This document shows positions 1 to 42,611 of a stretch of 42,611 nucleotides of DNA, in pieces. The notes beneath the pieces are model-generated. The model made no database searches, was not told the DNA's origin, and saw only the letters and a list, made by a program, of their open reading frames with translations. Position 1 is the stretch's first letter, and every line of letters starts with the position of its first letter. The DNA is from Candidatus Caenarcanales bacterium (GTDB lineage Bacteria > Cyanobacteriota > Vampirovibrionia > Caenarcaniphilales > Caenarcanaceae). The translations under genes were made by a program, and so were the position numbers. Location of the stretch: contig JANRMG010000065.1 of NCBI GenBank assembly GCA_033761855.1, positions 1 to 42,611 of the forward strand, read 5' to 3'.

Positions 1-648
1 TAGCTTTTCATCGATTGCAAAATATATCTCTAAGATTATATGATCTTCCTTCATCTCTCCTAATCCTCGATCTAAGCAATCTTAGTTTTGGGAGAGACCT
101 TCCTTTTTTGCAATATGTCAAACACGCACCATTAGTTATTAGGGTCTGTTTTATTATTACTCTCTGAAACTTGAGTTCTTATTAAATGAACCTTTATGTA
201 TTGCTGGTCTCTATTATCCGGTGGTAGGTTATTAATTGGATAATTCATAATTTTTTATAAAAGCGCTGTTTGCATTTTTCCCTTCTGTAAAAGATTTTCT
301 CTTTTATATAGGTAATTCCCGGGCTTATTTGTCAGCTTTACAAAGTGAAGTATCTGTCTAATGCAAGTTTTGTTTTTGTTAGCTACTTTTGCAATACCTC
401 AAGCATCGTTAAATAATATATAGATCAGTTGATTCTGTCGCACCAGAGGTTTGGTCAAAGCAAATCCACGATTTATTGAAATAATTAGTGTTTAATGTTT
501 CAATTGAGGAGTATAACGATGAATCAGCTCTTTAAAACGGTTTTACCATCTATCCTAAAGATTTAGTATCGTTAGCAGTGAAGCAATAATTTCTTAGTCA
601 ATCAATAGCGCGATAGAATTTACTTCCTACTTATTTATCTAATTTACT

Positions 649-2112
649 ATGTTTGATTCCTCTCTCCGCGTAAGAATTCCTCCAAGCCCAACAGGCCCAT
701 TACACCTTGGAACAGCAAGAACAGCCTTGTATAACTTACTTTTGGTTAAACGCTACGGTGGAAAATTCGTCTTTCGCTTGGAAGATACAGACCGCGAGAG
801 AAGCAAGAGCGAATACGTTAGCGACATCATTAACAGTTTTAAATGGCTAGGTATAACTTGGGACGAAGGGCCTCTTCGCCAGAGCGAGCATAAAGTTAGG
901 CACCAACTGGTTGTGCAGGAGCTCATTAAAAAAGGAAAAGCCTACGAATGCTTTTGTAGCCAAGAAGAACTTGACGAGATCAGGCGAGCGCAGCGAGCTA
1001 TGAATCAAGTTGAAGGCTACGATAATCGTCATAGAAATCTTTCCGATGAGCAAAAAGCTTCTTTTAGGGCCGAAGGCCGTAAGCCTGTGACTCGCTTTAG
1101 GCTTCCAGATAATTCTGAGGTGGTTTGGAATGATTTGATTCGCGGCAAGATGACGGTGAATACCTCTGATTTAGGCGGTGATCCGGTAATAGCCAAAGAT
1201 AACGGTGATGTTCTCTATAACTTTGCAGTCGTCGTTGATGACCACGATGCCGCTATTAATTGCATAATTCGTGGGGAAGACCATCTACACAATACAGCTA
1301 AGCAAATTCCTTTGTATCAGGCTATGGAGTGGGAAGTCCCGCATTTTGCACATGTACCGTTAATTTTAACTGCCAATCGTGAGAAGCTCTCTAAGCGTAA
1401 ACACGGAGATATTGCAAGTATCTCTAAATATATTAACGAAGGCTATCTTCCGGAGGCGATTGTTAATTATTTAATTGCTATGAGCTGGCGTTTCCCTTCG
1501 GCTGATGGTTCTGAGTCGCGTGAAATTTTTAGTTTTGAAGAAGCTTGTCAGGTCTTTGATTTAAATGACATAAGCAAGAGTGCTGCCGTTTATGATTTCC
1601 AAAAGCTGCACTGGTTCTGCAAGGAGCATTTTAAAAATCTTCCTTCCGAAGAGGTCCTGTGCAGAGCTAAGCCCTTTCTGGAAGCTGAGGAAGTTTTTTT
1701 GGTTGAATACACTGAAGAAGAGCAATTAAAGATGGTTTCTTTGGTTAAAGATGGTTTGGTTATGCTCTCAGAGATGCCTGAGCAACTTAAAGTATTTTGT
1801 AAAGAACCTGATTTACACCATCTATCGCACGAAGCCAAAGAGTGTTTAGAGGATCCTTCCGCTAAAAAGATAATACAAACTTTTAAAGATATTCTTGTGG
1901 AACATCCTGTATCTGAAGCAATTAATGGAAAAGTTTTATTGGAAGATTTGTCGACTAAAACCGGAATTAAAAAAGGTAAAAAACTCTTTTGGCCTTTGCG
2001 GGTTTGTTTGTCGGGGCAAGTTCATGGGCCAGATCTTTCGACTATGCTTGAGCTTTTAAAGAGAGATAGAGTACTTAATCGTTTGGATAAGGCTCTTGAG
2101 TTTATTGGGTGA
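649..2112 (+). CDS. gltX: Glutamate--tRNA ligase (class I aminoacyl-tRNA synthetase)
   Basis: 487-aa ORF. It has a HIGH-type region 'PSPTGPLHLGTARTALYN' and a KMSKS-type 'KLSKRK', and its overall layout matches bacterial GluRS. It ends at TGA. Confidence 0.93.
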   Translation: MFDSSLRVRIPPSPTGPLHLGTARTALYNLLLVKRYGGKFVFRLEDTDRERSKSEYVSDIINSFKWLGITWDEGPLRQSEHKVRHQLVVQELIKKGKAYECFCSQEELDEIRRAQRAMNQVEGYDNRHRNLSDEQKASFRAEGRKPVTRFRLPDNSEVVWNDLIRGKMTVNTSDLGGDPVIAKDNGDVLYNFAVVVDDHDAAINCIIRGEDHLHNTAKQIPLYQAMEWEVPHFAHVPLILTANREKLSKRKHGDIASISKYINEGYLPEAIVNYLIAMSWRFPSADGSESREIFSFEEACQVFDLNDISKSAAVYDFQKLHWFCKEHFKNLPSEEVLCRAKPFLEAEEVFLVEYTEEEQLKMVSLVKDGLVMLSEMPEQLKVFCKEPDLHHLSHEAKECLEDPSAKKIIQTFKDILVEHPVSEAINGKVLLEDLSTKTGIKKGKKLFWPLRVCLSGQVHGPDLSTMLELLKRDRVLNRLDKALEFIG

Positions 2113-2168
2113 GGGCTGGAATATACTAATGCCTGCTTTTTTATAAATTAACTTTATCATTCTTGTCT

Positions 2169-2197
2169 GTAGTGGAAGGTTTTAAACCTTCCACTAC
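2169..2197. repeat. Perfect 29-nt palindrome (14-bp arms) between convergent genes
   Basis: GTAGTGGAAGGTTT-T-AAACCTTCCACTAC. The arms are exact reverse complements and no U-tract follows on either strand. Confidence 0.8.
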
Positions 2198-2203
2198 TAG
2201 GAG

Positions 2204-2224
2204 ATCCTGAACTTGATTCAGGAT
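2204..2224. repeat. 8-bp stem / 5-nt loop hairpin, related to the hairpin at 11209..11229
   Basis: ATCCTGAA-CTTGA-TTCAGGAT, located 13 nt beyond the stop of the minus-strand DUF309 gene. Confidence 0.7.
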
Positions 2225-2236
2225 GACAGAATATCT

Positions 2237-2665
2237 TCATAAATTAAAAACCAACTTCAAACCCGTCTCTTTAGCAATAACCTCTAACTGCGCTCTTTCG
2301 CAATTTTCAAGTCTTTCAATCAGCTTTTTCAAGGAGTCTTTAATTTCATCTACATTAAATTGAGATAAATTTAAGCCTCTTTCAATTTGTTTATAAGCTA
2401 ATTGGTATAAAAACAAAGAGCTAAAACTTCCATTTGTAAGATGTACACCAGCTGCTGCTGTCCGAACCAAAAACAAACAAATTTCTCTGTCTTCGTCTTC
2501 ACTCATCTGTTGCCAGAGTATTTCAAAAAACTCATGCCCTTCGTAGAATTCACCTTTATTAAAAAGCTCAATCCCTTGGTTTAGAGTTTCTAACTGTTCT
2601 TCATCTAGCTGCATTTTTAGTTTTAAATATTTGTAATACTTTTTCTTGAATTTGCTTACAAACAA
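2237..2665 (-). CDS. DUF309-domain protein
   Basis: 'LFNKGEFYEGHEFFEILW' fits the DUF309 signature (aromatic-E-x-H-E-x-x-E-x-x-W). The true start may be the internal Met at 'MQLDEEQ' (about 2614). Confidence 0.7.
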   Translation of the reverse strand: MFVSKFKKKYYKYLKLKMQLDEEQLETLNQGIELFNKGEFYEGHEFFEILWQQMSEDEDREICLFLVRTAAAGVHLTNGSFSSLFLYQLAYKQIERGLNLSQFNVDEIKDSLKKLIERLENCERAQLEVIAKETGLKLVFNL

Positions 2666-2725
2666 AGTTAATAGGTAACATTTACTAATTACTAACTTTA
2701 GTCAAAATATTAAACTAATAAACAA

Positions 2726-3472
2726 ATGATTGAATTACTTACCAACCCTGCAACATATATAAGTCTTCTAACCCTTGTTGCAATGGAGATAGTGCTAGGT
2801 GTGGACAACGTTATTTTTATTTCTATTCTTGCAGGCAAGCTTCCAGCTGAACAAAAGAATAAAGCAAGAATTATAGGTTTGAGTTTAGCTGTTGGAACAA
2901 GATTAATACTATTATTTAGTTTAACCTGGCTCATGGGTTTAACTAAGCCTCTCATAACCATAGATCCGCTGAATATTCATCTTTCGGGTAAGGATTTAAT
3001 TCTTTTAGGAGGAGGTCTATTTTTAATCTATAAAAGCAGTCAAGAAATTTACGAAAAGGTTGAAGGAGAGGAGCATGCCACCGAGGTTAAAAATACCAGT
3101 ATGGGTATTAATGCCTTTCAGTCTGTAATTATTCAAATTATTATTATTGATACCGTCTTCTCGCTTGACTCCATAATTACAGCCGTGGGAATGGTTAATA
3201 ATATTGCAATAATGGTTACGGCCGTTTTGATTTCGCTTGCCGTTATGATTTTTTCAGCACCAAAGATCGGTGACTTCATCGATGAGCACCCATCAGTCAA
3301 AATTCTTGCGCTTAGTTTCTTGTTAATGATTGGAACCATGCTTGTGGCCGAAGCTTTCCACGTTCAGATTCCTAAAGGCTATATTTACTTTGCTCTTGTT
3401 TATGCTCTTATGGTCGAGGCTTTCAATATTCGTTTCCGTCAAAAACGGGCAAAAGCTAATATAAATCCATGA
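2726..3472 (+). CDS. TerC-family integral membrane protein
   Basis: Polytopic 248-aa ORF with the duplicated TerC-type motifs 'LGVDNVIFISIL' and 'FSLDSIITAVGM'. Its stop overlaps the pyrC start (ATGA). Confidence 0.8.
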   Translation: MIELLTNPATYISLLTLVAMEIVLGVDNVIFISILAGKLPAEQKNKARIIGLSLAVGTRLILLFSLTWLMGLTKPLITIDPLNIHLSGKDLILLGGGLFLIYKSSQEIYEKVEGEEHATEVKNTSMGINAFQSVIIQIIIIDTVFSLDSIITAVGMVNNIAIMVTAVLISLAVMIFSAPKIGDFIDEHPSVKILALSFLLMIGTMLVAEAFHVQIPKGYIYFALVYALMVEAFNIRFRQKRAKANINP

Positions 3473-4797
3473 CAAAACAACTTTATGATTTAATTCTCAA
3501 AGATGGAATTTGTGTTTTACCTTCGGGCATAGAGCAATTAGACATTGCTATCAAAGATGGCTTAATAGTCGACATAGGGAGCTTTTCCTCGTCGCAGGCG
3601 ACTCGGACTGTGGATTGCAAAAATTTGCATGTTTTGCCGGGAGTTATAGACTCTCAGGTTCACTTTAGAGAGCCTGGTATGGAATACAAAGAGGATTTAG
3701 AATCTGGTACTCGTTCAGCCATTCTCGGTGGGGTTACAACCGTCTTTGAAATGCCAAATACTAAACCACCAACCATCTCGGAGGAAGCTCTCAATGATAA
3801 ACTCCAAAGAGCAAAGGGAAGAGCATGGTGTGATCATGCCTTTTTTATTGGGGGTACTCTAAACCATGATATAGATTGGGGTTCTTTAGAATTCCTCGAT
3901 GGATGCTGCGGAATAAAGATTTTTATGGGATCTTCGACTGGTAATCTGCTTGTTTCTGAAGATGAGGCCTTGGATGAAATCTTTAGAAATTCTCGTCGGC
4001 GTATAGCTATTCATGCTGAAGACGAGCATATCCTCAGGGAGCGCGCTCATATTGCACAAGAGGGTAGGCACCCGCGTTTTCATCCCGAGTGGCGTAACGT
4101 TGATTCGGCTTTGAATGCGACTAAAAGAATCATAAATATTGCTCGTCGCTATAAGCATCCCTTGCATGTTTTGCACATAACAACCGCTGACGAAATAGAG
4201 TTTTTGGCTCAACACAAAGACATTGCTACGGTCGAAGTTACTCCACAGCACTTAACTCTCACAGACGAAGCTTACGAAAGAATAGGAACCTTGGCTCAGA
4301 TGAATCCTCCGATTAGAAGCCAACAGCATCAAGATGGTTTGTGGGAAGGAATCCGGATAGGCATCGTTGATGTGATTGGCTCGGATCACGCTCCTCACGC
4401 TCTGGATGAAAAAAACAAAGAATATCCAGCTAGCCCTTCGGGCATGCCTGGCGTTCAAACAATGGTTCCTTTAATGCTTAATCACGTTAATAACCAAAAG
4501 CTCTCGCTGCAAAGGTTTGTTGATTTGCTTTGTTCCGGGCCAGCGCGGATTTATGGTATTTCTCGTAAGGGTAGAATAGCTGTTGGTTATGACGCTGATT
4601 TCACAATTGTTGATTTGCAGGCTGAAAAAACAATTTCTAATTCTCAATCCGCAAGTAAATGCGGCTGGACGCCATTTGATGGTATGAAAGTCAAGGGATG
4701 GCCCCAAGCAACGATTATTAGAGGCAATATTGTTATGCAAAATGATGAGGTTCAGGGAAGCCCTTTGGGCGAGAAAGTCTCTTTTATTGGTGCTTAA
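3469..4797 (+). CDS. pyrC: Dihydroorotase (amidohydrolase superfamily)
   Basis: 442 aa with metal-ligand motifs 'DSQVHFREPG', 'IHAED' and 'GSDHAPH'. The layout is that of a long-type dihydroorotase; allantoinase cannot be fully excluded. Confidence 0.85.
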   Translation: MTKQLYDLILKDGICVLPSGIEQLDIAIKDGLIVDIGSFSSSQATRTVDCKNLHVLPGVIDSQVHFREPGMEYKEDLESGTRSAILGGVTTVFEMPNTKPPTISEEALNDKLQRAKGRAWCDHAFFIGGTLNHDIDWGSLEFLDGCCGIKIFMGSSTGNLLVSEDEALDEIFRNSRRRIAIHAEDEHILRERAHIAQEGRHPRFHPEWRNVDSALNATKRIINIARRYKHPLHVLHITTADEIEFLAQHKDIATVEVTPQHLTLTDEAYERIGTLAQMNPPIRSQQHQDGLWEGIRIGIVDVIGSDHAPHALDEKNKEYPASPSGMPGVQTMVPLMLNHVNNQKLSLQRFVDLLCSGPARIYGISRKGRIAVGYDADFTIVDLQAEKTISNSQSASKCGWTPFDGMKVKGWPQATIIRGNIVMQNDEVQGSPLGEKVSFIGA

Positions 4798-4799
4798 AT

Positions 4800-5072
4800 T
4801 TAAGGCAGTTCAATCGGTCTTGCTTCCACACCAGGCATTAAAGTTCCCTCTAATTCAATATTTGGTGATAAAAAAGATCTTTGTTGCTCTGCCTCATTTA
4901 TGGCTGCGGTTAGGAAAGAGTCTTCTGGGGCATTAGGATTAGGATTGATTACTCGAACAGGCTTAAACATATTTTCTGGCATTACTGAGTCCTCTTGGTC
5001 TCGATAATACATTCCATCAAGCAAGCTTCTATCTGAGTTGTTTTGATTTCCAATCGGAATTAGTGAAGTCAT
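4800..5072 (-). CDS. Hypothetical 90-aa protein (doubtful)
   Basis: Open frame only. There is no Shine-Dalgarno sequence and no recognisable motif. Confidence 0.25.
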   Translation of the reverse strand: MTSLIPIGNQNNSDRSLLDGMYYRDQEDSVMPENMFKPVRVINPNPNAPEDSFLTAAINEAEQQRSFLSPNIELEGTLMPGVEARPIELP

Positions 5073-5336
5073 CTTATTTACTTTTTGTTAATTATTTGAA
5101 ACTAAAAATGAAATGTTACAGTTTATAAGAAAGTCAACTAAAACTTAAGTAAATTTAAGTTATTCTAAATCCACCCTAAAAAATAACAAGATTCCCCAAT
5201 AGCCGAGCTTTAACGTTAGTAAGCTACATTAAAGATGTAAGAAGAGCATAGCAGATCTCCCTCCCAATTATCTCCAAGCATCTTCTAGTTATAATTTCTC
5301 TCCCTCCAAATCTTGACCTAAACGCAATCCATCTAA

Positions 5337-5363
5337 AACCCAGCCGGCACAGCTGGGTTTTTT
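5337..5363. terminator. Bidirectional intrinsic terminator, stronger on the + strand
   Basis: AACCCAGC-CGGCACA-GCTGGGTT followed by TTTTTTG on +. On the minus strand it is preceded by an A4 run, giving U4. Confidence 0.7.
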
Positions 5364-5393
5364 GTTTTGATACGAGAAGCTTTTAACGGTGAG

Positions 5394-5495
5394 TCACCCC
5401 CTAACCCCCTTGACAGGGGGAACTTGAGCAACCTTTTTCTTAGCTCCTCCTGTCAAGGAGGCGGGGAGGTGATACAGCAGAGGGGTTGGGGGTGA
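5394..5495. repeat. GC-rich nested imperfect palindrome (about 100 nt) abutting the stop of the PIG-L gene
   Basis: Outer arms are TCACCCCCTAACCCC and GGGGTTGGGGGTGA. Inner hairpins are CCCCCT-TGAC-AGGGGG and CCTCC-TGTCAA-GGAGG, whose TTGACA and TGTCAA cores are reverse complements. Confidence 0.75.
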
Positions 5496-5501
5496 GGGTT
5501 C

Positions 5502-6314
5502 TCAAAACCCAAAGAGACCTTGTGTCTTAACAATTTTAAAGCACTCTGCATACTTGCTTTTGCCGCTGGTTAAAATACCGCGATACTCCGCAAGAGCTCT
5601 GCTAGAGTCTTGATAGTGAATATCTTCAATTTGAGATTTGTGTTCTTCAAGAGCTTTAACTTTTAAATCTATAAAATCTGTAATATCTTCACAATAGCTG
5701 GTACTGCTCATTGGAGGGTGTACTTCGTATTCTAAAATATGTGAGACTTCCCAGGGCTTACCCTCGACTTCTTGGAACCATGGTCCACTAGCCCGACCAA
5801 CGGCATTCATTACTAATTCATTAGTAGTCCTGTGGTCTTTGTGTCCTTCTTCCTTACTTGTAACATAAACAACATTGGGTTGCTTTTCTCGGATAATTCG
5901 CATTAGTTTAATTAAATTTTCTTTGCTGGCTTCAAGGTAACCATCTGGGTTGCGAAGAAATATAAGTTCCTTAACTCCGAGCATTTTGGCTCCTCGACTG
6001 GCTTCTTCTTCTCGCATGATGGCTAAGTCATTCTTATTTATGCCTATATTTCCCGAATCGCCAGAGGTCATATAAACAACTGATACTTCATTTCCGTTTT
6101 TTATATGCTTTGCTATACTTCCACCGCAGCCGATTAATTCATCGTCCGGATGCGGAGCAAAGACTATAATTTTTAAATTTGTCTTTGTGTTTGATTCGCT
6201 TTTGGCTTGGTTTGTAACAGTTGTCAGAGAATTTATAACGATTACTACAAAACTAATCATCAATAAATTTCTGATACCCCATTTCATCATAATTTTCATA
6301 AAAAAGCCTACCAA
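5502..6314 (-). CDS. PIG-L/LmbE-family N-acetylglucosaminyl deacetylase with an N-terminal hydrophobic anchor or signal
   Basis: 'FAPHPDDELIGCGG' plus a downstream 'HKDH' match the PIG-L zinc-site motifs. The N-terminus 'IRNLLMISFVVIVINSL' is hydrophobic. Confidence 0.8.
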   Translation of the reverse strand: MVGFFMKIMMKWGIRNLLMISFVVIVINSLTTVTNQAKSESNTKTNLKIIVFAPHPDDELIGCGGSIAKHIKNGNEVSVVYMTSGDSGNIGINKNDLAIMREEEASRGAKMLGVKELIFLRNPDGYLEASKENLIKLMRIIREKQPNVVYVTSKEEGHKDHRTTNELVMNAVGRASGPWFQEVEGKPWEVSHILEYEVHPPMSSTSYCEDITDFIDLKVKALEEHKSQIEDIHYQDSSRALAEYRGILTSGKSKYAECFKIVKTQGLFGF

Positions 6315-6375
6315 TATTTGCTAACGAATATGATAGGCTTTCCTCAATTAAAAAAGCGAGTAGAAGAGTTATTAC

Positions 6376-7032
6376 TTAGTTAGTAATTAATTCAGGTTCG
6401 CTGTTAACTTCGATTGCAATTATGCCTTTGGAAGCCTTTTGGGCTTGCTGATAACTTGTATCTTTGAAACCATCCATTGACATTAACTGACTTGGATCGC
6501 CTGGTTTGTATGTAATACAACTCAGTGAGGTGAGAGAGGTTGACTCAATCAAGACTTCTGTTTCATTTCCAAAACCTAATCTTGTGTCAGTTACATTAAA
6601 CTCTGTTCCAGCTGGAACTTTACGCAAGCCTGGAGAATAAGTAGCTAATTTAATTTTGCATTCAGTTTTGAATCCGCGGCTTCCAATAGCGCCTAGCATA
6701 ACCTCTGTCTGGTTTGGCGGAACAATTAGGTCTTTTTTAAAAACAACCTTTGATTTTGCTGGAACACCAGTTAAGTCTTCAGGAATAATTGGTTTGATTT
6801 TTTCTTCTTCTTTTGCTTTTTCAGCCATTTGTTGGCCGTTTTGTCCTTGATTCATTGAAGGATTCGCGGCGTTATTCATTCCTGGAGGTGGTGGAGCCAC
6901 ATTTTGCATTTGTCCAGCTGGTGGAGGCAGTGGTGCAGCGTTTGGATCATTGGATTGACCAACAGAGTTCAGAGACACAACGCCTCCAAATAATAAAATA
7001 CATGCGCCACCGATAATAAAGTACTTGTTCAT
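6376..7032 (-). CDS. Secreted hypothetical protein with a Pro/Asn/Gln-rich linker
   Basis: Signal-like N-terminus 'MNKYFIIGGACILLFGGVV', then 'PLPPPAGQMQNVAPPPPG', then a beta-rich C-terminal half. It lies 61 nt upstream of the PIG-L gene on the same strand. Confidence 0.6.
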   Translation of the reverse strand: MNKYFIIGGACILLFGGVVSLNSVGQSNDPNAAPLPPPAGQMQNVAPPPPGMNNAANPSMNQGQNGQQMAEKAKEEEKIKPIIPEDLTGVPAKSKVVFKKDLIVPPNQTEVMLGAIGSRGFKTECKIKLATYSPGLRKVPAGTEFNVTDTRLGFGNETEVLIESTSLTSLSCITYKPGDPSQLMSMDGFKDTSYQQAQKASKGIIAIEVNSEPELITN

Positions 7033-7368
7033 GGTTGAACCAATTTAAGAGTTATAGCTTTAATATTTCCAATCGGTCAATTTAAAAACCTCTGAAGTCA
7101 ACCTCCCTATCGTTCTCTCTATTAAAGTTATTGATAACCCGAAATGCCTACCCTAATTTGTAATGCGTTGTTTTGTTTTAATCCTTTTCTCTGGAGATGT
7201 TCTCAAAAACTTTGAATTTAATTAATTTTTTATGATTTCAGGAATATAGCTTTTAAAGTATTAGATTCTTGCAATCAAATTTCCAAGGTCTTTAATTAGC
7301 TTAGTCTTTGGAACTTCATTTCTTTAAACTTAATGTAACAATCAATTTCCTAATTTATTAAAACTCAA

Positions 7369-9492
7369 ATGGACTCAAGAATAGACAAAATTTTTAATCC
7401 CTCTTCTGTCGCGATTGTTGGTGCTAGTGAAAGACAAGAAACCGTCGGGTATGCAGTTTTAAACAACCTTCTAACAATGGGTTTTGAAGGCAAAGTTTAT
7501 CCGATAAACCCCAAGAGGGATTCAATTTTAGGACATCCTGCTTATCCTTCATTGAGCTCAGTAAAAGGGCAAATTGATTTGGCTGTAATTGCAACTCCAG
7601 CTCAGACTGTACCGGGAATAATCCATGAGTGCGGGAAGTTGGGTATTCAGTCGGTAATTATTATTTCTTCTGGCTTCGCCGAAATTGGAGAGGAAGGCAC
7701 AAAGCTCCAAGCCGAGATTGAACAGTTAAGGCAAGAATACAAAATGCGCATTATTGGCCCTAACTGTTTGGGTGTAATAAATCCTTGGATTAATTTGAAT
7801 GCCAGCTTTGCTGGAAAAATGCCTTCATACGGTAAAGTGGGTTTTATTTCTCAGAGTGGTGCTTTGTGTACTTCTATCTTGGATTGGGCTATTGCAAACA
7901 ATGTTGGTTTTAGTAATTTTGTTTCAATCGGTTCAATGATGGACATTGAGTTTGCTGATTTGATCGATTATTTCAATGATGATGAAAAAACCGAAAGCAT
8001 TATCCTTTACATCGAATCCATAAAAAAACCCGAAGAATTTATAGAAGCTGCTCGCCGCTTCACGGCTCGCCGTCCAATTTTTGCTATCAAATCGGGACGA
8101 TTTGAAGAAGGTTCTAAAGCTGCTGCTTCTCACACTGGAGCTTTGGCCGGTTCTGATGATGTTTACGAAGCTGCTCTTGAAAAGGCCGGAATCATTAGGG
8201 TTAAACGAGTTAAGGACTTGATCAACGTAGCCCAGTCTCTTTCCATGCAAGATATTCCAAAGGGTGACCGTTTATGTATTTTAACCAATGCTGGCGGTCC
8301 CGGAGTAATTGCGACTGATGCAGTGATTGAGCGTGGCGGTAAACTTGCCGAATTGTCAGACAAAACAATGGAAGCCTTGAACCAATCTCTTCCTTCTTTT
8401 TGGAGTCATGGTAATCCGGTGGATGTTCTTGGGGATGCCCGCGCAGACCGTTACGAAAAAGCAATAGATATTTGTATTCAGGATGAAAACACCGATGCCT
8501 TGATGATAATCTTTACCCCGCAGGCTATGTCTGAGCCAGTGCAGACTTCCAGAGCGGTTTCGCGTATTGCTAAAAAACACAGTAAGCCAATTTTTACTTC
8601 TTGGATGGGAGCCGATTATGTCGAAGAAGGCGTGAAGATGCTCTTGAAGTACGGAATTCCAAGTTACCAAACGCCAGAGCAGGCCATTGATGCTTTTTCT
8701 TTTATGCACAAGTATCGCAGGCTTCAAGATGTTCTTGCAAAGATTGATGCAGAGCCAGTCGATAAGAGTATTAAAGTTGACGAAAAAGTTATTAAATCTT
8801 TCAAAGACCTAATTAACAAAGTGAAAGCCTCCGGTGAAAGAAACTTTTTAAACGAAGTTGAAACCAAGGACTTGCTCGAAGAATACGGCATTCCAACTAC
8901 CAGAACCAAGCTTGCAACCAACTCTACTGAGGCTGCCCAACTTGCTAAAGAGATTGGTTTCCCGGTTGTGCTTAAAATACAATCCCCACAAATCTTGCAT
9001 AAAACTGATGCTGGCGGGGTTTTACTAAATCTTAATTCCGAAGAGGAAGTCTCGGTGGGCTTTGAGAAGATTGTAAAAAATGCCAAAGCTTATGACTCAA
9101 AGTCTTCAATCGAAGGAGTAACCGTACAGAAAATGGTTACCCTCAAAAATCCACACGAATTAATTGTCGGTTTAAAGAAAGATCCAGTTTGGGGCCCTGC
9201 AATTATTTTTGGTTCTGGTGGTGTTAACGTTGAATTGCTGCAAGACAAAACTATTACACTTTTGCCACTGAACAGATTCTCGGCTCAAAGAGCAATTGAA
9301 AGCACAAGAATTTATAAACTGCTTCAAGGATACAGAGGGCAAGAAGGCGCAAATTTAGAAAAACTAAAAACTATTTTGGTTAATTTCTCTCAACTCGTCG
9401 CAGACTTCCCCGAGATCAACGAGATTGATATAAACCCTCTTTCGATCCTCGGTGACGAAGCTTATGCTCTGGATGCTCGGGTTATTGTTTAA
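7369..9492 (+). CDS. ADP-forming acetyl/acyl-CoA synthetase (fused alpha-beta; CoA-binding, CoA-ligase and ATP-grasp domains)
   Basis: 707 aa. N-terminal CoA-binding 'VAIVGASER', 'GPNCLG' and 'SQSGAL', and a C-terminal ATP-grasp region 'FPVVLKIQSPQILHKTDAGGV'. There is no C-terminal GNAT domain. Confidence 0.85.
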   Translation: MDSRIDKIFNPSSVAIVGASERQETVGYAVLNNLLTMGFEGKVYPINPKRDSILGHPAYPSLSSVKGQIDLAVIATPAQTVPGIIHECGKLGIQSVIIISSGFAEIGEEGTKLQAEIEQLRQEYKMRIIGPNCLGVINPWINLNASFAGKMPSYGKVGFISQSGALCTSILDWAIANNVGFSNFVSIGSMMDIEFADLIDYFNDDEKTESIILYIESIKKPEEFIEAARRFTARRPIFAIKSGRFEEGSKAAASHTGALAGSDDVYEAALEKAGIIRVKRVKDLINVAQSLSMQDIPKGDRLCILTNAGGPGVIATDAVIERGGKLAELSDKTMEALNQSLPSFWSHGNPVDVLGDARADRYEKAIDICIQDENTDALMIIFTPQAMSEPVQTSRAVSRIAKKHSKPIFTSWMGADYVEEGVKMLLKYGIPSYQTPEQAIDAFSFMHKYRRLQDVLAKIDAEPVDKSIKVDEKVIKSFKDLINKVKASGERNFLNEVETKDLLEEYGIPTTRTKLATNSTEAAQLAKEIGFPVVLKIQSPQILHKTDAGGVLLNLNSEEEVSVGFEKIVKNAKAYDSKSSIEGVTVQKMVTLKNPHELIVGLKKDPVWGPAIIFGSGGVNVELLQDKTITLLPLNRFSAQRAIESTRIYKLLQGYRGQEGANLEKLKTILVNFSQLVADFPEINEIDINPLSILGDEAYALDARVIV

Positions 9493-9526
9493 GAACCCCC
9501 CATCCCAACCTTCCCCCAGAGGGAAT

Positions 9527-9553
9527 GAAGCTGGCCGAAAGCCTCTCGGCTTC
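9527..9553 (+). other. Stable stem-loop with a GAAA-type loop 3' of the acyl-CoA synthetase gene
   Basis: GAAGCUGGC-CGAAA-GCC-UCUC-GGCUUC. No U-tract follows. It is embedded between a C-rich arm (CCTTCC, 9509) and a G-rich arm (GGAAGG, 9589). Confidence 0.5.
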
Positions 9554-9725
9554 CGTCAAGCAACCCGTGCTCACGCACAATTAAAGGAGGAAGGAGTCAG
9601 ATAAGTAACTTTTTCCTTTAGGAGAGAGGTTCGGGTAATGAAAAATCAACGAGTTTTAAACGTCTTGATAGAATTGAGTTGAATATAGATTAAATATTTT
9701 TTTAAGATACCAATTTAATTTTGCT

Positions 9726-11174
9726 TTGATGTTTGCCAAAATCAATCCGAGTAAAACTTTTAATTCGAATACTCTTTCTGCTTATTCATCGAGCGTCAAT
9801 ATTGGAATATTAAATTCTGGAAATGCTACAGTCGTTTCTTCGATTCTGTCTTCAGCGCTTCCACCGGGGATTTCGGTTTTGGATTTAAATGAGCTAAAAA
9901 AAGCTCCCGATTTCGATAATAAAGCTGCTTCTCTTCAAAAACAGTTGAGTGTAAAAAAGTTTTTAAAAATTCTCTTTGAGCTTGCAATGGCCTTTGCTGG
10001 TTATAAAATCATGCCAACTTTAAAGTCAAAAGTCTCAGACACAAACTTAGTTTCGGGCGTTTCAGGCTTAAAAGAAAAATACATTAATCCTAAATCCCAA
10101 AATCTTAATGAGCAGGCTGAGACTTTCTTTGGATTCAAGATTGATTTAAGCAACCCTTTTGATGTAATAAAACAATTCATTGGTCTTGATTTGAATAATT
10201 CTGTGGTTGGTTTGATTGGTGGCTATGGTTTGGGTGCGCTGCTGGTTAGATTATTTGATAATTTGACAAAAAATATAAATTTACCCTCTTCTGAAACTTC
10301 TTTTCCAGAGAAGAAAGTATTGAAGAAAAGCTTCTTTGATAAGTTTGTTGATTTTTCAATTAAATTAATCTCTTCGCTTACAGTTGCTAATTGGGTACAT
10401 TCAAAAATTAAAAATCCCTTTGTTGAATTTGGGGCTTTAGTTTTGGGTTATGGAATTGGTGAAGGAATAGCTCTTTTCGATGAGTTTTTAAAAAATAAAA
10501 TATACCAAAGTCTTGGCCCGCCGTTAGAAAAGCTTACCGGTACAAAGCTTAAGGAAGAAGATGATCCTAAACAAGAATGGAATTTTGCGGCTTCACTTGC
10601 CAGATCTATTGCTTTGGCGATTTTGGTTTTTATAAAATATATTGTCTTTTTACCAAAGAAAAAATTTCTTTTTTACCAAGCTCAGTATGAGCCTTTAAAG
10701 AAAACAAAGAACGATTTTCTTCTTTCAACCAATAACCATTTAAAGCTACAAGTTGTACCAAGTGCAAATATAAAACCCGCAAAATTTGACCCGGAGGCTA
10801 TTCCCTCGCAGAATATTGAATATACTTATGAATGGCTTGATTCAATCTCTGCAGCTATTAAGCAAGAGAAAAAAGAAAAGCTTTCTCTAGTTAGATTTTT
10901 TTCTAATGCTTACTTAAAACATCTGAAGATGGTTATGAATACAGTACGTTCGCCTAAATTTACTGAAGTGGCTTCCAGAGAGTCTTCTTCAACTAGAGAT
11001 AAGACTGTGGCTTTGATTCAGGATTCAGGCCGAAATATTTTATATAAGTTTCCTTTAAGTTTTTTGATTGTTTTTTACGGAACAGCCGCAGAATTTGTTT
11101 TGCATTTGTTAAACCCTCTTTGGGACTCGCTTAAATCTTTGTTTAAGAAACCTTTTTCCCAGAGTGTTTCTTGA
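9726..11174 (+). CDS. Hypothetical multi-pass membrane protein
   Basis: 482-aa ORF with several hydrophobic segments and a Ser/Thr/Asn-rich N-terminus. No family is recognised. The likely start is the ATG at 9729. Confidence 0.6.
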   Translation: MMFAKINPSKTFNSNTLSAYSSSVNIGILNSGNATVVSSILSSALPPGISVLDLNELKKAPDFDNKAASLQKQLSVKKFLKILFELAMAFAGYKIMPTLKSKVSDTNLVSGVSGLKEKYINPKSQNLNEQAETFFGFKIDLSNPFDVIKQFIGLDLNNSVVGLIGGYGLGALLVRLFDNLTKNINLPSSETSFPEKKVLKKSFFDKFVDFSIKLISSLTVANWVHSKIKNPFVEFGALVLGYGIGEGIALFDEFLKNKIYQSLGPPLEKLTGTKLKEEDDPKQEWNFAASLARSIALAILVFIKYIVFLPKKKFLFYQAQYEPLKKTKNDFLLSTNNHLKLQVVPSANIKPAKFDPEAIPSQNIEYTYEWLDSISAAIKQEKKEKLSLVRFFSNAYLKHLKMVMNTVRSPKFTEVASRESSSTRDKTVALIQDSGRNILYKFPLSFLIVFYGTAAEFVLHLLNPLWDSLKSLFKKPFSQSVS

Positions 11175-11208
11175 GATTGGATAGAATTCCTTAGATTTAT
11201 CCATCGTC

Positions 11209-11229
11209 ATTCCGAGCTTGTCTCGGAAT
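11209..11229. repeat. 8-bp stem / 5-nt loop hairpin, related to 2204..2224
   Basis: ATTCCGAG-CTTGT-CTCGGAAT, midway between convergent stops at 11174 and 11263. Confidence 0.7.
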
Positions 11230-11262
11230 CTTAATTTTAACGTGAGGACTAGATGACGTTTG

Positions 11263-12153
11263 TTAGTTGTTGGTTTGTCTAAACCCCAAAGCTAAAGAAC
11301 CCAAAGAACCCGCACGGTCACCGAGGGCTGGATGAATGATGTAGTTATCTAAATTCTCTATAATTTCTTTAGTTTTTATGTAGCCGTTGAGAAGCTCTTT
11401 GGTTTTGCTTCTTACTTTCTCTAGCAAACCTTCTGTCTTTGCAACTCCGCCTCCCATGATAATTCTCTGTGGCGAGAGTAGACAAACAATATTTACTAAT
11501 CCACAGGCCAAATAGTAAGCCTCAAGCTCATAAGCAGGATGATCTGGTGGAATCTCTGTAGCTTTAATTTTCCATCTCTCTTCGATCGCTGTTCCAGAGG
11601 CCATTCCCTCTAGGCAGTTTTTATGGAAGGGACAGCAACCCTCGAAGCTATCGTCTTTGTGTATTGGAACTTTAATGTGTCCCATTTCGGTGTGAAGCAT
11701 TCCATGAATTAATTTACTATTAGACATTGCGCCTCCCCCAATGCCAGTCCCCACTGTTAGAAAAACTATATCATCTAGGTTTTGCCCCGCTCCCCATTGC
11801 TTTTCGCCCATTAAAGCGGCATTTACGTCTGTGTCAAAACTGATTGGGACTTTAAATTCTTCTTTTAAAAGACCAACAATATTTGTATCTTGCCAACCCT
11901 CTTTGGGGGTAGAGGTTATGTAACCGTAAGTCCCAGAGGCGGGATTCAAGTCTAGAGGGCCAAAACATCCAACACCAATGGCTGCAAGATCATAAGATTG
12001 TGTTTCTTTTTTTATAAAATCTATAACTTTTTGTAATGTCTCTTTCGGAGAGGTTGTTGGAATTACAATTTCTTTTTTTATATCTTGTGGTGAAGAGCCA
12101 AATAGGCAGTTAAATTTAGTTCCACCACCTTCGATTCCTGCAAATACTTTCAT
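11263..12153 (-). CDS. ROK-family sugar kinase (fructokinase-like)
   Basis: 'GIEGGGTKF' N-terminal ATP motif, 'GTGIGGG', and a Zn-site-like 'CCPFHKNCLEGMASG'. Confidence 0.85.
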   Translation of the reverse strand: MKVFAGIEGGGTKFNCLFGSSPQDIKKEIVIPTTSPKETLQKVIDFIKKETQSYDLAAIGVGCFGPLDLNPASGTYGYITSTPKEGWQDTNIVGLLKEEFKVPISFDTDVNAALMGEKQWGAGQNLDDIVFLTVGTGIGGGAMSNSKLIHGMLHTEMGHIKVPIHKDDSFEGCCPFHKNCLEGMASGTAIEERWKIKATEIPPDHPAYELEAYYLACGLVNIVCLLSPQRIIMGGGVAKTEGLLEKVRSKTKELLNGYIKTKEIIENLDNYIIHPALGDRAGSLGSLALGFRQTNN

Positions 12154-12268
12154 GTGTAAAAATAAACCCTTAAATGTTTTTAAAGGTTAAATTACATTTT
12201 AAATTTTCGGCAAATTGTTTTTTTAATACTAATTTTCAATTTAAAAATAATTTCTTTGAACTCTGTTT

Positions 12269-12562
12269 TTAACTATTATCTTCGAGTGAAAGACCGCTTC
12301 TAATCGAAGCGATACTACTGTCATTTGCAAACGGGCTAAATCCACTTCCGGATGAGCCTGAAGAGCCAGATGAACCTGAATTACTTGAAAAGGTGTCACT
12401 TAGTAAGCTTCCTAAATTTTGACTCGTTCCAGAAGAACCACTACTAACGTCGCTCGGCAACTCAGATAGCATTGATTGCATGCTGTCAATTTTTTGACCC
12501 TGCATTTGTTGTATTGCCGAAAGTGGATCAAATTCAGAACCGCCGATAGAGCCCATCCCCAT
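12269..12562 (-). CDS. Ser/Gly-rich, probably disordered small protein
   Basis: 97-aa ORF with (SGS)n low complexity. No family is recognised. Confidence 0.4.
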   Translation of the reverse strand: MGMGSIGGSEFDPLSAIQQMQGQKIDSMQSMLSELPSDVSSGSSGTSQNLGSLLSDTFSSNSGSSGSSGSSGSGFSPFANDSSIASIRSGLSLEDNS

Positions 12563-12636
12563 TGTTAAATTACCTGCCTAATAGTAATTACTGCTTGCTA
12601 TAAATCACCAATATTACATACCCTTTTTGATGAAGT

Positions 12637-13704
12637 TTATGTTGTTAAAGATTTACGATTAGGGTTTAAACTCCATTCAACCTCTTTTCTTGTCCACAAG
12701 ACGGCATCCAGGATGTAATGATGAAAAGTAATGGCAAGTGAATACCCTAAAGCTATTGCATTAATTTGCATTGTTCTTATTCCAAGGTTGAGAGCCGGCA
12801 AAACCAAACTAAGTGTAATTAAAATAATAAGGTAGTTTGTCCAATTCTCTTTATTAAAGAGGTTACTCCAAAAAGTATTTTCAATAAATCCTCTGTTGGC
12901 TTTCTCCTCTTGGTGCTTTTTAACGAAGCTAATATACTGCGTACAATGCCAGAACGAAGCCGCAATTATTCCAATGTCTGTTGGTAAGAGGCCAAAGAAG
13001 CAAATAAAAACAAAGCTTTGTGTAAACCAATGTGTGATAAATGCCCATTGAACAATTTTATGTTTATAAAATATTTGTATTTGTCTGCTAATAAAGAAGG
13101 CTGCTACAAGAAAGACACCAATCAAAATTGCAAATACCAATGGAAGAGGCAAGTGCAAAGAGCGAATTGGAATGCCTTCATAATAGTCTCCAGCAACATT
13201 GGATTTTAAGCAAATACCGAGGACAGCTACGCTCCAGAGGGCAATATCGTTAAGTTTGTAATCAAAATTTTCCAGCGTTTGGATTTGCGCCCGCCTCTGA
13301 AATTGTCTTCCTAAACCAAAGCTCTGGCGGGCGTGATGCCACCATTGCCAGTAAAAATAGACGCTTCCTAAGACCCAAATAAAACTGCTTCCAAAGGAGT
13401 AAACAAAGCAACAAAGAACTGCTAAAAGTAAAAGAGGCGTATAAATTGTGTAAAACTTGTTGCGCTCTATTTCAGCCTTTTCTGTATAAGCCTTAAGGTA
13501 ACTAGAGACTAAATGCGGGTTAGCGAAGAATATTCCTTCGAATAAAAGTAAGGATTTGTAATCAATTAATCCATTTTGAAGTAAAGAATAAGCTGGTGCA
13601 AAGAGCAAAACGCCAAAGCCACCCATTTTAAATAAAAAATCTTCTGGGCTTACGGTGTTGCTACTTGCTTTGCTAATAGAGGGTTGGACTAAAGAAATAT
13701 TCAT
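12637..13704 (-). CDS. Polytopic membrane protein with paired-His motifs (unknown family)
   Basis: 355 aa with about 9 hydrophobic segments. Motifs 'WWHHARQSFG', 'FWHCTQY' and 'TFHHYILD' suggest a membrane metal site. Confidence 0.6.
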   Translation of the reverse strand: MNISLVQPSISKASSNTVSPEDFLFKMGGFGVLLFAPAYSLLQNGLIDYKSLLLFEGIFFANPHLVSSYLKAYTEKAEIERNKFYTIYTPLLLLAVLCCFVYSFGSSFIWVLGSVYFYWQWWHHARQSFGLGRQFQRRAQIQTLENFDYKLNDIALWSVAVLGICLKSNVAGDYYEGIPIRSLHLPLPLVFAILIGVFLVAAFFISRQIQIFYKHKIVQWAFITHWFTQSFVFICFFGLLPTDIGIIAASFWHCTQYISFVKKHQEEKANRGFIENTFWSNLFNKENWTNYLIILITLSLVLPALNLGIRTMQINAIALGYSLAITFHHYILDAVLWTRKEVEWSLNPNRKSLTT

Positions 13705-13729
13705 ATTTTACTAATTTGCATATTCCCTT

Positions 13730-13758
13730 TTGCACTTGGAAAATATAATGATTAATAT
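13730..13758 (+). promoter_or_regulatory. Candidate sigma-70 promoter for aroF
   Basis: TTGCAC-N17-TAATAT. Such matches occur by chance in AT-rich DNA. Confidence 0.3.
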
Positions 13759-13844
13759 TTTTCCCGGATTTTTTGGATTTGGAGAGGGGACGAGTTATCA
13801 TAAAAGCTATTATGTTTTTCTATAAATAAATCCAGGAGATATTT

Positions 13845-14888
13845 ATGATCGTGATCATGGAGCCCAACGCTTCTCAAGAGCAAATAAACAAGGTTGTTGA
13901 GAAAGCTAAAGAACTTGGATTCCAAGCCATTATAAACAAAGGCAAAATACAAACGGTGGTTGCTTTAATTGGTGATGAAACAAAAATTGCTGGCCCGGAT
14001 TTATTTGAAGAGATTACCGGTGTGAGAGCGGTAGAAAGAGTGCAAGTGCCATTTCGTTTAGCAAGTAGAACTACCCAATATGCTGATTCAGCTATTGAAG
14101 TCGCTCCTGGAGTGATTATAGGTGGCAATGAAGATTTAATTGTAATGGCTGGTCCTTGTTCGGTAGAGACTGAAGAAGGGATTATGCAAACTGCCAAAGC
14201 TGCTAAAGCGGCTGGCGCCAAAATTTTAAGAGGCGGAGCTTATAAACCTAGAACTGCTCCCAGGACTTTTGAAGGTCTTGGTGAATTGGGTCTTAAGCTT
14301 TTAAAACAAGCTAAACAAGAAACAGGGCTTCCAATCGTAACCGAGATCATGGATATCCGTGATTTGGACGTTGTTTGCGAAAACGCCGATATTTTGCAGG
14401 TTGGTGCGAGAAATATGCAAAATTTCTCTATGCTTAACGATTTAGGTAAGGTGGATAAGCCAATCTTATTAAAACGTGGAATGTCTTCTACTATTGATGA
14501 ATGGCTTTTAGCGGCAGAACGAATTATGCACCATGGCAACAGTAAAGTTATTCTCTGCGAGCGTGGAATCAGAACTTTCGATTCTAAATATACTCGTAAC
14601 TGCCTTGACGTATCGGCTGTACCAGCGGTTAAAAAATTAAGTCATCTTCCAATTATTGTTGATCCCTCTCACGGTACCGGTAAAAAAGCCTTAGTTGCTT
14701 CTATGGCTATGGCTGGTATCGCTGCCGGAGCTGATGGATTGATGATTGAAATTCACCCAGACCCTGAGAATGCTCTTTCGGATGGGCCACAAAGTTTAAC
14801 CTTTGAGCAGTTTGCTCCTTTAATGGATGATTTGAGAGAGCTTAGAGCTTTTATGTTTAAGTTGAATAAGGCTAAAGCCTTAGCTTAA
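13845..14888 (+). CDS. aroF: 3-deoxy-7-phosphoheptulonate (DAHP) synthase, type I-beta with an N-terminal regulatory extension
   Basis: 'KPRTAPRTFEGLG' and 'IIVDPSHGTG' motifs in a 347-aa ORF, preceded by the SD CAGGAGA. Confidence 0.9.
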   Translation: MIVIMEPNASQEQINKVVEKAKELGFQAIINKGKIQTVVALIGDETKIAGPDLFEEITGVRAVERVQVPFRLASRTTQYADSAIEVAPGVIIGGNEDLIVMAGPCSVETEEGIMQTAKAAKAAGAKILRGGAYKPRTAPRTFEGLGELGLKLLKQAKQETGLPIVTEIMDIRDLDVVCENADILQVGARNMQNFSMLNDLGKVDKPILLKRGMSSTIDEWLLAAERIMHHGNSKVILCERGIRTFDSKYTRNCLDVSAVPAVKKLSHLPIIVDPSHGTGKKALVASMAMAGIAAGADGLMIEIHPDPENALSDGPQSLTFEQFAPLMDDLRELRAFMFKLNKAKALA

Positions 14889-14889
14889 A

Positions 14890-15558
14890 TTGTTAAATCA
14901 TTCAATTAGTCAGCAAATTGGAAACTTTACGCTTAATATTTCTACTTTTTTGTATTTGGTTTATTTGCTGCCACAACTCTTTCATAATCGCCTAGTTGAG
15001 CATATAAAAAAGCTAAGCCTTTTAACTCATTCAATTCTTTTTTCAGCTTATATTCTTGATTTGGTTTATGCTTTCGGCCGTTCTATGCCTTGGCAGTACA
15101 AGTTAGTTAGCTGTATTGGTTTAGTTTGCCTATTAGTTCAGCACTTTCAGTTCTTGCATTTCTCGTCTGCTTTGCCCACAATTGATCGGAAAGTTCTTAA
15201 AGCTTTAACTTTTCTTTTTCTAATTGGGTTAGCTGTCGGAATTTATTTAGTTTGTTCAAATCAACTGTCAAAATCCACTTTAGTATTGTTAGGCTCCATT
15301 TCGCAGATTGGATGGTTAACTTACGTTTTTCCTCAAATATATAAAAATTATGTTCTTAAGTCTGGAGAAGGTCTGAGTCTTTATTTTATTTTGTTTATTT
15401 TGCTAATTACTCTTTGCGACACTCTTTCGGCCTGGTTTTTAGATTGGGATTTGCCAAATAAAATTGGTTCTCCGCTTTCATTCGGTGTTAAATTGATTTT
15501 GTTGTTGCAATTTTTCAAATATTCAAGTAAGTCTTCAGAGCAAAAATTAAGTTACTAG
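14890..15558 (+). CDS. PQ-loop repeat membrane protein (7-TM)
   Basis: Two PQ motifs at the start of hydrophobic repeats ('LLPQLFHN' and 'VFPQIYKNY'). TTG start 2 nt after the aroF stop. Confidence 0.55.
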   Translation: MLNHSISQQIGNFTLNISTFLYLVYLLPQLFHNRLVEHIKKLSLLTHSILFSAYILDLVYAFGRSMPWQYKLVSCIGLVCLLVQHFQFLHFSSALPTIDRKVLKALTFLFLIGLAVGIYLVCSNQLSKSTLVLLGSISQIGWLTYVFPQIYKNYVLKSGEGLSLYFILFILLITLCDTLSAWFLDWDLPNKIGSPLSFGVKLILLLQFFKYSSKSSEQKLSY

Positions 15559-15577
15559 TTTGCTGTAAATGACATTT

Positions 15578-16321
15578 TTATCTGACTGGAATATTGATAT
15601 TTATCGCATTGCTCCATTTAGGACTTATTATATTGAATGTTTTAGCCAGTCCATGTCTTTCAAAAGTGTTGGTAAAAAACTCGTCTTGAATTCTTAAGAA
15701 ATAGTATCCTCTTGACTCCTCTGTTACTTCTATTCCATGAGCTCTGCTAATTCTATTGCTCTTAAAGTAATTACTAAGTAAAGTGTAAGTACTTCTATCT
15801 ATCTGGAATAAAGTTTCAGCGCCACCTTTCCAAGTGTAATCATCATTAATTTTATATTTTACATTTACTGCCTTTCCATTCTCAACTGTGATTTGAGCTT
15901 GAACAAGGGCTGAACCAAAAGCTGAATAATAATCAGATTCAGCAGGAAAATTTGATATGAATGCTACTGGTTGGAATTCGCTAGTATAAGTACCATTTCT
16001 ACCGTTTGCTTTAGCTTTATTAAGGGCTGACATTAAAGCGGGGTTGTGAGGTGTAGCTATTGAGTATCCTCCATCTCTTTTGTGGACAGCTTCCATTATT
16101 CTTGTAATTTCTTCTTGTGTAAGAGAAATCTCTTTAACACTACTTTGAAAATAATTTCTGAGAAATCTAGCAGACATTGGTCTTACCACACCTGCTATAT
16201 TATTTATTCCTAATATATGACTCTTTAACACTATGGCTTGTTCCTTACTAATTGTTCCGTTGTTTGAGGCTTGAATTTGAGGAACTGAAGAAATAATGTT
16301 TCCGCTGGCTGGTATCATCAT
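15578..16321 (-). CDS. Hypothetical soluble protein, second gene of the TPP-riboswitch unit
   Basis: 247-aa ORF, 74 nt downstream of the preceding gene with no obvious terminator between them. No family is recognised. Confidence 0.65.
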   Translation of the reverse strand: MMIPASGNIISSVPQIQASNNGTISKEQAIVLKSHILGINNIAGVVRPMSARFLRNYFQSSVKEISLTQEEITRIMEAVHKRDGGYSIATPHNPALMSALNKAKANGRNGTYTSEFQPVAFISNFPAESDYYSAFGSALVQAQITVENGKAVNVKYKINDDYTWKGGAETLFQIDRSTYTLLSNYFKSNRISRAHGIEVTEESRGYYFLRIQDEFFTNTFERHGLAKTFNIISPKWSNAININIPVR

Positions 16322-16395
16322 TTGAAACTTTAAGAATTTAGTATTTTATAGACCAAGTTAACCCTAAATTTTTTAAGATTAAATTGTCTTGTTTT

Positions 16396-17172
16396 TTAAA
16401 TTCCAGTAACCATACTATTCAGCGAAGTTAATTCTTGATTAAGTTTTTGGGTATTAAACCCGATTTTCGATAAACCCTCTTTGTTCTGTAGCATTTGTTT
16501 ACCAATAAATTGCTCCATTATTGGTTTGATGCTCGATTTAAGAAGATCATTAGTTATAAGTCCAAGTATAAGCCCAATGAGTCCGCCCAGATAACCGCAC
16601 AAGTTGTTAGATTCTTCTCTTCCACTTATTTCTAGTTCTCCATTTTTAATAGCTTTAACTACTTGGTTTTGTCCAATTGTCTGTCCAAGCTTGTCAAAAG
16701 CTAAAACCGGCAGAGTATATGTTAAAAAGCCAAGAATGAGCAAAGCAATGTCATTCCGAAGGCCGGTGAATACATCAACCTGATTACTTTGTTTTCCTTG
16801 ATTATAAAAATTGAAAAACTTGTCAGACCAGCTTTTCCTTGGTTTGTTTTCCAGAGCTCTTTGAGTTAGTTCATGGGTTTTTCGGTAGTTCCAAACTCTT
16901 ATAGCATGGGAAATTGGTATGGAAATAATGTTGCCGAATAAAAATATTAAAACGCTCATCTGAATTAAATCTACATGGTTTTTGAGCCATTTAAAACTTC
17001 TCCAGAAAAAATTTGATTGGTCTTCTGAAAGCTGAGTTTGAGACTTTGGAAAGTTAAAAACCTGATTTATATTATTGAGAGGTGTACTTCGTGATGTTTG
17101 TGAGCTTGATTTTAAGCTCTTCTGGAAATGATGAAATTGTTTTTTTTTATGTTCTAAAAAATTAATTTGCAC
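16396..17172 (-). CDS. Hypothetical membrane protein (about 3 TM), first gene behind the TPP riboswitch
   Basis: 258-aa ORF with a GTG start a few nt after the purine-rich 3' end (GGAGGGAGAGG) of the aptamer. Hydrophobic segments are 'MSVLIFLFGNIISIPI', 'IALLILGFLTYTLPVLAF' and 'LGGLIGLILGLI'. Confidence 0.65.
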   Translation of the reverse strand: MQINFLEHKKKQFHHFQKSLKSSSQTSRSTPLNNINQVFNFPKSQTQLSEDQSNFFWRSFKWLKNHVDLIQMSVLIFLFGNIISIPISHAIRVWNYRKTHELTQRALENKPRKSWSDKFFNFYNQGKQSNQVDVFTGLRNDIALLILGFLTYTLPVLAFDKLGQTIGQNQVVKAIKNGELEISGREESNNLCGYLGGLIGLILGLITNDLLKSSIKPIMEQFIGKQMLQNKEGLSKIGFNTQKLNQELTSLNSMVTGI

Positions 17173-17174
17173 TT

Positions 17175-17265
17175 GCCTCTCCCTCCGCTGGAATTACCCA
17201 GATCAGGTTCTGTGGGTTGTCGGGATTGTGACTCTCAGCCTCTTAAAACGAAGCACCCCATTGAA
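17175..17265 (-). promoter_or_regulatory. TPP (THI-box) riboswitch
   Basis: The minus-strand RNA reads GGGGUGCUUCGUUUUAAGAGGCUGAGAGUCACAAUCCCGACAACCCACAGAACCUGAUCUGGGUAAUUCCAGCGGAGGGA. This contains the conserved GGGGUGC, CUGAGA, ACCC and ACCUGAUCUGG-UAAU-CCAGCG-AGGGA blocks. Confidence 0.9.
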
Positions 17266-17579
17266 TGTGATTAAACAAAATTATAATTGTTAATATTTGT
17301 TCGGGAGCTTAAATATATATTAAATAATTTTAACTATTAGCTTAAAACTTTGACTTTAGAGCTTTACAAAATGTAAGATCTCTAATTCGATTGATTGTGT
17401 TAACCAAAAATTATATTTAACCAACTCACAAAGTTGGATATCCATTATAAATATACAAATGAGTGGATGGTTTGATTCGAAGGGTTCAGTACAAAACAAA
17501 ACGGATTGAGAAATCTTTTATGCGCTTTTCATAAGTCTTGCAATGGTCCCGTCAACATTTTTTAGGAGAGCTTTTTTAA

Positions 17580-18554
17580 ATGGTCAAAATTATAGATGAC
17601 GCATCACTACTGATTGAAGAACAACTTGATTCACTTTTTTTGGAAGATGAATTAAAAAAAGAAGAGGAAAAAATAGCCGAAGAAGGCTTGAATGATGAAG
17701 TTGAAGCCATCGAAGAATCTCCCTTAACCGAGGATTCGGTAAAGCTTTATTTGCGTGAAATTGGTCGTGTAGCTCTTTTGGATGCGCAGCAAGAAATCGA
17801 GCTTGCGAGAAGAATCAAAGATGGTGAAGAACAAGCCAAAAGACTTCTTGTCCGTCATAATTTAAGGCTTGTAGTAAGTATTGCTAAAAAATATATTAAT
17901 CGTGGCTTGCCTTTTCTAGACCTTATTCAAGAAGGAAATTTGGGTCTCATTCGTGCTGCCGAAAAATTTGACCATACTCGTGGGTTCAAGTTTTCAACAT
18001 ATGCAACTTGGTGGATCCGTCAGGGTATTACTCGTGCGCTTTCTGACAAATCTAGAACCGTAAGGATTCCCGTTCACATGGTTGAGACCATCCAGCGTGT
18101 AAAAAACGTTGCTCGTCAGGCTGCTATGGAACTTGGTAGACGTCCAACCGTTCAGGAACTTGCTGCTATTCTTCAAATCAGCACCGATAAACTGAGTGAA
18201 GTAATGGCTGCTATGAGAACCCCCGTCTCACTTCATTCTCCAATTGGTAGTGAAGACGAAGGAACACTCGAAGAGTTTATTTCAGACACTCTTCGTGCAA
18301 GCCCAGACCAAGAGGCAACTGACAGACTCTTAAGAAAAGATCTTCTTAATTTCTTGGATCAAACTTTAACTCCTAAAGAGAAAGCAGTTGTGGTTTTACG
18401 CTACGGTCTTGATGAGACAGGAGAACCGCGCACGCTTGAGGAAGTTGGAGAAATTCTTGATATCACGCGGGAGCGTGTTAGACAGCTTGAAGCAAGAGCT
18501 TTGAAGAAACTACGTGAAACAAGACATCCTGAAATGTACGATTATTTGAATTAA
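17580..18554 (+). CDS. RNA polymerase sigma-70 family factor (RpoD/RpoS-like, group 1/2)
   Basis: Region 2 '[18 protein letters not shown]...[16 protein letters not shown]' and region 4.2 '[28 protein letters not shown]', with an acidic N-terminus. 324 aa. Confidence 0.9.
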
Positions 18555-18557
18555 GTA

Positions 18558-18585
18558 AAAAGCTGGCAAAACGTCAGCTTTTTTT
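18558..18585 (+). terminator. Intrinsic terminator of the sigma factor gene
   Basis: AGCTGGC-AAAAC-GTCAGCT followed by T7. Confidence 0.8.
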
Positions 18586-18697
18586 ATGCAAACAAAGCAT
18601 GCTGTGTGAAATTATTTAAAATAGTTTTTATCAACTAATTTCAACTAAATAATTAAAAACTTAGCTAAAATTTTGTTTTATCCGAATTCAATATCTT

Positions 18698-20071
18698 ATG
18701 TCAGTAGAGAACCAGTTAGCAGATTTATCTGAGTCACAATTAAAAAATCTTTTTAATCAAAAAGGCAAACTTAATATTCTTGATAATTATCGTGGCCAGA
18801 AGCGCGAAAATAAGCCTGTGTTCATAGAAGCAATTAAGTTTTTTTTAGTTTTACTCTTTTGGATTGGAGCTTCTTTTGGTGGTGCATTGGCAGCTACTTT
18901 TGCAGCTGTTATTTTAACTCCAATGTTACTAAAGCCTTTTGGCTTGCCTGAAGAAATAATAAAGTTTGCTGCGGCAACCGCTCCGTTGGCTGCCGTTATG
19001 ACTTTTATCCCGATTAATGCCATGTTACTTGTTTTATTTGAGCGTAAATTCTTGGCTTTGCTGACCACGAGGCTTGGCCCGAACAGAGTGGGTCCCAACG
19101 GTCTTTTACAAACCTTTGCTGATGCGCTTAAACTTTTATTTAAAGAAGACATTGTTCCCGCTAAAGCGGATAAAGTTTTGTTTTTCTTAGCTCCGGCTCT
19201 TTTCTTTACACCTAGCGTTATTGCCTTTTTGCCTCTCATGTCGGTAGCTGGTGGTGGCATTGGCCCTTTTGCAAGAACAGAGTTTCCTTCCAGCCTTTTA
19301 TTTGTAATTGCAGTTTCTTCTCTGGCTGTAATGGGTCTTATAATGGCTGGCTGGGCGAGTAACAATAAGTACTCTCTGATCGGAGGCTTAAGAAGTACAG
19401 CTCAAGCTATTAGTTATGAAATTCCTTTTGTTTTAGGAATTGTCAGTTTTATTGTTTTGGTTGGAAGCTTAAACCTAAAAGAAATTGGAACAAGACAATC
19501 CAACGGCATCTTAGATTGGAACATTTTTGCGGCTGGTACTTTTTTAAATCCACAAAACTTCACTCCTTTAGGAATTGGACTAAGTATATTACTGGCTGTT
19601 TTAATGCCTGTTTTGGCTTTTTTAATTTACTTTTGCACTTTGGCTGAAGTTAACCGTATTCCTTTCGACCTTCCAGAAGCAGAATCTGAGCTAGTCAGTG
19701 GTTTTAATACTGAATTTACCGGTATGAAATTTGCTTTATTCTTTTTGGCAGAGTACACCAATTTGTTTATTGTGAGCACATTGTTGGCAATTATTTTCTT
19801 TGGTAGCACTTATTCTGGAATTCCAACCTTCGATACATTTTTAGCAAATTCACTAAAACTAACTCCAATTGGAGATTTAAGTTGGTTTCCTGGCGCAACA
19901 ATTTTACTTATTAAATCTTATTTATTTATTGGACTTGCTATTTGGATTCGCGCTACTCTTCCTCGCTTCCGCTCGGATCAGCTAATGGGTTTGGCTTGGA
20001 AAGTTCTTATTCCAATCTCTTTAGTTTTAGTAGTTTTGTCTGCAATTTGTAGAACTTTTTTGATTATTTAG
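18698..20071 (+). CDS. nuoH: NADH-quinone oxidoreductase subunit H with an N-terminal extension of about 85 aa
   Basis: 'GPNRVGPNGLLQTFADALKL', 'AGWASNNKYSLIGGLRSTAQAISYEI' and 'PFDLPEAESELVSGFNTEFTGMKFALFFLAEY'. 457 aa against about 330-370 typical. Confidence 0.9.
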   Translation: MSVENQLADLSESQLKNLFNQKGKLNILDNYRGQKRENKPVFIEAIKFFLVLLFWIGASFGGALAATFAAVILTPMLLKPFGLPEEIIKFAAATAPLAAVMTFIPINAMLLVLFERKFLALLTTRLGPNRVGPNGLLQTFADALKLLFKEDIVPAKADKVLFFLAPALFFTPSVIAFLPLMSVAGGGIGPFARTEFPSSLLFVIAVSSLAVMGLIMAGWASNNKYSLIGGLRSTAQAISYEIPFVLGIVSFIVLVGSLNLKEIGTRQSNGILDWNIFAAGTFLNPQNFTPLGIGLSILLAVLMPVLAFLIYFCTLAEVNRIPFDLPEAESELVSGFNTEFTGMKFALFFLAEYTNLFIVSTLLAIIFFGSTYSGIPTFDTFLANSLKLTPIGDLSWFPGATILLIKSYLFIGLAIWIRATLPRFRSDQLMGLAWKVLIPISLVLVVLSAICRTFLII

Positions 20072-20124
20072 ATACTATTAGAGCCATGTTAATTATTTGG
20101 TAATTATTTAGGAACTAATTAAAA

Positions 20125-20835
20125 TTGAGTATAAAAATTTGTCATTTGTACCCAAAACATATGTCTCTCTATGGTGATAGAGGCAATATTGTTGTCTTGT
20201 CTTTTTTAGCAGAACAAATTGGAATTGATTTAAGCTTGCAGGATTGCTATCCCGGAGAGCGAATTGAACCACACTCAAATATTATTTTTTTGGGCGGTGG
20301 GCAAGATAATGACCAAGAGAAAATAGTCAATGATATTTTGCAAAGAAAAAACGAAATTGCTGATTTAATCGCTAATGGCTGTATTTTTATTGGTGTTTGT
20401 GGCGGTTACCAACTTTTGGGTACAAGTTATGAATCAGCTTCTGGTCACACTCTCAAAGGTTTAGATATTTTAGATTTTTACACGCTCAATTCTAAAAAAG
20501 GTGAGAAGAGAATAATTGGAAATGTTGTTGCTTTCAGCGAGCAATTTGGCAGTTTAGTAGGCTTTGAAAACCATGGCGGAAGGACTTTCTTAAAAGGACA
20601 AACTCCATTAGCTAAAGTTATTCAAGGTGGAGGAAACAATGCAAACGATACAACTGAAGGGCTTTTCCAGCAATATGGAAATGGGCATATTTTAGGAACA
20701 TACCTGCATGGTTTCTTGCAAAAAAATCCTAATGTCGCAAAATGGCTCATTAAATCAACTTGTGGCTACGATTACTTTTTGCCTGATCCGATTGAAACGC
20801 TAAATTTAAAAACAAACATGAGCCTTTCTTACTGA
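20125..20835 (+). CDS. gatD: GatD-type glutamine amidotransferase (lipid II isoglutaminyl synthase subunit / CobQ-like GATase)
   Basis: 'HLYPKHMSLYGDRGN', 'GGGQDNDQ', nucleophile 'VCGGYQLLG', 'FENHGGRT' and 'GTYLHG'. TTG start. Confidence 0.8.
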   Translation: MSIKICHLYPKHMSLYGDRGNIVVLSFLAEQIGIDLSLQDCYPGERIEPHSNIIFLGGGQDNDQEKIVNDILQRKNEIADLIANGCIFIGVCGGYQLLGTSYESASGHTLKGLDILDFYTLNSKKGEKRIIGNVVAFSEQFGSLVGFENHGGRTFLKGQTPLAKVIQGGGNNANDTTEGLFQQYGNGHILGTYLHGFLQKNPNVAKWLIKSTCGYDYFLPDPIETLNLKTNMSLSY

Positions 20836-20897
20836 GTTTTGATATTATTTTTTTATTCATTTACTTTTTTGATAATCAGTTTCATTAGGGGATTTCA

Positions 20898-21407
20898 ATG
20901 GTTTTAGACAAGGTATTTAAAGGCGCAGGCCACATTGCTGAAGGGATGGGCACGGTCTTAAAACAATCAACCAGAGACCCGGTTAGTACTTCTTATCCTG
21001 ATGAATTACCAACTCTTTATCCAAACTCTCGTCACAGGTTAGCTTTAAATGTTAATCCAATTACCGGAGAACATTTATGCATTGCTTGTAAGCAGTGTGA
21101 GAGAGTTTGCCCAGACCAATGTATAACTGTAATTCCAGATCCAACAGCTAAAGGCAAGGTTCAAGAGTTTTATATTGACCAAGGACTTTGTATGTTCTGC
21201 GGTTTGTGCACAGAAGTTTGCCCGACAGACTGTATCATAAACACCAACGATTTTGAAATGAGCGATTATTCGCGCGAAGCATTAGTTTATGACATTAAAA
21301 AATTAACTCTTAGTCGCGACCAATCAGAATTTTATTTTGACTATAAAGGTTTAGATTTACCTAAACCTAAGAAAGCTACGGCAGTATCAGTGGAAGAAAA
21401 AGGTTAG
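20898..21407 (+). CDS. nuoI: NADH-quinone oxidoreductase subunit I (2x[4Fe-4S])
   Basis: Two ferredoxin motifs, 'CIACKQCERVCP' and 'CMFCGLCTEVCP'. 169 aa. Confidence 0.9.
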   Translation: MVLDKVFKGAGHIAEGMGTVLKQSTRDPVSTSYPDELPTLYPNSRHRLALNVNPITGEHLCIACKQCERVCPDQCITVIPDPTAKGKVQEFYIDQGLCMFCGLCTEVCPTDCIINTNDFEMSDYSREALVYDIKKLTLSRDQSEFYFDYKGLDLPKPKKATAVSVEEKG

Positions 21408-21426
21408 CTGTTTGTTTCTTTAGAGA

Positions 21427-22167
21427 TTATAAATTCGCATAATACTTTAAATTATTTATCTTGTTAGGAAGCATCAATTTTATGTGTTCTTTTATGGCTT
21501 TTCCATATTCAGCGTAACTTTGGTAATCTTCATGATCAAAACTATCAAGGTTTAAATGACTTTGTGTTGTAGATCTGGTTGAAATGGCAGTAATTAGAGA
21601 ATCATCAAGTCCATACTTTGTTCTTTCTTCTTCAAGAACTTCCTTGATAAGTTTACGTTTTATTTTTTCATCATCTCTCCAATCTAAATCAGAGCTACCA
21701 GTTGAAAATGCCTCTTCCAAGTCTTTGGTTGAAAATTTACCATTTTTCATTAACTTGCTGACTTTATCTTTAATTTCGGCTTTTTCTTCTTGGTGGGCCT
21801 TTTCAGCCTCTCCCATTTTATAGCGATAGATTTTAGCGCTAGTAATTGCATAAGTTAAAGCAGCTAGAGCTCCGATTCCAAGGGCCCACCAATATTCTTT
21901 AACAGTGCAAATCCAGCGTTCAACAATCGGTTTGGGATCAGTTAAAAATTCGTTTTGGAAATCGGGTTCTCTGTTTGGGTTAGCGTCAGGGTACTTTAGC
22001 TCTGCTTTTGACTGTCTTTCTTTAGAATTTTTGGTATTTTCACTTGGTGCCAATTGAGCGATTAGATCATCTACACTAGCAGTTGCTGGTGATGTATTTG
22101 AGCTAGTGGTTACAGCACTATAAAGCTTGAATGCATGCCTATGACTGTTACTATTAAGTATTTTCAT
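21427..22167 (-). CDS. Hypothetical single-TM protein with a charged coiled C-terminal half
   Basis: 246-aa ORF with a Ser/Thr/Asn-rich N-terminus and one TM ('WWALGIGALAALTYAI'). No family is recognised. Confidence 0.55.
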   Translation of the reverse strand: MKILNSNSHRHAFKLYSAVTTSSNTSPATASVDDLIAQLAPSENTKNSKERQSKAELKYPDANPNREPDFQNEFLTDPKPIVERWICTVKEYWWALGIGALAALTYAITSAKIYRYKMGEAEKAHQEEKAEIKDKVSKLMKNGKFSTKDLEEAFSTGSSDLDWRDDEKIKRKLIKEVLEEERTKYGLDDSLITAISTRSTTQSHLNLDSFDHEDYQSYAEYGKAIKEHIKLMLPNKINNLKYYANL

Positions 22168-22375
22168 AAATAGAAAGTTATTAAAAGATTCAATTAAATA
22201 ATTTAAAGATTAAGAATTTGTTATCAATTTATATTTTTTATAGTAACACAATTTAAATAACCTTAGCCATTTTTGAAATTAAAGTAATTTGCAAAGCCAT
22301 AAACAAAACAAAAAATAAAGTTTAATATAATAGAAGTCTTAAATTAAAGCTTCAAAACTCAAAGGAGACATTAAG

Positions 22376-23194
22376 TTGAATACAGAGGTTCAAGAAAAGC
22401 CAGTGTCAGTTCGTAGTGGAATTTTAAAAGGCAAAAAAGGTGTAATTCTAGGGATTGCTAATAAATGGAGTATTGCCTGGGGAATTGCTAATTCTCTTAA
22501 TGAAGCTGGTGCCGAGCTCGTGTTCACTTATCAAGGAAGACTCAAAGAGAGAGTCGAAAAAATTGCAGAAGAAATGAATGTTTCTAATACTTTTGAATGC
22601 GATGTAACCTCCGAAGAGCAACTGAAAGAAGCTTTTAACAAAATTTCGAACGTCTTTGGTGGAAAGATTGACTTTGTAATACACAGTTTGGCATTTGCGA
22701 ATAAAGCGGAATTAGAAGGCCGCTATGTGGACACATCTAGGGAAGGTTTCCTTCTCGCTCATGATATTAGTGCTTTTTCTTTGGCGGCTGTAGCCAAGCA
22801 TGCAGAGCCTCTGTTAGAAGCTAATGGTGGTGGAAGTATTGTTACCTTAACCTACTTAGGTGGTGAAAGAGTAGTCAAGAATTACAATGTAATGGGCGTA
22901 GCAAAAGCCGCTCTGGAGTGTTCAGTTAAGTATCTTGCCAATGATTTAGGGCCTAAAAAAATTCGCATTAATGCCATTTCGGCTGGGCCAATTAAAACTT
23001 TAGCTTCAAGCGCTATTTCTGGCATAGGTTCTTTAATTTCGGAAATAGCTGAGATTTCTCCTTTAAGAAAAAATACAGACACCGAAGAAGTTGGCGATAC
23101 TGCGCTTTTCTTGGTATCCGATCTTTCTAAAGGTATTACAGGAGAAAATATTCACGTTGATGCTGGTTTCCATATTTTGGGTGCAACTAAATAA
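22376..23194 (+). CDS. fabI: Enoyl-[acyl-carrier-protein] reductase (NADH)
   Basis: 'GIANKWSIAWGIA' nucleotide-binding motif and 'YNVMGVAKAALE' catalytic Tyr/Lys region. The SD AAGGAGA precedes a TTG start. Confidence 0.92.
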   Translation: MNTEVQEKPVSVRSGILKGKKGVILGIANKWSIAWGIANSLNEAGAELVFTYQGRLKERVEKIAEEMNVSNTFECDVTSEEQLKEAFNKISNVFGGKIDFVIHSLAFANKAELEGRYVDTSREGFLLAHDISAFSLAAVAKHAEPLLEANGGGSIVTLTYLGGERVVKNYNVMGVAKAALECSVKYLANDLGPKKIRINAISAGPIKTLASSAISGIGSLISEIAEISPLRKNTDTEEVGDTALFLVSDLSKGITGENIHVDAGFHILGATK

Positions 23195-23273
23195 ATCGGG
23201 TTTCTTATTAATCAAAACTTTATTTTAGATGGTCAATATAACTTTACAAAACAAAGTTTCTAACCGGTGATTT

Positions 23274-23369
23274 ATGGATTTAGCATTATTTTTTTTAGTC
23301 GTAGCAGTATTTGTTCTAGCATTATTTGCTGGAAAAATTATTGATTTTCTTTTTAAGAAGCGTTATTAA
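23274..23369 (+). CDS. Candidate 31-aa hydrophobic peptide (MDLALFFLVVAVFVLALFAGKIIDFLFKKRY)
   Basis: Not in the supplied ORF track because it is under 60 aa. It has one TM helix and a basic tail, and its 3' end overlaps the convergent recombinase gene by 17 nt. The SD is weak. Confidence 0.3.
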   Translation: MDLALFFLVVAVFVLALFAGKIIDFLFKKRY

Positions 23370-24090
23370 ATGATTTTTCAGGCAGAGTTTTTACTCTTTC
23401 CATAATTCTTTTTACTGTCATAGGCTTAAATTCCTTTCCAGTTCTGGTTCTAATTCCATCGTGGTTTAGTTCTTCCGAAATTCGTTTATAGGTTTTTCCT
23501 TCGGTTTTCATTCTTGAAAGCCTTTTTTCTAAAGACGAATAATATTGTTTTGCTTCTTCTATTTTGTATTGAGCCTGCTTCCATCTATGTTCCTTAAGGC
23601 TTTTCTCGTTGCCGAGTTTTTCGCCACGCGCTTTTTTGGACTGTAAAGCCTCAATAGTCCGTTTTGATATTAATCTTGCCTCTTCTTCATAAACTGCTGC
23701 TTTAATTTGTAGGATGAACGGAGAATCGCTTGGTGCATCAGCACAAATAAAATTGATTCCAGCTTGCATTAAAAAGCTAATTAATAACTGGTTTCTTCCA
23801 AGCCTGGATAAATCTTTAATTACTAATGTCACCTTTTCTTTTTGGCAGTATTCAATTAGCTCTTTTAAAATTGGCCTTTTTTTTAGAAGAGAATCAAGGT
23901 TTAGACTTTGCTTAATGCTAATTCTTGTTTTATTTGTTCCAGTTTCTATTTCTATGGCTTCTTTGATTAGTTCACCATTTACGTTTTTAATATAGTTGCT
24001 ATTAATTCTCTGTTGTGCTTCTATTCCTAGCTTGGAATCACCTTGCTTGTCTGTTGATACGCGAATGTAGGAGGCATATTTATTACTCAT
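23353..24090 (-). CDS. Small serine recombinase (resolvase/invertase family)
   Basis: 'YIRVSTDKQ' catalytic-Ser motif at the N-terminus and a C-terminal DNA-binding-like 'LNHDGIRTRTGKEF'. 245 aa, flanked by very AT-rich spacers. Confidence 0.88.
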   Translation of the reverse strand: MSNKYASYIRVSTDKQGDSKLGIEAQQRINSNYIKNVNGELIKEAIEIETGTNKTRISIKQSLNLDSLLKKRPILKELIEYCQKEKVTLVIKDLSRLGRNQLLISFLMQAGINFICADAPSDSPFILQIKAAVYEEEARLISKRTIEALQSKKARGEKLGNEKSLKEHRWKQAQYKIEEAKQYYSSLEKRLSRMKTEGKTYKRISEELNHDGIRTRTGKEFKPMTVKRIMERVKTLPEKSFNNAS

Positions 24091-24328
24091 ATTTTTAATA
24101 AGCCCAACTTACTATGATTGTAACAGGTTAGAACGGACGTTAACAGAGTGTTATTTTTTTATTTTAAGGTTCTTAAAATAAGTAATGTGTCGACAATTAT
24201 TCAAATTTATTGGATTTTCTGTAAATAATATAATTTTCCGCACATTACAAATATTTTTTCTAAAAATTATGTAAAAAAAATAAAATGAAAAATGCAAAAT
24301 TAGATTTATTAACTAAATTAAAAAATTT

Positions 24329-24757
24329 ATGAGTAAAAAAATTTTTATTATTCATGGTCCAAACCTAAATCTTCTCGGACAGAGAGAAGTAACAGTTTAC
24401 GGTAAAGAAACACTTGGTGATATTAATAACTTAATTAAAACCAAAGCAGCTGAACTGAGCCTCCAAATTGAGTGTTGGCAAAGTAACACTGAGGGAGAAA
24501 TAATAAATAAAATTCATTTGCTCAAATCAGAAAAATACAATGGTTTAATTATTAATCCTGGAGCTTATACTCACACAAGTATTGCAATTCGTGATGCTAT
24601 TGCTTCGGTTGAAATTCCGGCTGTGGAAGTTCATTTGTCAAATATTCATGCACGTGAGGAATTTCGAAAAACCTCTCTAATAGCTCCAGTCTGCGTTGGA
24701 CAAATTACAGGTTTTGGTTTTAAATCTTATTTATTGGCACTGAGTTATTTTGCCTAG
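24329..24757 (+). CDS. aroQ: Type II 3-dehydroquinate dehydratase
   Basis: '[12 protein letters not shown]', '[16 protein letters not shown]' and '[12 protein letters not shown]'. Confidence 0.93.
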
Positions 24758-25006
24758 AACAAATAAATTACTAAATACCTTTTAGGATATTTCTATTTTC
24801 TTACTTTATTTAGCTGAACTTTAAAAAGGCTTACTTCCTTAATTAAATTTTAAACAAGGCCTAATCCTTGAATTCATCGACTAATACAAAACATTAGCAA
24901 ATTACAGATTGTTAACTTGTATAACAAAATGTTTTTTTTGTGTAAGAGTGTCGGGCATAATGACTATGAAAACCTTACTTAACAAACTCTACAGGAGAGA
25001 TGTTTA

Positions 25007-25738
25007 ATGCTGAACGTACTTTTAGCGTTCTGTATGTTCCTATCAGGTTTAAGCTTTGATACCAATACCTCTGCATCTTTGCAAGGTACCGCTCTCAACG
25101 CTCCTGTTGCAACTACAGACGGTCCATTAAGTGATCTTTTGATCGCTGTAAACGACTTAAATCTTGATGAAGATGTAGACGCTTCCACTGAAACTACTGA
25201 ATCAAATGAAGTAGTTAGTGAAGAATCAACCTCTTCAGAGGATTATGTTTCTAATCTTGGTAATGTCGAAGATGACTTGATGGCCGATGGAAATGCTCCA
25301 GTTGGTTGCGGTCCTAGAGTTCGTCATTGCAGACCAAAAGCACGCTGCTGCGCTCCAAAGCGTCACAGATGCCATAAACCTAAGGCTCGTTGCTGCAAAC
25401 CAAAGGTTCGCAGATGTTCTCCAAAACCAAAGAGATGCTGCCACAGACCAGAAGTACGCAGATGCGCTCCTCAAGTACGCAGATGTGCACCACAGGTTCG
25501 TCGTTGCGCTCCACAGGTTCGAAGATGTGCACCTCAAGTTCGCAGATGCGCTCCAGCTCCAACCGTTGTTCGTCACGTAGCTCCAGTTGGTTGTGGTCCT
25601 GCAATGGTTAGAAGAATGCCAGTTCCAGTTGGTTGCGGTCCAGCCGTTCACGGTCATGACCACTACGAAGCTGTTCCTTCAAACTATGCTGGTGAAGAAG
25701 CTAGCTATGAAGCTCCAGCTATGAATGACCAAATGTAA
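25007..25738 (+). CDS. Secreted bipartite protein: acidic N-terminal half, then a basic Cys/Arg/Pro-rich repeat half
   Basis: The SD GGAGAG lies 8 nt upstream. The N-terminus 'MLNVLLAFCMFLSGLSF' is signal-like and is followed by a D/E/S/T-rich region. After that come 17 Cys in about 125 aa, with 5 VRRCAP(Q/A) heptads and 3 'PVGCGP' motifs. A strong terminator follows. Confidence 0.75.
   Translation: MLNVLLAFCMFLSGLSFDTNTSASLQGTALNAPVATTDGPLSDLLIAVNDLNLDEDVDASTETTESNEVVSEESTSSEDYVSNLGNVEDDLMADGNAPVGCGPRVRHCRPKARCCAPKRHRCHKPKARCCKPKVRRCSPKPKRCCHRPEVRRCAPQVRRCAPQVRRCAPQVRRCAPQVRRCAPAPTVVRHVAPVGCGPAMVRRMPVPVGCGPAVHGHDHYEAVPSNYAGEEASYEAPAMNDQM
25454..25558 (+). repeat. Five tandem 21-bp in-frame coding repeats (VRRCAPQ x4 plus VRRCAPA)
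   Basis: The units are GTACGCAGATGCGCTCCTCAA, GTACGCAGATGTGCACCACAG, GTTCGTCGTTGCGCTCCACAG, GTTCGAAGATGTGCACCTCAA and GTTCGCAGATGCGCTCCAGCT. Confidence 0.95.
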
Positions 25739-25764
25739 ATTTTAGTGAAAAGCTAATAAAATAA

Positions 25765-25797
25765 AGAGTCGCTCCTTCGGGTTGCGGCTCTTTTTTG
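25765..25797 (+). terminator. Intrinsic terminator with a UUCG-capped stem
   Basis: AGAGTCGC-tCC-TTCG-GGtt-GCGGCTCT followed by T6. Confidence 0.85.
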
Positions 25798-25868
25798 TTT
25801 ATATTAGATAAACAGTTCTTAATTTTAAGGAATTAAATTTAAACTACTTAATATTAAAAATTACAAAT

Positions 25869-26261
25869 ATGCCTCCAGAAGAAGCAAGCTGGTGTCCTAT
25901 AAGACCCCCTAATGCGCCAAGTAACAGTACTTGGCATTCATACAAACCGGAATGGCATTTAAGAGAAGCTGCTTCTGGACAAACAACTTGTCCAGAAACA
26001 AGAGATCCTAATATTCAAAGGCCGATTACAACATCGCAAGTTATTAATGGAATTCAAGGTATTGTGTCTTCTTATGGAGTTGGACAGAATCTAAATTTTT
26101 ATCAGCGTTCAACCCCAACTGAGACCGATAACCCAGATCAAGCTGACAGATTTGTTAGGGGTTCGCAACCATTTGAGAGGGTTGAATTAAGACCTCATCG
26201 CCAGCCTGTGGATCATACTGAAACAATTAATACAATTAACGAAAGAGCTCTAAACGATTAA
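25869..26261 (+). CDS. Hypothetical 130-aa protein (uncertain)
   Basis: Open frame only, with no SD and no recognisable motif. Confidence 0.3.
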   Translation: MPPEEASWCPIRPPNAPSNSTWHSYKPEWHLREAASGQTTCPETRDPNIQRPITTSQVINGIQGIVSSYGVGQNLNFYQRSTPTETDNPDQADRFVRGSQPFERVELRPHRQPVDHTETINTINERALND

Positions 26262-26271
26262 GCTTAATACA

Positions 26272-28107
26272 CTAAATCATCTCACTAAGCTCATAGAGCT
26301 GAGAGTAGTAACCTTTTTTCTCTACTAATTCATCATGTGTTCCTTGCTCAACAATTTCTCCGTGCTGTAAAACAATAATTTGATTACACTCTTTAACTAA
26401 ATTGAGACGGTGAGCAATGAATATAACTGTCTTTCCACTGTGAAGGATTTTTTTAATAGCGTTTGTTACAAGTCCTTCGGTGTATGAATCCAGACTTGCC
26501 GTGGCCTCATCGAGGATTAAAACTTCTGGTTCTTGGATAATGGCGCGAGTCAGAGAAATTAATTGTTTTTGACCGCTCGATAAATCCACACCTCGCTCTC
26601 TGAGCTCGGAGTTTAAGCCACTTGGGAATTTATCCAAAATAGGGGTTAAGCCAATTTCTTCCGACAGTTGGTTTAAGTTTTCATCGGTTATTTCAGGTTT
26701 ATCAAGTTTTAAGTTGTCTTTTATACTTCCGCTAAATAAAAAGTTGCGCTGTGGAACCATCAGGACTTGACGCCTTAAATCATAAGGATCAATGTCTTTT
26801 ATATTTTGTCCGTCTATAAAAATGGCGCCTTCAGTGGGGTCGTAAAAACGACAGAGAAGCTTTATTAAAGTGCTTTTGCCCGAGCCTGTTTGTCCGACAA
26901 TGCCAAGACTTTGCCCTTCGGGCAAATCAAAAGAAACATCAGCAAGAATTTTTTTATCTTCCTCCGTGTTGTACTTAAAGCTCACAGACTTAAAACTAAT
27001 ATTTGTATTTTTTAGTTTTGGCTTGACTCTGTCTTGGCTATCCTCTGACCGAGAGAGAGCAGGAAATAAGCCATTTAAAGTTGCAATGCTTGGTTTCTCG
27101 TTGAGCAGAGCGGTTATGCGTTCCATCGAAGTAAAACCCGCTTGGAAAGTTGAAAACTTTTCACTTAAGCTTCTAATCGGGTTATAAAACATTTGGGCAT
27201 AACTTACAAAAGCAATTAACTTGCCTACCGTCATGTGCTGGGCAAAGAGAAGCGTGGCAAGAATTACCGCAATGATTGCAATTATTCCAACTAGCTCAAT
27301 AACCGCCGAAAACATAGAGTCCGAAGCAATGGCTTTATCATTGGCTTTGACGTAAGCATCATTACTTTGCTTAAAGTTTTTACTTAATTTATTTTCTTGA
27401 ACAAAGATTTTAATAATGGGAAGTCCCATAAGACTCTCTTGGAAAATACTGTTAAGTTGGGCCAAATGAACACGAGAATCAGCGTTGGCCCTGCGGTATG
27501 AGCTTTCAAAACTTCTTGTGAGCAATGCAAGGATTGGAATTAAAAGCATTTGAGCTAGCGTCAGCCTCCAATCAATATAGAGCATAAACAAAGATATTCC
27601 TAAGAGAGAAAATATATCGTTAGCGCCACCTACTAAGCCAGAAGCAAAAGTTTCACTCAAAGCTTCAATATCATTTGTAAGCCTTGTCAGGAGCTTTCCG
27701 GTTTGGTTTTTTTCAAAGAAGTCTATCGATAAATTTTGAAGATGAGAAAAAAGTTTGGAGCGAATATCTGAGACAAACTTTTGGCCTATGTCTTGAACAA
27801 TGGCATTTTGGACAGTTCTTAATACAAAAAGTAAAAGCAAAGCCACAAAGAGTACTGTTGGCAAGAACCAGAAGGAATGATAAAAGTTTTGCCAAAAACC
27901 GCTGTAAATTTGATGCTCTTGTTGATGCTCTTGGGACTTGGCTATACGGTCTATTGCTTGCTTAAGTAAAAAAGGCTGCACTCCCTGAAAGAGTGCAATA
28001 AAAGGAATAAAAGCTAAAGTTACCCAAATCTGTTTTTGATAAGGCTTTAAGAAAGGCACAATTTGCCTTAATAAATAAAAATTATCTGCTTGAATATGTT
28101 TTGTCAC
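26272..28107 (-). CDS. ABC exporter, fused permease-ATPase (MsbA/multidrug type)
   Basis: N-terminal 6-TM domain, Walker A 'GQTGSGKST', signature 'LSSGQKQ' and Walker B 'VLILDEAT'. Confidence 0.9.
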   Translation of the reverse strand: MTKHIQADNFYLLRQIVPFLKPYQKQIWVTLAFIPFIALFQGVQPFLLKQAIDRIAKSQEHQQEHQIYSGFWQNFYHSFWFLPTVLFVALLLLFVLRTVQNAIVQDIGQKFVSDIRSKLFSHLQNLSIDFFEKNQTGKLLTRLTNDIEALSETFASGLVGGANDIFSLLGISLFMLYIDWRLTLAQMLLIPILALLTRSFESSYRRANADSRVHLAQLNSIFQESLMGLPIIKIFVQENKLSKNFKQSNDAYVKANDKAIASDSMFSAVIELVGIIAIIAVILATLLFAQHMTVGKLIAFVSYAQMFYNPIRSLSEKFSTFQAGFTSMERITALLNEKPSIATLNGLFPALSRSEDSQDRVKPKLKNTNISFKSVSFKYNTEEDKKILADVSFDLPEGQSLGIVGQTGSGKSTLIKLLCRFYDPTEGAIFIDGQNIKDIDPYDLRRQVLMVPQRNFLFSGSIKDNLKLDKPEITDENLNQLSEEIGLTPILDKFPSGLNSELRERGVDLSSGQKQLISLTRAIIQEPEVLILDEATASLDSYTEGLVTNAIKKILHSGKTVIFIAHRLNLVKECNQIIVLQHGEIVEQGTHDELVEKKGYYSQLYELSEMI

Positions 28108-28246
28108 AGTGGTAATATATTAAGCTCTGAAAGAAATTATTACTACTAAAGGGTAGACAATTTTTTCAGATTAGTTTATTGTTTCCTGTACTAATCGTTA
28201 GTCTAGTCGTTTGTTTAGGTCTTTTATTTAGGCCATTAGGTGAACT

Positions 28247-28444
28247 GTGAAAAAGAAGAAAAGAAAAATCGAAATATCAGAGCATGATTTAGACCCTCTT
28301 AACACTGATTTGTTAAAGAGATTTTTAACCGGCGAAGGAAAAGCCGCAAGAATAGTACCCCATTATGTTCATGGGCTTACTTCAAGATTGCAAAGAAAGC
28401 TTGCTAGCACTATTAAGAGAGCAAGACAGTTAAACCTTTTATAG
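28247..28444 (+). CDS. rpsR: 30S ribosomal protein S18 (short, divergent)
   Basis: 'LLKRFLTGEGKAARIVP...GLTSRLQRKLASTIKRARQLNLL' matches the S18 core. GTG start with the SD AGGTGA. Confidence 0.75.
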   Translation: MKKKKRKIEISEHDLDPLNTDLLKRFLTGEGKAARIVPHYVHGLTSRLQRKLASTIKRARQLNLL

Positions 28445-28483
28445 TCTTATAGTCAGAAAATTTATTTATTTCGAGGAGAAGAT

Positions 28484-28801
28484 ATGTCAAAATTCATCAA
28501 GTCAAAGTCAGGAAGAGTCTGTCAAGTTACGGGCAAAAAAGCAATCAAAGGTTGGAGATATTCTTTCCTTCGTTCTCACTTCAACCCAACTTCCAAAAGA
28601 CGTTTTGAGGTTAATCTTCAAACCATTAAAACGGTTGATGAGAATGGCACTCCAGTAAGAGTTAAAGTGGCTGCATCCATCATTAAAAGATGCCCTGACA
28701 TCAAAGTTAGTTTAACTAATCTCTCCGAGAAAAAATTAAGACGCCGTCCTAAAGGCAAACAAAAGAAAGAGTTGCTTGAATTCATTGAATCCTTAGGCTA
28801 A
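28484..28801 (+). CDS. rpmB: 50S ribosomal protein L28 (extended)
   Basis: 'GRVCQVTGKKAIKG...SKRRFEVNLQ...VRVKVAASIIK' matches the L28 core, with N- and C-terminal extensions. Confidence 0.75.
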   Translation: MSKFIKSKSGRVCQVTGKKAIKGWRYSFLRSHFNPTSKRRFEVNLQTIKTVDENGTPVRVKVAASIIKRCPDIKVSLTNLSEKKLRRRPKGKQKKELLEFIESLG

Positions 28802-28844
28802 GTAGGATAGGAAAGTACTAAGTAAGTCTATTTTTTTGCAAAAA

Positions 28845-28880
28845 AAGATGAAAGGCAGTTTGCTTTTTCATCTTTTTTTT
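28845..28880 (+). terminator. Intrinsic terminator after rpmB
   Basis: AAGATGAAA...TTTCATCTT 9-bp stem followed by a T-run. Confidence 0.75.
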
Positions 28881-28961
28881 CGTCACTTCTTCTTAGGCCT
28901 TGTATCCTCTCTTTCTTCATGATAATCTTTAGTTCTTGCAATTTATTTTGCATGAGTAGCC

Positions 28962-29034
28962 GGATCAGTAGCTCAGCGGTTAGAGCAGTCGACTCATAAT
29001 CGATTGGTCGTAGGTTCAATTCCTACCTGATCCA
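28962..29034 (+). tRNA. tRNA with anticodon CAT: elongator tRNA-Met, or tRNA-Ile2 if lysidine-modified
   Basis: A manual cloverleaf fold works. Acceptor stem GGATCAG/CTGATCC plus discriminator A; D arm GCTC-AGCGGTTA-GAGC; anticodon arm GTCGA-CTCATAA-TCGAT; T arm GTAGG-TTCAATT-CCTAC. No CCA is encoded. It lacks the initiator features (3 GC pairs in the anticodon stem, 1:72 mismatch). Confidence 0.9.
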
Positions 29035-29423
29035 TTTTTTTATAAATTTAGTTGATTAGGCTGTTCCTTAGAGGGATTAGGTTGCCTTGCTGGTAGTGGA
29101 GTTGGTGTATTATAGTTTGGGTCTGGACGTGGATTTGGCACAAAAAGAGAATTGGGTTGATTATCTTTTTTAGATAAATAATTAATTTTGAAATTCCTCC
29201 CAAACAAGCATTTAATCGGTAAGTTACACATAATATTTCATCTACTTGTATATTCTTCTACATAATCTTTATTTTTATTTCCTAAGTTTTATTTTTGTCT
29301 CTTTAACACCATGTAGATAGTTAACAGTTCAAAAGCCTTTCTTAAATTAAGTTTTTCGAAATACTATAAATAATGTAACTTCTAACATACTACAGTTTTA
29401 ATTATTTTCATAAACCAAGTAGA

Positions 29424-31385
29424 ATGCTAATTATGGAATCATTCATTAGAACAGCAATAATAATAGAACGGTTATCGCCTTCGGTTGATGGAGGCTTGTT
29501 TCCGGTAAAAGTAATAGTTGGCGAAACCATCAAAGTGCGAGCCGCAATTTTTAAAGACGGCCATGAAATCATTAAAGCCAACATTAAATTAAAAAAGAAA
29601 AAGGAAGATAAATGGACTTATTTCCCTTTGCATTCGACCTTTAACAATGAATGGGAGGGAGAATTTACGGTTAATGAAAACGACCTTTTTGTTTATACCG
29701 TTGAGGCTTGGTTTGACCCTTTGGGTACTTGGCTAGATGGTACTCGCAAAAAGTGTGATGCACAAATGCAAGTTCAAAGCGAAGTCTTAGAGGGTGTAAA
29801 GCTTCTAAAAAAATTAAACGAAATAATTAGTCTAGAACACGAAAACTCTTTATGGAGATTTGTAAAACTCTTGGAGCTTGCTGAAGGCGATCCGGAGAAG
29901 GTAAACAAAATTCTAACTAATCAAGATTTTGCAAACTTAATCGAAAAAAATCCGCTTAAATTTTTACTTACAACCTTTGAGCCTGAATTAGAGCTTTGGG
30001 TTGAAAGAAAAAAAGCCGAGTACAGCTCTTGGTATGAATTTTTTCCCCGCTCTCAGACTGATTCTGTCGATAAACCCGGCACTTTAAAAAGCTGCATTGA
30101 ACGCTTGGATTATGTGAAGCAGCTTGGCTTCGATGTTTTGTACCTGCCTCCCATTCATCCGATTGGAAAGACAAACCGCAAGGGCAAAAATAATAGTTTA
30201 ATTGCTGATGAGAATTCCCCGGGCTCTCCTTGGGGTATTGGAAGCCATGAAGGCGGTCATAAATCTATCCATCCAGAGCTTGGAAGCTTTGAGGATTTGG
30301 AAGAACTTAGATTGGCTGCCGAAGAAAAAGGAATTGAACTTGCACTGGATATTGCAATTCAATGTTCGCCTGATCACCCTTACGTTAAAGAGCATCCAGA
30401 GTGGTTTTACCAATTGCCTGACGGAACCATAAAGTACGCTGAAAATCCTCCAAAAAAATACCAAGATATTTATCCTCTTGATTTTAATTGTGAACAGGCT
30501 GAAGCGCTCTGGCATGAGATGAAGGACATCTTCGAGTTCTGGATTTCTAAGGGCATTAAAATTTTTAGAGTCGATAATCCGCACACTAAGCCTTTTAAGT
30601 TTTGGGAATGGGTAATCAGAGAAATTAAACTCAAGCATCCTGAGGTTATCTTTTTGGCTGAAGCTTTTACAATGCCTAAACCAATGCAGTATTTGGCTAA
30701 AGCTGGATTCACACAGTCCTACACTTATTTTACCTGGCGGAACACCAAGGAAGAATTAATAGAATACATGAATGAGCTGACCAAGAGTGAGGCTACACTG
30801 TATTTTAAAGGAAACTTTTTTGCTAATACTCCCGATATTTTGCCCAAAATTCTACAAGAAGGTGGAAAGCCAGCATTTGAACAGCGCCTAATTCTTGCAG
30901 CAACTTTGAATTCCAATTATGGAATTTTCCAGGGCTTTGAGTTTTGCGAAAATAAACCAATAGAAGCTGGAAGTGAAGAATATCTGGATTCTGATAAGTA
31001 TGAAATAAAAGTTAGAGACTTTAATTCAGAGCCCAATTTAACAAACTTAATTTCTGTTGTTAATTCAATTCGTCGAGATAATCAAGCTCTGCACTATTAC
31101 AATAACTTGGAGTTTTATCCTTCCAGTAACGATAACATTCTTTGTTACGGCAAAAGAACAAGTGATAACTCAAACATTATCATTGTTGTAATTAACATTA
31201 GTCCTTTTCAAGCTCATGAAGACACGGTCGACTTGCCGCTAGAAACTTTTGGTTTATCAGATAATGCAACTTACGAAATGGTTGATTTAATAACCAATAT
31301 AAGTTACAAATGGTCTGGCCGAAAGAATTATGTAAGGCTTGATCCGGGCTATCAATCGGCTCATATTTTTAAGTTGGTAAGGTAA
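29424..31385 (+). CDS. glgE: Alpha-1,4-glucan:maltose-1-phosphate maltosyltransferase
   Basis: GlgE-type N-terminus ('IIIERLSPSVDGGLFPVKVIVGE') and GH13 catalytic blocks 'FRVDNPHTKP' and 'IFLAEAFT'. 653 aa. Confidence 0.88.
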   Translation: MLIMESFIRTAIIIERLSPSVDGGLFPVKVIVGETIKVRAAIFKDGHEIIKANIKLKKKKEDKWTYFPLHSTFNNEWEGEFTVNENDLFVYTVEAWFDPLGTWLDGTRKKCDAQMQVQSEVLEGVKLLKKLNEIISLEHENSLWRFVKLLELAEGDPEKVNKILTNQDFANLIEKNPLKFLLTTFEPELELWVERKKAEYSSWYEFFPRSQTDSVDKPGTLKSCIERLDYVKQLGFDVLYLPPIHPIGKTNRKGKNNSLIADENSPGSPWGIGSHEGGHKSIHPELGSFEDLEELRLAAEEKGIELALDIAIQCSPDHPYVKEHPEWFYQLPDGTIKYAENPPKKYQDIYPLDFNCEQAEALWHEMKDIFEFWISKGIKIFRVDNPHTKPFKFWEWVIREIKLKHPEVIFLAEAFTMPKPMQYLAKAGFTQSYTYFTWRNTKEELIEYMNELTKSEATLYFKGNFFANTPDILPKILQEGGKPAFEQRLILAATLNSNYGIFQGFEFCENKPIEAGSEEYLDSDKYEIKVRDFNSEPNLTNLISVVNSIRRDNQALHYYNNLEFYPSSNDNILCYGKRTSDNSNIIIVVINISPFQAHEDTVDLPLETFGLSDNATYEMVDLITNISYKWSGRKNYVRLDPGYQSAHIFKLVR

Positions 31386-31431
31386 TCCCCCTCGAACAAA
31401 ACGAATTTGTGAAATTACTGATGGATTCTCG

Positions 31432-31452
31432 GCCCCCTTTAATAAAGGGGGC
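31432..31452. terminator. GC-rich palindromic hairpin between convergent genes
   Basis: GCCCCCTTT-AAT-AAAGGGGGC, followed on the + strand by a T-rich tract. Confidence 0.6.
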
Positions 31453-31502
31453 GCCTCTATTTTGTTCTTTAGCTTTGGATACTGTGTGTGTGGGATTATT
31501 CT

Positions 31503-34500
31503 TCAAGGAGAAGATTTAGATAGAGGCTTTTCTTCGGCAGGAAGTACTTCTAGAGTGTTTTCGGTAGAACCATTCCTTGAGGGGATTTTTGCTTTTGGCA
31601 GATTTGAATGTAAACCGCTATCAAGCCATTTAAAGCTTGAGGAAGAAGTACTGTTTAGTTGCTGTTGATTATTGTAATTACCATTCATATTAAAGGAAAA
31701 AACACGAGGTCTGGTTTCTATAATTTTGTCTATTATTGGAAGATGTCCAAGAATATTTGCAAAATTTAATTGTGAAAAAATATTAGAAAACTCCGAGCCA
31801 GGATTGACCCGAACAGGGATTCGAGGAATACTACCGATAAAATTGAAATTAATTTTTGAATTTTTTCTCTCGAAATGACCGCTGGTATTGAGGTTTAATT
31901 TGTTGGTTCCTCTGTAACTGGCTTCAGGAATAAGAATCCAATCTTTGTCCACTTCCCAACGACCATATAGAGCCCTGTAATAGCCATTAGTAGTTGGAGA
32001 GAGGAATTCCAAAAGGGAATTAATATTTAGTGCTAAAGGACCATTAAAAACAAGATTAGCGAGGTTTAACTTTTTCTGTAAATCAAGAACTGCTGAAGTA
32101 TTTCCGTTTTTTAGATTAAATGAACCAGCCCCGAAGACTGGTTTTTCTCCCTTAATTAAGCTCCCAAGGTGACCATCCACTTTAAAGGTAAAATCTCCAG
32201 TCCCGCTTAAGCCTCTCTGACCGGATAAACCTCTTGCAATCGTTCCTACATTTAAATTATTGGCATCACCGACAAAGTGACCCTCCCAGTTTGCTAATTC
32301 AATATTACCGTTTAAATTAACATCTCCACCGGCTGTTTTAAAGGCCAAACCGGGCATTTGTAAATAGTTGTCTTTAAGATTAAAAGCCACATTCAACTCA
32401 TTAAAAGGAAGGTTTTTTATAATTCCTTTGTCAACAACCAAAGTAGAGTATCCCTTTCCACCTTTTGATTCAAAATAGCCTTCCAGAGAGGTTAGTTCCA
32501 AGGGTCCAATTTCTATACTTTGCAGTTCATCGGTTCTGAGAGATAACTTTAGGTTATTCCAAAAAGATTTTTTATCAAAAGCATTTATATTATTGCTTTC
32601 AACCCAACCTATGAGAGCTCCTCTTAAATTTGGGGTTTGAGAATTAACAGAATTATTGGCAGTATCAAAAAGCTGGCCTAAGTCAATTACGGGGTCTGTG
32701 TAGAGTTTAAGGTTAAAGTTCTCGGGTTTTCCTTCGGCTTCAGCAGCAATGTTTAATCCATTTAATGCACATTCAAAATCTTCTAGTTTAAAGTAACCAT
32801 CAGATGGTCGAACTAATATATCAGCATTAAAAAATCCTTCTGTACTTAACTTATCGGCTGGAAACAAATTTGAATTTAGGGAGCCCAAATTTTTAAATAT
32901 AGAGCTAACCTTTGATTCGAACATTCCCCCCTCTATTGGCTTTATTTCAGCGTTTATTGGAAGCAAAGCTTCCGAATTCAAAGCAAAATTTAATTTTTGT
33001 TGGGTCTTTTTATCTATAAAGTCATTAAGGTCAATTAGTCCTTGTAAATTCCCGTCAAAACTGGCAACCGAATCCAAAAAGCTATTAATTGAGGCTGTTG
33101 TCAGGAATTCCTTAGAAGGCTCCAGTTTGCCATTGAGAAATAAACTGGACTTGTTACCGTAAAGGAGTGATAGATTACCGACCTCAAGTACTCCATAACC
33201 TGGAAAGCTTAGTTTTCCAGAACCATTAGTGATTTTTTGGTTTTTATAAAGGAGACCCACATTTTGTAAATTGAGTTTTAGCTTATGAAGCTTAGAATCA
33301 AGGATTTCAAAATCGCTACTCAAGTAACCTGTTGGGTTTTGTATATTCTGGAGGAACTCTCTTTTTATATCCTTGTTTAATAAAGGCAAGATTTCAAGTA
33401 AGGTCGACAATTTAGTTTGAGATTCAACTCTTACTTTTAAAGGCTCTAAAGGTTGTTTTTCAGGAAGTTTAAAATTTCCATTCAAAAGTAAAAATTCATC
33501 ATCAGCCAATTTTGCTTTTAAGTTATAAACATCGAGTTGGGTATTACTTCCATATTTTATTTTTCCGGTAACAAATTCAACTTTCTTTTGTCCAATTTGA
33601 GGAGACAAAGCACTAAGTCTTGAAGGCTCAAACTCAAGATTCAGTGTGGGGTTTTGTGGGTCCTCGAAACTAATTTTGCCAAAAAGATTTTTGACTAAAC
33701 CATTAAAAGTTAAATTGTTTTTTTCAAGCGTAAAATTTTGGAAAGCAATTTGTGGAGAAGTAAAATCCAGATTTATCTTTGGTTTTTTTAAATCGTTAAA
33801 AAGAGCTTTAACACTGAATGAGACACGGTTTAGAGGATTATCTAATAAACTAAAAATTGCTAGACCCTGAAGCTCTTTGTCTTTTAAAACAAACTTTCCG
33901 CTACCATCAGAAAGAGAAATCTTTCTTAAACTGTCTTTGAGATTAGCCTTTGAAAGAGTAAATTCACCTTTAGCTTTTTTCTTCTCAATCGTTAGCTTTC
34001 CATTAAGTTCTCCACTCACAAACTCTAGGTCTTGCTTCCCTAAAAGTGCATTAAAATCTTTGAGTTGAATATTGCTTATTTCAAGTTTTGCATCGGTAAT
34101 ATTTTTGTCAGCAAAAGTTAAAAAGCCATTAATAGATCCTAAATTGCTGTTGTTCGGAGCTAGGTAAAAATTGAGCGGTTTAAAAAATAATTTAAACCTC
34201 GATTTTTTAAGTTCAGAAAGATTAATGAGTGATTCACCACTAATCTGCCCAGCCAGAGAGGATAATTTATATTTTGCAAGTTCATCTTTTAGGTAAGGAG
34301 TGAAAAAGCTTGCCCTTACTGGTTCTAGGATTAGCCTGACTTTTCGCGGAAAGCCAAAAAGGCTATATGGCCTTAAAACCTTTGAATGGAGATTAATATT
34401 TTGGGATTTTAAATTAAAAGTTTTTACTTCTCTAAGCTTGTCTAGTGCTGAATTTGTAACCAGAGAAAGAGCTAATTTAAAATCTTCGGTAGGTACACCG

Positions 34501-35177
34501 TTTAGACTAACTTCAGAAAAAGAAAAATCTTCTGTACTAACAAAAAAAGGTTTTCGTTTAAAAGCATTATTTGTAAAAAGAATATTGCCATTAAGCACTG
34601 ATGAAAAGCGACTTTCTTGAATTATATAGTTTTGAAGTTTTAGTGTTAAATAACTACTATCGCCGGTAAAGCCAGACAAAGAAATTGTATTGGTTTTTAC
34701 CTCAGTCTCCCATCTTTGCCCTAAGGGACTAGAACGTTGCATTTGAATAATTTCGATTACAGGAATATTTTTAGCTACTTTGCTTAAGTCGCCATTCCGA
34801 AATTCCATTCTATTGATTAGAAGAGGTATTTGGGGAAAGTCTTTACGATCAGTAATCTTTTTAGGGAACGACTTTAGTTTCCAGTTTTCAACCAGAGTAT
34901 AACCATTTGGAATTGAATAATTAAATCGCTCAATTAATAAAAGCCCATCATCGGTTTCACATAAACTTGCACAGAGCTTTAAGTTTCCGCACCATTTTAC
35001 ATCTTTGCATTTAAGGCGGCTTCCAACTATTGTGTGGATTTTAAGATTTAATACTGACCAAATAAATTTGGGGTTTTGTATTTTCTCACGAAAGTGAAAT
35101 CCAAGATAAACAGGCAGAATTAAACCACAAAGTAAAACAACTACAAAAAAACCTCCGATGAATTTCTTGTAATTCAA
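31503..35177 (-). CDS. Giant N-terminally anchored beta-rich envelope protein, AsmA/TamB-like
   Basis: 1224 aa with a single N-terminal TM ('FIGGFFVVVLLCGLILPVYL') and long Asn/Lys/Leu/Ser-rich beta-strand-like periodicity throughout. The family call is by architecture only. Confidence 0.5.
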   Translation of the reverse strand: MNYKKFIGGFFVVVLLCGLILPVYLGFHFREKIQNPKFIWSVLNLKIHTIVGSRLKCKDVKWCGNLKLCASLCETDDGLLLIERFNYSIPNGYTLVENWKLKSFPKKITDRKDFPQIPLLINRMEFRNGDLSKVAKNIPVIEIIQMQRSSPLGQRWETEVKTNTISLSGFTGDSSYLTLKLQNYIIQESRFSSVLNGNILFTNNAFKRKPFFVSTEDFSFSEVSLNGVPTEDFKLALSLVTNSALDKLREVKTFNLKSQNINLHSKVLRPYSLFGFPRKVRLILEPVRASFFTPYLKDELAKYKLSSLAGQISGESLINLSELKKSRFKLFFKPLNFYLAPNNSNLGSINGFLTFADKNITDAKLEISNIQLKDFNALLGKQDLEFVSGELNGKLTIEKKKAKGEFTLSKANLKDSLRKISLSDGSGKFVLKDKELQGLAIFSLLDNPLNRVSFSVKALFNDLKKPKINLDFTSPQIAFQNFTLEKNNLTFNGLVKNLFGKISFEDPQNPTLNLEFEPSRLSALSPQIGQKKVEFVTGKIKYGSNTQLDVYNLKAKLADDEFLLLNGNFKLPEKQPLEPLKVRVESQTKLSTLLEILPLLNKDIKREFLQNIQNPTGYLSSDFEILDSKLHKLKLNLQNVGLLYKNQKITNGSGKLSFPGYGVLEVGNLSLLYGNKSSLFLNGKLEPSKEFLTTASINSFLDSVASFDGNLQGLIDLNDFIDKKTQQKLNFALNSEALLPINAEIKPIEGGMFESKVSSIFKNLGSLNSNLFPADKLSTEGFFNADILVRPSDGYFKLEDFECALNGLNIAAEAEGKPENFNLKLYTDPVIDLGQLFDTANNSVNSQTPNLRGALIGWVESNNINAFDKKSFWNNLKLSLRTDELQSIEIGPLELTSLEGYFESKGGKGYSTLVVDKGIIKNLPFNELNVAFNLKDNYLQMPGLAFKTAGGDVNLNGNIELANWEGHFVGDANNLNVGTIARGLSGQRGLSGTGDFTFKVDGHLGSLIKGEKPVFGAGSFNLKNGNTSAVLDLQKKLNLANLVFNGPLALNINSLLEFLSPTTNGYYRALYGRWEVDKDWILIPEASYRGTNKLNLNTSGHFERKNSKINFNFIGSIPRIPVRVNPGSEFSNIFSQLNFANILGHLPIIDKIIETRPRVFSFNMNGNYNNQQQLNSTSSSSFKWLDSGLHSNLPKAKIPSRNGSTENTLEVLPAEEKPLSKSSP

Positions 35178-35192
35178 ATCTACTTCCCTGCC

Positions 35193-36041
35193 TTAAACGA
35201 ATTCCATCTCTGGGAGAGTTGGAATCAAATTTAGTTGATGTGCTTCTTTTAAAAATAACTGTACGGCTTTCTTTCCTCTGTCTCCCAAATCAATGGTAAT
35301 GTCGTTTACATACATACCAACAAAACGATCGGCTTCATCGTTATTAAGACCTCTTCCATAGCTCATAGCGTAATCAATAGCTTCTTCTCTATGCTTTAAA
35401 GAATACTCAATACTTTCGCGAAGGATTCGGCTTAAATCTTTTTTTACATTTTCGGGTAAAGATTTCTTGAGGACATTGGTACCAAGCGGCAATGGAAGGC
35501 CTCCGGTTTTTTCGAACCACCATTCACCAAGATTTACTAGTTTTTTAAAACCTTGTTTTTCATAGTTAATTTGTCCTTCGTGAATGATTAATCCAGCTTC
35601 GTAGCTTCTGTCTTGGACCTTATCTAAAATTTGGTCAAATGGCACAGCTTCTACTTTGGCATTGGGCGCATAAAGTTTAAGACTTAAATAGGCACTAGTT
35701 AAAAGCCCTGGAACTGCAACTGTAATTATTCCCTCTTTAATTTTCTGAAGAAGTTCTTCTCCATCAATATCTTTTTTATAAACTAACATTGGTCCATAAT
35801 TGTCTCCCATACTGGCGCCAGAGAGCATTAAATCGTAGTTTTTGTCTGCGTAAGCAAAGGCGTGATAAGAAATGGCTGATAAATCAAACTCTGGGGAATT
35901 AATTGCTTTATCACTTAAAGTTTGGATGTCACAGAGCACATGCTCAAATTCATAAGGAGCAAAATCTATTTTATTTTTTGCAAGTGCATAAAACATAAAA
36001 GCGTCGTCCGAATCAGGACTGTGAGCAATTCTAATTTTCAT
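35193..36041 (-). CDS. MqnA/MqnD-family protein (futalosine-pathway menaquinone biosynthesis, periplasmic-binding-protein fold)
   Basis: N-terminal 'IRIAHSPDSDDAFMFYAL' resembles the MqnA/MqnD/SBP family signature. 282 aa, ending 15 nt upstream of the AsmA-like gene. Confidence 0.65.
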   Translation of the reverse strand: MKIRIAHSPDSDDAFMFYALAKNKIDFAPYEFEHVLCDIQTLSDKAINSPEFDLSAISYHAFAYADKNYDLMLSGASMGDNYGPMLVYKKDIDGEELLQKIKEGIITVAVPGLLTSAYLSLKLYAPNAKVEAVPFDQILDKVQDRSYEAGLIIHEGQINYEKQGFKKLVNLGEWWFEKTGGLPLPLGTNVLKKSLPENVKKDLSRILRESIEYSLKHREEAIDYAMSYGRGLNNDEADRFVGMYVNDITIDLGDRGKKAVQLFLKEAHQLNLIPTLPEMEFV

Positions 36042-36157
36042 TGAGTAAGCTAAAGTAGTTAAGAGCTGATTGATTTAAAGCTTGATTATAGCAATTTAAA
36101 AGATTCAAATTGTTTTGTGTTTTTTAGGTTTTTATAAAATTGATTATTAGTAATTGC

Positions 36158-37225
36158 TTAATTTGCGCATTGTCCACCAAAACTAGTACAGTTCTCCAAA
36201 GAAACTGTCTCAGTCGAGAGGTTAAGGACTTCCCCTTTACGATAATATTCATCAACTTGGGATCTAGAGAAATCTACATTTTGCTGATTTCCACCTGCAC
36301 CAGCAGCAGCTCCACCTGCTCCGCCAGCTCCAGTCTCGTCAACTCCAAAGTCTGGTCTCATGACTATTGCCCTGGCTCTGATTCTTGCCCAGCCATTAGC
36401 AATAAAATCAACTGGCTCAATGGGACGTCGGTTATTTGCAACCATTCTATTTCTTTCAAAAATTCCACTGCCAGTTAAAAAGGGTAAACCCCCGGCCAAG
36501 ATTGGGTCTAATCTCGCAGAGATTTCAGCTTCAGCGCAAAAATCTTTTTGGGCATTCAATCCGCGGTTATCTCGAACTACTCTTGTGCAGGGTTCCTGTG
36601 CTCCATATTGTCCAGCTTCAAAGCGCCAATCTAGTTGTGTAATTGGACTGATAACCATTCCAACAGGTCCTGCGCATTCAGGTTGATTGTTGAATTTTGC
36701 AAAACGCGTTTCGTTGGCTGGTTTGTAACATTGATTCTTGGTTAAATTTGTTATTTGCGAAGCATCTTGAATAGAGTTTTGAGCTAAGTTTCTGATTTCA
36801 AATAACATAAGTTGCGATGCAGTGATACATTCAATAAAGTTTGCGCATGCATCACTGCCAGTTACACCGGTAGCAGTCTGGTTCACAGGACTGCAGCCAG
36901 AGTAATTACTTCTGGCATCGCAAGAGCGGGTTCTTTGTGTCTGGGCAAAAGTCAAGTTATATGCAGCACATCTTTGATTTGAGTTTGAACATTGTCTTTG
37001 GGCTAACTCGCCCATTTCGTTATCTCTAAGTTTTATAAGCTCTCTGGCATAGGCCATTGCACCAGCCTGAGCAGCTGTTTGCATGCGTGCCATTGTTACC
37101 CACTTAACTAAAAGCTCTACAGCAATAACCCCAACAACAATAATCAAACCAAACAAGGCAAATATAAGTAAAAATGCTACTAAACTACCTTTTTGTTTCC
37201 TTTTTTGATTGAACAGATTTTTCAT
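36158..37225 (-). CDS. TadG-like (Flp pilus assembly N-terminal domain) Cys-rich secreted or anchored protein
   Basis: N-terminus 'QKGSLVAFLLIFALFGLIIVVGVIAVELL...AAQAGAMAYA' resembles the TadE/TadG-like anchor. It has 12 Cys and a Gly/Ala tract 'TGAGGAGGAAAGAGG'. Confidence 0.5.
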   Translation of the reverse strand: MKNLFNQKRKQKGSLVAFLLIFALFGLIIVVGVIAVELLVKWVTMARMQTAAQAGAMAYARELIKLRDNEMGELAQRQCSNSNQRCAAYNLTFAQTQRTRSCDARSNYSGCSPVNQTATGVTGSDACANFIECITASQLMLFEIRNLAQNSIQDASQITNLTKNQCYKPANETRFAKFNNQPECAGPVGMVISPITQLDWRFEAGQYGAQEPCTRVVRDNRGLNAQKDFCAEAEISARLDPILAGGLPFLTGSGIFERNRMVANNRRPIEPVDFIANGWARIRARAIVMRPDFGVDETGAGGAGGAAAGAGGNQQNVDFSRSQVDEYYRKGEVLNLSTETVSLENCTSFGGQCAN

Positions 37226-37792
37226 AATTTTGGTTTAGCTGAGCCCTTTAATTCTCTAAAGCAGCAATTTACAGTTTTAATCTTCTGATCATTGATTTAC
37301 CACAAGCTTAAAAACGATTAACTAAGTTGTTTTCATTCTAAAAGTTAGTAATAACTCTTTCAATGATTGAAAAAAGCAAATATTGGGTAATAACTATTTA
37401 ACGTTTTGAAATAAAATCAATGAATAAAATTCATCATTCTTCTTTTAAATTCACTCACCTTACGGCTTTATATATGTCTTCTCGCTTCTTTGGTGTTTTA
37501 TTATTTTGTATTACACAGTACGCAGTTCAACTTATTGATTTCAAAGACTACACTTCAGTTTTTTGGCTCTTTGATGATAAGTATTGCAGTTTCACTTGAG
37601 TTTTTTATTTACTTGACAACAATTTATATAAAAAACAATAAAGTATTGATCAGACAAGCCAAAGCACTATGGCATAAATAAATTAGATTGATTTCAATCT
37701 TTTGCTTAGCTTTTAAAGCTGAATATAAAAATCAAAGAGGTTATTTGCTTTTTAACCTTAATGTAAAATAGAATTAGTTTAGAATTCTTCTT

Positions 37793-39130
37793 ATGGACTC
37801 TTATTTCAAAGAACTCATTCAATCGGTTAAAACAAAAGCAGACCGAATTATTAAGGGTGAGAAATTAACCCGCTGGATAGGCTCAGTAAGTAAAATTGTG
37901 GGTTTAATGATTGAATGCAGGATTCCAGGGGCAACCATTGGTGAGCTCTGCGAAATTGTAACCGACAGCGGAGAAAAGCGTCTAGCAGAAGTTGTTGGCT
38001 TTAAAGATGAAACTTCTATCCTCTTGCTCTTGGGAGCTGGTGGTGGATTGCATCAGGGAAGCAAAGTTTATCCAACCGGTAAAACCCTTCAAATTCCTCT
38101 TGGGAACTCGATTTTGGGCCGTATTATTGATTCGCTCGGGCGACCTTTGGATGGAAAACCCCTGGGTGGCATTAAGGATTGGAGGGGAATAGACGCTGAT
38201 CCGCCAGAAGCCTACGGAAGACCAAGGATCGATGAAGTATTTTCGACCGGTGTAAGAGCGATAGACAGTCTTTTAACACTTGGGGTTGGGCAGCGTGTTG
38301 GTTTGTTTGCTGGCTCTGGAGTGGGGAAATCAACCCTTATGGGTATGATAGCCCGTTACAGTGATGCTGAAGTGAACGTAATTGCCCTTGTAGGTGAGCG
38401 TGGAAGAGAAGTCCAAGATTTTATTGAAGAAAGTTTGGGTCCCGAAGGCATTAAAAAGTCGGTTGTTATAATCGCAACTTCTGACCAACCGGCTATGTTC
38501 CGCTTAAAATGCCTTTATACAGCTACAACTATTGCCGAATACTTTCGCGATAAAGGGAAGAAAGTCCTTTTGATGGTAGATTCCGTAACCCGTATGGCAA
38601 TGGCAGGTCGTGAGGTTGGTCTTTCGGTGGGTGAACCGCCCACTATGAAAGGTTACACACCTTCTGTTTTTGCTATGCTCCCTCGTGTTTTGGAGAGGGC
38701 AGGTCGTTCCAAAAAAGGCTCAATTACAGCGATTTACAGCACTTTGGTGGACGGTGATGATTTTAACGAGCCAATAGCTGACGCAGTCAGAGGAATTCTT
38801 GATGGACACATTCTCCTTTCGCGGGATATTGCGGCCAAAAATCATTTTCCAGCCATCAATATTCTCGGATCAGTTAGTCGTTTATTTACTGAGCTCGCTG
38901 ATAAAGAGCATCAGGCGGCGGCGGGGGATATTCGGAATATAATGGCCAGTTACCAAAAGTCTGAGGACTTGATTACAATCGGTGCTTACAATAAGGGCAC
39001 AGACAAAAACCTTGATAGAGCGATTAATTTGCAAGACCCCATAAATAATTTCTTAAAACAAGGAATGCACGAACCAATGGAGTTTTCTCAAACCATCAAG
39101 CGTTTGAAAGAGATCTCGGCGATTAGGTAA
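37793..39130 (+). CDS. fliI: FliI/SctN-family type III export ATPase
   Basis: Walker A 'AGSGVGKST', Walker B 'VLLMVDSVTR', 'GSITAIYSTLVDGDD' and 'FPAINILGSVSR'. 445 aa. Confidence 0.9.
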   Translation: MDSYFKELIQSVKTKADRIIKGEKLTRWIGSVSKIVGLMIECRIPGATIGELCEIVTDSGEKRLAEVVGFKDETSILLLLGAGGGLHQGSKVYPTGKTLQIPLGNSILGRIIDSLGRPLDGKPLGGIKDWRGIDADPPEAYGRPRIDEVFSTGVRAIDSLLTLGVGQRVGLFAGSGVGKSTLMGMIARYSDAEVNVIALVGERGREVQDFIEESLGPEGIKKSVVIIATSDQPAMFRLKCLYTATTIAEYFRDKGKKVLLMVDSVTRMAMAGREVGLSVGEPPTMKGYTPSVFAMLPRVLERAGRSKKGSITAIYSTLVDGDDFNEPIADAVRGILDGHILLSRDIAAKNHFPAINILGSVSRLFTELADKEHQAAAGDIRNIMASYQKSEDLITIGAYNKGTDKNLDRAINLQDPINNFLKQGMHEPMEFSQTIKRLKEISAIR

Positions 39131-39152
39131 GTTTTAATATGGAGACCGAATA

Positions 39153-39539
39153 ATGCCAATGTTTAATCCTCCCCATCCGGGAGAAGTGATACGCGAGTTA
39201 TGTATCGAACCGCCTGGTTGAAGCGTGATAAAAGCAGCTGAAGGACCAGGTATCTCTCGTAAAGCTTTATCAGGGCTTTTGAACGGACATTCAGGAATAT
39301 CTTCTGAGATGGCAATTCGTTTGTCTAAAGTATTTGGTGGTAGCGCCGAGAGTTGGATGAAACAACAAATTCAATATGAAATTTGGCAAGTAAGCCAGGA
39401 GTTTGACAGCTCTAGAGTCAAAAGGCTTAAAAAAGAAATCTTGTTCTTTAGAAGTTCTTTGTTTTATCGTTTTCCATCCAAGACATTTTTGAATCGATTA
39501 AACCTGCCACAATTTGTTGTATTAAATTATAAAAAATAA
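39153..39539 (+). pseudogene. higA: HigA-family antitoxin (XRE HTH) remnant with an in-frame TGA
   Basis: 'MPMFNPPHPGEVIRELCIEPPG' runs in the same frame into TGA at 39219..39221. It then continues 'SVIKAAEGPGISRKALSGLLNGHSGISSEMAIRLSKVFGGSAESWMKQQ'. The tail runs antisense into the neighbouring gene. Confidence 0.75.
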
Positions 39540-40404
39540 TGGGTATCATCACCAGAGGATGATCTGCCAAGGTAAGAGAAGAAAGTACAAGACCAGTTCC
39601 ATTATTATTCATTCCTAAACCAAACATCAGTGAAGCTTTGTCTGCATTAGATACTTTGAATATTTTTGCTATCGCCCATCCAGCCGTAAAAGCCAGCAAG
39701 CATAAACTAATCGTAATTAGCAGAATGATTATTAAAAAATCCCAGTCTGGATTGTTAAATGCCTTCGGAAGAGCAACAGAGGCATTTGAATAAATAAGAA
39801 GAAGTAAATTTGTATAGTTGAAAAATTTTAAATAGGGCTTCGTTAATTCAACTTTTTTTTCACCTAAAATAAAATGAAAAAAGATACCTAGGGCTGAAGG
39901 CAAAACAACAGAAAAAGACAGAAAAGCTCCAACTCCCTTTCGAGCGATTTCATGAAGATCGTGAGAGTAATCACCAACTGTCATTAAGCCAAAAGAATGC
40001 AATGCCAAAGGTGTTGTGATTGGACTAAGAATGGTAGAAAATACCACTAATCCTAAACTTAAAGCCAAATTACCATTTGAATTTTGTGCCCAGGCTGTTG
40101 ATGAGCCAGCTATGGGCATAGAACCAATTAAAGCTAATCCTAATAAAAGGTTTTGCACTTCGGCTGGATTGTGCCAAAATTTTGTAAATGGAATCAAGCA
40201 AATTGTAAATAATATCGGTACTGAAAGATTAGCCACAAGTCCAGTGAAGAGAATAATTGGTTTTTGCATGAGATTCTTAAACTGACTTGGTTTTATGCCG
40301 ATACCTGCATTGAACAACAAGAATGAAAGCATGATAACTGGAATTGTGATCTTAAGAGAGCTTCCGTCAATCCACAAAACTTTACCGAGATGAACTTCCC
40401 TCAT
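39448..40404 (-). CDS. Bile acid:Na+ symporter (BASS)/Acr3-like transporter, 5' end disrupted by a frameshift
   Basis: Polytopic 318-aa ORF with 'GLALIGSMPIAGSSTAWAQNSNGN'. The upstream 36 codons, including an ATG at 40511, are in another frame. Confidence 0.75.
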   Translation of the reverse strand: MREVHLGKVLWIDGSSLKITIPVIMLSFLLFNAGIGIKPSQFKNLMQKPIILFTGLVANLSVPILFTICLIPFTKFWHNPAEVQNLLLGLALIGSMPIAGSSTAWAQNSNGNLALSLGLVVFSTILSPITTPLALHSFGLMTVGDYSHDLHEIARKGVGAFLSFSVVLPSALGIFFHFILGEKKVELTKPYLKFFNYTNLLLLIYSNASVALPKAFNNPDWDFLIIILLITISLCLLAFTAGWAIAKIFKVSNADKASLMFGLGMNNNGTGLVLSSLTLADHPLVMIPIIFYNLIQQIVAGLIDSKMSWMENDKTKNF

Positions 40405-40601
40405 GCTTTGACCAAAAGCTGGAAGTAAAAAGGCTATAAGGTGAACTACAAAAAGTAATAATAAAAAAAACGATGAGTAAATTCATTCAAAGCTTTCACA
40501 GCAAATGGCATAAAATTTTTAAGTTGATGGTTTTAATAAAGTATATAAAAGTCTTTTGAACTGGTTAATAAAATTAAACTCAAATACCTTTTAATAAAAC
40601 C

Positions 40602-42380
40602 TTACTTCTTCAGCGACAACCTAATACTCAACTCCTGAAGCTGTTCTGGAGCTACTTCTGCCGGAGCGTGGGTAAGCAAGCACGATGCTGATTGAACTTT
40701 AGGAAAAGCAATTACCTGTCTTAAAGATGTTGCACCGGTTAGCATCATAACAATTCTATCCAAGCCCAAAGCCAAGCCTCCGTGCGGTGGAGCTCCCATA
40801 GATAAAGCTTGTAGCAAAAATCCAAATTTCTCATCAGCCGCTTCTTCATCTAAACCTAAAAGAGAAAGAGCTTTAAGTTGTGCTTCTAGTGTGTGGTTTC
40901 TGATACTGCCGCCACCAAGTTCTACTCCGTTATAAACGATATCGTAAGCTTGTGCTCTGGCTAGTTCGGGGTCTAAATCAAGCAAATGAGCATCATTGGC
41001 ATTTACAGCCGTGAAAGGATGGTTTGCAAAATGAACCGCTCCGGTGTCAGGATCTTTTTCTAAAAGCGGCCAATCAACGATCCAAACAAGAGCATCGAGG
41101 TTTGGGTTAATTAAGTTTAGCTTATTGGCGAGATGCAGACGGAGTTTACCCAAAACCGAGTGAACCAAATAGTCTTTGTCTCCCACAAAGAAGATGGTGT
41201 CTCCGTTCTTGGCTTTTGCTTTTTCTTTAATTTCCTTAAGGTCTTCTTTGCTGAAGAATTTAGCAATTGGCGAAACGCCCAATTCATCTTCACCTTCGCG
41301 ATAGCTAATCCAGGCTAAGCCTTTGGCACCGTATTCATTAGAGATTGCAAGCGCTCTTAGGTCATCAAAGTCTTTGCGAGACCATTCGGCTGTTTTGGGA
41401 ACGCAAATCCCTTTTACGATTCCACCTGATTTGGCAACTTTAGTAAAAGAATCAAAACCCGAATGCTCCATTAAATCAGTAAAGTCAATCAATTCCATTC
41501 CAAAGCGAAGGTCTGGCTTATCGGAACCGAAGCGACTCATAGCTTCTTTATAGTTCATGCGTTGGATCGGAAGATCTATGTCTTTGTCGACTGCTTCAAA
41601 GGCTTTTTGTAGCAGTCCCTCTGTCATTTGGATGACTGTGTCAACCGTTGCAAAAGAGATCTCAATATCGACTTGGGTGAATTCAGGCTGTCTATCGGCT
41701 CTTAGATCTTCGTCACGGAAGCATCTTGCGATTTGGAAGTATTTTTCAAATCCTGAAGCCATTAGTAGCTGCTTGAATAGCTGAGGACTTTGAGGCAAAG
41801 CAAAGAATTTTCCTGGCTGAGTACGGCTTGGAACCAAATAGTCTCTGGCCCCTTCAGGAGTGGAACGGGTAAGGATTGGAGTTTCGATTTCCAAAAACTC
41901 TTCTTCAACCAAAAACTCTCTAATTGCTTGCGTGATTTTGTGTCTTGTGCGGATGTTGTATTGCATCTCCTCACGCCTAAGATCCAAGAATCTATGTTTA
42001 AGTTTAAAAACTTCGTCCGCCTCGCCAAAATCTTCGATTGGGAGAGGAAGAGTTTTTGCTTTATTTAAAACGGTAACTTCGTTAGGCAAAACTTCTACTG
42101 CTCCAGAGCGCAAATCACGATTCTCGGTGCCATCTGGGCGGGTTCTTACTTTGCCTTTTACTTGAATGACAAACTCGGGTCTTAGTGTCTCAAAAATCTC
42201 GTGGACTTCTTGGTTCCTCTGTGGATCGGATAAAAGCTGAACTTTGCCGGTGTGGTCTCTTAGTTCAATAAAAATTAAACCGCCCAGATCCCTTCTTACA
42301 TCAACCCAGCCAGCCAAGGTAACTATTTGCCCTTCATCGGGTTGAGATAAAGTTCCACAAAAATGAGTACGATAAGACAT
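40602..42380 (-). CDS. aspS: Aspartate--tRNA ligase (class II, bacterial type)
   Basis: 592 aa with an OB-fold N-terminus, motif 2 'FRDEDLRADRQPEFTQ' and motif 3 'GGLALGLDR'. Confidence 0.94.
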   Translation of the reverse strand: MSYRTHFCGTLSQPDEGQIVTLAGWVDVRRDLGGLIFIELRDHTGKVQLLSDPQRNQEVHEIFETLRPEFVIQVKGKVRTRPDGTENRDLRSGAVEVLPNEVTVLNKAKTLPLPIEDFGEADEVFKLKHRFLDLRREEMQYNIRTRHKITQAIREFLVEEEFLEIETPILTRSTPEGARDYLVPSRTQPGKFFALPQSPQLFKQLLMASGFEKYFQIARCFRDEDLRADRQPEFTQVDIEISFATVDTVIQMTEGLLQKAFEAVDKDIDLPIQRMNYKEAMSRFGSDKPDLRFGMELIDFTDLMEHSGFDSFTKVAKSGGIVKGICVPKTAEWSRKDFDDLRALAISNEYGAKGLAWISYREGEDELGVSPIAKFFSKEDLKEIKEKAKAKNGDTIFFVGDKDYLVHSVLGKLRLHLANKLNLINPNLDALVWIVDWPLLEKDPDTGAVHFANHPFTAVNANDAHLLDLDPELARAQAYDIVYNGVELGGGSIRNHTLEAQLKALSLLGLDEEAADEKFGFLLQALSMGAPPHGGLALGLDRIVMMLTGATSLRQVIAFPKVQSASCLLTHAPAEVAPEQLQELSIRLSLKK

Positions 42381-42611
42381 ATAAAATTGAATAAATTACG
42401 CAATATCTAAGATTAGCAACAGCTTTCAATTATTTAAATGAAATTGAAAAAGTTTTAGTGATTTTTTTATAAATTCGCTGACAAGCCCCAAATCTTTTTA
42501 CTGGGATTCTAGATGAATAAAGAGTTTTAATAATCCTTTTAGATTTTTAAATATATTTTTGTGGAAATTAAGAACTTGGAGAAACCAAAACAAACTTAAG
42601 AAGCTAATGAC

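Follow-up and report, generated by a model that had tools for sequence, protein, structure and literature searches.

A published survey describes TPP regulons as made up of genes for the biosynthesis of thiamin and for the transport of thiamin or its precursors; in the Cyanobacteria that it covered, thiC is the sole target of the TPP riboswitch, and no transporter is under its control (PMC3766115). What, then, is controlled by a TPP riboswitch that is followed by genes of no described thiamine family? This question is raised by a locus in a 42,611-nt stretch of DNA (the window) from a Candidatus Caenarcaniphilales MAG. An earlier note, made from the sequence, had suggested that the riboswitch governs two genes, here ORF1 and ORF2, as a new thiamine-related module. 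A literature search on how Caenarcaniphilales or Melainabacteria metabolize thiamine found nothing usable. The features of the locus are as follows.

17280..17285, minus strand: possible -10 element TATAAT (by eye, weak)
17163..17270, minus strand: full-length TPP riboswitch aptamer, RF00059 (cmscan, 60.2 bits)
17176..17186, minus strand: purine tract GGAGGGAGAGG (sequence and Rfam alignment)
17170..17172, minus strand: ORF1 start codon, GTG (ATG at the same position in the second population, L001)
16396..17172, minus strand: ORF1 (SFU25_02345, MDX1919556.1), 258-aa orphan integral membrane protein with 2-3 TM segments, dN/dS 0.12
15578..16321, minus strand: ORF2 (SFU25_02340, MDX1919555.1), 247-aa soluble ORFan with coding-like codon usage
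14890..15558, plus strand: gene for a 7-TM PQ-loop protein, coupled to a DAHP synthase gene (context only)

Results

A full-length TPP riboswitch precedes ORF1

Scanning of the whole window with cmscan gave a single RF00059 match, at 17163-17270 on the minus strand, which spans the full model (positions 1-105) and scores 60.2 bits (E 1.7e-9), above the gathering score of 54.3; a local search of 15300-17650 at E<=1 returned the same match and no second one. The ligand-contact blocks are complete in the alignment, i.e., the CUGAGA block of the pyrimidine-sensor arm, the ACCUGAUCUGGGUAAUUCCAGCG block, and ACCUGAUC..GG.UAAU.CC..GCG.AGGGA in the pyrophosphate-sensor arm. Apart from a single terminal mismatch in P2 and another in P4, helices P2, P3, P4 and P5 are canonical, and the unconstrained MFE fold contains them as well; the variable P3a pairs poorly in the Rfam register. 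P1 is weak, with three of its five pairs non-canonical in the Rfam register, and no alternative P1 register nets stabilization in nearest-neighbour folding. By the same folding, the ON and OFF states are indistinguishable, and P4 forms without ligand. By the covariance model, the TPP riboswitch is genuine. The earlier note had placed a THI-box aptamer with all conserved blocks at about 17175..17265 on the minus strand and had named RF00059 as the check; the position, the blocks and a score above gathering all bear it out. A TATAAT hexamer lies 10 nt 5' of the aptamer and is, by eye, a possible but weak -10 element; a full sigma-70 site was not called there by the promoter scan.

The aptamer contains the only Shine-Dalgarno-like sequence of ORF1

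The GTG start codon of ORF1 (17172-17170) follows GGAGGGAGAGGCAA and lies 3 nt beyond the purine tract GGAGGGAGAGG. This tract makes up the junction and the 3' strands of both P4 and P1. It is also the sole Shine-Dalgarno-like sequence for ORF1; the purine-rich 3' end of the aptamer, rightly placed by the earlier note directly before the GTG at 17172, doubles as the ORF1 ribosome-binding site. The same tract occurs unchanged in L001, L002 and L053-L056. Upstream of the start, in-frame stops occur at a distance of 7 and 10 codons, and frame 0 is open over the first 54 codons in both lineages that carry ORF1, while the other frames contain 3-7 stops.

We suggest a model in which a separate expression platform is absent and the 3' strands of the aptamer themselves hold the Shine-Dalgarno sequence. 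When TPP is abundant, the ligand-locked aptamer fold would hide the ribosome-binding site, and ORF1 would not be translated; under TPP scarcity, the weak P1 would open and ORF1 would be made. We infer, in other words, that TPP represses ORF1 translation via occlusion of the aptamer-embedded Shine-Dalgarno sequence. On the minus strand, no terminator-like hairpin was found 3' of the aptamer, which fits translational rather than terminator-based control.

For comparison, we used a control set of 50 metagenome-contig loci that match the 3' core pattern of the riboswitch (31-nt core). All 50 have a GC content of 0.45-0.74, and none contains a relative of ORF1 or ORF2. The platform-less design is common among same-core riboswitches: at least 12 of these 50 unrelated ones have a start codon 0-7 nt past GGGAGNGG. 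The platform-less controls that were checked (examples are L013, L017, L020, L034 and L036) precede a CytX-type permease, TPK, ThiB-like binding proteins and ThiD. P1 of the checked controls is equally weak in the Rfam register, with 2-4 of 5 pairs mismatched in four of the five checked and 1 of 5 in the fifth. About 37 of 42 proteins encoded downstream of same-core riboswitches (~90%) belong to known thiamine families, which the Pfam library used for the window readily detects in the control loci; one exception is a riboswitch that precedes a fatty-acid desaturase.

ORF1 is an orphan membrane protein found in two populations

ORF1 has TM-like hydrophobicity peaks at residues 69-91 and 141-159 (KD 2.08 and 1.95). 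A third, Gly-rich segment at 191-211 (hand sum ~1.46) is below the scan cut-off of 1.6, so that of the approximately three TM segments proposed earlier, two are clear and the third falls short. The third segment carries a GxxxGxxxG motif (glycine zipper), and hydrophilic loops of 30-50 aa separate the TM segments. Based on the few TM segments and the glycine zipper, ORF1 probably works as an oligomer. K+R are nearly balanced across the two sides (14 vs 16). An AlphaFold2 model was unusable (pLDDT 36.9).

ORF1 has no family match in Pfam (E<=1), NCBIfam (noise only, E ~0.1), PHROGs or PADLOC. Searches of 5.8 billion proteins with the single sequence and with a two-sequence profile recovered only ORF1 itself and P0002, its one relative, from a second population (L001); a profile search of genome, metagenome and viral contigs found no related locus, and neither ORF1 nor ORF2 matched plasmids in tblastn. 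The sole PDB sequence match of the ORF1 profile, the membrane anchor of influenza neuraminidase, was rejected as chance hydrophobic similarity. Compared to the L001 homologue, ORF1 has a dN/dS of 0.12 over 221 codons, which is similar to that of the neighbouring PQ-loop gene (0.16) and indicates purifying selection and, thus, a real gene. Conservation is highest in TM2 (95%), followed by the preceding loop (86%). ORF1 is very narrowly distributed, i.e., it is confined to two populations of Caenarcaniphilales.

In L001, a TPP aptamer 3' half likewise lies directly before the homologue and matches that of the window at 35 of 36 nt, although the adjacent gene is close to saturated at its synonymous sites (pS 0.70); the start codon position is kept, with ATG in place of GTG. 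The aptamer 3' halves of L001 and L002 score 36.7 and 35.6 bits, are cut by the contig end and lie directly before the ORF1 homologue. Because a TPP aptamer 3' half again precedes the relative of ORF1, the link between riboswitch and ORF1 is conserved in the two populations, in part perhaps by shared descent. The earlier note had asked whether homologues elsewhere follow a TPP riboswitch; the one further lineage that has ORF1 shows the link again.

ORF2 and the neighbourhood

ORF2 lies 74 nt downstream of ORF1 on the same strand and lacks a TM segment. As noted earlier, it is soluble and no terminator is visible in the gap; we found neither a terminator-like hairpin nor a called promoter there on the minus strand. 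Its codon usage is coding-like and host-like, and an ORF of this length occurred in none of 2000 shuffles. Yet, ORF2 found only itself among 5.8 billion proteins, and an exhaustive HMMER search of 1.84 billion representatives returned no true homologue. The sole extra HMMER match, P0004, is a TPR/CHAT repeat protein matched via a repeated TWxGEAEVLF motif and was dismissed as spurious. Pfam (E<=1), NCBIfam (noise at E ~0.1), PDB sequences and viral contigs gave no match; an AlphaFold2 model was unusable (pLDDT 44.8), and its best Foldseek match in PDB (E 0.086) is meaningless. The proposal that both proteins fall outside the described thiamine families is supported, as neither has a Pfam or NCBIfam match.

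ORF2 is absent from L001 and L053, where the ORF1 homologue is the immediate neighbour of the convergent PQ-loop gene; no target-site duplications, terminal inverted repeats or GC anomaly mark an insertion around ORF2 in the window. Judged from this distribution, ORF2 is a lineage-specific orphan and a chance downstream neighbour outside the conserved riboswitch unit, which may be co-transcribed with ORF1 and indirectly affected.

The PQ-loop gene is convergent with the riboswitch unit in both lineages, with stop codons only 9 nt apart in L001, and no terminator-like hairpin was detected between the convergent genes in either lineage. A relation of ORF1 to the PQ-loop protein was considered and discarded (hhalign probability only 1.9%), and following synteny with a PQ-loop profile search of genome contigs found nothing. 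Among 29 further ORFs >=100 aa in the window, Pfam detected no thi gene, in agreement with the earlier reading.

Discussion

The best explanation of the locus, to which we give slightly less than an even chance, is that the TPP riboswitch is functional and controls ORF1, and that this small integral membrane protein, confined to Caenarcaniphilales, likely serves in the uptake of thiamine or a precursor. The uptake role itself, for thiamine or for HMP or thiazole as precursor, is quite possible if somewhat short of even; it is guilt by association, drawn from the company that TPP riboswitches keep, and an architecture of 2-3 TM segments with 30-50-aa hydrophilic loops is atypical of transporters and counts against it. 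That ORF1 founds an undescribed family of small oligomeric, possibly dual-topology, importers of thiamine or a precursor, which would be confined to Caenarcaniphilales and switched ON at low TPP by a platform-less riboswitch, is possible but rather doubtful.

Several other readings must be weighed against this explanation. In one, which we consider unlikely, the riboswitch controls ORF1 but ORF1 is a different membrane protein needed under TPP limitation, such as a membrane-anchored factor for salvage or sensing, or a regulator or partner of another transporter, e.g., the neighbouring PQ-loop protein. The small number of TM segments and the length and high conservation of the hydrophilic loops speak for it, as does the desaturase behind one control riboswitch, which demonstrates that exceptions to the thiamine rule exist; nevertheless, ~90% of control cargos are canonical thiamine genes. 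The tail-to-tail arrangement with the 7-TM PQ-loop gene in both lineages would suit a partnership; however, such synteny is expected from descent alone in two fairly close lineages, the PQ-loop gene lies on the opposite strand, coupled to DAHP synthase and outside riboswitch control, and the profile comparison gives no relationship. The two-gene module of the earlier note, i.e., a TPP-regulated transporter plus a binding protein or salvage enzyme, we regard as improbable. The common strand, the 74-nt gap without hairpin or called promoter and the clearly coding, host-like ORF2 would be expected of such a module, and, from general knowledge, untranslated ORF1 mRNA may lower ORF2 expression via polarity. 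But ORF2 lacks a Shine-Dalgarno sequence, the gap is too long for translational coupling, and a gene without homologues in either protein set that is missing from the only other lineage with ORF1 is hardly the second half of a conserved module. The pairing of a transporter with a binding protein falls as well: ORF2 has no signal peptide, lipobox or hydrophobic N-terminus (maximum KD 1.19) and no SBP Pfam match, and is thus not an extracytoplasmic binding protein.

It is very improbable that the aptamer is an inactive relic, or that the riboswitch really acts through antisense or convergent transcription that enters the PQ-loop/DAHP synthase operon, ORF1 being incidental. The weak P1 and the convergent genes without an intrinsic terminator in either lineage would be compatible with this idea, but P1 is just as weak in riboswitches of this design that look functional, and the 3' half of the aptamer has been kept despite saturated synonymous sites, together with the placement of the start codon and an ORF1 under purifying selection. 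Moreover, the design looks translational and would not by itself alter antisense transcription. We, therefore, favour riboswitch control of ORF1, with uptake as its tentative function.

ORF1 is a concrete and cheaply testable transporter candidate, because linkage to a THI element is what first predicted the ThiT, PnuT, CytX and ThiW families. If the favoured explanation is true, non-photosynthetic relatives of Cyanobacteria use the TPP riboswitch beyond thiC. The impact is limited by the occurrence of the family in two populations only and by the regulator being the sole tie of ORF1 to thiamine.

Known systems provide several points of comparison. As recounted in PMC3766115, linkage to THI elements gave the first prediction of thiT/yuaJ, pnuT, cytX, thiW, thiBPQ, thiXYZ and ykoEDC (Rodionov et al. 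2002). Like these transporter genes, ORF1 is a membrane gene directly behind a THI element; unlike them, it has no Pfam or NCBIfam match, has 2-3 TM segments with long hydrophilic loops and is known from two populations. The cyanobacterial thiC riboswitch belongs to the same aptamer class and to a lineage related at the phylum level; however, the riboswitch described here resides in a Melainabacteria-type genome and precedes an orphan membrane protein rather than thiC. In Escherichia coli, thiM is controlled by a translationally acting TPP riboswitch with a separate anti-SD helix downstream of the aptamer. The proposed occlusion of the ribosome-binding site on ligand binding would be shared with thiM and with the platform-less controls (L013, L017, L020, L034 and L036), whereas the position of the Shine-Dalgarno sequence within the aptamer's own 3' strands differs from thiM. 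With the same controls, the window shares a start codon 0-7 nt past GGGAGNGG and a weak P1 (Rfam register), but their cargos are a CytX-type permease, TPK, ThiB and ThiD rather than an orphan protein. Finally, Fluc/CrcB (fluoride) and SMR/Gdx (guanidine) are small oligomeric membrane proteins under riboswitch control. ORF1 has no sequence relationship to them, has large loops and follows a riboswitch of another ligand class; like them, it is small, has few TM segments and lies directly behind a riboswitch. The K+R of ORF1 are nearly balanced, and its glycine zipper suggests oligomerization.

Results

A covariance-model scan of the whole 42.6 kb with Rfam 15 gave two matches above gathering, one a tRNA-Met and the other a TPP riboswitch of full length (RF00059; 60.2 bits, gathering threshold 54.3, E 1.7e-9), and a permissive search of 15300-17650 returned no match besides RF00059. 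The RF00059 alignment contains both CUGAGA and ACCUGAUCUGGGUAAUUCCAGCG-GAGGGA as blocks and pairs P2, P3, P4 and P5, helices that the unconstrained MFE fold also recovers. The earlier note had claimed a complete THI-box aptamer and proposed the RF00059 check; the match, with the CUGAGA and pyrophosphate-side blocks present, bears it out. The features around the aptamer are as follows.

17163-17270, minus strand: TPP riboswitch, RF00059
16396-17172, minus strand: ORF1, 258 aa, GTG start 3 nt after GGAGGGAGAGG
15578-16321, minus strand: ORF2, 247 aa, 74 nt downstream of ORF1
14890-15558, plus strand: 7-TM PQ-loop gene, convergent with the riboswitch unit, starting 1 nt beyond the stop of the DAHP synthase gene
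17580-18554, plus strand: sigma-factor gene, divergent from the riboswitch unit

ORF1 has a single Shine-Dalgarno-like sequence, to which P4 and P1 contribute their 3' strands, together with the junction joining these helices. The start codon abuts it, in keeping with the purine-rich aptamer end claimed to lie directly before the GTG. No terminator-like hairpin follows the aptamer. We suggest that TPP binding would lock the P4/P1 3' strands and block initiation at ORF1, and that at low TPP the weak P1 would open; nearest-neighbour folding of the riboswitch did not resolve the two states.

For comparison, 50 metagenomic control loci with the same 31-nt aptamer core, all from higher-GC organisms, were analysed, taking the first sizeable downstream ORF as cargo (42 distinct proteins).

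Cargo of the control riboswitches (number of proteins)
ThiB-like solute-binding proteins: 16
CytX-type permeases: 9
Thiamine pyrophosphokinases: 4
ABC ATPases: 3
ThiD: 2
ThiE: 1
TenA: 1
YkoF-type thiamine-binding protein: 1
Fatty-acid desaturase, not a thiamine gene: 1
No Pfam hit: about 4

Thus, ∼90% of the control cargo are recognisable thiamine genes and ORF1 is the odd one out; none of the 50 loci encodes an ORF1 or ORF2 relative. In at least 12 of them, the start codon lies 0-7 nt after GGGAGNGG, and those checked precede a CytX-type permease, a thiamine pyrophosphokinase, solute-binding proteins and ThiD. P1 of the checked control riboswitches, which score 57-70 bits, has one to four pairs that are non-canonical in the Rfam register, and the weak P1 in the window therefore seems normal for the sub-type rather than a sign of decay.

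In the public record, ORF1 (SFU25_02345) and ORF2 (SFU25_02340) are hypothetical proteins from a MAG of Candidatus Caenarcaniphilales, an order within the non-photosynthetic Melainabacteria lineage. ORF1 has no match in Pfam, NCBIfam, PHROGs or PADLOC, in line with the claim that neither protein belongs to a known thiamine family; its sole PDB match, an influenza neuraminidase anchor, was rejected as a chance hydrophobic stretch. Two strong TM segments plus a Gly-rich third, a GxxxGxxxG motif and K+R nearly even across the membrane (14 versus 16) hint at oligomeric assembly. A G[FW]LTYxxP motif is common to ORF1 TM2 (residues 147-155, ∼16708-16734, minus strand) and the second PQ motif of the PQ-loop protein (residues 140-149, ∼15307-15336, plus strand); at an hhalign probability of only 1.9%, the likeness is probably chance.

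Among 5.8 billion clustered proteins, ORF1 has one relative (287 aa, 68% identity over 219 residues), found with the single sequence and again with a two-sequence profile. This protein or a 1-residue variant of it is encoded by six Logan contigs, all short, taken from six SRA runs; the contigs are 0-2 nt apart and therefore represent one population. ORF1 dN/dS versus the relative is 0.12, comparable to 0.16 for the PQ-loop neighbour; synonymous sites of ORF1 are close to saturated (pS 0.70). The two proteins are 95% identical in TM2 and 86% identical both in TM3 and in the loop preceding TM2, but only 28% identical over the first 54 residues. ORF1 is a real gene encoding an orphan membrane protein.

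All six contigs begin inside a TPP aptamer. The aptamer 3' half of contig L001, cut at the contig end, scores 36.7 bits and is the same as the window at 35 of 36 nt, and an ATG occupies the exact position of the window GTG. From these start codons, the frame is open for the 54 poorly conserved codons in both lineages, while the other two frames have 3-7 stops; upstream of the GTG, the window has stops in this frame at distances of 7 and 10 codons. The second lineage thus backs the assigned start as well as the linkage of ORF1 to the riboswitch. It also bears on the question whether homologues carry TPP riboswitches: the one relative in the index likewise lies behind a TPP aptamer, of which the contigs contain the 3' half. 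Within the aptamer core, 24-38 nt ahead of the ATG, lie the starts of the contigs (L001, L002, L053-L056; positions 1-38), in what looks like assembly-graph branching at a k-mer common to several TPP riboswitches in the samples; these starts explain the missing aptamer 5' half.

ORF2 is very probably a gene: only its own frame has coding-like codon usage (+0.21 bits per codon), and no ORF this long arose in 2000 shuffles. A search of the 5.8-billion-protein index gave no homologue of ORF2. An exhaustive HMMER search of 1.84 billion representatives added one match, a TPR/CHAT repeat protein, which was rejected because the similarity comes from a short motif that is repeated. With a pLDDT of 44.8, the ORF2 AlphaFold model is not reliable, and a Foldseek search with it returned nothing.

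GC content shows no compositional anomaly (window 0.37; ORF1 and ORF2 each 0.34). As claimed, no thiamine gene was found by Pfam among 29 further ORFs of ≥100 aa, which include housekeeping genes; annotations include GltX, TerC, DAHP synthase, a sigma-70 factor, NuoH, FabI, GlgE, FliI and AspRS. The DAHP synthase/PQ-loop pairing (13845-15558, plus strand) is kept in the second population (L001 912-2222, minus strand). No terminator-like hairpin lies on either strand at the convergent PQ-loop/riboswitch-unit junction; with 9 nt between the two stop codons in L001, the transcripts probably overlap. In the 18698-21407 region (plus strand), NuoH has a ∼95-aa N-terminal extension ahead of its NADHdh domain, and a CobB/CobQ-type glutamine amidotransferase gene (20125-20835) lies between nuoH and a NuoI-like 2x[4Fe-4S] gene (20898-21407). 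A 245-aa serine recombinase (23353-24090, minus strand; Resolvase and partial Recombinase domains) looks truncated and may be a mobile-element remnant beside a type II dehydroquinase gene. Sizeable ORFs without Pfam match are 31503-35177 (minus strand, 1224 aa), 9726-11174 (plus strand, 482 aa) and 12637-13704 (minus strand, 355 aa, multi-TM). A FliI/T3SS-type ATPase gene (37793-39130, plus strand) agrees with flagellar gene sets reported for Caenarcaniphilales (PMC4040986).

Discussion

A membrane protein induced by TPP scarcity would most simply be an uptake component, and we tentatively favor this function for ORF1, by analogy. Transporters do not typically have long conserved loops such as those of ORF1, and a non-transport role under thiamine limitation is a lesser possibility. 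A relic or antisense role, which the sequence constraint on ORF1 and the similarly weak P1 of the control riboswitches speak against, is the least probable reading.

The two-gene module of ORF1 and ORF2 proposed in the earlier note is only slightly less improbable. The 74-nt gap indeed has no terminator-like hairpin on the minus strand. The second population has no ORF2 remnant, and 9 nt separate the end of its ORF1 homologue from the stop of the PQ-loop gene, which is convergent there too; no insertion scars were found around ORF2. ORF2, lacking homologues and absent there, is not part of the conserved riboswitch unit. Nor does its proposed role as a binding partner hold: an extracytoplasmic binding protein is excluded, because ORF2 has neither a signal peptide nor a TM segment. 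If co-transcribed, ORF2 could be affected only indirectly by the riboswitch.

The ORF1 lead is cheaply testable and moderately interesting, with a very narrow distribution. We found no literature on thiamine metabolism in Caenarcaniphilales. TPP regulons in surveys comprise biosynthesis genes and transporters of thiamin or its precursors, and in the surveyed Cyanobacteria the only riboswitch target is thiC (PMC3766115). Altogether, the riboswitch class is known and its platform-less configuration is common; the cargo is conserved and previously undescribed.

What the first reader, a model, noticed from the sequence alone, without database searches (positions are those of the whole stretch)
25007..25738. 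Secreted protein with an anionic pro-region and a cationic Cys-rich repeat domain
After a signal-like N-terminus come about 70 residues rich in D/E/S/T ('DLNLDEDVDASTETTESNEVVSEESTSSEDY...EDDLMADG'). This switches abruptly to an Arg/Lys/Pro/Cys region with 17 Cys in about 125 aa: a degenerate C-x-P-K-x-R-(C)C periodicity, then five VRRCAP(Q/A) heptads. The region is bracketed by three 'PVGCGP' motifs and followed by a His-rich 'HGHDH' and an acidic tail. The charge-neutralising propiece plus cationic disulfide-rich domain is the architecture of defensin-type pro-peptides. Other possibilities are a disulfide-cross-linked envelope or spore-coat-like structural protein, a metal-binding protein, or a nucleic-acid-condensing (protamine-like) protein. 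I know of no bacterial family with this repeat. The gene has its own SD and a strong terminator, so it looks like a well-expressed monocistron.
Basis: partly seen in the sequence, partly recalled or inferred. Interest (0 to 1): 0.62.

Follow-up and report, generated by a model that had tools for sequence, protein, structure and literature searches.

The report
Exported cationic cysteine-heptad orphan protein
This is a real, probably highly expressed gene of an uncultured non-photosynthetic cyanobacterial relative; it encodes an exported, unstructured protein with an acidic block and then a strongly basic block carrying one cysteine every seven residues, it has no known relatives, and it most likely acts as a cross-linking envelope or matrix protein rather than as a defensin-like peptide.

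Summary
ORF 25007-25738 (+) encodes 243 aa: a hydrophobic N-terminus, a conserved GPLxxLLIAVNDL motif, an acidic block (net -16), a 119-aa basic block (net +31, 17 Cys, 20 Pro), three PVGCGP motifs and an acidic tail. It has an SD, a conserved -10-like box and a strong terminator.

Four identical VRRCAPQ units differ only at synonymous sites, so the peptide is under selection. Codon usage matches ribosomal-protein genes.

The family is tiny. About a dozen cluster representatives turned up among 1.84 billion, in 7 of 9 genomes of one Caenarcaniphilales family and nowhere else in the class. Two divergent relatives lack the heptads. No Pfam, NCBIfam or PDB relative exists, and AlphaFold2 predicts disorder.

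Defensin membership fails: no 6-Cys framework, no fold, and the acidic charge does not scale with the basic charge. Metallothionein-like binding is disfavoured because CxC/CxxC spacings are nearly absent.

My best reading (about 0.32) is an abundant Sec-exported polycation whose reactive RRC thiols and charge cross-link the envelope or matrix. The acidic block would help start export. Against enzymatic disulfide formation, the order lacks VKOR and a clear DsbB, and exported-like proteins show no even-Cys bias.

The function remains untested.

The parts
24953..24961 (+). Conserved GGGCATAAT box (-10-like promoter element), 45 nt upstream of the start codon
   Evidence: Invariant in four syntenic loci whose spacers are otherwise about 65% identical. 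The genome-wide count of 17 equals the chance expectation, so it is not a regulon signature. The consensus sigma-70 scan found no full promoter on the + strand.
24994..24999 (+). Shine-Dalgarno GGAGAG, 7 nt before the ATG
   Evidence: Read directly from the sequence. AGGAG is invariant in the four aligned loci.
25007..25738 (+). CDS, 243 aa plus stop. It is an orphan exported polyampholyte.
   Evidence: It is single copy in the genome.
25007..25054 (+). Signal-peptide-like N-terminus MLNVLLAFCMFLSGLS (residues 1-16), with a possible signal-peptidase site after S16
   Evidence: This is the only confident AlphaFold2 element (helix 2-14, pLDDT about 81). Kyte-Doolittle hydropathy of residues 2-12 is 2.5. 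M1, L2, N3, F8, C9 and S13 are invariant in A1. Positions 14 and 16 hold small residues in almost all members. There is no K/R n-region, and SignalP was not available.
25121..25159 (+). Conserved motif GPLSDLLIAVNDL (residues 39-51)
   Evidence: P40, L41, L44, L45, A47, V48, N49 and D50 are invariant in A1. The divergent members P0028 and P0039 keep it as PLGxxLIAxN.
25154..25294 (+). Acidic Ser/Thr-rich block (residues 50-96, net -16), ending in the conserved DYVSNL..E.DL element
25295..25651 (+). Basic Cys/Pro/Arg block (residues 97-215): 17 Cys, net +31, family heptad consensus C-x-P-x-(V/A)-R-R
   Evidence: Over 223 Cys sites in the family, P sits at +2 in 71% and R at -2 in 61%. The block is predicted disordered.
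25454..25558 (+). Five tandem 21-bp units encoding VRRCAPQ x4 and VRRCAPA
   Evidence: Tandem Repeats Finder: period 21, 5.1 copies. Differences among the four identical peptides are all synonymous.
25298..25315 (+). PVGCGP motif 1 (residues 98-103), at the start of the basic block
   Evidence: G100, C101, G102 and P103 are invariant in A1.
25583..25600 (+). PVGCGP motif 2 (residues 193-198)
   Evidence: The divergent members keep a single PIGCGP.
25625..25642 (+). PVGCGP motif 3 (residues 207-212)
25652..25735 (+). Acidic, His-containing tail (residues 216-243, net -6). It lacks the C-terminal G(L/Y/I/M)W-COOH kept by 11 of 14 family members.
25763..25802 (+). Intrinsic terminator: a 10-bp G+C-rich stem followed by a U run
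   Evidence: Fold energy -17.9 kcal/mol, z = -5.0, and 0 of 200 shuffles fold as well.

Best explanation
The gene encodes an abundant, Sec-exported, intrinsically disordered block polyampholyte that works as a cross-linking component of the cell envelope or its immediate matrix.

Proposed steps:
1. The short hydrophobic N-terminus directs export.
2. The roughly 70 neutral-to-acidic residues that follow give the translocon a negatively charged segment to start on. They also keep the polycation from sitting right behind the signal, where positive charge blocks export.
3. Once outside the cytoplasm, the Arg/Lys-rich block (net +31) binds polyanionic envelope polymers such as lipid A/LPS phosphates, peptidoglycan carboxylates or acidic polysaccharide.
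4. Its regularly spaced thiols sit next to Arg. By established thiol chemistry this should lower their pKa and make them reactive. They would form intermolecular disulfides, or thiol-mediated links, into a network.

What is shown: the gene is real, selected and conserved; the architecture; the predicted disorder; the heptad Cys/Pro/Arg periodicity; codon usage like highly expressed genes; the lineage restriction.

What is inferred: export, location, binding partners, and cross-linking itself.
For: Conservation and selection on the peptide:
- 13 relatives share the layout.
- Repeat units differ only synonymously.

Export:
- The hydrophobic N-terminal helix is the only confident AlphaFold2 element.
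- There are small residues at -3/-1 of a possible cleavage site after residue 16.
- The flank after the helix is acidic, which by the charge-difference (positive-inside) rule favours an N-in/C-out orientation (inference).
- No other hydrophobic segment is present.

Structural or network role:
- Cys comes every 7 residues with Pro at +2 and Arg at -1/-2, over 223 sites.
- Repeat number and Cys count vary (11-25, both odd and even) while the periodicity is kept. That fits a non-stoichiometric cross-linker rather than a fixed fold.
- Chelating CxC/CxxC spacings are nearly absent.
- The core has almost no aromatic or Leu residues, and the model is disordered (pLDDT 49).

Abundance:
- CAI is 0.769, equal to the best of 21 ribosomal-protein/EF-Tu genes. 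The log-likelihood score lies at the 99.9th percentile of 1907 ORFs.
- The gene has a good SD, a conserved -10-like box and a strong terminator.

Cysteine as the point of the protein: the exported-like ORFs of this genome follow a cysteine-exclusion trend, so a 17-Cys exported protein is a clear outlier.
Against: - There is no expression, localisation or redox data. No RNA run holds the gene.
- The signal-like N-terminus has no basic n-region, is unusually conserved for a cleaved signal, and could not be scored with SignalP.
- The order has no VKOR (0 of 9 genomes) and no convincing DsbB.
- The only DsbA-like protein has a monothiol CPFG/CPYG site.
- Exported-like proteins show no even-Cys bias (criterion from PMC2823432). 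Enzyme-catalysed periplasmic disulfide formation is therefore doubtful, and cross-linking would have to be spontaneous or happen outside the cell.
- Two of nine genomes in the family lack the gene, also at the syntenic site, so it is dispensable.
- Two divergent relatives have only 4-5 Cys and no heptads, so the ancestral function may not depend on the Cys array.
- Export of a +31 domain through Sec is energetically unfavourable.
Confidence: 0.32

Rival explanations
1. Pro-form of a cationic antimicrobial or prey/host-directed polypeptide. The acidic block would neutralise the toxic cationic Cys/Pro/Arg block until it is exported or cleaved. The released polycation would then damage the membranes or intracellular targets of competitors or algal prey.
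For: The signal / anionic / cationic order is conserved. The Pro/Arg-rich composition recalls proline-arginine-rich antimicrobial peptides (own knowledge). Relatives in the class include a predator of algae (own knowledge). High predicted expression is compatible with this role. An ABC exporter gene lies next to the gene in the window and in G006.
Against: The acidic charge does not scale with the basic charge (-9 to -18 against +10 to +62). There is no fixed Cys framework and no predicted fold. No protease, immunity or modification gene is linked. The ABC exporter is convergent, lacks a peptidase domain by Pfam, and is absent next to the gene in G003, G001, G002 and the P0006 contig. There are no defensin or bacteriocin family hits. 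A 119-aa domain is far longer than typical antimicrobial peptides.
Confidence: 0.13
2. Periplasmic or extracellular thiolate metal binder (metallothionein-like), sequestering a soft metal or metalloid such as Cu(I), Zn, Cd, Hg or As(III). The basic residues would offset the negative charge of the thiolate clusters.
For: The core is 15% Cys with almost no aromatic residues. CC doublets occur in the first half. The window copy has a His-containing tail, HGHDH. Without Dsb/VKOR the thiols would stay reduced and free to bind metal.
Against: Chelating spacings are nearly absent: one spacing of 2 and none of 3 across 12 homologues, with most spacings 7. Pro at +2 stiffens the chain between Cys residues. 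A net +31 is far more than cluster neutralisation needs. The His motif is not conserved. There is no metallothionein or metal-chaperone family hit. No metal-resistance genes lie nearby.
Confidence: 0.13
3. Exported polyanion condenser or adhesive. The cationic block would bind extracellular DNA, polyphosphate or acidic exopolysaccharide. Together with its own acidic block it would drive complex coacervation, giving a biofilm or attachment cement that thiol oxidation can then cure.
For: The charge blocks are strongly segregated in a disordered chain. The protamine-like RRC context is present. Relatives come from sediment, soil, freshwater and marine samples, and the order is reported from mats, biofilms and sinking particles. 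High predicted expression fits.
Against: No route across the outer membrane is evident. No matrix or polysaccharide genes are linked. The charge ratio varies widely (net -7 to +43). This reading overlaps heavily with the best explanation and differs mainly in location and partner.
Confidence: 0.15
4. Cytoplasmic, membrane-tethered, protamine-like nucleoid or RNA condenser. The hydrophobic N-terminus would act as an anchor rather than an export signal.
For: The Arg/Cys-rich composition resembles cysteine-containing protamines (own knowledge; PMC5238724 and PMC5122968 on disulfide-linked protamines). There is no basic n-region on the 'signal'. The positive-inside rule disfavours export of a +31 domain.
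Against: The acidic flank right after the hydrophobic helix favours a C-out orientation (inference). The hydrophobic N-terminus and small -3/-1 residues are conserved in all members. Arg content (about 19%) is far below that of protamines. The acidic block has no role in this model.
Confidence: 0.05

Closest known systems
Chlamydial cysteine-rich envelope proteins OmcA/OmcB (outer membrane complex)
   Same: They are exported, Cys-rich envelope proteins of a diderm bacterium whose intermolecular disulfides stiffen the envelope (background literature listed, e.g. PMC6812762). This is the nearest bacterial functional analogy for the best explanation.
   Different: There is no sequence relationship. 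OmcA is a lipoprotein and OmcB is a folded protein. Here there is no lipobox: F sits at -1, and Cys9 is Ser in G001. The chain is disordered and strongly cationic, with a strict heptad, and carries an acidic pro-like block.
Mammalian high-sulfur keratin-associated proteins and small proline-rich (cornified-envelope) proteins
   Same: They are low-complexity Cys/Pro-rich short repeats, including CC doublets next to Pro and Lys/Arg. Repeat number varies, and they act as cross-linkers rather than folded domains (own knowledge).
   Different: These are eukaryotic and cytosolic, with no signal peptide or acidic block and a pentapeptide or decapeptide period. There is no Pfam Keratin_B2-type match, even at E<=10 for the window protein and E<=1 for the 14 family members. 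The resemblance is convergent in composition only.
Cysteine-containing sperm protamines
   Same: Arg-flanked Cys (the RRC context), polycationic, disordered, and stabilised by intermolecular disulfides (PMC5238724, PMC5122968).
   Different: Protamines are nuclear, about 50 aa and about 50% Arg. This domain is 119 aa with 19-20% Arg, lies behind an export-type N-terminus, and carries an acidic block.
Defensin / cathelicidin-type prepropeptides
   Same: The order is the same: signal peptide, anionic propiece, cationic Cys-containing C-terminal part.
   Different: There is no 6-Cys framework, no fold, no charge matching, no homology and no processing partner.
Cystine/proline-rich wall proteins of Planctomycetes (YTV-type), and the 28%-Cys planctomycete orphan noted earlier in this scan (e1-3055388)
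   Same: They are exported, Cys- and Pro-rich, lineage-restricted bacterial proteins thought to build a proteinaceous envelope (own knowledge; neither was checked here).
   Different: The phylum is different and no shared sequence motif was found by any search here. Those proteins lack the acidic block and the RRCxP heptad.

Membership tests
Defensin-type pro-peptide | Signal peptide, then anionic propiece, then cationic mature part | tested here: met
   Block charges are about -16/-18, +31 and -6 behind a hydrophobic N-terminus.
Defensin-type pro-peptide | Fixed framework of 6 (or 8) Cys forming intramolecular disulfides in a 30-50 aa domain | tested here: not met
   There are 17 Cys at about 7-residue spacing over 119 aa. 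Relatives have 11-25 Cys, both odd and even.
Defensin-type pro-peptide | Compact beta-sheet or CS-alpha-beta fold | tested here: not met
   AlphaFold2 with the family alignment gives pLDDT 49 and no secondary structure in the basic block. The alignment is shallow (10 sequences), so this is not conclusive on its own.
Defensin-type pro-peptide | Sequence match to a defensin or antimicrobial peptide family | tested here: not met
   Pfam, NCBIfam and PADLOC give no relevant hit at permissive E-values.
Defensin-type pro-peptide | Propiece charge balances the mature-peptide charge | tested here: not met
   The acidic block is -9 to -18 while the basic block is +10 to +62. Whole-protein net charge runs from -7 to +43.
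Metallothionein-like metal binder | Cys mostly in CxC, CxxC and CC chelating motifs | tested here: not met
   Only CC doublets occur. There is one spacing of 2 and none of 3 in 12 homologues, and the dominant spacing is 7.
Metallothionein-like metal binder | High Cys content and absence of aromatic residues | tested here: met
   The core is 15% Cys, with Y+F about 0.5% and no W.
Metallothionein-like metal binder | Metal-thiolate clusters | not testable with these tools
   This needs ICP-MS or spectroscopy on purified protein.
Chlamydial OmcA/OmcB-type cross-linked envelope protein | Sequence homology | tested here: not met
   No Pfam or NCBIfam match. The exhaustive profile search returns only the orphan family and low-complexity look-alikes.
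Chlamydial OmcA/OmcB-type cross-linked envelope protein | Export signal, or a lipobox in the case of OmcA | tested here: inconclusive
   A hydrophobic N-terminus is present. There is no lipobox, since Cys9 is preceded by Phe and is replaced by Ser in G001. There is no basic n-region, and SignalP was not available.
Chlamydial OmcA/OmcB-type cross-linked envelope protein | Intermolecular disulfide network in the envelope | not testable with these tools
   Context argues against enzymatic oxidation: no VKOR, no clear DsbB, a monothiol DsbA-like protein, and no even-Cys bias.
Keratin-associated / SPRR-type cross-linker | Family-level sequence match (Keratin_B2 and similar) | tested here: not met
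   No hit at E<=10 for the window protein or at E<=1 for the 14 family members.
Keratin-associated / SPRR-type cross-linker | Short Cys/Pro repeats of variable number in a disordered chain | tested here: met
Protamine-like nucleic-acid condenser | Arg about 45-70% of residues, and nuclear or nucleoid location | tested here: not met
   Arg is 19-20% of the basic block, and the N-terminus looks like an export signal. Location itself could not be tested.
Sec signal peptide | Positively charged n-region | tested here: not met
   No K/R precedes the hydrophobic core in any of the 14 members.
Sec signal peptide | Hydrophobic h-region of 7-15 residues followed by small residues at -3 and -1 | tested here: met
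   Residues 2-12 have mean hydropathy 2.5. Position 16 is S or G in all 14 members. Position 14 is G, N or S, with A in G002.

The most novel reading that the evidence does not exclude
A self-masked, protamine/keratin-associated-protein-like polycation is exported by a bacterium that otherwise keeps cysteine out of its exported proteins and lacks a Dsb/VKOR oxidation system. The reduced, Arg-activated thiol array would act as an oxidant-triggered 'curing' cement. On exposure to oxygen, or on contact with a surface or prey, the protein would bind polyanions and harden into a disulfide network. This would be a bacterial counterpart of cornified-envelope or sandcastle-worm-type polyelectrolyte adhesives, evolved independently in non-photosynthetic cyanobacterial relatives.
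Probability: 0.12. Interest if true: 0.75.

Novelty: new variant of a known kind. Interest (0 to 1): 0.45.

Why it matters
Caenarcaniphilales are uncultured, and almost nothing is known about their cell surface or way of life. A gene that looks as highly expressed as ribosomal-protein genes, has no relatives outside this small lineage, and places a thiol every seven residues in an exported polycation is a good candidate for a lineage-defining envelope, attachment or attack component. If the cross-linking reading is right, it would be an independent invention of the disulfide-network strategy seen in chlamydial elementary bodies and in animal hair and skin. It would also have arisen in an organism that seems to lack the usual periplasmic oxidation enzymes. 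Finally, it would be a simple natural model of a block polyampholyte with built-in chemical curing.

Tried and rejected
- **Family and structure look-ups.** Pfam, NCBIfam and PADLOC gave nothing. The only hit, DUF2457 at E = 0.0016, is below its cut-off and reflects the acidic low-complexity region. A PDB sequence search returned only designed coiled coils at E >= 0.003. Rfam found nothing in the flanks.
- **Fold search.** I did not run Foldseek because the model has pLDDT 49.
- **Homology beyond the family.** Profile searches of 400 genomes of the class and of 1.84 billion representatives found only the orphan family, two divergent members, and unrelated heptad Cys-Pro low-complexity proteins such as P0015 and P0016, which match the repeat part only.
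- **Operon or partner.** The aroQ-then-gene adjacency is conserved in five loci, but with a spacer of about 200-250 nt and a separate conserved -10-like box. The other neighbours (fabI, recombinase, ABC exporter, rpmB, glgE-like) are housekeeping or not conserved next to the gene. I rejected a RiPP or bacteriocin cluster, since no modification enzyme or peptidase-ABC is present. I also rejected type 1 secretion, since no membrane-fusion partner is present.
- **Lipoprotein.** Rejected.
- **Opposite-strand ORF 25235-25663.** Rejected, because the synonymous-only variation fits the + frame.
- **Regulon via GGGCATAAT.** The genome-wide count equals the chance expectation.
- **Expression.** No RNA run holds the window gene. 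The 'any' searches, on the window gene with its flanks and on the G006 orthologue, listed only DNA runs.
- **Hidden orthologue in G005/G007.** Nothing at the syntenic site.
- **Literature.** Nothing on this protein or on Cys-rich proteins of Melainabacteria.
Full report
**1. The observation.** The window holds an uninterrupted ORF at 25007-25738 on the + strand, 243 codons.
- A hydrophobic N-terminus, MLNVLLAFCMFLSGLSF.
- An acidic Ser/Thr-rich block, residues 50-96, with 8 Asp and 8 Glu and no basic residue (net -16).
- A basic block, residues 97-215, with 17 Cys, 24 Arg, 8 Lys, 20 Pro and net +31.
- Five VRRCAP(Q/A) heptads at 25454-25558, preceded by a VRRCSPK.
- Three PVGCGP motifs, an HGHDH, and an acidic tail of net -6.

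Tandem Repeats Finder sees the 21-bp period, 5.1 copies at 73% matches. GGAGAG lies 7 nt before the ATG. The hairpin after the stop folds at -17.9 kcal/mol, with z = -5.0 against shuffles, and is followed by a U run. The simple terminator scan missed it because its loop rule is too tight.

**2. It is a real, selected gene.** The four units that encode VRRCAPQ differ from each other only at synonymous positions. Of 55 pairwise nucleotide differences among the five units, 43 are synonymous. The other 12 all come from the single Q-to-A codon in the last unit. Only 25% of random single changes would be synonymous. This confirms an earlier first-reader note on the same repeats (e1-3359368). It also rules out the 142-codon ORF on the opposite strand.

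Nine homologues (38-55% identity) turned up in a 5.8-billion-protein collection, one of them labelled 'Candidatus Caenarcaniphilales'. They align from the first to the last residue. The public gene call for the window copy begins at Met10 (234 aa). However, M1, L2, N3, F8, C9 and S13 are invariant in alignment A1, so Met1 is the true start.

**3. Who has it.**
- The window's genome (2.33 Mb, 356 contigs, 38% G+C, 92% complete) has one copy.
- In the species-representative genome set, 7 of the 9 genomes of its order carry the gene. All nine belong to one family.
- About 400 genomes were sampled across the class. Outside that one family, none gives more than low-complexity noise, often with stop codons inside.
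- The two non-carriers are the best-assembled genomes (8-9 contigs). They also have nothing at the syntenic position downstream of aroQ. The gene is therefore dispensable.
- An exhaustive HMM search of 1.84 billion cluster representatives found only 12 proteins at E < 1e-30.
- That search also found two divergent members, P0028 and P0039 (206 and 182 aa), from a 99-kb contig of a more distant relative and from a marine metagenome. On the 99-kb contig, Era, FolP and MurT are about 45% identical to the window genome. No further members of that branch exist in the collection.
- The divergent members keep the N-terminus (MLExLxALCLSLSGLG), the PLGxxLIAxN motif, an acidic stretch, one PIGCGP, a basic region and the C-terminal (R/K)GYW. 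They have only 4-5 Cys and no heptads.
- The heptad array is thus an expansion inside an older small family. The window copy has lost the C-terminal Trp that 11 of 14 members keep.
- Holders and relatives come from soil, freshwater, marine and marine-sediment metagenomes.

**4. Surroundings.** The neighbours are fabI, a serine recombinase, aroQ (upstream, same strand, 249-nt spacer), a convergent ABC exporter, rpmB and a GlgE-like gene. The aroQ-then-gene order recurs in five loci. The ABC exporter recurs only in G006. G001, G002 and G003 have other neighbours. No protease, modification enzyme, immunity gene or secretion partner is linked.

In four syntenic loci the spacer is about 65% identical overall. 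Within it, a block GGGCATAAT 45 nt before the ATG and the AGGAG are invariant. That fits the gene having its own promoter. The 9-mer is not enriched genome-wide: 17 copies, which is the chance expectation. Rfam finds nothing.

**5. Expression proxy.** No RNA run holds the window gene. Searches for runs of any kind, on the gene with its flanks and on the G006 orthologue, listed only DNA runs. I therefore built a reference from 20 ribosomal-protein genes, identified from three r-protein operons, plus EF-Tu. Against this reference the gene has CAI 0.769. That equals the best reference gene and lies at the 97th percentile of 1907 ORFs. The log-likelihood score lies at the 99.9th percentile. The acidic and basic halves behave alike, at 0.752 and 0.749. 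The gene avoids CGG, AGG, CCG, CCC, GTG and GGG, and prefers TGC, GGT, GCT, GTT and CCA.

**6. Anatomy of the protein.** AlphaFold2 with the family alignment gives mean pLDDT 49. The only elements are a helix at residues 2-14 (pLDDT about 81) and a short helix at 87-92. I read the chain as disordered.

Across 12 homologues, Cys spacing is dominated by 7, or by 6+1 where there is a CC doublet. There is one spacing of 2 and none of 3. Over 223 Cys sites, Pro is at +2 in 71%, Arg at -2 in 61% and Arg at -1 in 51%. The heptad is C-x-P-x-(V/A)-R-R. The core is 19% Arg, 16% Pro, 15% Cys, 12% Val and 11% Ala, with almost no aromatic residues, Leu or Asp. Cys counts run from 11 to 25, both odd and even, and repeat numbers differ in every homologue. 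The acidic block carries -9 to -18 whatever the basic block carries (+10 to +62), and net charge ranges from -7 to +43.

**7. The N-terminus.**
- The hydrophobic core (residues 2-12, hydropathy 2.5) is followed by S13-G14-L15-S16. Position 16 is Ser or Gly in all 14 members, and position 14 is Gly, Asn or Ser, with Ala in G002. That fits a -3/-1 signal-peptidase site after residue 16.
- No member has a basic n-region, whereas other exported proteins of these genomes do.
- Cys9 is not a lipobox Cys: Phe sits at -1, and Cys9 is Ser in G001.
- The flank after the helix is acidic, which by the positive-inside / charge-difference rule favours C-out. This is inference from established membrane-protein topology rules.
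- I could not run SignalP, so export is likely but not shown.

**8. Redox context.**
- No genome of the order has VKOR, while the cyanobacterial control does.
- DsbB gives only borderline matches inside 665-705-aa frames in three genomes, and none in the window genome.
- The only DsbA/Thioredoxin_4-like protein is a lipoprotein of about 320 aa in the relatives (363-aa open frame in the window genome). Its active site reads CPFG or CPYG, a monothiol, not CxxC.
- I selected a set of exported-like ORFs with a crude rule: K/R n-region, hydrophobic core, small -3/-1, and no further hydrophobic segment. For 0, 1, 2... 8+ Cys this set gives counts of 50, 38, 32, 18, 19, 7, 5, 7, 11. That is the 'cysteine exclusion' pattern, not the even-number bias that marks organisms making structural disulfides (criterion from PMC2823432).
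- My signal rule is rough, so this is moderate evidence.
- It cuts two ways. Enzyme-driven disulfide formation is doubtful. But a 17-Cys exported protein in such a proteome is a deliberate exception, which suggests thiol chemistry is its point.

**9. What it most likely does.** I favour an abundant exported polycation that cross-links the envelope or its matrix.
- The acidic segment right behind the signal fits the established finding that positive charge close to a signal peptide blocks Sec export. It may also mask the polycation before export.
- The basic block would bind anionic envelope polymers.
- The evenly spaced, Arg-flanked thiols should be reactive, because neighbouring positive charge lowers thiol pKa (established thiol chemistry). 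They would then form intermolecular links.
- Variable repeat number, odd or even Cys counts, disorder, the lack of chelating spacings and the high predicted expression all fit a network-forming structural role better than a folded effector.

I put this at about 0.32, because location, redox state and partners are all inferred and the oxidation machinery is missing.

**10. Rivals.**
- Antimicrobial or prey-directed pro-peptide (0.13). The layout fits. But there is no Cys framework, no fold, no charge matching and no linked processing or immunity gene, and the domain is 119 aa long.
- Metallothionein-like binder (0.13). The thiols probably stay reduced and aromatic residues are absent. But CxC/CxxC motifs are nearly absent, Pro stiffens the spacers, and the His motif is not conserved.
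- Extracellular polyanion condenser or adhesive coacervate (0.15). This overlaps with my reading and differs in place and partner. No route across the outer membrane is evident.
- Cytoplasmic protamine-like condenser (0.05). This is contradicted by the conserved export-like N-terminus and acidic flank, and by the modest Arg content.
- The remaining probability goes to functions not considered here.

**11. Comparison with known families.** No membership can be claimed. The defensin, metallothionein, OmcA/OmcB, keratin-associated protein and protamine tests each fail on at least one defining feature (see the membership table). The closest analogues by function are the chlamydial cysteine-rich envelope proteins. 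By composition, the closest are keratin-associated/SPRR proteins and cysteine-containing protamines. All of these resemblances are convergent. I did not check it. It suggests that such proteins recur in uncultured lineages.

**12. Verdict.** This is a lineage-restricted orphan family whose function is unknown. Interest is moderate (0.45). It stands out for its regularity, its likely abundance and its redox context, but nothing here yet shows a new mechanism.

Noticed in passing
window 25007-25033: The public gene call for this ORF (P0001, 234 aa) starts at Met10 and drops the conserved MLNxLLAFC N-terminus. All relatives support Met1 at 25007.
   Followed up: yes
window 23353-24090 (-): The lone serine recombinase between fabI and aroQ sits at the same place in a relative's contig (P0009 contig: nuoI-like, fabI, resolvase, aroQ, Cys-rich gene). 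It is therefore an old resident, not a recent insertion.
   Followed up: partly
G000:C202:4367-4645 (-) and L020 1399-2358 (-): The only DsbA/Thioredoxin_4-like protein of the order is a lipoprotein of about 320 aa in the relatives (363-aa open frame in the window genome). Its active site is a monothiol CPFG/CPYG instead of CxxC. VKOR is absent from all 9 genomes, and DsbB matches are borderline.
   Followed up: partly
whole genome G000: Exported-like ORFs, selected by a crude signal rule, show a cysteine-exclusion pattern. Counts for 0..8+ Cys are 50, 38, 32, 18, 19, 7, 5, 7, 11, with no even-number bias.
   Followed up: partly
G000:C318:1550-1558 and the ORF 42 nt downstream: A second GGGCATAAT box sits at the same distance before a 195-aa signal-bearing Tyr/Asn/Gln-rich low-complexity ORF. 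This may be coincidence, because the genome-wide count of the 9-mer equals chance.
   Followed up: partly
window 25652-25735; alignment A2: Eleven of 14 family members end in G/S-(L/Y/I/M)-W-COOH, including the divergent heptad-less ones. The window copy (…NDQM), P0014 and G002 do not. The role of the conserved C-terminal Trp is unexplained; it could be a PDZ or protease ligand.
   Followed up: no
L016 (G002:C12) about 10094-12170: The stretch directly upstream of the G002 homologue reads as N (withheld or masked). The '883-aa open frame' reported for that hit is therefore an artefact of the N run.
   Followed up: yes
window 25869-26261 (+): This 130-codon ORF, between the terminator and the convergent ABC exporter, has no family hit and no counterpart in the syntenic G006 locus. 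It is probably not a gene.
   Followed up: partly
P0015, P0016: Unrelated long proteins carry dozens of Cys-Pro heptads (SQCAPxI and DPCDPVI). They match only the repeat part of the profile. They look eukaryotic, so heptad Cys-x-Pro arrays have arisen more than once.
   Followed up: no
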